Shown: in pieces, positions 1-64,000 of the stretch
Layout: each line of letters starts with the position of its first letter
How positions within the stretch are numbered: the stretch's first letter is position 1
Origin: Amphiscolops sp. MND2022
Taxonomy: Eukaryota
Length of the DNA: 64,000 bases
Assembly (NCBI GenBank): GCA_964187785.1
Contig: OZ076413.1
Span: forward strand, 31,248,001-31,312,000
Reading direction: 5' to 3'
Position numbers and translations under genes: made by a program
The notes under the pieces: model-generated
Database searches by the model: none
Seen by the model: only the letters and a program-made list of their open reading frames with translations
Told to the model about the DNA's origin: nothing

Positions 1-1221
1 GGCGGGATAAACATGATGCAAACAGCTAAAAAATGTTACAAACACATTCCGAAAGCACCTGACTTAACTCAACTATGCAAGCATCAAAGTGCCGCCGAAT
101 CGTGATCGTAAAGTCACGCGGCCGATCAAATTCCTGTTTTGACAACTGTAACAAGTATTCAAAAGGCACACGGTACATCAAATAGCATCGATTAAAATGT
201 TTACGCCGCTAATATTTCGGGAATGCTGACAGTCTCGTGTCGGCACGTGCCCCATTAGCAGGCTACATCAACTTGTATACATCAATGTTACATGTAACAG
301 CACACATTTTCCTTTATATAGAGTGCACGTAGATACCATGTGTCAACTAATAAATATGGTCAGACATGTCCTTTGGGCTAATACTGGCAGCAACATCATA
401 CATTGGTATCGATTATACCAATTAATTTCAAAGTTACATGAGTTTTACAGTGTACTTGTGATTATACGTGACATTTAAAGTACACTAAATGATCATAATT
501 AACATCTGAATAATAGCATCGAAAAGGGGCCTCGACCGGCCATTGTCCAATTGGTCATAGCAACAGAGGGTAGAAATCAGGCAAACGGCCTTATTCGGCC
601 TAATATTGGAATGGACAAAATAAAGCTCCAATTAGCCAAAATGAACGTTTAATTAGTACATCAACGTGATTAGATTACTATTTAACGAAACGCAACAGTA
701 TTCTCATTAATATCCTTTCATCTAAACATTAAGGCCGGAACCGGCCGTTTGACTAAAGCGCCAATAGATAAAGGTGAAATTCCGGCATATGGCCTAAACC
801 GGCCATTAATTAAATACAGCACTACTATTGCACAAATAGATGAATATGATTGGCTAGCAGGTTGAGCTCAAGTGACGTCTCCGGAATTGGAGTTACGTTC
901 ACTTGAACTCGTTTCCTTTACGCTTTCTAGCTGCCTACCTATTGCTATAACAGCGTGTTTATACTGCACATCTAGCTCTTACAATTACCAATACAGCATC
1001 TGAATTTTCAAATGTGGGCATTAACGGACTAATATCAACAAATTATATACTAAGTGTAAAATTCGCAACGATAACAGGTATAACTTGTAGACTAAAAAAT
1101 AACAACAAAGTTTGTGTTTTTAATGTTTACCTCTAATATATTGGTAGAGTTCCGGCCGCAACTCCCTGTCCTTCTGCGGTGGTAGTGATTCTTGTACCGT
1201 CACAGGCGGCAGCCTGCGACA
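1..1221 (-). mobile_element. Partial LTR (window-truncated), related to the solo LTR at 37990-40711
   Basis: Ends in caggcggcagcctgcgaca (1221), nearly identical to caggcggccgtctgcgaca (40711), which is a TSD-supported LTR terminus. Both share aatagcatcg motifs. The other end lies outside the window. Confidence 0.55.
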
Positions 1222-1840
1222 GTAGATGTCTATTTAAGTGCTTCAAGCGTTGCCGAAATTATGAATACAAAAGATACAAAAGATGAATAATTATTAAGAA
1301 TTTCTAATTATTTATTCAAAAAGTATCCTTAGAAAATTCAAATTTCCAATGATCTTCTTTGCAAATTTTCAAATCATCTGAAGCTACACTAGAATTATTT
1401 CCCTAGAAATGATGTTTAACCAATTTTTATTAAATTTTGTTTCTGTTCTTTGCTCGTTTGGGCCAATTGGAAAAGCGAAAAACATGCACATCTAAATCCC
1501 CATAGCTTTCACAAAAGTTCACTAATAATAAGCATAATACTTACTCTACTTTTTGAACGTTGTTTGATACGTCACTTTTTCACAAAGTAATTTCAAAATT
1601 CAGCGGACGTGAAATTCCGTCTATCACAATTATAATAGATGAGTAAAATGTCTGCACATAGGAAATGTTCATACCTTTGGGTGTCGTTGGCTTCGACTGA
1701 TCGTCTGTAATTTTTGGAGAGAGATCCTCAGTCTGTACCGTGGTTGTAGTCCCCACAGAATCCATCACCTGCGAATAGATTTTCTGCTTTTTATCTGTTT
1801 CACCAGTCATAGAATTTCGAAAACCGTATCGATCGGGTAA

Positions 1841-1911
1841 AATCAAAGGCGTGAATAAGTTGCCAATCAGAAGCGTGAATAAGTTACTAATCAAAGGCGT
1901 GAATAAATTTT
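1841..1911. repeat. 24-bp tandem repeat x3
   Basis: Unit aatca(a/g)a(g/a)gcgtgaataagtt.. at 1841, 1865 and 1889. Confidence 0.8.
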
Positions 1912-4900
1912 CCCCAATTTGAACACTTGGAAAGATTTAGCTAAATTCAATTTTAAAAACTTCGATAACAATTTCAAGGAACATTTTTGTGATTTCTACG
2001 TTTGGAGGGGGAAAATGTTCCGGATCACTAAGGATGTACGAAAAAAAACAGGTGAATTGAAATTTTATTGAACGGAGCGATGAATTATTTATTGATATGT
2101 ACAAAAGAGGCAAGTTAGAAAAAGCGATGGATTTGCTCTGAGGAGATTTTGCAGATATGATTATCAAGAAAGACCTCCAGGTGAACATTTGAGGGGAGTC
2201 ATTTAGCTGTCACTCAAAATTTGAGCGCTCAAGTCGTCATCAAGCCTTTGTTCACGTTTCAACAGTGGACTGTTTAATATAAATCAAAATTCTCCCAAAA
2301 ATTTTAATGAGCATGATTGAAAACAACTATTTTTAAGATTTATAATTTGCTGTTTGTGCGGTAATATAAAGAGTTGATACGAAATACTCTTATATAATCA
2401 TATACGTCGACTATTTAATACAAGCTTGCAAACACGACGATTAGAATGCGATAAGAATGAGTGATGAAAATGCGATGTCAGAAAAAGTAAAATAACCATT
2501 TGACATTGAAACTGCTCTAACTTTTTGCATGCACTTTAATATTGCCAGCAACTTTCATTACGATCTTCTCAATTCTTTTACGAAAACTCTCATGCGAAAC
2601 TATTTCCTTGTTGTATTCGACGTCTATCAAGCTACTTGAGAGGAGCATCCTGAATTTGGCGGCAATTTTGAGCCATGAAGTTCTACAGGTTTTATTATGA
2701 ATCAGACCTAATTTTAAATAGAACAAAGTTGCTATCAATTTTACACCGCCATGGAAAACAACCTCAGTCACGTAAAAAATAGCAAATTAGCGTCATGTTT
2801 ATTGTGCTGTTTGAGAAGCGGTGATCACATCAGATGAGAAGTTGACAAAACAAACTGTCAAAAAAGTGATGGTGTCGGCAACGAAGTAGAAAGTTGTTTC
2901 AGTTTGTATTACAATAGTGTAAACTGCAGTGTACACTTACAAAATATACCACCGAAAGTCTCCTGAATTTTTTAGGTTTCAAAAAAGTAATACTGCAAAG
3001 GGCTAAAATGCCTCCAGGATGTAAAATGTTCCAAGTCTTAACTAGGGTAGCGCTACTTTTTATTTGTTTCTGTGCTATCAGATTCCTGTGATTTTCATAG
3101 GACGAAAACGTTAAGTGCGTTGGGTTATAGACTGAAAGTAAACAAACTCTTACGAACTATAATCACCATGATTAAATCCGAACATTTCACAAGTTTCTGT
3201 AGGTTACCCAGCTAATTTATCATGATTTCAGATGAAACTCACGGAAAGTTCCAAGCATGAAAATTTCACTGTTTTTAGTGAAGTTTATTAAGCTGATTAA
3301 AAGATGCTTCATAAAATTGGCGGTATTTCGGTCGGCACGCAATTTTCCGGGTTTCAAATGCAACTGAGACCGTATCAACGTTACCGCTATTTTAAGACAA
3401 ACGAATTTCAGTCATTTTATAGATTTCAAAGTAGCGTCATATTCAGCGAACAATTTCAGTAACGGTGATTGCACAAGCTAGTTTCTTGAGAAACGTGAGC
3501 GTGAAAACTAAGTGATCGCGACGGTGAAAATGAAGAAATGTTTTCAGTTTTGATTGAAATAGTGGACGCTGCATGATAATCCTACAAACTTTTTCCTAGC
3601 ATACTCCTGGATTTTTCCGTGTTTTGTGGAGAAAAGTAGCCTTGCGCGAATGAAAGCGGCATGGAAGGTTTCCAAGCAGATTCAACTAAGGCGTCCTTGA
3701 GACCGGTACCTATTAACATTGAATTACCTAAGAACATTTCTTGAATTACAACTGACATCGAAGAGCTTGCTTTCCTTGCAATTTTTTTTATTTTCTATCA
3801 GTAAATGCCCTCGATAACTATATATATATTTTCGAAGTTGGAAAGTTTTTGAGACATTCGATATTAATTATTTGTGAACATTTTTTCATGACTGTTCAGT
3901 TTCTGATATAAAATGAAATCTCTGACATTTGCAACTACGTTACAGGGGCAACAAAGGCTTGCTAATTCTATTTTTCGGAATCTGAAACAGAAAACATGAA
4001 ATGAATATAAGAAGTTTCAGGCGAGGCTCGAACACTAGCAGATGGTGTTACTGAGCGATTTGACTCTACAAAAATAATGGACGCTTTTTGAATAAAAACG
4101 AGAACCTGTCAGTTCCAAGAGTTCTCAAAACTCATTTTCTTCTACAGTGCTGACTAAACAACGTAGAATTAAACTATTTTGAGTAAATGAAAAATTACTC
4201 ACGTTTTACAAATGAAATGCTTTCTAGTTAAACATGATTAAATGGAAAAGATTAACCACAATAATGGTTAAGTAATGTGATCGTTTGTTTGTTGTTTCAG
4301 CAAATTTGTAAATCAACGCTCATTGAAACTGAACCAATAAGAATGGAGTTCAGCAAGAGTTTCAAGAGGATGATTTCTTGAAAAATGAAACGAAACAAAT
4401 GGAAATGAATGAAAATATTTACCAAGAGCACTTTACTCTATTGAGTTCTTCCAATAACACAAATTCAAAATTTTCCATCATCACAAAGACCATATTCGCT
4501 CAGATGCTTTCAATTTTGAAGCCTCTTTTCAATTTTTAATGGCTCATTTCACTTCCATGGTTGTTCACGCAATCACGCGCCATGCGGCTGAATGTGGAAA
4601 AAAGCAGTCATTGATTTTCATTTTGTAGCAATTTCAGAATTGATCCAGGAATGATTTATATCGGCGAAATTACAGCTGCCAAGTTCATTTATTGACTAAT
4701 CGATCATTTAAACAGCCATAAACGATGGAAGGGAAATTATATTGCCGTATTAAAATTGGATGAAAATATCTCTGCAAATGTTACAAACGACCGAGTTCTA
4801 GCAAACTGGGAATTAAACTTAATTGCTTCTGCATGAAATCAAGACGCAACTGAATTTTAAAAGTTTTTTTCTTCTTTATTGTGCTCTTTGCCGTTATAGT

Positions 4901-5947
4901 CTTAGCTCTGAAATTTCTCCGACAGTAAGCATGAATTTTCGTTTAGAAAATTGTTTTTCTACTGTTTATGAAATCACATTTACCTTCTGCCTTAATTACC
5001 TTCACTATTGAAAGGTTTCAATAAAACCAATTCCCGTTTTTCTAAAGGCACTAACGCTAATGAATTTGAAATAGCACAGAAAGAGCTTTTGGAATTGAAC
5101 TGACAATTATCTCGATTTTATTTTACATGGAAACTAAAAACCGATATGAAAGAATGCCAATTAAAATCTAGTTGCATCGCCTTAAAACTCAAAAAAGGCA
5201 AAAGGTTGTTTTGACAAAATGGGAAGAACGTTGCTAACCAATAGTTCACTTTTTGGTGCATAGTGAACATCCAAGTTTTCATCAAGGTAATTAACGTTCA
5301 TTACGCAGCTCTATTGCAAGGGTTTATGATAAATTTGTTAGGAATTTCGATGACAAATTGAGATAGTTGATATTTTACCCTCGGGGAATCTTGACCGACA
5401 AACTTCTTGTTCTCAGTGACAATCAATCCCCTGCGATGAAAGGTCAAGAAGTTTGTTTAGTCAAATCAAAGAAGTCAGATCAAAGGAGTCAGATCAAAGG
5501 CTTAAGATCTATATTCGAGGAGGTTTCGGATCATTTCTGAAGTTAACAATGTGTAAGTATAGGTTATAACCTACAGAAAACATCAATTCAGTCTAGAAAT
5601 CAATCCATTCTAGAGATTGGAATTTTCATCAAAAGTCGAACAAACAGTACTAATCCACAAGTTCGAGATTGGCGCTAATCAAGACCCACTACGTTAGATC
5701 ATAACAGTGTAATTCTATAAAGAGAAACATGTATTTGGTATTAACTGGTTTTTCACTACTATAGTGGCAGTACATTTGTTCCCTAGAAGCTGCAGAAAAA
5801 CATATTACTGCAAAATCCTTCAAAGAAAATCTGCACACTTCTGTAAAGATTTTGCAGATCTGTATAGTTTGTCAAGATTCAGTTCAACGATCTTTGAGGA
5901 ACCCGGCAAGAAACAACCCAGCGGATCTGCCCAGATTCGCAAAGATC

Positions 5948-6483
5948 AACAAGTCGGGACCGCCGAAGTCGGCGCCATATCTAAGGCTCAATAAGACTCG
6001 AAAACCACTTTTTCTACAACGAGACAACAAAAGCTCTCAAAAAACTAAAAATTGACGAAAATATTTCTCAGAGTTTTTTTCGAATTTTTTTTGAAGTCTC
6101 CGGTAAGTCGCATAGTTCCGAAAAATGTAAAAGGGGGGACCCTTTGGGGTTTTTTGAGCAACCATTCTGTTGCAAAATATCAAAAAGTTGATGGGGGACC
6201 CTTTTGGAGCAATAAAAAATTTTCGGGAAAAATGAGAAATTTAAACAGTCTCACAGTGCCGAAAAAAGGGGGAAAGTCTCATAGTGTCGAAAAAAGTGAA
6301 AGGGGGACCCTTCTGCTTTGGAATGGCTTTTTATCACACGTTCGAGGCTTTGGATGCGTTGAAAAAGAAGTACTAAGTACAAATGGTAAAAGTGCATATC
6401 GCGTGGACCGATCGCGTTGAACTGACGAAAAGAAACTAGCCACTGTAAGAGTCTGGATTTTCTTCAAAAACGCTGACTAAAAA
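5948..6483 (-). mobile_element. Non-autonomous Helentron/HINE-like element
   Basis: Reverse complement of the family at 8842-9378 and 36051-37400. It has a subterminal inverted motif agtcggcg/cgccgact, aaagggtcccc subrepeats, and a 3' hairpin tcgg-cggtc-ccga followed by cttgtt. The family assignment is inference. Confidence 0.6.
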
Positions 6484-8149
6484 CATGGGATGTCCGAATT
6501 GTATAATACTCTCGAAGATATATCAAAAAACGTTATTCGTTCAGTTCACTTAGAAAAAACTCACGTATTTATGCTTTCTGGGCCAACTCCATAACCACAA
6601 CCAAGACTAACATCTGAGACTTTTCAGAAACAATCAAAAAGATGGTCTTTACAGTTATACCTGGAGAAAAAACACTGACAGTTTTAAGATTCTCGTATGT
6701 TTCTTTTTCAAAAAAACGTTGCTAAAAACGTTTTTAAATTTCTAAAATGACTACATGAAGTTAAAAATAGCTAGATCATCTGAAGGTTTTGAGGAATTTT
6801 TCCAAAAAAATCATCGGCCTATTTCGAAGTCAGATTTAGAACTGCTTGCAGCAAAACTTGATAATCAAAACGTTTCCGATTCCATAACGCGAAGTTCTGG
6901 CTAAAGTCTGGTACATTTAGTTTCGTGAGGATCGTTTTAGGAACTGTTTTCGTGAAAGAGTCTCGCGATAGTTCTGAAGGTTTGATTTTGGTTACTTCGA
7001 GTTCAGTTAATTTTTCTCATAGAGTCTTTTTTTGAGATATGAAATACGAAGAAAACTTTACAACTTCAGTAATGATGCAGAAATCTGGAGGCTTATCAAA
7101 ACGGAGGGAGCGCTGTGCAACATGGTTGTATTCGTTCTTTGTAATTTGCTTCAGCCATTTTTAGTCTTTAACTAAAGATATTGACCCTACTGAAATTTGC
7201 GAGATAAAAAATACACGACCATCAATGTGGAACATTCCCACTGCTTTCATCGTAGTCAAGTTCATCGTAGGCAACAATAGACTCATGAAAACAGCATCAT
7301 TTTTCGACGAAACTTCATTTTCTCGAAATCTGTTTTACAAAAGAAAAAAGAAATCAAACTTACTTTGCTAATGAATTGAATTAAATTAGTAAGCAAATAA
7401 GAAATCTATGAACGCAACGCAACGCTGGACAACTTTGATCGCGTCTTCACAATTTCACATGAATTTTTCCACTCTACTGTCCATGCATGATCATGTATGC
7501 ATTTTACATGCAACATCAAATTGCAGACAGCTGCAGGAAACACTTGAAAATAATCTGGTCCCGAATATATTATTCATCAAGTTCCGAATGTTTCTAGAAA
7601 GAATGTAAAATATTTGAGCTAACAAATGTGGATGTAAATCAAAACAGTGTCTGAGTTATATTGTATTATACAGTAGGAAAAAAATGTGTGCCTATGTATT
7701 GACTGCTTGCGCCGCATGAGACTTATTTTATTCCAAACAAAAACCAAAAATCAAATTATCGGTGACATTGATAGTATCAACTGCTGTTTACAACTGCTGT
7801 ATTCTAAATTCGTGAATTCAAGGAGTTTGAAATTTTCATTTCGTCAAAACGTTGGATGTGCGCGTGATTTTGAAATTAAAAAACCTTTCATGGCTAAAAT
7901 CATCAAAAAGCCTCTTAATGAAGAAAAACCAATATAAAAAATTGCAATCCAAAGCATTTCTTCAACTCATGAAATTGAAAGAAAATGTCAAAAGCATCCA
8001 GGCTCTGTCAAACACTAATTGTACATGCAATTAACTGATGGTAATAGTAAAACTAATGAATTTTGGTATTTCGTTCCAGTTGTTCAAAACACTCTAGATG
8101 GTCAAGTAGCTTCAACATGATTAAGCGATATATGCAAATCAAAGATATC

Positions 8150-8560
8150 GCCTGTCGCTCAGTATTTCCATCGGAACATGTATGATTCATTCATTCCAAC
8201 AAAGGAATCAATGCAACCCATTGAATTGGTCCCAAATCTGGGGAAGCTCCATTCTGTTACTGCTGCTTTCAAGCTGAAATTATTAACATTACGGTTGTGC
8301 GAGTACTTTTCGACCAACTCTTGCGAGATAAGCCAGGTCTCGACCTTGGTGCAAAAACTTAGAGCCATCTTCTGATATTGTAGCATCTCCCGATTTTGAG
8401 ACAGGTGTTATCGGAAATAAAGGATTTACGACAAATGATGAAAAATTTGCATGTCGCAATCTACACATGGGATCGAAAATAACCCATGTCGACAATATAC
8501 GTGCGCGACAATGAAAGAACCTGATTTTGAAGCAAAAAACCGAAACCAGTGAACAGGTCA
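8150..8560 (-). pseudogene. Possible highly degenerate Tc1/mariner DDE remnant
   Basis: Frameshifted minus-strand motifs EDGSKFLH and TEW..PDLGPIQW resemble the Tc1 QD..H and WP..SPDLNPIE motifs. Confidence 0.3.
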
Positions 8561-8841
8561 AATTGCATTCCAACGGAATTTATAATACCAGTTTCTTAAA
8601 AATTGACCATGGAAAGGCTGAAGAATCTGAATTTAGCACATTATTTTTTGTCTCTCGAAAGGTCTTTGTCTCTCGATAGGTTTTTGTCTCTCGAAATGTC
8701 AAATTGCTCATTTCCAAGTAGTTTTTCTGAGCGTGTGTGGACATAAAAGTATTGCCAGGCTATTAGAGCGTTTTTAGGAAGATATAATTCCTTTTTTTCT
8801 TCTTTTGAAGTTTGTTTTTTGCTGATATCACTTTACTAATG

Positions 8842-9378
8842 TTTTATTCGGCGTTTTCGAAGAAAATGCACGACTCTTACGATGGCTAGTTTTTTTCGTC
8901 CGTTCAACGCGATCGGTCCACTTTTTTGTTCAATTGTTCAACATCATCAACTTGAACTACGGACCTCCAAAATATACTGGAAACGCCAGAACCTCGTCCT
9001 AAACGAAAACATCGACGTACATAAGCTCGAAAACATAGGATGCCCACCCTTTGGTGTTTTTCACTCTGATTGTTTTCGACACAATGCGACTTTTTCTGAC
9101 GTTTTTTGAATTCACCAGAAGGTCTCCCCATCGTTTGTTTCGATATTTTGCAACACAATGGATCTCAAAAAATCTCAAAGGGTCCCCCTTTTTACATTTT
9201 TTGGCACTGTGACACTGTTCAAAAATATCATCAAAAAATTAGGATCTCCCAAATGTCCTCCTTTAATTTTTTTTTCATATTTTTCAACCAACTGGAGATT
9301 CAAAAAGCCCAAAGGGTCCCCCTTTTTACAGTTTTGAGCCTTAGATATAGCGCCGACTTTGGCCGTTCCCGGCTTGTT
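8842..9378 (+). mobile_element. Non-autonomous Helentron/HINE-like element
   Basis: Starts ttttattcggcgttttcgaagaaaat and ends gagccttagatatagcgccgactttggccgttcccggcttgtt, with hairpin gccg-ttcc-cggc. Confidence 0.6.
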
Positions 9379-9439
9379 TTGTTTCAGGTCATTATCCCAA
9401 AATGGTAACTTCTGTGTGGACTCCGTGAACAAACTAGCA

Positions 9440-9910
9440 AGTAGAAAGCTGTTGAGATCCGCATTTGACATCAACGGAGTTCAAAAAATGTTGCTTTCCA
9501 ATAGCAAAACATTGTTTGTCACACCTGTAAAATGCTTGTTTTCTCAGTTTTGAAGTTTTTTTCTCCTCAATATTCACTTCTGTTCAGATTCATTTTTCGT
9601 TTCTTTTCAATCGCCTTTGATAGAGTTTTAAGCTTTCCAGACACTTCTCAGTTACAATGTTGAAAATGAGTTTTTCAACGTTTTTTACGCTTGCGCTGAC
9701 TTTCGCGAAAAAAAATGTCAGGACTCTTCTTAGGGATTTTGTAAGTTGCAGTGACTTTTTTCAACGCGCAGTGAAATGCTGTCAGGAATTTCTATGCTGC
9801 AGTATAATTTTATAAGTTGTTTCCCTGCAGGCAGACTGAATTTTCTATGTTTAATACAAATTTATCCTGCGTGCATTCCTGCAACATGCGAAAGTTGCGG
9901 CAGTTTCGAC
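9440..9910 (+). repeat. Interspersed repeat with an inverted diverged copy at about 33840-34320
   Basis: gttgagatccgcatttgacatcaacggagttcaa matches the reverse complement of ttgaactccgccgatgtcaaatgctgatcccaac at about 34280. Similarity extends roughly 470 bp. Confidence 0.7.
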
Positions 9911-10254
9911 TAGGGCAGTTTGTCAGCAAAGTTGGTTTCACATTTGATGATATTCTCCAAACATTTTCAACACTGAGACTTGATGAGCACTTATTCATTA
10001 ATGCCAAGCATAAATTTTGGAACGAAAAGACACTCGGAATTGTCATTATGAAAAGCCCAAATGAGGAGTCTTGAAGTAACTTGGTTGGTCCTTCCTTGAA
10101 AAATTAAAAAAATGGACTTTTAGTTTGACCACTAATAGTAAAAAATTTTCAAGCAGAATAGTGCTTAATGATGGCCAATAAAATTTGATGCACCTTGGAA
10201 GCATCATGAGGTATGTGAATAAAACCATTAAATTCCTAACAAAATCATAATCCT

Positions 10255-10995
10255 ACCGTTACTTTTTTGATGAAATATTTGGCTAAATCCTCTCTAACGA
10301 AAACGCTTACACTACGAGTTGACGATCATCTGATAGAGCCTTCGTCATGCGTGAAATACCTGAGTACATCTTGATCAAAGTCTTACCTTCGAAGCAGAAA
10401 TCAAAAACATTCTGAAAAAATGGCTTGTGAAATTAAAACACTTTACACTGTAAAGTCTTTTCTACCCAAAGAATTTTGTCTAAAGCTATTGAATGCCTTA
10501 GTTTTGAATCAAATACAACATCCAGCTATCCTCTTGATAGCATATCACAAAATCTAACTACTTCAGTCGAAAAACAACTGAGTTGGGCTGTGAAAGCTTG
10601 TTTTAACCGCAACAAATATGACTCTTCGAGTGACCTCAAAATCAAACACAGTATTTTTCCTGTCAAATTAATGCTTGAATATAGGTCTCTTACACACTTT
10701 TGGAAATACCAAAACAATCAGTTATCAGCATTCAAGACCTCGCTGAATTTACCCAACGCGAAATTCAAATACCTTCCTCGGAGCGAAACGTTATAGAACA
10801 AAACAAAAACTAATAGTGACGACCTCCGAAATAGCTTTTTCGATCTAGTTATTCCACTTTGGTACAAAATTCCTTCAAAGCTTTTTAATCCAAACTTCTC
10901 ATATATTTCACTGAAAATGAATTTTAGACATCATTACAGACGAGGAATTGCTTTCGAACTTGAAAATCCAGAACATAGAAAGAAATGTTGGAGAG
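10255..10995 (+). pseudogene. CR1/L2-type non-LTR retrotransposon, 3' end of ORF2 (degenerate)
   Basis: Frameshifted translation VKYL..LDQSLTFEAEIKNILKKMACEIKTLYTVKSFLPK..LLNALVL..SISQNLTTSVEKQLSWAVKACFNRNKYDSSSDLK matches the post-YADD KYLG thumb region of CR1/L2 RTs. It ends RKKCWRDYRFK*. Confidence 0.7.
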
Positions 10996-11978
10996 ATTAC
11001 CGTTTCAAGTAAACACTGTTCTTTATTTTAATCTGTTCGTCATTTTTTTAAATATTAGGACGACAATGCATATATTATTTTTATCTACGCTGCCTTTTAA
11101 ATAGAATATATTGTTTATTATTTGAAGGGAATTCGGTGTTTTTTTAAATCTATCATTTTTTAAAAAAAAGTTGTCAACCTTAAATGCTTCAAAAAATCTA
11201 TGCCACGAAACGAAAAACAAAAGAGGTAAAGATTTTTATAAAAGTTTGTCAAACGTTCCCACGGAAGAATGATCATAAATAGTTTTCTTTTGATGTCCAT
11301 CGTTTGAACTATTTTTTTACCTTTGATATCAAACGCTCATTTTGCTACATTCTCTAGTTTCAAGTTTGAGACCTAATGAATTTTGGATCCAAAATTTCCT
11401 TGCGCGAAAGTTTAGAGGCTTTGAAGTAGAACAAAGATACTTCAGTACAGTACTCACCAAGAGAAATTGAGACTGAATAACAACATTGATAATAAACTTC
11501 TTATATTGCTAAAAATAACAAGAATTTCTGAGATTTTTCTCAAGATTGTTGCAAGATGTTGCAAGTTTGTACTCGAGTGCAACTAACGGTGTCGAATAAG
11601 CTCCGAGTACCGAAGCAAGTCCATTAGACATAGCAGCCTTGAAACAAGGTCACAACAATTTAGGGTAAGAGAATATCTTGAGCTCTGGTTTTTTTTCTCA
11701 AGTAAGTTATGTCATCGATGCAACACATTTCACTAAGTCACAATTGACTGAAGGGAACAATATTGAACCAATTGAAAGACTTGACTTTGAGAAACTAATA
11801 AAAACAAACATCCATTTAATTTTGTTCAAGACTTCAAATGTAAAATCAAATGTGATTCGATAAAGAAGTCAAAACTTGGACTCTGAAAAAGTATATTTTT
11901 CGAATTTCTGTATATTTGAAATCAAGCCTATGAGAGAATTGTACTGGAGTTTCGCTTAGCAACAAATTGCTATTTCAG

Positions 11979-12500
11979 TGTAAAATGTTTAAGCAAGTGC
12001 AGACTTCATTTCATACCCTATAAGTAACTTATGCTTGAACGAGTCGTGAACGGCCCACATGGGCACCCTGTTTCAGACTCAAAAATTGCGAAGCTTTTTT
12101 AATACACTCAACTAGTTTTTTGACGAAAACACTGGAGAAAAAAATAGTAATGGAAATTTTCGTCAGCTTTCAAAGATTTTGGTACATGGAAGCAATTTAG
12201 AACAAAAAAAACAAGGGATCTTTTCTGTTAATTCCCTTTAGAGTTGTAAAATGTTTAAGCAAGTGCAGACTTCATTTCATACCCTATAAGTAACTTATGC
12301 TTCAACGAGTCGTGAACGGCCCACATGGGCACCCTGTTTCAGACTCAAAAATTGCGAAGCTTTTTTAATACACTCAACTAGTTTTTTGACGAAAACACTG
12401 GAGAAAAAAATAGTAATGGAAATTTTCGTCAGCTTTCAAAGATTTTGGTACATGGAAGCAATTTAGAACAAAAAAAACAAGGGATATTTTCTGTTAATCC
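11979..12500. repeat. Near-identical 266-bp tandem duplication
   Basis: Units start tgtaaaatgtttaagcaagtgcag at 11979 and 12245, with only a few substitutions. Confidence 0.9.
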
Positions 12501-13082
12501 CCCCCCCCCACACACACACAGTAAGCGCATAAATTTTAATTCCCCACCACTATCAGCGATGTGTTTCAGTTGCAGTTAGAGTTATAAAATACTGCAATTT
12601 GATTGGTTGTTACTATTAATTCAGTGATAATTTCACTTGACCGCTTAACTGGGGGGGGGGGGATTAAATTGGTGGGGGGAATTAACAGAAAAGATCCAAA
12701 AACAAGAAATACATTTTTGATTCGTCTGAATTTGTAAATTTCGTAAAAGTATAAATCAGAAAGAAGAGACCTGTTTAAATTTGCTACATGACGATGCACT
12801 CCAAGTAACAAACAAAATGAACAAAGAAACAACAAGAGGCACAGTTCTAAGAGGCTTTTGGAAACAGTACCACACTTAAGAACTCAATTGTTTTAAAATG
12901 AACAAGCAATAGTTTTAACTAATATGCCTCTAAAGATGTGAAAACCACAACTTTGGCAATTTAAAAATGAGTAATTCTTTGCATATCCTTTAATTGTTTA
13001 ATTACGTAATTCGGAAAAGCCATTACATCGAATAAACCGCATTTTAATGGTTCTGTCACATTCCAATTTTGGTATAGTTGAA

Positions 13083-15280
13083 TGTCATGCCAGCATGATG
13101 GAAATATAATCTACTAAATATCTGTAATGTAAATATTATGTCCTATGTACTTAGATATGGGCAATATGATGTCATATAATAAGGGCCATGGTTGTGAGCA
13201 ACCCTACGTTACTTGTACTTTAATCCCTTCCCCCCTTGAGTGTGAGTTATATATATTTACTTAATACTGAGCGCTCTAGTTCCGATGTCCGCATAAATGA
13301 TCTTGCCAGAAAATGGCCTTGAAAAGGTGCTATATTTCATAAATATTGGTTTGTCACGACAAGGGAGAGAAGTTTTCCGGTCAGACTGGACCGAGAGATA
13401 TTGAAAGTAATGGAAAGTATAACTTCTACTAACTCCCCGCCTCAGAGTATGTAGTTGTGACAAATTCCACTAAATTCATCACAAATTCATCGTCGAATTT
13501 GGTGATGACTTTGACCTGATTAGAAATTTCACTTGGAATCCATCAGCGGATTCAACGGTGCTTTTAACTAAAGTTCATCGTAACCCCATCCTCAAAAACT
13601 GCGAGTGAACTTTACATGGGACTTTAAACTAATTTTCATCAATTATCCATCAGCGGATTTTATGGGACTTATTTTAACAAAACTCATCTTTAATTCATCG
13701 CGATTATCTCACTTAGAAACTCCTGAAATGTGCTTCTCATTTCTAAAGAACAGTAACCCATCCTTTACTCATCGTGTTCACTAGTACAGAAGTGAAATGA
13801 GAAAGTACATCCTTAATCCATCCTAAAAAAAGAGTGAAAGTGCTGGTTATCTGATTTGTTTAGTAAACCCATCCTTAATTCATCTTGATTTCGTCCGTGC
13901 TGAAAATTAACCATTTTGGTGGATGAGTTCATCCTAAACTCATCACCAGTTCATATTGCTTTGGTATTTGCTGTTTTAACTGACAAGTTCATCTTAAACC
14001 CATCGCCAAAATTCACCTGTACTAGAATTGGCATTTATCGACTGAATTCATCCCGAATTCATCGTCAGTTTAATCTGTGCTGGAAATTGGCAAATTATAC
14101 GTGGAGTTCATCCTTTTATCATCGTCAGTTTGAATTGTGTTGATTTTCGAGCGAGAAAGACCACCATTCATCGCATTTTCATCCAGAGCTAAACTAGACT
14201 TGAAAATCAGCAAATATTCTTACAAGTTCATCGCTTTTCCATCTTCAATTTTTAAATCATTGGTTTTGGCGCTAGAATCAGCGGAAAACATCGTTTTCCC
14301 ATCCCGGATTGTGCTTTACCTTAGATTGACTTAAAATTAGTGCGTTATTGAATGATTTGAGCTCATTTTAGTTGTTGTAGAAACCATGATGCTACGTGCA
14401 GGCAATTGCGACATTGTAAATTGATGACTAAACACCATTAACATATGTAGATGTACCATGATGCGTAGCCACCTTGCGGCAGTTCACAACACTGGTCACG
14501 TGACTTACCATTTTAACACCAGCTGGTAACAGCCAATGAGAGAAGGTTGGTAAGAGATTTAGCGTCTTACCAACCGAAAAGACACGTGAACTGCTGTAAT
14601 TTGGCCCACCATTAGCAACTACAAGAGAACCCGAATTGAGACAAGCTACCGACCGATTGGATATTTTAACACGTGAAAGTCATTAAAACACATCTCTATT
14701 TCATCTTCAGAAGGTACAGAACTGAATTTGAGTAATTTCTTGGTACATCTATGACTGCGATGAAAATCGGATGAACTTTTCCTAACTACCTTGTTAATTT
14801 CCTTCTTCTTGCCTAACTGCTTACTTGCTTGTTACGACTTCATTTTCCTAAAACATCTCAGTTCAGATTAGTGAATTTTGAGATCGAATAACCACTTAAA
14901 TCAGTAAAATACATCGAAACAGCATCTCAGATAATCCAGTCTTCACTCATAATCCTTTTCTCTCGATTACATGAATCCAGATCAAGGCACTGAACTTAGA
15001 AGCGGTAGAGTTATAAATTCCTCGTCAGAAACATCCTCTCCAATAGATCCAGACATGGCTCAGTCGTCCGCCATTGACTCTGACAACAACGAAGCTTCAG
15101 ATATCTCGTCCCAGTTGTCTGAAATAAGGGAAAACTATGAGAAGAAGATAAACGAGTTACAAAGCGAGTTTAGTCAACTGAAGAACTTGTTAATGGCAGT
15201 TATTAGTAAAAGTGACGAAAATAACTTACCTTCGTCATCGCAAAGTTCTTCAAAGCCGGCCCACACAGTTGGGTTAGACA
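13083..15280 (+). mobile_element. Solo LTR, 2198 bp (probably Gypsy)
   Basis: Termini are TGTC...GACA, flanked by the 5-bp direct repeat TTGAA (13078-13082 and 15281-15285). No internal pol domains. Confidence 0.75.
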
Positions 15281-15309
15281 TTGAAGTTAGAAACAAACAA
15301 AGATTTTGA
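14971..15309 (+). CDS. LTR-encoded gag-like N-terminal ORF (103 codons inside the solo LTR, reading out into the flank)
   Basis: ATG-initiated ORF with an LRSGR motif, typical of retroelement gag N-termini, and a coiled coil (LSEIRENYEKKINELQSEFSQLKNLL). It crosses the LTR end at 15280. Confidence 0.5.
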   Translation: MNPDQGTELRSGRVINSSSETSSPIDPDMAQSSAIDSDNNEASDISSQLSEIRENYEKKINELQSEFSQLKNLLMAVISKSDENNLPSSSQSSSKPAHTVGLDIEVRNKQRF

Positions 15310-15534
15310 AAACAAATAAATTTCTCCCTAACTTACACTTCTCCAGACAAAATTAACCAGTTCATCGCTTTTATAAATGAAATAAGTAAAATCAACAATT
15401 TGGACGGGGACGGTTCAAATCGTAGAATATTCAAAGCGTTCATAAATACTGCGCGTCATAGTCACGTGACCGAATTTTCATTCAATGAACCAATCAAATT
15501 CAGTAAAATGAATACAGCACAAGCGACGAACTAA

Positions 15535-15668
15535 TTACGATAACGTCAGCTATGTCCACATACTCCTAGTGCCCTAAATGGAGCGACGTCCGGAGCGACG
15601 TGCCATATGGCCATGCCTCAATGTTGCTACTTGGCGAAGGGAGCCATACAACAAATATGCTAACCTCT
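15535..15668 (+). repeat. Interspersed repeat family 'agtcagctatg...gagcgaagcga' copy 1
   Basis: Core cagctatg..cacatac..ctagtgccctaaatg..gagcgacgtgccatatggccatgcctcaatgttgcta is shared with 20648, 29855 and 34945. Confidence 0.85.
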
Positions 15669-15920
15669 TCAAATTATAACCTGAAAATAATCGCTGCTAT
15701 GGAATTCTTTCGACGCTTTGAATAGCTTTGATTTTTTCGACGGTTTGAAAATTCTACGATTTGAATAGTCACCAATTTGGACATAGCTCTTTCTTAAAAT
15801 TAAAATGAACATTATCCGGAACAGGTTTTATCATTGTTGACGTGGAACTCAAACTAATTGAAAACGTAATTGAGGAATGAATGCGTATTGATGAAATTGA
15901 ATGAATTGAAGTTTGTACTA

Positions 15921-16438
15921 TAGATCGTTTCAAAAAGTTCGCGAGACTAGGTACCAGTCTTTTAATTAGCGATGCTATCATATCACTTTCTGCAACCATG
16001 CGAGGCAAACGCACATCTGACGACCTTGCAAAATCGATATACCGTTATAAAGATGCAAACCCGAATAACACAAACTCAGCAATTGCTCGGATTTTCTCGA
16101 TTTCCGAGTCAACACTTAGAGGAATCCTGAAGCGACGTATTGGGCAGAAAAAAGTCACATTGTGTCGAAACTCTGTACTCACAAGAAGAATCAAGCGTCA
16201 AATTCGGGGCCGCGCTAATCGAAATTGAAAACTCCGGCTTTCTGACCTTCTGCTTACGGCCAGACGACTTGAAAAATCGCGGCATTCGAAATCGTGTGGC
16301 TGTAGATGACGTTCTTACGAATGCCCATAAAGATAGGAGAGTTAACTAGTGACGTCGACATTTATTTTTGACTTCACAAAAGGTATTTTCAGCGACGATT
16401 GATTAGTTCTAGACTCGCGAACTTTTTGAAACGATCTA
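15921..16438 (+). mobile_element. Internally deleted Tc1/mariner-type element
   Basis: 30-bp TIRs tagatcgtttcaaaaagttcgcgag(a/t)ctag (15921-15950 and 16409-16438), with TA on both flanks. Internal ORF 15998-16228 (MRGKRTSDDLAKSIY...SAIARIFSISESTLRGILKR) resembles the Tc1 HTH DNA-binding domain. Confidence 0.75.
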
Positions 16439-17534
16439 TAACTGTCTTTTACTATAGGCTCTCAGGCAAAGGTTTAAATGTTCCTCAGTTTAATCTGAGG
16501 TTTAAACGGTGGACAGGTACTTATTTACAAACAAGTGTCATTTAGTTCAACTAGATTTCACTCACTATCACAATCATACTTGCCTAAAACGTCAACAATC
16601 AAAGAAGTCCGCGTTAAGCGCTAAGCAATGTGGATAGTACTTTCCACCAGCGCTTCTGGTACCTTGGGCAAAAGTGGAGGAAAAAATGTCCGGCACTAAA
16701 GTAAAAAGTTTCGTTACATAAGAAAAATTTAGAAAACGATCCTCTCAGTGACATCTAGAGAATCAAGTCGAAAATTTCTGACAACAGTGCCATGTTTAAG
16801 CATTAGAAAAGCGTAGTCTCTTGAAATTGTCAAAAGGCTGTTTTAATTGCTGTTTATAAATTTTATAATACCAGTAAAAATGTGACATTATCAAGACCTG
16901 GCTACATCGGTTTTTTTAATAGCTACAACACTTTATAGCTTTGGTCAAAGGTTTGTAAACAGTAGATAAGACTCATTCTGTCATCTGCAGGGTTGTAAAA
17001 CAATAATGGTTTGGGGCCATCGTGGCCATGTTATGGTCTGCCATAATTGATTGGTGCTAAAACTAGTATGGCAATAATGGATGGCTTCGGCAAAGCAATT
17101 ATTGCCATATTGGGTCATAATGGCGGTACTTTCGCACTTATGAATTATGTAATTGTTACGTTTGTTCACTAGTTCTAACAATGTTTGTTCAGTGATTTTT
17201 GACTACGTAGTACACACTATTGTCTCCGTTGTCATGTATTTCAGTGTTGCGTTTGTTTTTAACTGATTCCGTGATTTAATTTTACCAATTTTAGCTCAAG
17301 GAAATTTAACAACAATTCTGACACGTGCATCATGTTCGACATAAAGTAATAGTTTTTTCAAAACACAAACTGATTAATTACGAAATATAGAATACAGTAA
17401 ATTAAACGGGCGTTTGTTTTTTTGACTACTTTTTCACACGCGGGGCGTAGATTTTTGTAATTAACCTAAAACCATTTTCGTTTTTATTCTTATCAAGTAG
17501 AGTATGTTTTCCTTTTCTTTTTGTTTGAGGAAAC

Positions 17535-18830
17535 GTGACGATGGTTAGCAACAAGCAAATCGTTGAGTTAATGTTTTCTTCCGCTGGAGACAAAACATTC
17601 AAGTGTTTTCTATGTGGTTCACGTTATCAAAAAGACGTTAAAAACGGCTTCCAAAATTTGATAACTCATGTACAATCGTCACACTCCGACTGGAAAAAAT
17701 ACCTTCAGGTTCAGATTCATGATCGTTGAAATTTTCCACATTTTCTTCGTGTATCAAGCAAGCAAACAACCTATTTGGTTGGATGCACTGGGTCATTAAT
17801 AAAGGACTCCCTTCCAGCATGGTTGAAAAAGAAAGAACACGCAAATATTCCAAATATTGGAGTAATTTTCTGAACTTCAACAGTATTTAGGTAGGGGTCT
17901 TTCGTTGTCAACTGAGCTTTCTACCATAGTTCAATCATCAGTTTTTGAAAGCGCTGTAACTAAGAAGTGTAATGGCTAGTGGCTGAACATAGACGAGTAT
18001 TTCTTCAGTGATCTTTTCGAAAAACTTGTGGAAAAACAACCCAGTGAACTCTCATTTGTAGAACGAATTCTTATGGCATAGTAAGAGCAAATTAAACCAA
18101 ACGGAAAGTAAGAGCAACTTGGAATGGGTACCATGTACAAGCAATATCGTAGAACGCTACTCCAGTATTGTGCGTAACATATTCAATGAAAACAAAAAAC
18201 GAACAAACCCATTGAATTTGTAGTCACAGATCTTCTTGAACGTAAACAAAACTCATTAGGATGTCAAAGCCATCGAATCGTTCTTGCAAAACAAATGATG
18301 TTTTGTAGATTTATTTTTTCACTATGGTAATTTGGTTTTGCCATATTTTTCATATAATGACCATTTTTGCCATAATTTATTTTTGCTGATAAGCATAGGG
18401 CCATATTGAATTTCCAGATTTCAATATTATGGCCATGCCATAATTTACAATCTTGGTCATCTGGCAAAAACAAAACTAGCCACTGTTTTTAAAAAGTGCC
18501 CACTTAAAGTTGGCGAAATTTGGCCCAACGTATCATGATGGAAGCTATCGATTTACTTAACAAGTTGCATTTTTCACTTAAGCGCATACTCACTGGAGAG
18601 AAAAACAACATCCGAAAAGCACAATTCAAGTCTTTGGCGAAAAACAGAACTTGAACAAAGCAAGGAAACACTGCCAATTACCGAAAAATTGGGTTTTTAG
18701 CATGATAAATGTTTCCATTATGTTCAACGGCAAGTTCCAGAGAGTCACGGTTCTCAATTTTGACGTACTTAATCGCAAAAATCTTTTAAGCTGATGAACC
18801 AGTGCAAATGCATCTGACAAATAAGAAGTG
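17535..18830 (+). pseudogene. Degenerate hAT-like transposase with BED zinc finger
   Basis: KCFLCGSRYQKDVKNGFQNLITHVQSSH (C-x2-C..H-x4-H), then WMHWVINKGLPFSMVEK..TRKYSK and a later C-x-SH motif (RCQSHRIVLA). Many stops and frameshifts. Confidence 0.55.
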
Positions 18831-19169
18831 TTGATAATAGCAAGTGAGTCGTCGAATCGGTTTCGTTGATGTCTTTTTTTTACATTTTCTGCATCTGTTA
18901 GCTCCCTGTAACAAGCAATGTAGCTGTTAAACGAAACCTTCAGCTCTCACGTTCTCTGGAACAGATAGATCAGCTTGTTGTAGGTCAACCACCTCAATAC
19001 CATTGTCTTCATCAACATTATCAGTTGAAACACGATGCATGATTCATGCTATTTGAAACAGTTCGGATAGTCAGTGGTTATCAAAATAGGCCCCATCGGG
19101 GCACACTTTCATTTCTGCTTTAATCTTTCGTTAACAAGATAATCATGTCTGGAATATCAGTACACTCCT

Positions 19170-19650
19170 CCCGGGTTGACCCTCTTACTAGCATCTTGAC
19201 AGCCAAGGCAAGATCTTGGCGAACTCTTACTACATCTTGGCGACCATTGAACCCATGATTGTTAGTAAGATCTTACTAAGATAATACATTATTCCAAGAT
19301 CGTATCTTGTCACGATGGACAAAATTCTAAGATTGTAAAAACACTATACCTTCATTACAAGCAGCCTAGACTCAATCTAAAGGCTTATTTCACCCAACAA
19401 CGACTATTTCTACTCGTTTTCATAATCAAAATGTTTCAACCCACTGAAATAATATTGCATGCAAAATGTGCGAAAAAATACGATAACGTATTCTGGCTTC
19501 CGAATTTTTGACGAAAATCCTAATAACTCCTCACCTGTTTAAGACTGAGAAATGCAAATGAACCAAATGAACGCTCATTTCAAGGACTTTCGAAAACTTG
19601 TAACTTATCATTCCTGTCGATTCCAGAGAAGGATAAAAATTGTCTCAAAC
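19170..19650 (+). mobile_element. About 490-bp non-autonomous element (caagatc subrepeats), copy 1
   Basis: High similarity to 46481-46972 along its whole length. A diverged reverse relative lies at about 30950-31230. Confidence 0.75.
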
Positions 19651-20647
19651 GTCCAAAGCCACTAGCGCAAAGTTACACAAAAAACACTAAGAATTTCGAA
19701 AAATTTTTGTAAATTCATAACTCTTTCCTTCAGCCTGTTTCAGCAGCCGTACTACTGCCGGAAACGGTGGTCATTGTCCTGGTTTGGGCAATGATTCAGC
19801 TCGATGCTTTTCTGACACTGTTGTTGGCGACGGTTTTGCAATTTATAAAACACTTCAATCAGTGAATCACTGCAATAAACAGCATAAGGACTCTTCAATC
19901 AAATTTGATACCTTGCTAACAGAAAATTTTAATGTCTAACAATATAAGCTCAACTAAGAGCGACGTGATATTTAGCTACAAAAATATGACGAAACATTTT
20001 GAAGTTACAGACCAGTATTGTTCTGAGAAGTGCCAGTGCCACGTGAAAATACAATCTCTTTGCTTTTTTCTGGCATGTCTCTGTTCAGCATCTGTGAAAT
20101 TTGTTGCCGAATCACTATTGTAATACACGTTTTTTGTTCCCAAAATATTCAACTCAAATTGTTTTTGTTGGATTTTGGTACTTTCCCCACCAGGTATATT
20201 GTTAATCTGTACCGGTTTTATTGATGCCGAACAAACAATTTATTCGGTTCTTGTATTGTTCGTAACCAAACGCCGACGAACCCCACGGTCAGGGTTACGG
20301 TAAGTATTTCATTTAAATGATCTTCAGTTATTTACCTCAGTTTCGTGAATGTTACCACGCTCAGCTTTTCTTTGTTGGTTAGGCGTGTTTTTGAACTAAA
20401 TTTCAGCCTGAATTTCAGCTACATTAGAATGACACGAGAATTGTGTACACATTTGTCTGTGACGCCATCGCAGGCCAACTGGATAACATACATCAATATG
20501 TATGGTAATAATGTGTGGTAATAACGGTAGGTATGGTAATGTATGCTTATGAAATTGTATACAGAGGAATCTGCATAATTGCACGCCGGTTAATTACGTA
20601 TTAAAAATGAAACCCGACATTTCGTGCAATTTATATTATACAAATTA

Positions 20648-20800
20648 TTATAACGTAGTCAGCTATGTTCACATACCCCTAGTGTCCTAAATGCAGGAGC
20701 GAAGCGAAGCGGAGCGACGTGCCATTTGGCCATGCCTCAATGTTGCTACTTGGCGAAGGGAGCAAAGCGACCGAGCCATACAACATATATGCCAACCTCC
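20648..20800 (+). repeat. Interspersed repeat family 'agtcagctatg...gagcgaagcga' copy 2
   Basis: Near-identical to the copy at 34945-35100. Confidence 0.85.
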
Positions 20801-20874
20801 ATACATATTGGCTGTAGCAGCACTGAAAGCTAGTAATTTCGTTGTTTGAGACCTATTTTGCAAATCTGTTTAAT

Positions 20875-21000
20875 TTTGTACGAAATGTTTTTTGTACGAA
20901 ATGTCGAGCTTCATTTTTGTACCAATTGTTCGTGTACGAAATGTCTGGTTTTTGGCTATTGTACGAAATGTCGTTTGTACGAATTGTTGTGGTGCCAAAA
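20875..21000. repeat. Cluster of ttgtacgaaatgt subrepeats (one arm of a MITE-like element)
   Basis: About 6 copies of tgtacgaa(a/t)tg. No partner arm found. Confidence 0.5.
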
Positions 21001-21159
21001 AACGGAATCACGTTGCGTAATTGCATACACAACATTTCTGAGAAAAGAGTACCCAGCTGATTCAATTGTTTTCCATTGACAAAGTAACAGGCATACATGT
21101 TCTAATTTCATATAGACATGGATGGTGCTCGAAAACGAAAAGTTGAGCTTAGTCATTAG

Positions 21160-21894
21160 TAGGACAACCGCTATTTGCCCTTTATTTTTTAAAATTTTGC
21201 CCTTTATTTGCCGCCCTTTATTTTAAAATTTGCCCCTTATTTGCCCTTTATCGGCACGCGTTTGAAAGCGAGGATTTAACAAAAAAGTCAAATTCTTTTA
21301 TTAAAGTGAAATGTTACAATGAATGCAAATGTAATTCTCGATATTGTAACATCAAAATTTGTCCTTGGCTACCCAGTCTAAAATTCTTGATCTTACCAAG
21401 ATCTTGGAAAGTCTTACTAGTTCCAAAAAATCGTAAATTTCTTGACAAGAATCTTGCCGAAATTCTTATCAAGAAATCCGAGAGGTGAAATTTTCGATTA
21501 GTTCAAAAATTAGTGCGATTTCACAAATTGTTGAATTAGGCCTGTTTACAGTAATTTTGGTCCATTTTATGGAAAAATTATGGAAAAATCACTATAATTT
21601 ACCCTCTTGTCAGCAAATTTACGGCCAAGTAAGATTCTTAACAAAAGATCCAAGAGTATCCAAGATTCTTATCAAGAGTTCCAAGAGTTTTTACACTGGG
21701 TAGTATCTTTCTGAACAATTCCTGTACACAAACTCGCACGACTCGTATTTCTCAGAAAAAGGGGTGATTATATACGAAAAAGTACAAGATTCGATGTATT
21801 TTGCCTTTTTTGCCTTTTGTTAAATTTTTTGCCCCTAACCCGTATTTCTGCCCTTTTTGCCCCTATTGCCCTTTTGCCCTTTTTGGTTGCCCTA
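21160..21894. mobile_element. hAT-type MITE (735 bp including a nested insertion)
   Basis: TIRs tagg(a/g)caacc / ggttgcccta, an 8-bp TSD GTCATTAG (21152-21159 and 21895-21902), and subterminal tttgccc repeats. Confidence 0.8.
21372..21700. mobile_element. Nested MITE with CCCAG termini and TA flanks
   Basis: About 19-bp TIRs cccagtctaaaattcttg / caagagtttttacactggg, with TA on both sides. Confidence 0.75.
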
Positions 21895-22186
21895 GTCATT
21901 AGCAAAAATTTGATATATTGAACGCGCTTTTAAACAAGGTAAAATTACTGATTTTTCCGTTAAAATTTAATTTCAGCACTTAAAATTTTTTAAAAAACTC
22001 TGCTCAATAGAACACGTCGCGTCATTGCACAAAAGTCGTCAGTCCCGTAGGTGTGCAATTAAGCGAAGTTCTCTGTAGTGATAATATATATCAATATGTT
22101 AGGTAATAATGTTCAATAAAAAGAATACGACGGTGATGTTGAACTTGGGTGACTTCTTCTCATTTAATGTGAAATACAATAAAAAC

Positions 22187-22240
22187 TGCATGTGAAAGGT
22201 GCATGTGAAAGGTGCATGTGAAAGGTGCATGTGAAAGGTG
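22187..22240. repeat. 13-bp perfect tandem repeat x4 (tgcatgtgaaagg)
   Basis: Directly visible in the sequence. Confidence 0.9.
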
Positions 22241-22938
22241 TATATTGACTTGAATATTTGCGACCTTTGTTTTATCTGACCGCTTTCACCTCTCTAAATT
22301 ATGGGGGCCGTTCCAGGCTGCTGACTTAGATTTGCTTCTCGGCCAATTCTGCTTTTTGTCGCAAAAATTTTTCTCTCATAAAAGAATCTGCTTTTGCAGT
22401 TTTCCGTAGTATTTATACAACTCTATACACAAACAACTACAGTAGTTTGAATGACTATTTTTTTAACCGAAACGAAAGTTAATGTTTTTTCTTGACGTTT
22501 GTTCTGTTCCTCTCGTTTATTTTTGTATATACAATAGCTTTTGTATATAGCTTTTGAAAAGGTTTTAAATTTAATGAAAACGATTTTGAAATGGAACTTT
22601 ATTTGGATCCAAGATCACTGCACTGAGTACATGGCATAAGATTTAAATCCAGAATAACCAAACTACTGTGGTATAATCACCAGCGATTACATGGAATGAG
22701 ATTTATATCACTGGAAACACTCAAAACCACTAACAAGATAAGAAACAGGTGAAAGAATATCAACGATCCACGACAGTTCTAAATACTGGAATAAGATATA
22801 TCAACTCTGGAAAAAATCTACGAAGCACGGAAAGTTTCAAAAAAATGTAAAATCAGGAAACAGCATGGGATAGGATCATTTTCATTTTTGCTATACAGAA
22901 ACAAACTTCATTGGACGTAACCGTCTTTGTTTGATCAG

Positions 22939-23153
22939 TGTTGAAGATGAATCTCAATGCTGCCTTCTACTCTTCGAATACTGTTCAAAGACGAATCAAA
23001 AGATGATGGTTGACAAGAAAAGTATTAACTGTTTTCTATCAAGACCTTATGGCAACTGATGTTATGTATTTTTTGTCTTGATATACTTATGTTTGTCAAC
23101 AACTATTCTTTTTGATTGAGTCAAGGTCAGTTCGAGAGTCTAGCTCTCTCACA
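22939..23153 (-). repeat. 3' LTR of the Gypsy element (215 bp)
   Basis: Direct repeat of 27807-28025, adjacent to the PPT. Confidence 0.9.
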
Positions 23154-26100
23154 TCCCCTGTTTTAACAATGAAGGGTACAGTATTTTGATAAATACGTTT
23201 ACAACTTGGAGTTTTATAAATACCGGTAATGTAACTGAAATGTAGGAGTAACACTGTATGTATGTAGTAAGTTTACAAGGTAACATGTATGAATACAGCA
23301 ACGTAAATTGTCTCGGGTTGGTCGATTGTTTGTTTTTGTTTTGGCTGCGGGCATTGTTTGATTTCTTTACTCCTTGGGAGTTTCACTTCTTGGGCTTCTG
23401 ATTTGTGATACCATGACATTGTGGCCATAGAAGTCCGTTTTTGGTCGAGTTTCGCTTCTTGGTGATGCTCCTGTTTCTGTCTCTTCGATTGTCTCTTGTT
23501 GGTCGGTCAATTGTGGCATTTCTTGTGGGTCGATTATCTGGTTGTGGTCTGTTGAGTCGTTCACTATTGTCTATTCGATTTCTCGTTCGGCACTTGTTTT
23601 TGGTTCCGTTTTTATTTTGTTTTGTGTGTGTCACACTTGTGTGTACTGTTCTTCTTCGCTGTCTGATTCAATCTCGAAGATTGTAGGTTGTTTTGTCTGT
23701 TTTGTCATTCCTAATGTTCTTCTCCCCTCTTTTGCTCTTTTCACATTCTTCTTCAGTTCAATTATTGCTGGTGTTTTCTTTTGCTGCGTTGACAGCGTTG
23801 TTTGTTTTGGCGGGGTTTCCTTGGTTAAAGAATTAGCTGACTCGAATTCTTTTGTCCGATCAATTGAGCCTGACAGCTCGCTTGGATTTGCCACTTCGTT
23901 AACATCTCGCCAATTTTGCTTTGCTGCCTCTCTGGAGCAGCATAGTTTGTTTGCCAGTTCAACCGTTTTTTCTATATCTCTTTTAGAGATAACTGTTGGC
24001 AGTTTCTTTCCAGCTGGTAGAAACGTAATTCTGTGGTTGGATTGCTCCAACAAGACGCCCTCTCTCTTCTTGAATGCTCTATCGAGCTTTGTTCCTCTGG
24101 ATCTTTCTCTTACTAGAATTGAGGAGTCTTGACCTGACTCGAAGTCCGTTTCGTCCAGCTTCAATTCTTGGGGTTCTGAAATGTACCGAAATGAGTTTAC
24201 TGCCAGTCTTTTTAGTAGTATTTGGCTCCTCACCCGTTTGATTCTCGTATGACTATTTTACTTTTGCTGAAGTGTACGTTCTCAGTGCGAAAGGGATTTC
24301 TGACAGGCATGACTTATCCTTTCTTTATACTATTTGTTTATTTTTTCTCAGTGTTACGTTTATTGTTCTTAACACACGCTCAATTTTGCCGTTATCTCTA
24401 TGATCGACTACTGGACATTCTATATGCTGTAATAAGCTCTTTTGGCAAAATTCTTTGAATTGTTTGCTACGAAAAATGGTCGCCGGGTCTGTTCTTGTTA
24501 CTTGCGGAATTCGGTGTCTTGCTGTATAGTTCCGTAGGAATTCCAATACTATTTCGGTGTTTGGTTTTCTTAGAAATTTTACTTCAAGCCAGCCAGAGTA
24601 GTGATCTACTGATACTACTAAGTATTTCTTAGCGTTTATTGCGTTTTGGAAAGGTCCTGCAAAGTCTAATGCAATTTTTTGGATACTTTCAGTACATTTT
24701 GGTAAATTTCCTATTCGTTTTTGTTGCATTACAGTTTTTGTTCTTACCGGCCTGTTGACATTGTGGGCACGTCTTCGCTATTGACAACGCTTCTCTAGGC
24801 AATCTTGGCCACCAGTCATTAGAGACTGTTGCTTGTTGCTAGCATTGTATCCCCTCCAAGGATGTCCGTAATGTAGTGACCTTATAATTACTAGTCGTAG
24901 TGCTCTTGGGATGACGAGGAGTTTGTCCATGTATATGAATTCGTTCGCGCCAAAGCTCAAACATTTGAATTTTTTCTTCCATGGGGTGGGGAGACGACTG
25001 ATTTTTGTGGTGTCTGGCTTCATTAGTACCCCGGCGATTTTCTGGATGAACTCGTCGGTCTCGTACTGGGCCGCGAAAGTATATATTCCAAGCGTTTGGA
25101 GGACTTCAATCTTCAAACGGGTTAGTCTGGAGGAGAATGACTTGTTTGCTCGATCATCTTTTAATATGATCATCAATGCCTTGTGGTCTGACACAACTTC
25201 GAATTCAGTCCCATAGACATAATTGCGAAAATTTTCTTCTGACCAAACTACGGCAAATAACTCTAACTCGTTTATAGAGTATTTCTTTTCAAATTCTTTT
25301 AGAAATCTAGATGCGAAGTGAGTGGTTTCCCATCCTTCTTCCGATTTCCGTTGTTGTACCGCACCTAGTCCCTCTTGGCTTGCGTCGCAAATTTTACGTA
25401 GTTCTAGGTTTCGTTCAAAGTCGTTTTGTTTGGTCATTTTCTTGATAGCTTCTTTTATATTTTCGAATGCTATTTCATGTTCGTCTTTCCAATTCCACTC
25501 TTGATCCCTTTTTAATAGCTGTCTGAGGGAAGCGCACATGATGGCTAAATTTGGAATAAAATTATTCATTTGATTTATTGCTCCCATGAAAGATCTTCGG
25601 TCCTTAAGATTTTTTGGTGGTAATTTTTCAGTTATTGCATGTACTTTTTCTTTCAGTGGTTTAATTCCTCCATTGACATTTTGTAGCCCAGCCACTCCGT
25701 GTCTGGTTTGGCGATTTTGCACTTCCCTATTTTTAGTCGTATGCCTGCTTCGTCCATTGCATTGATTGTTTCTTCTACTGTCACCATGTTCTCTTCTTTC
25801 TTTTCTTTTGTTACCACCAATATGTCATCTATGAAGGAGAATGTGTTTTTCGTTTTGTGCAGTATTTTGTCCATTATTTTCTGGAATTCAGGCGGCATTG
25901 TTGCTAAACCATAATACCATGTTTTGAATGCGTAGGTGCCTGTCGTTTCTCCCCCGATAATCTGAAACTTACAGTCGCTGTTTCTGGATGTAGTACTCTT
26001 TGTACATATGCATATACCATGTCTAGTGATGTGAACCACACGTCTCCTTCTTGTTTGCCGGTAATAATTTCTGCTACACTTTCCATTAGGTTCTCCAGGT

Positions 26101-27806
26101 TGGGCATATGGTATTTATCTTTCAAATTGGCAGTATTGAGCGACCTGGAATCTAGTGCAATTTGACGCCTCGCTCCCTCTTGACTGTTATCACGACTGGT
26201 TTTTATGAACATCTCATCGGTTATTTTGTCTGTGCGCTCAATGTGTCCTGCTGCTAAGAGGTTTTTGATTCCTTCATCCACTGCTTTTTGTAATTGTAGG
26301 GGCACTCTTATTCCCTTCTGCTGAGTTCTTTTTGCTCCTTCCTTGAATTCGATTTTAATCGTGTGTTCCACGATTTTCCTTGTCTTTTGAAAATGTTAGG
26401 AAAATTGTTTTTCAGGAAACTTTTTAGTTCTGGTGACATTTCAGTTTTGTTTGTTTTTTATATATTATCATACTCACTGTTGTTGTTTGATTCATCCACT
26501 TTGAAATTCAACTTAACTAGCCAGTCCCTCCCGATAAGTGATTTCTTTCCCTCACGGGCGATCACAATTCTCGCTTGTTTCAGTGTTTGTTTTCCCACAT
26601 TCACGTCTGCTGTAGTGATTCCCAGTAGATTTAGTGGGCGGCCGTTGTAGTCTACCTATTCCTGTTTTTTTGGCAATGGTCTGACAAATATCACGTCTTG
26701 TTGTAAAATTTTTCTCAAATCTCCTGCTGTGAAGATGGTGATTGGAGAACCCGAATCGACCTTCGTTGAGAATTGACGATTGTTTATCTTCCCCTTCAGG
26801 TCAAAAGGTGGCGTTCCGTCTCCATTTACATGTAGTACCACGTTCTTTGCATCTTTTCCCGTGCTGCTTCCTGATTGGTCCGTTTGTTTATCGAATAAAT
26901 TCCTTCTCATTCTGCCAGTAATTGTTTTTCTGGCCGATCCTCCAAAATTGGTGGTTTTTGGTTTTTTGCGCATATGTGCGAAATGACCAATTCCTCCGCA
27001 GTATTGGCTTTTTTCTGTTTTGGCTTTGCATTGGGATAAGGGGTTTTGAGAAAATTCCTATCCGCATCGTGTACACGGGTTTTTCGGTCTCTCGTTTTTT
27101 GCGTAAACTGGTTCTGTTTTCACTTCTGATCCTCCTCCTAAGCTCGTTTGGTTTGTTGGCTTATGCCCTCTTCGAACGCTACTGCGAATCTCGGCGCTTC
27201 TTCTGGTTCGTCTTTTGGCTCAGTGCATAGGCGTTGTTGAACCGTCTTGTTCTTCATACTCTGAATGAACGCATCCATTATGAGGCTGTTCGTCTGTTCT
27301 CCGAATTCACATCTGAACGCTAGTCCTGTTAGTACATTCCAGAATTGTCTCAGTCACTCGTTTGACTGTTGTTTCCTTGAAAAGAATTTATATCTATCAA
27401 GGGTGCGTTATCTTGGCTTTACAAACGTTTGATCGCAATTTTCTTTCATTTCTCTTAATGTGGCTGTTGCCACCACCATATGCGGGAACTTGTCGGTGAG
27501 GTTCTTCCTTCCGACTGACCCCAGTGATAGGAATAGTATGCTGATGATTTTCCTTTCAGCCGCTTGTTCGTGTAAGTTGTTTAGTGGTGCTGGCTGTCGG
27601 GGTTGTTGTTCCGTCGGTATTCTTGTTAAATCTGGGACTGAGATTGAATATTCTGCGTTTACCGCCATCAAACAAGTCCGACCATCTCTCCCATTCAGCT
27701 TTAGGAGGACATTCCGCCACATTCAAATAACTTGGCAGTCCCGCCAATGCTGACAAGCCGCCCGCTGACGTCTTCCCGCCCGAGTCTATTTCATCTCCCA
27801 GCACCA

Positions 27807-28025
27807 TGTTGAAGATGAATCTCAATGCTGCCTTCTACTCTTCGAACACTGTCTAACGACGAATCAAAAGATGATAGTTGACAAGAAATGTTGTTATTAA
27901 CTGTTTTTCATCAAGACCTTGTGGCAACTAATGTGATGTATTTTCTGTCTTGATATATTTATGTTTGTCAACAACTATTCTTTTTAATTAAGTCAGGGTC
28001 AGTTCGACAGTCTAGCTCTCTCACA
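27807..28025 (-). repeat. 5' LTR of the Gypsy element (219 bp)
   Basis: Direct repeat of 22939-23153, adjacent to the PBS. Confidence 0.9.
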
Positions 28026-28319
28026 ATCAGGTTACTCTGATTTGAAAAAATCAACAACATCGTCAGGTCAAATTTTTTCTCCAAAGATGAACTTCACCAG
28101 AAGAAAAAGACTAAAAAGAGAGTTACGATGGACTCCGCGTAATTTCAACTCGCCTAATTACAAACTCCGTCTAATTGCAACAGATATCTGTCGAAAAAGT
28201 GTGATTCAGCGCCGCGTAATAGCAATTTCTGAGAAAGGTGAACGAAACAAACATCGTATTTCAGTTGTTGTAAAAGTACCAGCTCAGCAATAATAGTTGT
28301 AGAAGACATCAAGTTGAAA

Positions 28320-29130
28320 TAAGTCACGGTCAGAAATTGACAATTGTGGATAAACTTGACAATGGAACTTTAGTAATAGATCTTGTGAAAGACTTCAAGA
28401 TGGGCAGAAGCTGCGCTCACCGGATAAAACCAGCAGCTTCCGAATTGCGCAAAAGCAAATTTGAACAAAATTCTCACTATTAAACGTCAAAAGAAAGATT
28501 TGATTTATTGTTTACACAGATAAGAGCGAAAAATTAGCGGGTCACTTTTACCTGAGAAATTTAGCCACTTCGGCGCAAGTCGACAAAGTAACCTTCTGTT
28601 CCAACTTTTTACTGGATTGAGTGGTTTAAACTCGACGTAACATTTGCTTCCCAGAAATTACAGAGAGACGAAATCGACCAACTCCGCTGCTGCCAACGAC
28701 TTGTTGGACAATTCAAGGCAAAAACTTATCCAATATTTTTCTGACAACTAGACTTATCTCGCTGATGCACGATGAAATTGTTTATTTGCGTCAAAAAAAC
28801 TGTACAGAAAAAATGTACCTTGTTGGGAAAAAAGCAAAACTCAACAAAAACAATTCCAGTTAAATGAATTTGGAATGAAAAAGCCTGAAGACATCAGTGA
28901 TTTGGCAACCACCAATATTACAGATATTGGACAGAGAAATGCAAGAAAAAGCAAAAACGATTGTGTTTTTATGTGACACTGTTACTTTACAGGATATTAC
29001 AGATCTTCAACTTCAAAATTTTTCCGTCTCGATTTTCACTCCAAATATCACGTCGCTCTTTCACCTTAGATCAAGGCATCATTCGGTGTGTCAGAATGTA
29101 CTATCGAAGCTAGTCTTCACGTCAATTAAT
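28320..29130 (+). pseudogene. pogo/Tigger (CENP-B-like) transposase remnant
   Basis: KLTIVDKLDNGTLVIDLVKDFKMGRSCAHRIK (psq/CENP-B HTH), WIEWFK, and the frameshifted DDE motif PNITSLF-x-LDQGII at about 29041-29085. Confidence 0.75.
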
Positions 29131-29854
29131 TGTTGTCCCCAGACACTACAGTTGATGAACTTGCAAAACAATTGATAGTTTAAAAGCCATGCTAATGTTA
29201 CAACGGGCATTTTTTATAAACCCACTGACTATCCAAAACTGTTTCAACTAGCAGGTATATTGACTTGTGTTTCGACAGACAATGTTAATGTCGACGATGT
29301 TATAGAGAACGTTCACCAACAATCAGCTGATCTGTCTCTTCCAGTTAACGTGCCATCTGAAGCCATTGACTGCGACATTGCTTGTTTCGGGGAGCAAACA
29401 GACGCATAATATCTACAGAAGATCACATCAAAGAAACCACCGACGTTGAAAGCGACGACGGGCCTTTTGCTTTTGTCCACAATCCTTCTGCGTCAAAGCA
29501 CTTGCAATTGTGTATCAGCAAAAGAGCTTGTTCGGCCAATTTGTACGTTAAATTGAGAAGCTTGACTCTATGAAACTTGCTATTGTATTTGATGGGAACA
29601 TTTAACAAGTTAAAAACCAATTTTTGATCCTAATAGTTATTTGGCTGTGCTTCCTTGTCTGTTTCGTAACTCTGCCTGATTGCAGACTCCGCTCAATTGC
29701 AACTATCCTAGTCGGTCCGACGGGTTGGCAATTAGGCCGAGTCCACCGTAGATAGATGGATAGATAGAGAATAAATGTTCTGCCAGACTTGGAAAATGTG
29801 GAGATTGTGCCAGTTGTAACAACTTGAATACGAACGAATTTTTCAATTTTCCCT

Positions 29855-29975
29855 AGTCAGCTATCTTCACATACTCCTAGTGCCCTAAATGCAGGAGCAA
29901 AGAGACGTGCCATATGGCCATGCCTCAATGTTGCTAATCGACGAAGGGAGCGAAGCGACCGAACCATGCAACAAA
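29855..29975 (+). repeat. Interspersed repeat family 'agtcagctatg...gagcgaagcga' copy 3
   Basis: Same core as 15535, 20648 and 34945. Confidence 0.8.
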
Positions 29976-32900
29976 AATGATACGTATTTTTTTGGACTTG
30001 TGCAACCCAAATTTATTTTTGGACTTGTGCAACCTGTGATGATTGACAGTTCTTTTACAACACGAAACCTTGAAAACTAACCTGATTGACAACAACTTTT
30101 GTCCTCTTACATAACAGGCTGGTGTTTTCGCGTCTGGTTCGGACTTTGTTCGATAACAAAGCCCTTACAAATCTTTCATATGGAACTTGTAAAACTCGTA
30201 TGTAGTAAAGCCATTCATGTAAATGATTGCTATTTCATTTGATATCACTACATCTTGAAATTAACTCTTCGAGTTTTTCACTTTTTACTGTCGTCAGTAA
30301 AACAACCCAAATTTATTTTCGGACTTGTGCAACCCAATATTAATTTCGGACTTGAAAATAGCCGCCACAAAAAGTCATGAACTCTGCTTTTTGGATGCAG
30401 TTTTTCTCAAATGACCATGCGCCTAATTGAAAACAAAGGCATTTTCTTTAGTGAACTTTCAAATCAGGAGCTTTACGGGAAATTTACTTATAAATCAAAA
30501 CATCATGTTATGTTCGTTGTTGTATGATCTACCAAAGTATCATGCTATTAGGTGCTGTTAGTAAAAATTATATTTTTCCAAATAATCATCAGTTGCCATG
30601 ATCAAAAATTTCTGAAAACTTTTTGTTCTCTTGTGTCAGTTAGCTAGATTGATGTACTTCTATACCAAATTTTGTCTTTTTCCAAAATAGCCCTGGAAAT
30701 AAATTGTCTTCAGAAGATACAAGATACTCTTTAGAGATGCCCTAAAGTATTTCGAGAGACAAAATGAGGACAGGCTTGCCGGGATCAGAGTTGAAAGCGG
30801 GCCCAAACATCCCGGTCAATGCTTTTGAAACTCCTACTATTAGACAGAAATTGAATTTAATTTGGACCCTTTTTGTTCTACACCTATCGAAACACAGACC
30901 CGGTTCGGTTCCAACTCTGGCCGGGATGTGTGGAAGAGGATCATGAGGAAGTGATTTTGAAGATTTCACCTAGAATAAAGTTGAGAATAAAGTCTCTAGG
31001 CTGCTTGAAGACAATGATGCGAATCAAAGAGAGATTTTTGAGATGATAGAAAATTTGTCTCTCGACGTAACCCAGCGATCGAAGACACGCTATGCTTGCC
31101 AAGATCATGGTTAATCTTGCTAAATCATGGTTACCCATGGTGCCCTTGTCAAGATCATGGCAAATCATGATACATTGAACGCTTGTCAAGATCATGGCAA
31201 GATGATGGCAAGATAACCATCGTAAAACATATGAGCTACACGACATAGTAAAGTTTTCGGGGACTTAAGTTTTCGGGGACAAATTTGCAAAAATTCTTGA
31301 GTAAAATTCATACCAGGGACCGGCAGACGGTTCGAACGCCTTAGCTATTAGAATCAGTCTTTACATCCATGGAGCAACCCGGGAAACTTATAGGCATTGA
31401 TCAGAAGCCCAAAAAAGAGGAGCTAACCTGAACTTCTTCAAACCTATATGACAAGGTTAATGACTGTCAGAACAAAAAAAATAAAAGATAGCACAAAATA
31501 ATAATGAAATGATAAAAATTCTTACTTGAATGTCTTGTTTGGCTGCTGAGAAAGAAGAAAACAATGTGCCACAGTTGGTGACATGTAAACTCATTAAAAT
31601 CAAATGTCAATATTTCGGCTTGCAGCCGGCTTTTCTTGAAAAATTAAAAAACTGCAGCTAGAAAAATGAAAAATAGTAACTGCATAATTAAGTAGAATTG
31701 ATCTAGTAAATTTGGAGCAGAATTTTGAATCTCAGAATGAACACTTCCTCAAATTCAACGTTCAAGCTCTGCATTCAGTATGTTGGTGTTCAGAATGCAT
31801 TAACGTTAGCTTAGTGTGTCAATTTCAGACGGTAACAAGCAAAACATGCTTTTGAATATTTGCAGTAAAACGTGCAGGTATCCTGACCAAAATTCAAGAA
31901 CACCACTATATGAAACATTAGCGACTGTTTTGCAACGTACAATAATCAATTTGTATATACGTTGCAATGACGCGAACTGTTGCTATAAAAGTCTGCAAGC
32001 TTTGACTACTTTCTCACATTGAACCTCATGGCACTTGAATATCCAAAACACGTGTGAACGCTTGTCAAGGAATAAAGTGGCATATTTCTTTTAGCTTTGA
32101 ACATTTGAAGCATTTTACTACTGAAAGACCACCGAAGATCGTGTTCCCTATAATGAATAAGTAAACTTGTTCACAATTTTACAAAATACCCTGCAGGTTC
32201 TATGGAACTTGAGTTCAGAGGATTTCTGCAACAATTATGAGTGGGTTGTGATTGTCAAAAGTGAAAGAACAAATCTAAAAAGTCAAAAACAGACAGCTAG
32301 CAAGCTTTCCCCGGAGTTTCCATGCTTCCGTTAATTAGAGTGTCAATACAATGAACCAGAAGTTTTGCTGGTGCGCAAATCAGTGCTGTCAAGTTTTCTC
32401 CGTTGATCATTCTGCCAGATTTCTTTCGGTTTTTACCGGGTGCATGTTTTCATCAATTCTTTAGTCGGTATATCAGCAACTTCTTCATACACTCTAGTCG
32501 AGATTGCTTGAACTTTTTAAATGCTGCATGAAAACTGCTAATTTTTTCCAAACATGGAAAATTCAGGGAGCATACATGAAAAAATTTTGTAGGATTTTAC
32601 TTCTTATGCACGCATGACAACTTCGGCCATTTAGGGACCCTACATGGAAGAACGTTGCAGAACTTTTCTGCATCATACAAAATCTTGAAAGGTTTTTGAA
32701 AGTTTAATTCAATGACAATCTTAAAATGAATAAATGCAGTTGAGAGGCGTTCAGAAAAAAATGCCTTCCCAAAATATTATTTTTTTCCGGAAAGCGCTTC
32801 AAAAGTTGTTATATGTGATATATACACTCTCTACTATGATACTGACCCTCTTCTCTAAAATATACTTGTTTTTTTGAAACTCATCTCAAAAATTATTACG

Positions 32901-34777
32901 AAAACTCGGATGCAAAAGCAACATTCCAAACTTCCCATAGCTCTACTGACGCCAAAAGAAGAGCGCACCAGCTTCTAAGAATGAGTCACACTAGTTTTGA
33001 GCAAGCTGTTACTCAATGTGAACCGGTTTCCGGTGGTGAAGTGAAACAAAAAACCAATATTAACCAACACTATCACCAAAATGGCAATGACCTGAACAAG
33101 TTTTTGACTTTTGAGGAGTTACCACCAACACCGTCAAAGAGAAAAAAGTGAAGATGAAAAATGAGGAAGGATTCGTATTCTAGACATCTGAAGTTTTTGA
33201 GCATTGGATCATCGATTTTTAGTTGGCATTGGGCGTTCCCCGAGTTCAGCAGTTTTTCACGCATATTCACTTCAAGATAAAACAGACATCTAAAATCTTA
33301 CTAGAGTTTTTTAGACTAGTAAGTCTATCCTCCGTCCATTTTATATTTAATTTTGTTTGAGTTTAATTGTTGAGACCCGAAATCGAATGGCTCTACTGGC
33401 TTACAAAAGATCGAACCAGTGCAAAACTTGATCATCTAACACTCTTATTCCACTCTTCCAGTTTGGAATCCAAGTTTATGCAAAACTTTTTGAACTACCC
33501 CATCAAGAAGATGTTGTTGGAAAATCTCAATAATACAAGCATAAATTCCGCTCAGCTGCAAAAAAAACAATTGCCAATTACTTGGAATGGTATCACAGTC
33601 GAGATGATCACTTCAATTTCAAATCAAACGTTGCAGCTTCTGAAACTCTCCCATGTGACACTTAATAATTAAAGAACCAAAAATCCATCACTTGGAGCAT
33701 TATCCATCTACAGAATTGAAGACCTCTTGGTTTTTGGGAAACCATTTAACAATTTCTTTGTTCAATCGACTGCTAACGAATTCACATTTTAATCGCCGTA
33801 ACGTACAGTTCCCTTCTACGCCGAATAAATTCGCTAATTGAAACTACAGGAACTTTTTACATGCTGCAGGCATGCACGCAGAGTAATTTTTTATAAAACA
33901 TAGAAAATTCAGACTGCGTGCAGGGAAAGAAACTTGTAAAAGTAAACTGCAGCATGGAAAATTCTGGCAGCAATTCACTGCGCGTTAAAAAAAGTCACTG
34001 CAACTACATAATTTTTGAAAAGAGTCCCTGAATTATTTTTCTTTCGCGAACGTCAGCGCACGCGTTAATTATCGTTAAAAAACTCTCAACATTGTCACTA
34101 GGCTAGAAATACTGATTTATCTCTGAAGTTGTCTGTAAAGCTAAAACCTTTACTAAGAGCGATTTAAAAAACGAGAAATGAATATGAATTAAAATGAGTA
34201 TTAAGAAAATACAACCTAAAAATTGAGAAAAGAAGCATTTTAATGGTATGGCAAATTATTGAAAAGCAACATTTCTTGAACTCCGCCGATGTCAAATGCT
34301 GATCCCAACAACTTTCGCGGGTTAACGTTCTAATTAGAGTTCAAAAAAAAGACATCCCGAGTAATTTGTTCTCTCCCAAAAAGAAAACAGGCTGGTCATT
34401 TTCAGCTATTATAACAATGTTATGATTTCAGGCTGTTTATGGTCTGTCGTCATAAAAGTGTAATATCACAGGCTGATCATGCAAACCCGTCATACACGTT
34501 TATGCTTGCAAGTGCACTCAATATTGGACTCCCTAGTGCTCCAAGCCTGCATGCAGGGTAATATTTTATACAACCTAGAAAATTCAGCATATACAATTAC
34601 ACTGCATTTTCCACTACTGCAATTAAACTTGAAAATAAATTCCACTATTTACCGACACGATCACTTTGTTTTAACTCTTCGTTGGCTCAACTACTGCTGT
34701 GATCACCGCTTCTTGAATACCACGCTAAACATGACGCTAATTTAGAGTTTATTACGCGACTGAAGTTATTTTGCATC

Positions 34778-35221
34778 GGGAGCGGCTCACTAAGCAGACG
34801 GTTCACTAAGCCGACCAAATAAATTCATTCTCAGCGCGTGATTAAATTCATTCTCAACGCGCGATTAAATTCATTCTCAAATTTGATTGGACAAATACAC
34901 ATTCCAAATAGTAATACATGTAAACAAAATAGCGTCAATCGAACATTACGATAACGTAGTCAGCTATGGTCACATACCTCTAGTGCCCTAAATGCAGGAG
35001 CGAAGCGAAGCGGAGCGACGTGCCATATGGCCATGCCTCAATGTTGCTACTTGGCGAAGGGAGCGAAGCGACCGAGCCATACAACAGATATGCTAAACTC
35101 TTTAAGGAAATGAATTTATTTAATGACATGTTTTGGTCGGCTTAGTGAACCGTCGGCTTAGTGAACCGTCGGCTTAGTGAACCGTCGGCTTAGTGAACCG
35201 TCGGCTTAGTGAACCCCTTCC
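34778..35221. mobile_element. Mutator-type MITE (444 bp) with TIRs built from 16-bp units
   Basis: 9-bp TSD TTTTGCATC (34769-77 and 35222-30). The left arm has 2 inverted copies and the right arm 5 copies of gtcggcttagtgaacc. It contains copy 4 of the agtcagctatg family. Confidence 0.8.
34945..35100 (+). repeat. Interspersed repeat family 'agtcagctatg...gagcgaagcga' copy 4
   Basis: Same core as the other copies, located inside the MULE-type MITE. Confidence 0.85.
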
Positions 35222-36050
35222 TTTTGCATCAAATTAGTGGTAAAACTGATAGTGCTTTTAAAGTTATTGCTGCTGCTTAATGAAACCTGCAAAACTTCAC
35301 GGTTTAAAATTGCCGCCAACACTTTGATGAATCTTTCAAGCAGCTTGATAAAAGTTAAATACAACAGGAAAATATTTCCGCATGAAAGTTTCCAAAAGAG
35401 TATTGGAAAATCAATATAAAAGTTGCTGGCAACATTAAAGTACATACAAAAAATTGAGGCAGTTTCAACAAGGTCTATGAATTCAGTCTTTAGCACGGGT
35501 CCGCAAAAATTTTTGAAAATTAATTTTTACAATTTTTTACTCAAAAAGAATTATACAATTAATGGAAAACATAATGGCATCATATTCAATAATGGCAATT
35601 AATCGTTTTCAAAAATTAGGTTTTATTCATTAGGGCGAGTTTTCCAATAGTTTGTCCTTGATAATTTGGGTGAAACTAGTTGCAATTAAAATGCCGCTAT
35701 GACGTAATTTTCTGTTAATGAAAAATCATTATTAATATCCTAGAAAAATACTATTAATTTTAAAGGAAAAGACATGAAATTGACTGAAATGTACCGAAAT
35801 ATAAATAAGGGAAAATAGTGGCATCATTAGAAACAAATTAATTGAATTTTCAGACATGAAAACTTCAATATTGGAAACCCATTAATGGAAATCGATTTCC
35901 CTACCATTAATTTTTGCGGACCCCTGGTCTATAGTATGTATGACATATAAGCTTAACATAAATAATAAAAATAGTAAACTAAATTTATAGGTAGTCAATT
36001 AATGCTAGTATTTATAGAACTAGTGAAACTTCATTTACATACAAGCCTTT

Positions 36051-37400
36051 TTAGTCGGCGTGTGTTCCTTTTAGGGAAAAATGCCCGACTATAGCAAAAT
36101 TTTTTAAAATCGGCGTGTTTCTAGTGAAAAGAGCCCGACTGTTACAGTGACTAGTTTTTTAGTCGGCGCTTTTCTAGTGAAAAGTGCTCGACTAATACAG
36201 TGGCTAGTTTTTTTCTTTTTTTTCGTCAGACTACAATCTCACTCTGATTGGGCCACTTTTCTTACAATCGAAACTACTAAACCTACTACGATAAGGCCAA
36301 GTCCGGTCAGCGGAAATTAGTGCAAAGGGGTCCTCCCCCTTTTCATTTTTTACTTTTTTAACGTATTCTACAAAACCGGACGAGACTAAAGGGTCCCCCC
36401 TTTCGATTTTTTTTTCGGAATTGTGCGACTTTTTCCGAAAGTTTTTTAATGTCTCAAAAGAGTCCCCTTTTCAAGTTTTTTGATATTTTGCAACAGAATA
36501 TATGTTAATAAAGCCCAAAGGGTCCCCTTTTATATTTTTCGGCACTATGCGACATTTTCTGAAAGAAAAATTTTTTTGAAAACTTCAAGTTTCTTTTACA
36601 AAAAAATGTTTTGCGCTTTCTGAGCCTTAGATATAGCGCCGACTTTAGACGTTCCCGTCTTGTTTTTAGTCGGCGCGTTTACCTTTTTTTTCTTCTTCTT
36701 CAGACTACAATCCTCACACTGATCGGTCCACTTTTTAGAAACAATCCTGAAACCACCTGAGGCCAAGTCCAGCCAAGGTAGACTTAGTCCAAAGGGTCCC
36801 CCTTTCATTTTTTCACTTTTTCAAGGAAACCTACAAAACCGGTCGTGCCTAAAGGGTCCCCCCTTTGGATTTTTTTCCGCGCGGTGCGACTTTTTTTCGA
36901 AAAAAAATTTTAATGTTCCAAAAGGGTCCCCCTTCGAGTTTTTTCATATTTTGCAACTGAATGTATGTTAATACATCCCAAAGGGTCTTCCCTTTTACAT
37001 TTTTCGGCACTATGCAACTTTTTTTGAAAGAAAAATTTTTTTCAAAAATTACAAGTTTTTTCCAAAAATTTTTTTTTTGCGCTTTTTGAGCCTAAGATAT
37101 GGCGCCGACTTTAGACGTTCTCGTCTTGTTTTTTCAGACCATATCACTCACACTGATCGGTCCACTTTTTAGGAACATTGCTGAAACCACCTAAGGCCAA
37201 GTCCAACCACGCAAACTTGGTGCAAAGGGTCCCCGTTTTCGTTTTTTACTGTTTTAAGGTAACCTACAAAACATTTTTCAGCACTATGCGACATTTTTCG
37301 AAAGAAAAAAATTCAAAAATTTCAAGTTTTTTTCCAAAAAAATGTTTTGCGCTTTTTGAGCTCAGATATAGCGCCGACGTTAGACGTTCTCGTCTTTTTT
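36051..37400 (+). mobile_element. Head-to-tail array of three HINE-like units
   Basis: Units end in gatat(a/g)gcgccgac(t/g)ttagacgttc(c/t)cgtctt at about 36660, 37130 and 37395. The second unit restarts with tagtcggcg immediately after the first. Confidence 0.65.
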
Positions 37401-37930
37401 TCGCAAACAAGAACTGAACTAATATTTTTGGCATCTTATGCTACCCTAGTCGAGGTTGCTTGAACTTTTTACATACTGCATGGAAACATGCCGGCTAGTT
37501 CTTTCACAAAACATGGAAAGATCCGCGAGCCTGCAGGCAAACATTTTGTAGGATTGCAATGCAGCCTCCACTATTTGAATTAAAACTGAAAACATTTTCA
37601 ATTCTTCACCACCGCGATCACTTTTGTCTTCACGCGTCAGTTTCTCAAGTAAGCGCCTTATGTAATCACCGTTAGTCAACTAGCACGCTGAATATGACGC
37701 TATTTTGAAACTTAAAATGTGACTAAAGTTTATTTGCACTTAAACCGCGGTTAAATTGAGGAAGGTCTCAACTGCTCTCAAAATTAGGACGACGTCTTAA
37801 TGAAACCTGCAAAACGTTGCGGCGCGGATTTGCCGCCAAATTTAGGATGCATCTTATAGACAGCTTGATAAAATTAAATCAAATCGGGCAAGTTTTAATA
37901 CATAGACGTTTCTTTAAGAATTTTATAAAA

Positions 37931-38539
37931 TCATAGAAAATTAGCTTGGTAACCTAGAAAAACATGTAAAAAGTTCAAGCAGTTCCAACTGTAATGACTA
38001 CGACCTGCAATATCTCTTAAATCACATGCAGACTGTGAGTCCTTCTTTGCAAATTTTGATTTAAACCCGGATGAACATTCCCTGTTTTCCTGGCTATTTG
38101 GTGATACACTAGCCTCAGTGTCCCTGTTTCCTGAAGAGGACATAGAACTCACAATGTTCTGGATTTCAGGAATAACCCTTTCTGCAATGGCATTACTGAT
38201 AGCCCTATTTATTTGGCTATGCATCGTGGACATCATTGAGTCCATTTCTTGTGATAGTCTAAGATTGAATTCATTTGAAAAGGTCTCAAGGGATTGTCTA
38301 ATATCATCTTGCCCAGGAAAGTTATTTTCATAAGCAAAACTAGTATACTGATTTCCCAAGTGTTCATTCGACTCCACGTCTCCCTGTGCTGATGATTGTT
38401 CAATAGCATCAGTTAATTCTCTTTCTATGGGATTGCTACTCCCATTTCCTAACATCACGTCCATATTTTCTATATCGGACAACATGTCCATCTCTCTAGA
38501 TTTTCTAGCCTTTGCTTTCTGGCGTCTGGTAGAAGGCAT
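37931..38539 (-). CDS. LTR-encoded gag-like N-terminal ORF (183 codons inside the solo LTR, reading out into the flank)
   Basis: Uninterrupted ATG ORF MPSTRRQKAKARKSREMDM... with a helical segment (FSNEFNLRLSQEMDSMM...ERVIPEIQNIVSS). It crosses the LTR end at 37990. Confidence 0.55.
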   Translation of the reverse strand: MPSTRRQKAKARKSREMDMLSDIENMDVMLGNGSSNPIERELTDAIEQSSAQGDVESNEHLGNQYTSFAYENNFPGQDDIRQSLETFSNEFNLRLSQEMDSMMSTMHSQINRAISNAIAERVIPEIQNIVSSMSSSGNRDTEASVSPNSQENRECSSGFKSKFAKKDSQSACDLRDIAGRSHYSWNCLNFLHVFLGYQANFL

Positions 38540-38749
38540 AAGAGATTATTGCAAGAGTAAAGAGTTTGAATTGGAATCTTTGGGCTTGCAAACAGAGTTT
38601 TATTCGATTATTCAACACCGAACTGACTATGATTTCTTGTAGGAAAATTATGTCCCCGGGACCACGGGTCCCGGTTATTTATAATTAACCTTGCATGACA
38701 TGCATAATATTGAGAGTCATCAGTCTAGTTTTAGTAACAAACATTCTAT

Positions 38750-38949
38750 NNNNNNNNNNNNNNNNNNNNNNNNNNNNNNNNNNNNNNNNNNNNNNNNNNN
38801 NNNNNNNNNNNNNNNNNNNNNNNNNNNNNNNNNNNNNNNNNNNNNNNNNNNNNNNNNNNNNNNNNNNNNNNNNNNNNNNNNNNNNNNNNNNNNNNNNNNN
38901 NNNNNNNNNNNNNNNNNNNNNNNNNNNNNNNNNNNNNNNNNNNNNNNNN
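38750..38949. other. Assembly gap (200 N)
   Basis: Run of N. Confidence 1.
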
Positions 38950-39183
38950 CTGAAATAGCATTAATTTAAGTAATGGTATTTACCGTAAACCAATCATTCT
39001 ATGATTTTTCCGCCTTCACTGTGTTTCCTTTTATTTCACTTGGCCCAAAAAGAAACCACTCATGAGTATTATACCAGCAAATAATTCTAAATCGTTAATT
39101 GAGTATTTCGCTTCAAAATCCGTTTAAAATCTTAACGCAAATGTTACTGGTTTCCATTCTTGGTTATATTGCTGTTGCTAGCG

Positions 39184-39642
39184 TAATGATCATGCAAAAT
39201 GAATATTATATTACGCAAATATTACTGTTTTTCAGTTTAGTACCAGTTTTGGAGAAACTACCAGATCATCGAAATCTGCCACTTTTAAATGACATGCTTC
39301 AATTTTGGTACCAGTCACGAGAATCTCTATTCGTACTTTGGGATTTTTCGTGTCAATCAAAACAATTTCCTTTGATATAAAATTGATTTAATTCAAGTTC
39401 TTTTGCCTTTCTAATAATGATCATGCAAAATGAATATTATATTACGCAAATATTACTGTTTTTCAGTTTAGTACCAGTTTTGGAGAAACTACCAGATCAT
39501 CAAAATCTGCCACTTTTAAATGACATGCTTCAATTTTGGTACCAGTCACGAGTATCTCTATTCGTACTTTGGGATTTTTCGTGTCAATCAAAACAATTTC
39601 CTTTGATATAAAATTGATTTAATTCAAGTTCTTTTGCCTTTC
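39184..39642. repeat. 231-bp near-identical tandem duplication
   Basis: Units start taatgatcatgcaaaatg at 39184 and 39415. Confidence 0.9.
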
Positions 39643-41942
39643 CAAAAATGATTACATACTCAAAATCAGCGGACCAATGAGAGAGCAGCGGCAAAAGTGT
39701 CATTACAGCAGCAGTGTTGGCGTGGAATCCAGGACAAGCACTGTCGTGGAATCCAAGACACGCTCAACATCAAAGGTAAATTTTGTCCTGGATTCCACGA
39801 CATTGCTCAATTTTCGTGTCCCGGATTCCACGACAAGCAGCAAAATAGCTTGCCTGTGCACAGTAATGATATATATGCACGCATATAGATGTAGCAACTA
39901 CTTTCATGATTGTTCATGTGGCCCTTCAGGCCATTCAATTGTATTTCATCAGCAACACTACATGTAGAACATTTCATGTTAATTACATGTAATAGGTACA
40001 CACAAAATGGTACACAGACTCATGGGTCATTATTTACAGCTTTTCATGGCATAATATATTCATCTAATTCTTTACCCAAGATATTTTGGGAAGGAAGCAA
40101 AGATGGGGGGAAAGGACTGGAAGTCCTTTTGTAATCTCAGAGATGTACTTTAATTAAAGCGTTTCTAAAATAGCATCGTTTCTAAAATCGCGCACTGCTA
40201 TCTCTAGTATCCGCACCAGCTTGTATTCAATTTTGGACTCAGTGTCCACGCGCCTTTGTTTGGTATAAAAGCGTCAGTATGGCGGCATATGGCCTTTGAG
40301 TCTCTTAATTTAGAATACAGCACGGGAATGAATACAGCACAGCAAATAAATAAATAGCGTCCTGTGATTGGTTGATTTTTATTGGACTGCTTGTCTGCGC
40401 TGACAGGAGAGGAAACACTTTGAACGCGTTTCCTCTACCTGTACGCCTTGGTGTCCAATTTAAAGCACATCTAAGTATAATTGCATGTTTTATCGCATAA
40501 CTAAGAGCAATATTATTATCAAATGTATGGAATTACATAATGTAATAATACAAAACAGTTTTCATCACAAAAGTTCTAATAGTAGTTCTTTCGGACTTCC
40601 TGGCTCAAATCTCTGTGCCTTCTCAATCTAATGGGATTGTTCCGGGTAAAGCCCTGCAGTATCCATATGCAATTGTATACCAATTTCCATCGCAGGCGGC
40701 CGTCTGCGACACCAACCAGGGTAATTTCATTACCTTATTCATAAATGATCTGGAATAAGGCACAATTCTAAAAGTTGAAATTCCTAAAACCAAACAGTTA
40801 ATACTAAGGAAAACAAAACAGTTATTACTATAATTTCTATACAGTTATATTCTTCAATTTCGCTCAAGAGACTTCTGCGTTTTGACCGGCTAATAATTTG
40901 TGAATACATACGGCCAAATTTGTCTCCAGCTTTACCTTCAGCGTCATATATTGATTGATGCTTTTCATTGAGTTTATTGGTAGAAACAGCTTCGACGCAA
41001 TCCTGGGGCGTTTATGATCCTTGACTGATCAAAGTATAGTCCATAACATTTATAATTCCAAGCTGACCATAATTTGGGCCATATATGATTTCTACTTCAA
41101 TATAGTGAAATTATTAAAACAAAATGTAGAAAAAGATATAGCGCAATTAATGGCCCACACAATGATATTTCAGGAGCTGGAAACCAGATTGAACAAACCG
41201 ATGAAACTTTTTTCATAAAAAACTACAAAACAAAAATCATATCAGAGAGCTTCATCTGATCTTCCTTTCTCATGAAAAGAATTACTATAATAATGGCTTC
41301 CTGTGTACAGACATTTGCTGTCTCATTTGATCGGGAGAATTCTTCAGTTGGCAATTTCATTCATGAGAAGGAGTACCAAACATGATTAATTGCGACATGT
41401 TCCTGAAGACGGAAGGTTTGCAAACGGAAGGTTTGAAAACGGAAGGTCTTCAATTGCCATGGCAATTGATATCGTTAACCAAAGGTTCCGTTCGATGAAT
41501 TTCTCGGCCCTTTCCTTGAACGAGAATAAACAGTGGAAGCTGAGAAATTATAGCTTCCTTATACATGACAAAGGGAATCCAACTGATCCTACTTTATCAT
41601 GTGTAAGAGACTGTGGTCAGTGACGTTTTTGGACATTACTCAAATGAGTCCAAAGTCAAACATTTGTAAAATTTGATTCTTCGTGAAGATCTAATTTAAA
41701 ATTTTACTTGGAATTCACTGATTGTACCTGTGATATTCGGTTCATTCCGGCTTGACTTTTACCGAGTTTCGGTTCATAAAATTGTACGTCTAGCCTACCC
41801 GTTTATTGATGAACAAAACTTTGCTGCATACTTAATTAGATACTTCATTACATACTTATGGTATCTACGATATAGTCAGTGAACTATAGAAATTATCTTA
41901 ACCTTTCTTTTAACTTAGAGCTTAGTTGTTGAGAAAAAAACA

Positions 41943-44900
41943 TAGCGCAGTCAGCCGATTTTTAAAACAAATTGAAAACTTCTTAACAAAACAAAGCCAT
42001 GACAGAGAAAAACACAGTACCGAACCTCGAAGTAAGGGCTTCGGACGGAAATGCAATATTCACACCAAGACAGTGGTTAAAACTATTCACTAAAAAGGGA
42101 ACATAAAATGGACATCGCACAACTAACAAAAGGAGAAGACATCACCGAATGGAAGGGAAAAGAATAGCCTATCCATAGAGATTTTATCTGGGGGTGGGAC
42201 CCGAAGCATTGTATGAAATAACCCGCGCCGAATACAAAACGGAACCGGATAGTATCAAGATAAAGACATGTACCGGGTATTTACTGAACACTACTTACCG
42301 AAACGAAACACGTACCACAACCTCGGAGACGTTTGTTGGGCAAAGCAAACGGAGGAAGAAACACCCGAAAAATTCTGGAGAAGATTGATCGAAATTGAAA
42401 AAGAATGTAAATTTAGCAGAATATCAGCCGAAGAACTATTGACATCCAAATATATGACGGCAATCACCGATAAAAAGTTACGGGACAAAATGATGAAAGG
42501 AAAAACACTGGAATTGAAAAAAAACAATCGAACTAATAAAGCAAAACACATACAAAAAGAAGAACAAGGAACATACGATACCGGAAGCATTGATTTCGGC
42601 AAAGAAAGACACACAATAAAAGAAGAACCGATACGAAGAATGGAAAGGTTCGGCGCAAGACCAAAAACCAAAACGACGTGGAATAGACCATGCAGACTTT
42701 GCGGAGCACCGAAGTGGACACAATTACACAAATGTCCAGCAAAAGAAACAAATTGCAACAAATGCGGAAGAAAAGAACACTACGCAAAGGTATGTAGACA
42801 AAAATATACCAACAATTGAACAGTGAAAAAACTAATCGAAGAAGAAACTGATGACCGAGTCGAAACATCAAGTGAATTGGAAAAGAGTATACACCATATC
42901 AGAGAGATAAAGAAATTAAAGAAAAGAACAAACAATACACAGCAACAGTGAAAAGAAACGGAAAGAGGAAAAAATTTATAATCGACATCGGATCATCGAT
43001 AACGATAATGCCACCGGACGAAACGAAATAACCGGGATACAGAAAATCACAAACAGATACCAAGACGTAAACAAGAACGAAGTGAAATTCGGTTTATCTA
43101 CCTAATACCGGGACATTATTTGGGTGAACAAAAAGCTAGACCGGTACCACTCCACCTACAAGAAGATGTAGTACGGGAATTAGAAAAACTACTAAAAACC
43201 GGACATCTAGACGAGATCAGTGATATGAATGAAGACTGTTTTGTATCACCGGTAGTAATAACTGTAAAAAGCGATAAATCGGTAAAGATAGCACTAGATG
43301 CACGGAAACTAAACGATAGCTGTATCAAAATGAGACCACACATGCCAAACATGGAGGAGTTATTCATTCAGATTTCGGTACAAATAACCCGCGACCGAAC
43401 AGTACAACTATTCATATCAGAAGCAGATTTAGATTACACATCCCCGACAGATGAAACTATCCGAAAAAAGCAAGCCGACAATGCGCCTTCGCAATTGCCA
43501 GGGGAATATTTAGCGGATATTACCGATTCAAAGAAAAGTTTTTGGTCTTGCCGACACACCCACGATATTCCAAGAAAAAATCGACCGAACACTCGGTTAC
43601 AGCACACCAGCCTGGCTAGACAACATAATTGTAGTAACCCGGGGGAACAAACAAGAACCCGATAATAAACTATTTGATGTTCTAAACAAACTGGAAAAAG
43701 CCGGATTCCGAGCGAGTAAAAGAAAATCCGAAATTTTAATGACTCGAACGAAATGGTGGGGCCACGAGATTGACGAAAACGGAATGAAACCAATTGAAGA
43801 AAAAGTAGAAGCCAATTTAAAACTGAACTCACCGGAAAATACAAAAGAACTAAAATTTTTTCTTGGAGCAATCCAATACATGGCTAAATTCCTACCGAAA
43901 CTCTCGGAAAGGACGGACAGACAAAGAATGAGACGTGAAAGTGGGCAACCGAACAAGAAGAAGACTTTGGAAAAATAAAACAAATGTTAATTGAAGGCCC
44001 ATGTCTTGCACACTACGCGAAAGATAAAGAAAACATAGTAACGACCGATGCGAGTACGATCGGATTGGGAATTACGCTATGGCAAAGACAACATGACAAA
44101 AACACTAAATCGATAGCATACAGAAGCCGATATTTGAATAATACCGAAAAGCAATATTCCATCGGTGAACTAGAATTACTGGCGGTGGTATTGGGATTAG
44201 AAAAATTCCGATTTTATCTATACGGAAATAAAGTTCATCTTTTTACCAAACACCAACCATTAGAACTGTTTATAATAAAACCGAAGCAATAAACAATATA
44301 GTGCGATATTAACGAGATGGCTGGATCGCCTAGTTCTTTTCGATATAGCAATAGAGCACATCGCAGGCAGTAACTTCAAACTCACAGTTTTTCTCAGCAT
44401 AAACCCGGTAGGGGGAGCCATGCCGGAAGAAAATTACAATGAAGAATATATAATTAAAATACTTGCCGAACAAGCGGACTTAAACTTGAAATACGGACAA
44501 CTATTCGCAGTTCAATCAAAATGCAGCGAAACCATAACCGAAAGGAAGAAGAATGATTCCGAGAAATAAATTGAGCACAAAGCAAACCAATCACAAAAGA
44601 TTAGAACAATCGAGAACAAAAACCACGTGAACGAAACCGAACAAAACAAAATAACAACATCCGGGCAGTCCGAAATTATCACTCTGAAAATCAGTAAACT
44701 GAACGAAAAGAAAGCAAACGAGAAATTGGACCGCAAAAATCTTTATCACCGGAGAACTCCCGGAGAAATCATGGACATCATCAAAAGAAATAAAAACAGC
44801 CCCGAATCAAGAAGACTGGTAGAACAACGCAAAGCGCTATCACGGCCAGGAACATTGAGACGCCGGTAATACTATCAAACACAAAGAACTGTATTTGCAC

Positions 44901-46070
44901 TGTCCCGACCCAACAAGTGCAGTAAAAAGAGATTGCCGAGATTGATGCCGAACTTATGCGGAGAGCGAACAGAATTGGAGGCGGTTACCAACCGATAGAG
45001 ATTGAAGATGAGTAAGACTAACCGGAAGAACTACGGGAAGAAGGAGAAATAGAACAAGCAGTCGAGACCGAAGAAGACAGTGTGATTATGCAGGGCGACA
45101 ATTTACCGATCGTGGATTTGACAAGATACAATACCGACGGTAAAGAAGCAAAGTGTATCCAAATAAACCACATCGTCGAAAAACTTAACACAAATAAGAA
45201 GGCAACGGAAGATCACATCAAGAAAGCAGAATTCGAGTTCATGATGGATCTCAAAACCCTGATCTCTAGGACAGCGATCGACCTCAATCTAACCTGACTC
45301 CGAAACAGCATGCGCCGAGAAATCAGGGAAACAAAACCGCAGGGCTATTGAACAGTGTTTGACAAACTTTCAATCAGATGGGGCCTCATATTTGTCGACG
45401 ATCAAATCGTCATCCTGATAGACCTCAGAAGATATTTACTGGACATATTGCACTTCGGTCACTCCGGCATCACCAAAATGACATCGGAAGCAAAAATATT
45501 CTGGTGGCTGGGCATGAAGCAAGATATCGAGAACAAAGTCAAGAACTGAACCGCATGTTTAGCATCAGGTAAAAGCCTTGAATACCGATTACCGAAAAAC
45601 CATTACGAAAAACTAGGAAAACTATCCGAACCCGGTCAAGAAATACATATCGATTTTACCGGAAAGTTACATAACAAAAACTTACACGGCGAAGTACAAA
45701 TACTAATAGCGGTAAATAGATGGCCGACCAGCAAATGGTCCACCGTGAAATTTTGTAAAACCTCGGAAACAAAAAAAAATAATTTATTTCCTAACGAGTA
45801 ATTTTAACTTATAGGGAATACCCGATAAGATAAAATCTGACAAAGGGGAGCATTCATTTCGAAAGAATACAAACAATTTTGCAACAACCGAAATATCGAA
45901 ATATAATACTGCACATTCAGAATGCACACCGGGAACGGAGTGGTAGAAAGATCGATACAAACAGTGAAAAGTTTGAAAAAAAAGCGAACCTAGAAGACAG
46001 ACAAAATTTAACCGGAAGTGTAAATCGAGCATTACGGGTAATGAGAATCACAATACATACGGGATTTTGA
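41943..46070 (+). mobile_element. Degenerate, 3'-truncated Ty3/Gypsy internal region
   Basis: Mutated PBS TAGCGCAGTCAG (compare TGGCGCAGTCAG at 61840), gag Zn knuckles (CRLCGAPKW..HKC, CNKCGRKEHYAKVC), PR (FIIDIGSS), RT (IALDARKLN, PHMPNMEEL), RNase H (TTDAS, YSIGELELLAV), IN (LHFGHSG, IHIDFTG, KSDKG, NGVVER). Many frameshifts and no 3' LTR. Confidence 0.88.
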
Positions 46071-46480
46071 AAAGGCGATAACTAGTCCCAATTATTAAAA
46101 GCTGCCATTCTTCCCCATGTTAATTACCCATAAAGACTGTTGTAATAATGAATCCGGAAATATTACATTTAATTTGTTTAATTCTTTGATTTCAGTCTTC
46201 AAAAGATGGTTAATTAGCTGATCAATTAAACAATTTGGGACAAATTGTCGCTTTTTACAAATGAGAAGAATTGTCGCCTTCTTAAAATGGGACGAATTGT
46301 CGTCCAACCGCCAAAATAGGGGTCAATGCATTGCCCAGTCTCAGACCACTCCTCAAGTTCGAGAATGGTGTCTTCATTCTTCCGCGTTGCGAGGCTTTTT
46401 CGTGCACCATTTCAGAACTGAACAAAATTTCAATCAGCAGCTTTGGATGTTTGAACCCCAAATTTGGAGCGTTGGGATAT

Positions 46481-46972
46481 CCCGGGTTGACCCTCTTACT
46501 AGCATCTTGGCTGTCTTGGCAAGATCTTGTCAAATTCTTACTACATCTTGGCAACCATGGATCCCATGGCAAGATTCTTATTAAGATCTTACTAAGATAA
46601 TGAATTATTCCAAGATCGTATCTTGTCACGATGGACAAAATTCTAAGATTGTAAAAACACTATACCTTCATTACAAGCAGCCGAGACTCAATCTAAAGGC
46701 TTATTTACCCCAACAACGACTATTTCTACTCGTTTTGATAATCAAAATGTTTCAACCCGCTGAAATAAATCTGCATGCAAAAATGTGCGAAAAATTACGA
46801 TAACGTATTCTGGCTTCCGAAAATCTGAGGAAAATCCTAATAACTCCTCACCTGTTTAAGAATGAGAAATGCGAATGAACCAAATGAAATCTCGTTTCAA
46901 GGACTTTCGAAAACTTGTAACTTATCCCTCCTGACGATTCCAGAGAAGGATAAAAATGGTCTCAAACCCGGG
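46481..46972 (+). mobile_element. About 490-bp non-autonomous element (caagatc subrepeats), copy 2
   Basis: Inverted termini cccgggtt / aacccggg flanked by AT on both sides. Similar to 19170-19650. Confidence 0.75.
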
Positions 46973-48345
46973 ATCATATCGGGACCAAAACAGTAGTTTT
47001 CGATCATCCAAACAAGCGTGTGATTCTTTTGGTTGACTTTTTCATCTGTGAAGAAATGCCTTCTGATGTTTCGCAATTATTTCGCGAAATCAATTATCAG
47101 GTATGTTATTACCGTTTATGGAACAGTTGCAAAAAGAAACCTGAAGAAAATTGCACTTTCTCATTGAAAAATTTTGGGGGCTATTTTTTTCTCGAGTCAC
47201 TTGCGGATGTGTTTCCTACAGATTACAGTAGAACTGTTGCAAAAAGAAAACAATCTGCAACTGGTTGAAACACGTGGAGCTAATACCAAATAGCTTACAA
47301 GAAATGAGTCGAACTCAAATACATATGCTCGTCAACAGAATAGGACAATTTTATGATATTATTTCCATTTTCTTTTAAATATCCAAAGCCGATTCTCTGG
47401 GGTGGGGATTCGAAGAGCGATTGTTATCCTTCCCCATCCCTATTGGGTATTTTTAATTAATTACCCTAGAAAGTTGGTTTATTGTTTACATCCAATAGAA
47501 TTAACTTTCTCTTTCTCCTGTGAAGCTATAGCCGTGAATATATTGTTGCTCCAATGAGGCCTCCCGGCTCTTCACATAAACTTCTTAACCAAAATGTAGA
47601 AAATTCCGAAAGGCCACTATACCTCCTGTTCCGTATTCTCAATCCATTTTCATGATAGCCACAAACAGATGATGTTAATGATACTTTTTTGGAATAAGTT
47701 TTTTGAAAGTGCTGCACAGTGCTGTACGTGCGATATAATTGTGGTTATTCGCCATGAACGGAACCTCAAAATATTGGATGCAAGAGCGTCACAACGAACC
47801 AACCATTCACAAGCTCTAACTTCCAAATATTCTTGAGTCTCAAAGTATTGAGGTGTTTTCTTGGTTCTATGAATTTTTAACGATCAATCAATGATGAAAT
47901 GTTGCATAAATAAACTTTAGAATATCTTGAAATGAATCTCTAGAAGCAGAATTGTTAGAAGCCAACTCCCACATTTCAATTGAAGAATAATAATTCTTTC
48001 CAAGAGTATTTTGATCAAAAATTCTCTGAGCGAGAAGTTTCAGACCAGTTCAAACTGGACGCGGATGGTATAAATGGGAAGTTTCCTTCCAGCAGATGGT
48101 GGCTAACTTGGTTTCATTTGGTGATCGTTCGTCTCAAGCTTTGGCAAAAAAAACAGGAATGAACTTTGAATAATTTTGCTCAAATTATTGATGCGTTAAG
48201 CTGAACTTCTATTTTGGCAGCAGCCTCCATCTAGAGTGCATCAAAAATATGAAATAACGCGAGAGCAATGGTGAAAAATTTTTATTAACTATTGCTTCAA
48301 ACTTGTATTCACGTTTACAGAATGAAAAATTTAATTTTGTCATCA

Positions 48346-48682
48346 TGTAAAATCTTTTGATTGATGCCAAAGATTTGTATGAGAAGAAACGTCTATTCAG
48401 CTTTTTAATGACAAATCCAAACAAGAGAATAATTACCGCCAGCTCAAAGTTTGATCACCAAATTACAAAAGAATATGACTCACTTTTTGATCTGAATAGC
48501 AAGGCCATTTCGAGAGTATTTTTACCGAAATCGGAGAAATATTTCCAAAATATAAAATATTTTGCATGTCCGGGAATCGAACCCACGCCGGTCAAATACC
48601 GGCCTTGTACTCTACCGCTGAGCCAAGCTGCCTTATAATTTGTTTGTTTTAAATTAACGATATTTGTATTGCTATCGCAACA
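48346..48682 (-). repeat. 3' LTR of the Bel/Pao element
   Basis: Direct repeat of 56942-57278. Confidence 0.97.
48563..48631 (-). ncRNA. tRNA-like Pol III-type unit in the 3' LTR (not a canonical tRNA)
   Basis: GCAGCTTGGCTCAGCGGTAGAGTACAAGGCCGGTATTTGACCGGCGTGGGTTCGATTCCCGGACATGCA contains an A box (TGGCTCAGCGG), a B box (GGTTCGATTCC), D-arm and T-arm stems, and is followed by TTTT runs. Confidence 0.65.
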
Positions 48683-48825
48683 TCCTCCGGGCCCAAGAAG
48701 ATGAGGAATGTTATAATGTCAAAACAAATAATTTTTTGTTTTTTCATAATCGGTTTGGAACGAAAATACATGATACATGTTTTAGAGATACATGTGGTTT
48801 AACAGTCAAGTACAATTAAAATGGA

Positions 48826-51800
48826 TTATGATAAATCAATTAAATCAGGGGAAGGAAGGACTGGGGCTAGTTTCACGACCGGACGGACAAGGTTTCCAGA
48901 CGTGGTTTTAACTTCGGCAGAGCGAGCGACAGCATCGCTGCCAAAATGGAGTTTGATGACACGTGCGAGAGGGTAGTAGCCTCTCGGGTTAGTGGGTTCT
49001 ACAATCCAAACGAGATCTCCGGTTTTCAATTGCCTGTTGGACTGTGTGCACCACTTTGAGCGACGATTCAAAGTCGGCACGTACTCTTTAAGCCACCTGT
49101 TCCAGATAGCGTCAGAATAAGCTTGGGCGCGTGCATATCGCTTGCGGTGGTCGAAATCACAGTTAGAATGGGACGGTAGAGACGATCCAGCTGTTCCAAG
49201 CAAGAAGTGGTTAGGTGTCAAAGCATCCAAGTCAGTTGCATCTGCGCTTGCTGGAATCAGCGGACGAGCGTTGAGGCTCTGCTCCACAAGACAAAACACC
49301 GTTGTTAGAATTTCGTCAGTCAAGCGTCGGTTGCCGAGTATCGCATAGAAAGTATGCTTAAAACTTCTCACTAGCCTTTCCCAGACACCGCCATGGTGTG
49401 GAGCACTAGGAGGATTAAACTTCCACCTGACACCTTTCTTTACCATAGACTCAGCAATTGACTGTTGATTCCACTTGAGAACGTTCTGGAGGAGTTCTTT
49501 CTCTGACGCAACGAAATTAGTCCCATTGTCTGACAAGATAACAGAAGGGATGCCCCTACGAGAAACAAATCTCTCAATTCCCATGACGCAACTGCTGGTG
49601 TCCATTGTTGGCACAACTTCGAAATGGACAGCGCGAGTTGTAAGACATGTGAAGAGAAATCCCCACCGCTTCTCTGTGGAGCGTTTAACGGAGACGTAGA
49701 AGGGGCCAAAGTAGTCCAAGCCAGTATTTGTAAAAGGTCGCGATGAAAAGACCAAGCGTTCTTTTGGCAGATCTGCCATAATCGGGGTCAGCGTTTCCGC
49801 TTTACGTTTGCGACATGTTACGCATCTGGTTTGGATCGTTCTTAAGGTCGTTCGCAGTTTGACAATGGCAAACTTCTGTTGTATCAAGGCTCTCAAGTAC
49901 TCGACGCCTTGATGGCAGTGTTTCTCATGAAGATGTTCTAAAAATAAACGAACTGCGGGGTGCCGGCTATCGAGTAAAATAGGGTGTTTGACGTCAAAGT
50001 TGGCAATTTCCAGATGTTTTGTTCGACCTTGAGCACGGAGAAGGCCGTTTGGACCGATAAAGGGGGAGAAATCTTTTATAACTGAAGGCTTGCTCAATGA
50101 ACAAGTCTTCAGCAGATTTTTTGTTTCGTTCGGGAACGTTTCGGACTGTACCAAGAAGAACAATTTTTGTTCAGCACTTTCAAGCTCGACAGGATCAGTA
50201 ATTGCTCCTGTTTTAGTTCTGTTACCAGAGAATCTCGGCAAAATACGCAAAATGAATGCAACAATGCGCAAAAGTTTCTCGTACGAGCTGTACCTTTGCC
50301 ATTCGAGAGTTAGGACATTAGGAGTTACACTTGCGGTATTTGCTGTTGTCTCTTGGTAGACTGAGTCGGCGTTGCTTTCATTGGAATCATAGTTTTTCAA
50401 TTTATTTTTCAAGATCTCTTCCGACGGCTGAAAAGGCCAATCAGGAGTCATCAAGAACTTGGGACCTTTGAGCCAAGAACTGTCAAAAAGGGCTTTTGCC
50501 GGCAGACCGCGCGTGCCCGCGTCTGCCGGGTTGTCGGCTGTTGGCACGTGGTTCCATTCGTCAACTGTCGTCAACTCAAGAACTTCGGCAACTCTGTTGG
50601 CGACAAATACGGGTTTTTTGTCAATGGAATGGAGCCATTGGAGCACAGTTGTACTATCGGTCCACATGAACGTTCGCTCAACAGGTACCGTGAGTGCTTG
50701 TTGAACTTCATCCTTTAGTCGGGCTGCTAAGAGTGCGGCTTGGAGTTCCAATTTCGGTATTGTGAGCGCTTTCATCGGGGCAACACGAGCTTTCCCAAAG
50801 ACAAAGGCTAACTGGGTTTCAGTCATCTCGTTGCGGCTCACTCGCGCACGGAGGAAAGCAACAGCGGCAAAGACATCTTGAGAGCTGTCGCCGAAAACGT
50901 GTAACTCAACACTTCTCATGGTTCCACGAAAATAACATCTCGGAATGGTTATTTCGCTCAAATTGGGGAGCTCTGCAGCCCATTCAAGAAACTTTTTGCT
51001 AACGTTGTCAGGCAGATTGTTGTCCCATTGTTGCCCACTCAGGCGCCAAATGTCTTTCAACAAAAGGCGGGCTGTTACAGTATATGGTGCCGCAAGACCA
51101 ATGGGATCATACACCGCGGACACTAAACTAAGGACAACACGCTGTGTTACTGGTCGATTCAAGTCAGGTGTAGTTCCTCTGCTGACAACCAAGGTGTCAC
51201 GACTATGGTTCCATTTCAAACCCAAAACATGCGAGGTCTCTTCATTTGTTACTAAGACTTTCTCGTTCGATTCGGCAGGCAGTTGATATTTCGGGTCGAC
51301 AATTTTCACCAAACCTGGAACATTACTGACAAACTTGGTTAGGTTGAAACCACCTTTGGCCAACATTTCAACAAGATCTTGAGCCTTCTTGGTGGCTTCG
51401 TTGACGGTGGGGCTTGATTCAAGATAATCGTCCATGTAAAAATTGTTTTCGACACTGTTGGCGGCTTCAAGAAATTGGATTCGGTTGTCACGAGCAGTCT
51501 GTTGCAAAGCGTAGTTGGCACACGTTGGCGAATCCTTCGAACCGAAGATGTGACGTACGTATTGGTACACAGCGACGTCTGTTGCTGGGTCCTCTCGCCA
51601 CAGAAAACGAAGAGACGGTCGGTCTTCAGGGATCACACCAACTTGTAAAAACATTCCCTCGATGTCAGCGGATACAGCATAGGGATGTTGTCGGAATCGC
51701 ATGAGCACATGGATTAACGTTTGCAACAAGTCAGGACCAGTTAAAAGTTTGCTGTTCAGTGAAACACCATGAAATTTCGCTGCACCATTGAGTACACGGC

Positions 51801-54800
51801 GTACTTTTCCTGGCTTGTGAGGGTGGAACACTGGGTGGTGCGGTAGATACCACTCACGCTGATTGTCAATTCTGAAACAGTCTGACTTGTCGACTTGAAC
51901 GATGTATCCCTTGTCGAAGTCGTCCTTAATGGTCTGAGCGTAACTCGCTTTCAGTTCAGGAGTTTTTTCGAATCGGCGTTCAAGGGATTTCAATTGCACT
52001 AAGGCTGAAAAATAGTTGTTCGGGAGACTACTCTCGTCATCAGCCCACAACATACCGACCTGATATCGGCATCCGTCATGATATGTTGTTTCTTGTAAAA
52101 TCTTCGACGCTCTAGCATCGTCAGCAGAGCGCGGGTCTATTTGTTTCATTGCAGCAAACGACTCCAATTCATACCAACTCCGAAGTTGATCGGCCAACTT
52201 GGAGTCAGCCTCGCTTTGCGTGACAGCTTTGAAGCAAGTCGAGACGAGTCCTGTAGTCGAAGGTAATGGTCCACTCAAAACCCAACCCAACGGTAATCGG
52301 ACGGCAATTGGGGTATTTTTTCGGTCGGATTCAAAATACTCCAACGGGCGGATTGAGTGGAACACGTCTTGACCCAGTATCATTTCGACGTCTCCATAAG
52401 TGTACTTGCTTAGAGCGACGGGCTCCAAATGAGGGTACTGTTGCTTCAATTGGTCAACATCAATGACATCGTTTCCAACATGCAAGTTTTTTCTGACGTA
52501 AGGTTTGACATCGAAAGTAGAGCAAGAGCCACCCGAATGAACAGGTGTCAACTTAAGCTCAACTATTTGAGTGTCAACAACTTGTTGAGAATTGATGCCA
52601 TGAACAGTTAGTTTGGTCGGTAAGCCCTTTACGTTCAACTTGGTTGCGAGATCTTCGGAGATCCAAGAGTGACTGCAGGCTGAGTCACACAGTGCCAATA
52701 CCTTGGCGGAAGTAGTCGAAGTGTGAACTTCAACTTCAGTAATTTGGAGCAGTCCTTTCACATCGGTCACGGAACAAACTCCGGAGCTCTCTCCAGCTTT
52801 ATTCACAGTTGTTTTGAGGTTACGCGATCCAGTTGCTTGGTTACTGGACGATTTCGGTGTCGTTTTTGGTTGGAAAACTCTCTCTGCGCCATGTAGCAGG
52901 GTGTTATGAGAGCTGTTACATCCATCTTTGTTGCACTTTCGTGGTTGCGGACATTGTCGGAAAGAATGGTTTCCTTTCAGGCAGGAGAAACAAAGTTTGT
53001 TTTCGGCAACAATCTTTGCTCTGTCGGTCGGCGTTTTATCAAGGAACACGCGACAGCGCCACAGTGGATGGTTATCCTTGCACACGTTACAGTTTAGTTG
53101 CACTTGATTTGGCTTAGTTCTGGATTCTTTTGAAGATGCGCTAGAACTTGTTGCGGCAAAAACTTTCGTACCAGTCTTTGTTCGAGTAACTGATTGCGCA
53201 CTTTCATCGCTCTTGGGCTTTGTGGTTGAGATTTTCATCCTCTCATGTGCTTCGGCTTTATCTTTCAACCATTCGTTAAAATCCAAGAGGGTTGGTCGGC
53301 TCCAATCTTTCTTGACAGTGTGCATAGACCAAGCTTCTCTCATGTTTGGGGGTAGTTTCTGCACGGCTTGACCCAATAAGGCTGCACTTGACAAATCGTG
53401 TTCGTATTTCAGCGAACGGAACACGCCAACCATAGCGGAAATTGTTGCAGAAAATGCTATCACATTCTCGCTGTTATGCATTTTCAATGGAGGGAAGCTA
53501 TTCAGTTTGTCAAGATGAGCAGACACAACTGCCTGTGGTTGACCAAATTTCCGCTCGAGCGTCTTCAGTGCATCTTGGTACATAGTCCCACAGTATGCAA
53601 ATTCCACAATTGCTGCCTTCGCTTTGCCTGTCACAAGCGTTTTTAAATACGTCAGCTTAACATCATTCGAGAGTGGTGCGGAGTCGATAGCACTCCTAAA
53701 CTGACCTATCCACTCGTGCCACTGCAATGGGTCTCCGCTATATTGCTCTAGTTTCCACTCAGGAAGATGGTCTTTTTTGGCAGCAGTCAGTAACTGCCCA
53801 AGGTCTTGGACAGCAACTGGAGTTAGCGTTGAAGGGGGAACGGTCGACTGGACTGTAGTCGGAAACGTTGAAACTGGAAAATTCGCGGCGGCTGCTGTAG
53901 TCTGTTGAATTGGTAAAGTTGTTGTTGGAAATGTTGTCGCAAGAGGGTTACAGTAGAAGGTTGTTCCTCCACTTTGGATTGGTACAACTGGTGTGAAAAT
54001 CCCGGTTGTGGTCACTATTGGTGTTGTAGTTGTGCTCGTTAACGTAACTGGTCCTCTTACAGGCTGCGGAACTGTAGCATGTACTGTGGGGAAGCTACTC
54101 GGAGCCGGAAATGTCCAAGCAGACAAGTTCGGTATGACATGGCTCGTTGGGATGTTGACTTGAGTCATTGTCGTAGTCGGAGCGAAAGACGGTTGTATTT
54201 GCGAGGACATAGTTAGAGGTTGCTGATTTACCACTGGCACTGTCACGGAAGAAACAGTGTTCGATGTGGTGTTCACGGTTGGTAATTGGAAATTGGGCAG
54301 TGGGTTAACCGCAGCAAGTGAAGGTGGAGTACTGTTTGGCTTTGGAATTGTATAAACGGTCGAAGTTCCGATTGGGGAAATCTGGCTTTGTCCCAGCCCA
54401 ATGTTAACATCAGCTAATGATCTCATCTCTAGCGTTGCTTGTTTCATTTGAACACCATCGTTTGATTCAGGAATGAATGCGGTGTTGGACGATCCAGTCA
54501 CATTGTTTAAATTAACTGTATTGGTCTGCGGTTGATTTGAAACACTATCAGGTTCATTGACTTCATTGACCCAGTCAGACACTCGCTGGGACGTGGTTTG
54601 CTTCGAGTGTGTACTAATCCGAGACAGAGTTTCACGAAATTCGTCGGTCGCTTGAGACAAGTCGTCAGTTAATTCCAATTCGGTGAGCTTGGCTTCGGCA
54701 AGTTTTCGTCTGTTTTCTTCTTCTAGTTCTTCCAATTGGAGAGCTTGTTCTTCTTCCAACCGCTGTTTTTCGCGTTCCAGTTGTTTTAGTGCTACTTCTT

Positions 54801-55305
54801 GTTTCTGTTTAGCCAAACGAATGGCGTTCGCGTTTTGTCGTTCTAGTTCTTCTCGGCGTTGGGTTGCTAGAAGAAGATCTTTTTGTCTTTGACTCGACGT
54901 TTTTGTTTTACCTGAAGTTGATGATCTTTTGGAGGCGCTTTTGTTGACTGTGCCGACTGATGAGCGGGACTTTACATCGGATCCGGTGCAACTGTCGATG
55001 TATTCACGAGCTTTTCTCAAAATTTCGTCGTTTTGCTCAGTGACTTCTCTCAACCATTTTTCTAAGTCGGCTTGAACTGTTTCCGAGTCAGAAGTTTTAG
55101 ATGCAAGCGTAATCAGCTGTTCGTTTCTGGTAAATGCTTTCGTCATTGCATCTTCGGTTTCCTTGACAAGACGTTCGACTCGAACCCTTCGATCTCCATT
55201 TGTAATGGAATCGAGTATCTTTTGTTGGAGGGTGTTCAACTCAGTCTGCGCCTTCAATCGATTGTCGTAGAGTTTTTGAACTTTTTCTTGTTGGGAATCT
55301 GTCAT
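48826..55305 (-). CDS. Bel/Pao gag-pol polyprotein (2159 aa)
   Basis: DUF1759-like gag (LPEWKLEQYSGDPLQW), three Cys/His knuckles, PR (ALCDSACS), RT (ADIEGMFLQ, YMDD), Pao RNase H (LHVFGDSS, WTDS), IN (HEKHCH..CVTC, GLDYFGP, SDNGTNF, GGVWER), and a C-terminal WLKEY domain. Confidence 0.97.
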   Translation of the reverse strand: MTDSQQEKVQKLYDNRLKAQTELNTLQQKILDSITNGDRRVRVERLVKETEDAMTKAFTRNEQLITLASKTSDSETVQADLEKWLREVTEQNDEILRKAREYIDSCTGSDVKSRSSVGTVNKSASKRSSTSGKTKTSSQRQKDLLLATQRREELERQNANAIRLAKQKQEVALKQLEREKQRLEEEQALQLEELEEENRRKLAEAKLTELELTDDLSQATDEFRETLSRISTHSKQTTSQRVSDWVNEVNEPDSVSNQPQTNTVNLNNVTGSSNTAFIPESNDGVQMKQATLEMRSLADVNIGLGQSQISPIGTSTVYTIPKPNSTPPSLAAVNPLPNFQLPTVNTTSNTVSSVTVPVVNQQPLTMSSQIQPSFAPTTTMTQVNIPTSHVIPNLSAWTFPAPSSFPTVHATVPQPVRGPVTLTSTTTTPIVTTTGIFTPVVPIQSGGTTFYCNPLATTFPTTTLPIQQTTAAAANFPVSTFPTTVQSTVPPSTLTPVAVQDLGQLLTAAKKDHLPEWKLEQYSGDPLQWHEWIGQFRSAIDSAPLSNDVKLTYLKTLVTGKAKAAIVEFAYCGTMYQDALKTLERKFGQPQAVVSAHLDKLNSFPPLKMHNSENVIAFSATISAMVGVFRSLKYEHDLSSAALLGQAVQKLPPNMREAWSMHTVKKDWSRPTLLDFNEWLKDKAEAHERMKISTTKPKSDESAQSVTRTKTGTKVFAATSSSASSKESRTKPNQVQLNCNVCKDNHPLWRCRVFLDKTPTDRAKIVAENKLCFSCLKGNHSFRQCPQPRKCNKDGCNSSHNTLLHGAERVFQPKTTPKSSSNQATGSRNLKTTVNKAGESSGVCSVTDVKGLLQITEVEVHTSTTSAKVLALCDSACSHSWISEDLATKLNVKGLPTKLTVHGINSQQVVDTQIVELKLTPVHSGGSCSTFDVKPYVRKNLHVGNDVIDVDQLKQQYPHLEPVALSKYTYGDVEMILGQDVFHSIRPLEYFESDRKNTPIAVRLPLGWVLSGPLPSTTGLVSTCFKAVTQSEADSKLADQLRSWYELESFAAMKQIDPRSADDARASKILQETTYHDGCRYQVGMLWADDESSLPNNYFSALVQLKSLERRFEKTPELKASYAQTIKDDFDKGYIVQVDKSDCFRIDNQREWYLPHHPVFHPHKPGKVRRVLNGAAKFHGVSLNSKLLTGPDLLQTLIHVLMRFRQHPYAVSADIEGMFLQVGVIPEDRPSLRFLWREDPATDVAVYQYVRHIFGSKDSPTCANYALQQTARDNRIQFLEAANSVENNFYMDDYLESSPTVNEATKKAQDLVEMLAKGGFNLTKFVSNVPGLVKIVDPKYQLPAESNEKVLVTNEETSHVLGLKWNHSRDTLVVSRGTTPDLNRPVTQRVVLSLVSAVYDPIGLAAPYTVTARLLLKDIWRLSGQQWDNNLPDNVSKKFLEWAAELPNLSEITIPRCYFRGTMRSVELHVFGDSSQDVFAAVAFLRARVSRNEMTETQLAFVFGKARVAPMKALTIPKLELQAALLAARLKDEVQQALTVPVERTFMWTDSTTVLQWLHSIDKKPVFVANRVAEVLELTTVDEWNHVPTADNPADAGTRGLPAKALFDSSWLKGPKFLMTPDWPFQPSEEILKNKLKNYDSNESNADSVYQETTANTASVTPNVLTLEWQRYSSYEKLLRIVAFILRILPRFSGNRTKTGAITDPVELESAEQKLFFLVQSETFPNETKNLLKTCSLSKPSVIKDFSPFIGPNGLLRAQGRTKHLEIANFDVKHPILLDSRHPAVRLFLEHLHEKHCHQGVEYLRALIQQKFAIVKLRTTLRTIQTRCVTCRKRKAETLTPIMADLPKERLVFSSRPFTNTGLDYFGPFYVSVKRSTEKRWGFLFTCLTTRAVHFEVVPTMDTSSCVMGIERFVSRRGIPSVILSDNGTNFVASEKELLQNVLKWNQQSIAESMVKKGVRWKFNPPSAPHHGGVWERLVRSFKHTFYAILGNRRLTDEILTTVFCLVEQSLNARPLIPASADATDLDALTPNHFLLGTAGSSLPSHSNCDFDHRKRYARAQAYSDAIWNRWLKEYVPTLNRRSKWCTQSNRQLKTGDLVWIVEPTNPRGYYPLARVIKLHFGSDAVARSAEVKTTSGNLVRPVVKLAPVLPSPDLIDLS

Positions 55306-55533
55306 CTTGCCTGTTTTTTTTTGTTTAGGCTAAAAGAAGACAGTCACGATGGGTCGCACGGTGTACGACAGATTAAAAGGGAACACGCTGCTGTTTAGGG
55401 TGGGAGTTCCTTCTGAACATCAACCGAGCAGTTAAGCTCGGACACAGCACAGAAAGGAAAGGAGGAAGCGGGTTGCAGCGTCAACCGGTCAGTTAAGTCC
55501 GGACACAGCTACAACTCGAGACGTGGGGGTGGT

Positions 55534-56136
55534 TTACTCGGTGGCAGCAGACAACGTGTTTTTTATTGCCTTGCGGGCGCGTTTAGAGGGTCGTTTGGGG
55601 CGACTACGGGCAGTAATTTGAGACAAATCATCTTCATATTTCAAAATTGTATGCAAATGTTTCAATTCCAGATCGGGGCTCTGATGTAGTGCCTTCAAAT
55701 TTTGCAAATAGTCTGAATCTTTTTGCTTTCGCAATGAAATGAGGTCTTTTTCAATGCTCAAGACTAGGATGTTAGTTTTCTGCAATTCGGCAAAAATGTC
55801 TGGCGTTCGGTCACGTTGGCAGTACACTAGAGCCCTGATCCTGTTTTGATATGATTTCAATACTTCAATTAAAGTTGGAACGGGAAGAGCACGATAAAAG
55901 TTACTCTTGTGCTTGCAAATAGTATTGTTTATAACATCATGTCAAATTATTAGGTCTTTTTCGTCTTTGAAGTCCTTTTCAATCAAGTTCTGAACTACTT
56001 TTTTAGGATTTTTTGCGTTAATGTTCAAGCTCAGGCCCGGTATGGAATAAACTTTTTCTTTTAGAGCGTTTTGATTTTCGGGGTTAATAGTTTCTATTGC
56101 ATGATGCAACGAACTAGCAGCTAATATGAAAACCAT
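55534..56136 (-). pseudogene. Accessory ORF with SGNH/GDSL-hydrolase-like motifs (one in-frame TGA)
   Basis: ORFs 55942-56136 and 55534-55860 are in the same frame and separated only by TGA at 55942-44: MVFILAASSLHHA..YSIPGLSL..DLII*HDVINNTI..ALVYCQR..ALHQSPDLELK. The fold assignment is by motif spacing only. Confidence 0.55.
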
Positions 56137-56343
56137 TCAGCCTTTTGCTGTTTGTTTTTTGGAAAAGTTCCCGTTTTTTGCAGTAGTTCAGAAAAATTCA
56201 CTCTATTTCACTTCAATTCCATAAAACAGTCTAGGGTACTTCACAGTAAATCACGTTGTTTTACGGTTTATCACGATATTTTCCAACAATTGTTTTTTTT
56301 TTTTAATAAGGCCTTGCTATCGACTAGCACACATCAAGGATAT

Positions 56344-56941
56344 TCAGTTAAAATTGTTCAAACAAATGTTTTTTTTTTCAAGTATCTCTACAGATTGCTT
56401 CTGATATAAGAAAAGTGGGTTTCGTCCAAAGTTACCAAAAGCAATCGACGTTTCGGGTCTTCCATGAATAATTCTGATTTTATCGCCCACTTTGACAGTA
56501 CACTTTTCACCATCGGGGATGCGATAAGTGTGGTCACCTGTTTGCACCAGACACGAGCTGCTGCTGCTGCTGTTGGTATTGCCAGCGTCAGCAATACCTC
56601 CTCCCCCATTCACTGTGCCATTGCTGTTAGCCACAGAGGCCACAGTCTGCTGCAAGTCTTCTTTCTGCAGCTTCTGCAGACACTTCTGTTTCAGTTTCTT
56701 CTGCTGCTTCAGCTGCTGTGCGTGTGTGGAAGCTCCTACTCTCTCAGGGTACTGTCTTCTTTCCCTGTCCCTTTCTGATACCACCACTGGTGCTTTGGTA
56801 CTGGGCGATGAAGCAGCCCGTATTGAGTCACCCTCCTTGGATGACGTAACAATCGGGGAACCCGCCCCGCTTTTGGGGTTAGAGATAGAGTCTACGGTAA
56901 CGGCGGATGTGGGGGTGGAAGCTGCCTCTCTATGGCCACCA
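56344..56941 (-). other. GC-richer, low-complexity open frame (S/T/Q/K-rich) in the Bel/Pao leader
   Basis: The frame is open from the LTR end through 56344 (GGHREAASTPTS...QQLKQQKKLKQ...NSSSSSS). It is the same frame as the SGNH-like ORF but separated from it by a stop-rich, AT-rich spacer. Confidence 0.35.
56928..56941 (-). promoter_or_regulatory. Primer-binding site of the Bel/Pao element
   Basis: TGGTGGCC.. immediately follows the 5' LTR, and TGG is complementary to tRNA CCA. I could not identify the primer tRNA. Confidence 0.7.
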
Positions 56942-57278
56942 TGTAAAATCTTTTGATTGATGCCAAAGATTTGTATGAGAAGAAACGTCTATTCAGCTTT
57001 TTAATGACAAATCCAAACAAGAGAATAATTACCGCCAGCTCAAAGTTTGATCACCAAATTACAAAAGAATATGACTCACTTTTTGATCTGAATAGCAAGG
57101 CCATTTCGAGAGTATTTTTACCGAAATCGGAGAAATATTTCCAAAATATAAAATATTTTGCATGTCCGGGAATCGAACCCACGCCGGTCAAATACCGGCC
57201 TTGTACTCTACCGCTGAGCCAAGCTGCCTTATAATTTGTTTGTTTTAAATTAACGATATTTGTATTGCTATCGCAACA
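56942..57278 (-). repeat. 5' LTR of the Bel/Pao element
   Basis: Direct repeat of 48346-48682, adjacent to the PBS. Confidence 0.97.
57159..57227 (-). ncRNA. tRNA-like Pol III-type unit in the 5' LTR
   Basis: Same sequence as 48563-48631. Confidence 0.65.
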
Positions 57279-57608
57279 CATCAGCTTGCAAGTTTCATGA
57301 ATGGCATTCTCGAAGGTCATTTGACAGCCATTTCATTACCAACGTCGATTTTAATTTAGAGAGGTTGCATTTTCACATATTCGTTGTGTCATGAAAAACC
57401 TTTTTTTTCATTATTTTTCATGAGAAATTTTTCATCATTATGATTGTATTTTTAACGACTTTCATGAAATTGAAATGTCATAATCACTGAATTAGCCGAT
57501 CACTTTCGAATTCCTATTCTTACATGGGAGAATTTTGTTACGGATTGCAATTAACGTTAGGAAAATTCAAAAAATTTTACACTCGCTGAAAAGCAGTGAA
57601 TCACAGAG

Positions 57609-57738
57609 ATGGATCGCAATTCTACTACCAAGAAATCCAACATATCCAAGAAAAACGTAGACGATAACAGAAGCAGGACAATTTCTCCTTCCATAAATGG
57701 CAGTAACGAACCGGAAGCAGTCGCAAAGGAGAGAAGCA
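57609..57738 (+). CDS. K2P (KCNK/TWIK-family) potassium channel, probable first coding exon
   Basis: ATG followed by a hydrophilic N-terminus. The GTAAGT donor at 57739 is phase 1 and joins in frame to the acceptor tttttaag|ga at 58180. Confidence 0.6.
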
Positions 57739-58179
57739 GTAAGTTTCAACACAATTTTAACATGACCAATTTTTTTAAAAAGCATACTTATTTGAGTATA
57801 GCCATACTTGCGCAAAGATTAGTTAGCGAATCAATTATTAACTAAGTTAAATTCTATTGGCCTCTTTAAGCCTGGTCTAAAAAACTGGGTCTAAAACAAC
57901 TGGCTAAACTGGTTAATTCAGAAAACTAAGCGCCACCACAATTGGTTCCAGGGACTGAAAAACACCAGAAAAGTTCCAAAAACAGGTTTCAAATAATGAA
58001 GAAATGTTGGTTAAAATTCTATTCAAGGTGCCGCTTCAAGAAAAGAAAGTATCGACCTCCCATTACAATTCAAAATATATATAGTTTTATGTAGTTACTT
58101 CATGCGTATTTCAAATGATACAGATAATTGGTCTAACCTTTAGTTTTTTATCATCGATAAAAGTACTGAAGTTTTTAAG

Positions 58180-58466
58180 GATGTTCAATCATCTTCAGAA
58201 GCTCCTATATCAGCCTCGTGATCATATTCATGGTGATGACCCTCTATCTAGTAATCGGTGCCATCGTGTTCTCGGAAATTGAAGAAGAAACAGAAATTAA
58301 ATCGAAGCGGCAGACTCAATTGAAGATGAAAGAGGCCTCTGAAGAAGCAATCACCAAAGTTGTCAACTTATCTGTGTCTTCAATTTGCAACCAGACCAGT
58401 TGGACTTTGGACCAATGCATTAACAGTGTCGATAAAAGAGAAGTCCACAAAACTGTGTTCCAATTG
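58180..58466 (+). CDS. K2P potassium channel exon: M1 helix and extracellular cap
   Basis: ..SYISLVIIFMVMTLYLVIGAIVFSEIEEETE.. matches the K2P M1 pattern YL.IGA.VF..lE. The GTAAGC donor at 58467 is phase 0. Confidence 0.85.
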
Positions 58467-61424
58467 GTAAGCGTCGTGAGAGAATTGCATTTTCCAATAT
58501 ACAATTTTCACTTTGGTAGGATCTTTTTCATCCGAGGATTAGAATTACTAGGTAATAAAGAATAGCAGAAAATTTATTGAGACTGTCAAAAAATGAGACA
58601 AAAGATATTGAAAAAAAAAGAGTTTTGATAAAAGAGACGATCTAAGAGCTGATTCTTTGCACAAAATGGCTTGAACAAATTAGTAATTTTTAATAAGACA
58701 AGTTTTAATTCCGATGAGCACGAGAAAGTGAAAGGAATAACCGGCGTGTGAATCCAAATGGTAGTTCGTGTCAAAGTGCGTGCAAAAATTGCAAAAAAGT
58801 GCAAAAAAAGTGCAAAACAATTCCATGGGGAATGAAAAGTGAAAAATATTTGTATGATATATCGAACAAATACAAATTATAATTTGCTGACATTGATGAA
58901 ATTTTTGCAGCAGCGTAAATTGTGTCTCCATGGATACTGTTCAGGAGAGAAGAGATGACTACCAGATAACATCGGTATCATGAATAAAAGCACCATAATT
59001 ACAACTAATAATAACTTATGCGTACCCCGAAGAGAACAATATTCGGTAGTATTTGTAAAAAAAAGCGGTTGAAAGAGCGAGTTCAACGCTGATATGTTAT
59101 AATGGTCATAAAATGTTTTATTGTATGAAAAAACTAATTGTCATATCCAAAATCCATTTTTATGGCTTGTACGTTCCTCCATAATTTACAACCGCGCGAC
59201 CTGAATGACAGAAAACTCATATTACTGTTTTTTTTCTTAAGAATAAGAGTTTCTTTCTAGCCCATTTCATGAGTTAACACGAACGTTGAACATAAAAACA
59301 TGTATTTGAATAGCCTGCAGAAGAACCCGGTGCTCCGCTTAGAGCTCAGGTGCATTTTTTTTAATAGCTAAAGAGCTGTGTTTAATGTTGGAAAAAATAT
59401 TTTTCAAAAAAAATACTGGAATTCTATACCATCCAGATTATTGAAAACGTTTTTCTCTTAAACTCTAAGCAACAAAAATGTGCACCTTTTTGCGCAAGGC
59501 TCGCGTAAGATAAAGGCCTACAATGGCACGCAAAACCTTAGAAAAGCTCAACATATACAGCTAACGGGTTTTTGTAACATTGATTCCTATAACTCTCGAG
59601 ACGTAAAGATACTTTTTTGGAGGATCATTTTTGTTCTCAGTATTTTTTGTAAAAATTTTGCGGAATTCTTCCAGAACCTAACAGCCATTGTCTCCGTACC
59701 AGAAACTTTTTGGATACACAAGTTACGAGAACATTTGCAGTGCTTCTTGGCGCATTGCGTTTGATAACTCCTGATACGAAAAGATGCCTTATTGGAGCAT
59801 TAATTGTGGCCAGGAAGCTTTTAGCAGAATTTTGTGAAACGTTCCGAAAATTAATGGCCAATTCCTCCGTAAAAGAAATTTTTTAAAACACAAATTACAT
59901 GAAAATTCGCAGCGCTTCTTGTTCCTTCGATTCATAAAACTTTCACGCTCATTGACTAAGGTTAAATATTTTAATTGACTAAACAAAATTTGCCTCCTCA
60001 ATTTTATCGATTTTCAAACTTCCGTCGCAGAAAAATAATCAAAAATTTTTTGACGACAACCAAAATTTACACCATTGTCAATTCCGAGCTTGTGGAGTTT
60101 TTTTCAAAAACGTAGAACGCTCCGGTTACTGGATTTCGATATATAACGCTTCGAAGAAAAGCAGCGGAGAGGGATGTCACAGTTTCAGACCGGTAGATTG
60201 AAAAACCAGTCAGTTCGTTCATATTTCAGTGGCAAAAGGCTTCACTCCGCCTACGTTACGAAAACGATTGGCGATTTATTGATTCTGAGAAAGATGACAA
60301 TTTCTACTTTGAAAGATATATATTTTTTCAAATTTCTAGCCTCCAGATTTAATGAGTACTAAGCAATGCCGAAGAGTACCGCCTTTGAATTTTCCATCTT
60401 TATACAAAATCTAGAAAATTACATAATTTTGTTCAATAATCTACCCCCATTGTTTTCTTCGACACGGTAAAAATTTTCGAAAAATTTATAAAAGCGCTTC
60501 GAAACATTTGAAAATTGAAAAAAAATGCGCTTTTTCAGCTTTGAGCAGAGCCCGACTTAGAACGTTCCCGTCTTGTTCTGTAATCCTCTTCAGCCTCATA
60601 CTGAAGTGTCCTTTTTTGTTCAAAATTTTCAATTTCATCAGTTTTGTTTGTCATTGAGCAATTGCAAAATGTATTCTGCAAGTTGAAACAGTTTACAACG
60701 CTACACGTTGCCAAATGGTTCCTCCCTTCGATTTTTCTGGAACGTTTTTCTGGAACGTCAAGTCAGCACCTCGCTAAGAGCTCGAAAAACGCAAAGTCTC
60801 ATGAATATGGCTTTGAGCAAACTTTCATGGATTTCACATATTCAAAAAATAAAACAAAAAGGCACCCTACACAGCTTTTCTCTGCCAAGAATTGCTGAAA
60901 AAAAACGAAGTTTTGTGAAAAAACGTTGTAGAAACTTAGAAAAAATGTTGCCCTGAAAAGTCGCACACTGCTAAAAAACACCGAATGGTTTCAACCATTG
61001 CCATTTTCTAGTCTTGTAATACTTGTAATATGGTAAATACATACATTTCAGACTTGCTTCCGAAGCTAAACAAATTGAACAAAAACGTGAACCATTCAAA
61101 GTGAGAACTTACCAAAAAAGAGACAAAACTTGCCTCTGTAAGCTCGTTAACTATTGAAAAATTCTTCGATATTACTAAGCTTTAGGCGGGGTGCCGAATT
61201 AATCCGTTCCCGGCTTGTAAAACCTTGCAGGCGATTCAAGAACATTTCGGGAAGAATGATATGGAAAAGCTGGAGTGCTTGACGTATTGATAGAAATAAT
61301 GGTGATTATGATGAGTTTCAATTATAACTGGGCTGGATCAGTGTAGTTATTCTTGATAAATCATTTCAATTCAATGGAATGTCGCCCAAATACAGACCAG
61401 ACCGAATAGACCTTTTTAATGCAG

Positions 61425-61551
61425 ATCAATTTTATTATGGAAGAATTGGGCGAACATACATTCCAAGTGGACTCAGAGCCATCTGACGTCATTGTTCACT
61501 GGGACTTTGCAGGAGCCTTCTACTTCTGTTTGACCACCGTCACTACTATTG
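61425..61551 (+). CDS. K2P potassium channel exon: pore helix P1
   Basis: Acceptor ttttaatgcag|atc is phase 0. It encodes ..HWDFAGAFYFCLTTVTTIG, with the GTAAGT donor splitting the first G of the G(Y/F)G filter. The gene continues beyond the window. Confidence 0.9.
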
Positions 61552-61671
61552 GTAAGTGTTTCGCGTTTGCATTGTTTTTGCTCAGTGCAAAAGTTATACG
61601 GTTCATCCGTCTAGTGACCTCTACCGCATTCCGGTTTACCAACCTAGTCTGAAAGTACAGACTTTACGAGT

Positions 61672-62892
61672 TGTTAGTAAACAAACTCAGAAAACAGTTT
61701 AGATTACATACATACATACACTCTTGATATATATTTATTGGTTGATATATATTAATTGGAATGAAGCTGCATAATTGAAAACGCTACATTTTACAATCTT
61801 TTCCTCCGTTCTTAGATACCTTAGCTTTAGAATACAACATGGCGCAGTCAGCCGATTTTTACATTGAACAGAAATTTTTATAGCTGCGAAAATCACCGAA
61901 AGTAGAAGCAAAGGCCGCAGACGAGAACTCGGTGTTGACACCGAAACACTGGTTAGAACGATTTCGGCAGTTCACGAAACGTGAACATACAATATACATC
62001 ACACCAATGATAAAAGGAGAAGGCAAAACAGACAGAAGAAGAAACACTCGAAGAATTTTGGAGAAGTCTAATTGAGGTAGAAAAAGAATGCAATTTCAAT
62101 ACTATCACAGCCAAAGAACTGCTGATATCTAAATATATGACAGCGATCACTGATAAAAATCTACGAAACAAACTGACGAAAGAAAAAACAATAGAACTGG
62201 AAAAAAACGATCGAATTAATCAAACAAAACACCTATGAGAAAAAGAACAAGAAAAATACAATCCCGGAAGTAAAAATATCGGCAAAAGAAAAACAATTTA
62301 TAAAAGAAGAACCAATACAAAGATGGGAGAGATTCGGTACGAGACTAAAAAAGAAGAACAACAGAGAACAGACCATGCAGATATTGCGGAGTACAAAACT
62401 GGACACCAATACACAAATGCCCGGCGATAGAAACAAATTGCAACCAATGTTGGAAAAAAGGACACGACGCAGTGTGCAGACAAAAATACATCAACAACCG
62501 AACAGTGGAAAAACTAACCGAAGAAGAAATTGATACCCGAAACGAGACATCAAGCGAATTAGACGAAACTCTCTACCACATTAAAAAACAAATAAAAAAT
62601 TGAAGAGAAAAACAAACAATACACGGCAACAGTGAAAATAAGCGGGATAAAGAAAGGATATATAATCCACACCGGATTGCCGATAACAATAATGCCACCA
62701 GACGAGAAGATTCTAAAGTTAACCGGATTAGAGAAAATCACTAACAGATATCAAGATCTAGTTAAAAACGAAGTAAAATTCCGAGGAAAAATCCCGGTAA
62801 ACCTAGAATATGAGAACAAAAAACAAAAAATGGAAATTCTCATAACCGAAAGATCCGACATAACACCTCTTCTCGGAACGGACTGGATGAAG
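61672..62892 (+). mobile_element. Gypsy 5' fragment (candidate LTR, PBS, deleted gag, PR) in the K2P intron
   Basis: ..ACA|TGGCGCAGTCAG is a Ser-tRNA-type PBS at 61840. The fragment is homologous to 41943-43080 with an internal gag deletion, and has a PR-like IIHTGLPITIMP. The LTR start at 61672 is tentative. Confidence 0.75.
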
Positions 62893-64000
62893 TGTAACGT
62901 CTGCCACCGGCATGACCAAAATTTCGATGAAAAATTCGAAATGTGCGATGTCAAAGTAGAAGAAAAAAGATGGCCGACGTGACAGGTACAAAAAGTGTGA
63001 AAGAAAAAAGATAACACGCGGAGAGCGAGCAAAAAAGAGAACACGTGCCGGAGAGACAGCAGAAAAAGATGAAAAAGCAAGAAGATCGAGGAATGTCAGA
63101 ATGGCGATTATCGGGAAGTTGTGTCATCTCCTACGAAATTCAACAATTTCAGATGAAGATTGCCAGAGGGATATTCCGAATTATGGCTTGAAACTGTGAA
63201 GTAATTGGGGTTTGTCCCCGTTTTTCCTTGTTATTTTCATAATTCCCTTCGACATTTGGAAGATGTTTGAGCTTCTAGGTCATTTTATATCTTATTTCCC
63301 AAATATTATGTTTTCCAGCTAAATCACTGTTTTGACCTCGGAAGCATGTAGGAACTCGCAGGAGTACATTAGAAACCTTAGGAATGTTTTTACAGACTTG
63401 TGGGGCGTGTCCGGACTTTGAGAGTGCCGGCGCGTCGCTTCGGAGCTCTAACTAGAGAAGCCTCCTTAGACGTTAGAAAAGTCCCCCTTGGAGACCATTT
63501 TGGGATCAAAAACTAGTGTCTAGGTATGTAGTAAGACAACGGTCTCCTGTTTAAGCATCCTAGGCATTGTCCCTCTTCCTAGATGTGCGTCGCTAGCCGG
63601 TCGTTACATCTGGAATAGTTTTTATGGCGACCACAGAGGGATATTTTTCATATTGCGTACAGGTAGGAGCAACTTCTGCTTTCCGGCCCCGAAGGGTCCA
63701 GATCTAGGAAAACGTTTTGGGAGGGTCCTAGATTATTTTTATAGCATTTTTCTGGCCCTCTGGGCTTTGTACTAGTGTAATTCTTGCGTTTTCCCCGTGT
63801 TTCTGAGGTCTACTTAGAGAAATTAACCGTTCTTAACAGTGTACCCCCTTTTTTCCTCACTAAAACCTAATAAAGAAGCTATTCCGGCCTATCCGGAACG
63901 TGTTTTAAAGGGTTTTCTAGCTTATTTTCAGCTAATTTGCAATGTATGGGGACAGAGAGGACGAGCGCCGAAGGTTCCCACCAGCTGTGATGACGTGGTG
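62893..64000 (+). mobile_element. Probable nested LTR interrupting the Gypsy fragment (window-truncated)
   Basis: Gypsy homology stops abruptly at ggactggatgaag|TGTAAC, and unrelated non-coding sequence follows to the window end. Confidence 0.4.

Follow-up and report, generated by a model that had tools for sequence, protein, structure and literature searches.

A portable accessory gene with a predicted SGNH fold is carried by Bel/Pao, Gypsy, LINE and Helitron-like transposons

The 64,000-nucleotide stretch of the Amphiscolops sp. MND2022 genome analyzed here (contig OZ076413.1, positions 31,248,001 to 31,312,000; referred to as the window) contains a Bel/Pao retrotransposon with an additional open reading frame (ORF) upstream of its gag-pol. 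Is this ORF a gene, what protein does it encode, and what could such a protein do for a transposon? A sequence-only reading of the window had reported a frame of about 200 codons with one TGA between the primer-binding site (PBS) and gag. This frame was found, and it is on the minus strand, which had been left unstated. The short SGNH-like motifs quoted in that reading and the basic tail were all present in the minus-strand translation. The features of the element are as follows:

56942..57278, minus strand: 5' LTR of 337 bp with the same sequence as the 3' LTR; its target-site duplication occupies 57279-57283
56925..56941, minus strand: PBS, which begins with TGG directly after the LTR
56364..56924, minus strand: leader with a Gln/Ser-rich open frame, found in 1 of 29 other loci compared
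55534..56136, minus strand: accessory ORF, in which residues 1-174 have a predicted SGNH fold and a basic tail follows; TGA at codon 65
55306..55533, minus strand: spacer with two similar motifs of ~30 nt and a pyrimidine tract plus AG
48826..55305, minus strand: Bel/Pao gag-pol, a single intact frame with DUF1759, protease, RT, Peptidase_A17, integrase and DUF5641
48346..48682, minus strand: 3' LTR; target-site duplication at 48341-48345

All the features of Bel/Pao membership were present, i.e., LTRs, a PBS and a single gag-pol, whose 2167-codon open frame contained DUF1759, Peptidase_A17, DUF5641, RT and integrase. The LTRs were 337 bp each and flanked by a 5-bp target duplication. Comparison of the LTRs over 342 bases, as read from the sequence, revealed one mismatch, which fell outside the LTR. 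The element is very young. Inside the LTR, A-box and B-box motifs recognized by eye mark a tRNA-like stretch at window positions 57160-57225, and again at the same place in the 3' LTR. For the PBS and this stretch, ARAGORN identified no tRNA and Rfam returned only a chance row. The leader (56364-56924) was CAG-rich with a 214-codon open frame that lacked ATG and may be a captured host piece. In the spacer, the pyrimidine tract plus AG located ~30 nt before the gag ATG is, by eye, a possible splice acceptor. Elsewhere in the window, exon-like frames at 58179-58565 and 61410-61652 on the plus strand may belong to a two-pore potassium channel gene, judging from a motif, and two related copies of decayed Gypsy-like gag/protease fragments, identified by eye, were found at 62195-62982 on the plus strand and at 42663-43026.

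The accessory ORF started with an ATG at position 56136, 800 nt past the PBS region, and ended after 200 codons with a TAA at 55534, ~230 nt ahead of the gag-pol ATG. The TGA at codon 65 was the only in-frame stop, and the plus strand of 55534..56136 was riddled with stops. A first look at the species' own genome (1.07 Gb) yielded 3464 candidate copies. The search for copies with an intact ORF, which the sequence-only reading had proposed, showed that 117 of the 150 best own-genome matches listed were stop-free, as counted by eye with some matches being partial. No stop at codon 65 was found in the 29 other loci compared. Moreover, each of the 20 close copies taken (58-99.5% identity) preceded a Bel/Pao gag-pol and shared its strand.

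Among 46 distinct copies from 50 loci, the median dN/dS was 0.08-0.12 for pS above 0.3. In the same 46 copies, dN/dS reached 0.66 among near-identical pairs, the expected pattern because copies decay after insertion. In matched pairs of moderate divergence, dN/dS was 0.06-0.09 for the module and 0.03-0.14 for gag, RT and integrase. Thus, the constraint on the accessory ORF that had been anticipated was found, with a dN/dS of ~0.1, similar to that of gag, RT and integrase. The accessory ORF is a real gene and more than a chance frame; an assembly artefact or chance ORF was ruled out by its multiple copies and the selection on it. In one pair of loci (L077 and L076), the pS of the module was 0.46, yet that of gag, RT and integrase was only 0.01-0.06; this difference is a recombination patch between subfamilies. 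That the ORF might be useless to the element, either as a neutral passenger or as a fragment captured from a host gene, would agree with the broken frame in the very young window copy and with the absence of the ORF from most sampled Bel/Pao elements. However, a dN/dS of ~0.1 across copies, the constant slot of the ORF in all 20 close copies and a position-dependent purge of AUG (described below) all speak against it. We consider this explanation very improbable, and it is largely refuted by the dN/dS.

Sequence searches did not reveal what the ORF encodes. Pfam, including Lipase_GDSL and Lipase_GDSL_2, gave no match for the window protein or for 27 family members, a PDB sequence search returned nothing useful for the accessory protein, and the ESM Atlas yielded leads under 0.9 or none. 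Structure models were built from 27 and 89 sequences, with pLDDT of 84 and 96.1, respectively, and both predicted a flavodoxin-like alpha/beta/alpha fold with five strands. Among 48161 solved chains, the best matches were SGNH hydrolases, with a Z of 10.6 and an rmsd of 3.2 across 138 residues. They had also topped an earlier structural comparison (Z 10.3), and the matches spanned residues 1-174. The majority of the best 50 structural matches listed were GDSL esterases or acetyltransferases by title. The remaining ones, which include phage tail esterases, viral HE and OSK (Z 8.2), presumably take the SGNH fold too. Matches without a full triad were OSK and a CE2-type Ser-His dyad enzyme (Z 8.7). 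Foldseek matched SGNH proteins with a probability of 1.00, an E of about 1e-3 and a TM of about 0.5, and a viral structure library gave only weak SGNH rows (best E 1.7e-3). Z values of ~10 and a TM of about 0.5 indicate moderate structural similarity. The SGNH fold suggested by the sequence-only reading was therefore borne out at the level of the model (pLDDT 96), the structural search (Z 10.6) and Foldseek (probability 1.00). Support for the predicted SGNH fold is thus good, and the family must have diverged far, because the Foldseek probability of 1.00 comes with an E of about 1e-3 and a TM of about 0.5.

The link to SGNH proteins was seen through structure only, as sequence and profile searches were blind to it. 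Profile-profile comparison with canonical SGNH sets gave probabilities of 20.8 (misregistered), under 10 and under 1, with no correct alignment, so the catalytic register cannot be confirmed by profile comparison. The esterase of the LINE ZfL2-1 was absent among the best 50 structural matches listed; this excludes nothing, and its crystal form is described as domain-swapped (PMC3905857).

In 89 diverse sequences, the conserved residues were Ser8 (82), Gly34 (82), His66 (85), Asp67 (82), Asn70 (74), Asn71 (81), Arg108 (78), His151 (85) and Glu157 (79). These residues, Ser8, Gly34, His66, Asn70 and His151 among them, were kept in every element class that carries the module, and the Ser and His were among the best-kept positions in a family whose overall identity is about 30-40%. 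By topology, Ser8 is placed within a G/A-A-S motif at the start of the helix that follows strand 1 (residues 3-6). Gly34 comes after strand 2 (residues 29-31), and the stretch from His66 to Asn70 after strand 3. His151 is directly ahead of the last core helix and is followed by Pro in 44 sequences. The block III region reads H-D-x-x-N-N, where the canonical motif is G-x-N-D, and its register was taken from the spacing of H191 and N195 in ZfL2-1. Blocks I and III were both atypical, and the Asn70 position was Ser in 13 of 89 sequences. The order of the residues and the His-to-Asn spacing parallel S143, G165, H191, N195 and H282 of ZfL2-1 (PMC3905857). From this topology and spacing, the S, G, N and H roles would map to Ser8, Gly34, Asn70 and His151, respectively.

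The block V DxxH, whose absence had been pointed out before, was indeed missing: none of 59 modules had an Asp three residues before the His, and two had a Glu there. The role of the Asp might be taken over by Glu157, found in 79 of 89 sequences, or by position 146, where 45 of 89 have an acidic residue. From the missing DxxH, the sequence-only reading had concluded that the protein is probably non-catalytic. This conclusion was not supported, given the conservation of Ser8, Gly34, Asn70 and His151 and the description of SGNH enzymes without the catalytic Asp, in which a backbone carbonyl takes its place (PMC10792757, PMC9487903). A catalytically dead SGNH domain that, like OSK, only binds RNA or lipid could account for the lack of a block V Asp in all 59 modules, for the atypical blocks I and III, for the strongly basic protein, for OSK being among the structural matches at Z 8.2 and for Pfam being blind to the family. 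However, OSK is described as lacking the catalytic triad (PMC10792757), the family retained Ser and His among its best-kept residues despite ~30-40% overall identity, enzymes outscored OSK structurally, and SGNH enzymes with a Ser-His dyad exist (PMC9487903). We regard such a dead binder as unlikely. The accessory protein is probably active as an enzyme, because Ser and His are conserved and dyad enzymes are known, whereas OSK is without the triad.

The proteins were strongly basic, with a median net charge of +24, and at least 30% of the tail residues were Arg or Lys in 71 of 87 sequences. The median best hydropathy over 19 residues was 0.93, and 1 of 59 modules reached the membrane-span threshold of 1.6. 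An env or FAST-like fusogen was thus ruled out by the lack of a membrane span, and the role in cell-to-cell movement that had been raised for the ORF found no support in the same count.

The family was not restricted to Bel/Pao. Its profile collected 824 clusters at 50% identity, and the ten clusters checked were unnamed. Among 40 stretches of 10 kb, which were hand-picked from searches for distant members and chosen for diversity rather than randomly, 17 copies were in Bel/Pao, 11 in LINE, 2 in Gypsy and 4 in Helitron-like contexts, and 6 could not be assigned. The contexts were called with Pfam on selected ORFs and, for the remaining ones, by similarity to those. The Bel/Pao carriers fell into three lineages, and the LINE contexts consisted of endonuclease and/or RT, often with a PHD-type ORF1. 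The DNA common to LINE copies extended from just ahead of the module through ORF2 (5.3 kb and 4.5 kb). In Gypsy copies it reached from one LTR to the other, and in Helitron-like copies from the helicase up to and including the module. The module is therefore part of the elements themselves. It was first in retroelements and last in Helitron-like elements. In nearly all 59 modules it was a stand-alone ORF of ~190-220 codons, with a separate ORF1 or gag downstream in retroelements.

In addition, 18 metagenome loci with 29-43% identity had LINE RT/EN, PHD ORF1, Bel-like gag (by eye) and PIF1/GIY-YIG contexts, so the family is not confined to the Amphiscolops genome. Pattern-limited searches confirmed no relatives in viral contigs or prokaryote genomes, and no longer fused forms appeared among 7997 candidates, which is weak evidence. 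In the Helitron-like loci L164 (2-6805), L168 and L140, the Rep/helicase ended in a GIY-YIG domain and was followed by the module. The module copies of L169, L170 and L177 were in elements of unassigned class with weak SET-domain matches nearby and, in L177, DUF1258; these are perhaps another DNA transposon class. Those of L106, L108 and L165 were within tandem-repeat arrays that contained no recognizable element ORF.

The tree of 59 modules interleaved the element classes. It contained 4 class changes for the Bel/Pao lineage of the window and 9 for the LINEs, of which the starred branches force 4 and 6, respectively. With labels fixed before the tree, 10 unassigned rows excluded and L167 outside the tree, monophyly of the 27 Bel/Pao modules against 22 others was rejected (p-AU 0.00025). 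An RT tree of 26 of these elements, built by a quick method, placed each of the three Bel/Pao lineages in one clade, and in the 11-row clade of the window the RT and module trees were mostly concordant. Concordance at short range together with interleaving at depth points to vertical inheritance over short distances and swaps at depth. As the module tree is unrooted, no donor is claimed. A capture specific to Bel/Pao was rejected by the contexts in other classes and the interleaved tree. The occurrence of the ORF beyond Bel/Pao had escaped the sequence-only reading, as had the SGNH ORFs previously described for LTR elements (PMC5408684).

The gene is optional for the elements. Among 20 Bel/Pao loci chosen by their Peptidase_A17 score, 3 contained the family and 17 did not, and none of 12 independently picked Gypsy loci had it. 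Four of these 17 Bel/Pao loci held a second SGNH family of ~200 amino acid residues in the same pre-gag slot. This second family (L187:3104-3739, L190:6001-6606, L196, L197 and L246-L259) possessed near-canonical Ser, Gly, GGND and DxxH motifs, a C-terminal Cys cluster and a weak match to Pfam GDSL_2, and contained one Met in 2720 residues. It was within both LTRs in L246 and L247, and was also found ahead of LINE and Gypsy ORFs. Profile comparison found no similarity between the two families. Finally, in a Gypsy family (L143-L150 and L154), a canonical SGNH domain either followed the integrase or shared its reading frame.

How the downstream ORFs could be translated was suggested by the distribution of ATG. 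Where the module is upstream, 8 in-frame ATGs were found in 8716 codons (7 of 5268 in Bel/Pao, 1 of 3060 in LINEs and 0 of 388 in Gypsy), and where it is last, as in Helitron-like copies, 15 were found in 737 codons; these counts come from related rather than independent rows. ATG made up 1.5% of the downstream ORFs. The mean number of out-of-frame ATGs, compared with codon shuffles, was 0.5 versus 3.6 in LINEs, 2.6 versus 4.2 in Bel/Pao and 7.5 versus 6.3 in Helitron-like copies. This pattern, which is clear in LINEs and partial in Bel/Pao, fits ribosomes that scan through the module and reach the following ORF of a single RNA. In the lineage of the window, most copies retained 3-8 out-of-frame ATGs, and the window copy had 5 in the module and 6 in the leader. 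Leaky scanning is therefore doubtful in this lineage, which may splice instead.

We propose that the ORF is a portable transposon accessory gene under purifying selection, whose product, with its predicted SGNH fold, likely works as a Ser-His esterase on a lipid-like substrate of the host; we rate this proposal as a whole at about an even chance. The protein would be a soluble and likely low-turnover enzyme, with Ser8 as the nucleophile, His151 as the base and Gly34 and Asn70 forming the oxyanion hole without the usual Asp. Its very basic surface and Arg/Lys tail could retain it on acidic membranes or RNA, by analogy with the ZfL2-1 esterase, from which the presumed lipid substrate is also borrowed. 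The accessory ORF would be the first cistron of the element RNA, and the purge of internal AUGs would let ribosomes continue to ORF1 or gag, with splicing as an alternative in Bel/Pao. Esterase activity on the host substrate would benefit whichever element carries the gene, and transfer between classes might occur via recombination or template switching. The broken window copy may be supplied by intact copies, or the element may do without the protein. A role in a cytoplasmic RNP fits the Helitron-like carriers poorly.

The presence of the family in Helitron-like elements, which lack a capsid or ORF1 particle, the occupation of the same slots by a second, unrelated SGNH family and the tail rich in Arg and Lys (30% or more in 71 of 87 sequences) could also be explained by an active deacylase that acts against a host defence or chromatin component, with the tail serving as a nuclear signal. 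Anti-silencing action of this kind would therefore lead DNA and RNA transposons alike to retain the gene. However, its target is hypothetical, the ZfL2-1 esterase is described as inactive on acetylated histone peptides (PMC3905857), and a trans-acting gene would be harder to hold under such selection in each element lineage. We find an anti-silencing deacylase improbable.

The esterase proposed here resembles several known systems. Vesta LTR elements of bdelloid rotifers carry a GDSL/SGNH ORF3 that is common to Athena Penelope-like elements (PMC5408684). Similar to Vesta and Athena, the family is a stand-alone SGNH accessory ORF that occurs in an LTR element and in several retroelement classes and has no transmembrane part. 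Different from Vesta ORF3, which is described with canonical catalytic residues and no departure from neutrality within the genome (PMC5408684), the family precedes gag in Bel/Pao, has no Asp in block V and evolves under strong purifying selection, and its members are found in LINE and Helitron-like elements as well. Non-LTR elements of the CR1, L2 and RTEX groups, such as ZfL2-1, encode an ORF1p esterase (PMC3905857, PMC4120745), with which the family shares the SGNH fold (predicted here), the 5' position, a His that precedes the putative block III Asn by four residues and an Arg-rich peptide. The ZfL2-1 esterase, however, is described as part of an ORF1p that also has a coiled coil, and its Ser-His-Asp triad is complete (PMC3905857), whereas the family is a separate ORF before a complete ORF1, often PHD-type, or gag and has no detectable similarity to canonical SGNH sequences.

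The Texim SGNH hydrolase of fish Helitrons, read as a host-gene capture (PMC4021074), is likewise an SGNH gene within a DNA transposon of the rolling-circle type; judging by its description, it differs from the Helitron-like copies identified here, whose family is otherwise one of retroelements. Similar to OSK and CE2-type dyad enzymes (PMC10792757, PMC9487903), the family combines the SGNH fold (predicted here) with an incomplete triad, but OSK is reported to have lost the catalytic residues, whereas the family retains Ser and His, as the dyad enzymes do. MDG1-group Gypsy elements contain constrained sORF1 and sORF2 between LTR and gag (bioRxiv 10.1101/2025.03.14.642691); sORF2 is described as a short membrane fusogen, whereas the family is a soluble globular domain of 200 residues (predicted). 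Judged by its predicted superfamily fold, the family would act like a transposon-borne SGNH esterase, but it differs from canonical DxxH enzymes and is not a domain of ORF1p. In the literature, Repbase and subscription journals excepted, we found no description of this family, of a pre-gag SGNH ORF in Bel/Pao or of one such family across four classes. SGNH extras were already known in LINE ORF1, rotifer Vesta/Athena and fish Helitrons.

The role of transposon-borne esterases has been an open question since their discovery in LINE ORF1. The family represents a large accessory gene family overlooked by Pfam and PDB sequence searches, and it supplies hundreds of diverse, selected, soluble, single-domain members, while close Bel/Pao relatives offer natural comparisons with and without the gene. 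Since LTR, non-LTR and rolling-circle elements all carry it, its benefit is arguably independent of capsid, ORF1 particle and integration route, and such a class-independent benefit narrows the hypotheses on the function of transposon esterases. As a more tentative extension, which is possible but on the doubtful side, one cryptic SGNH family, together with the second, independent one, may be exchanged between elements of the Bel/Pao, Gypsy, LINE and Helitron-like classes and act on a host component that limits all mobile elements. If so, these genes would form a counter-defence gene pool common to eukaryotic transposons, and their target might be, for example, a silencing factor or a lipid of germline membranes.
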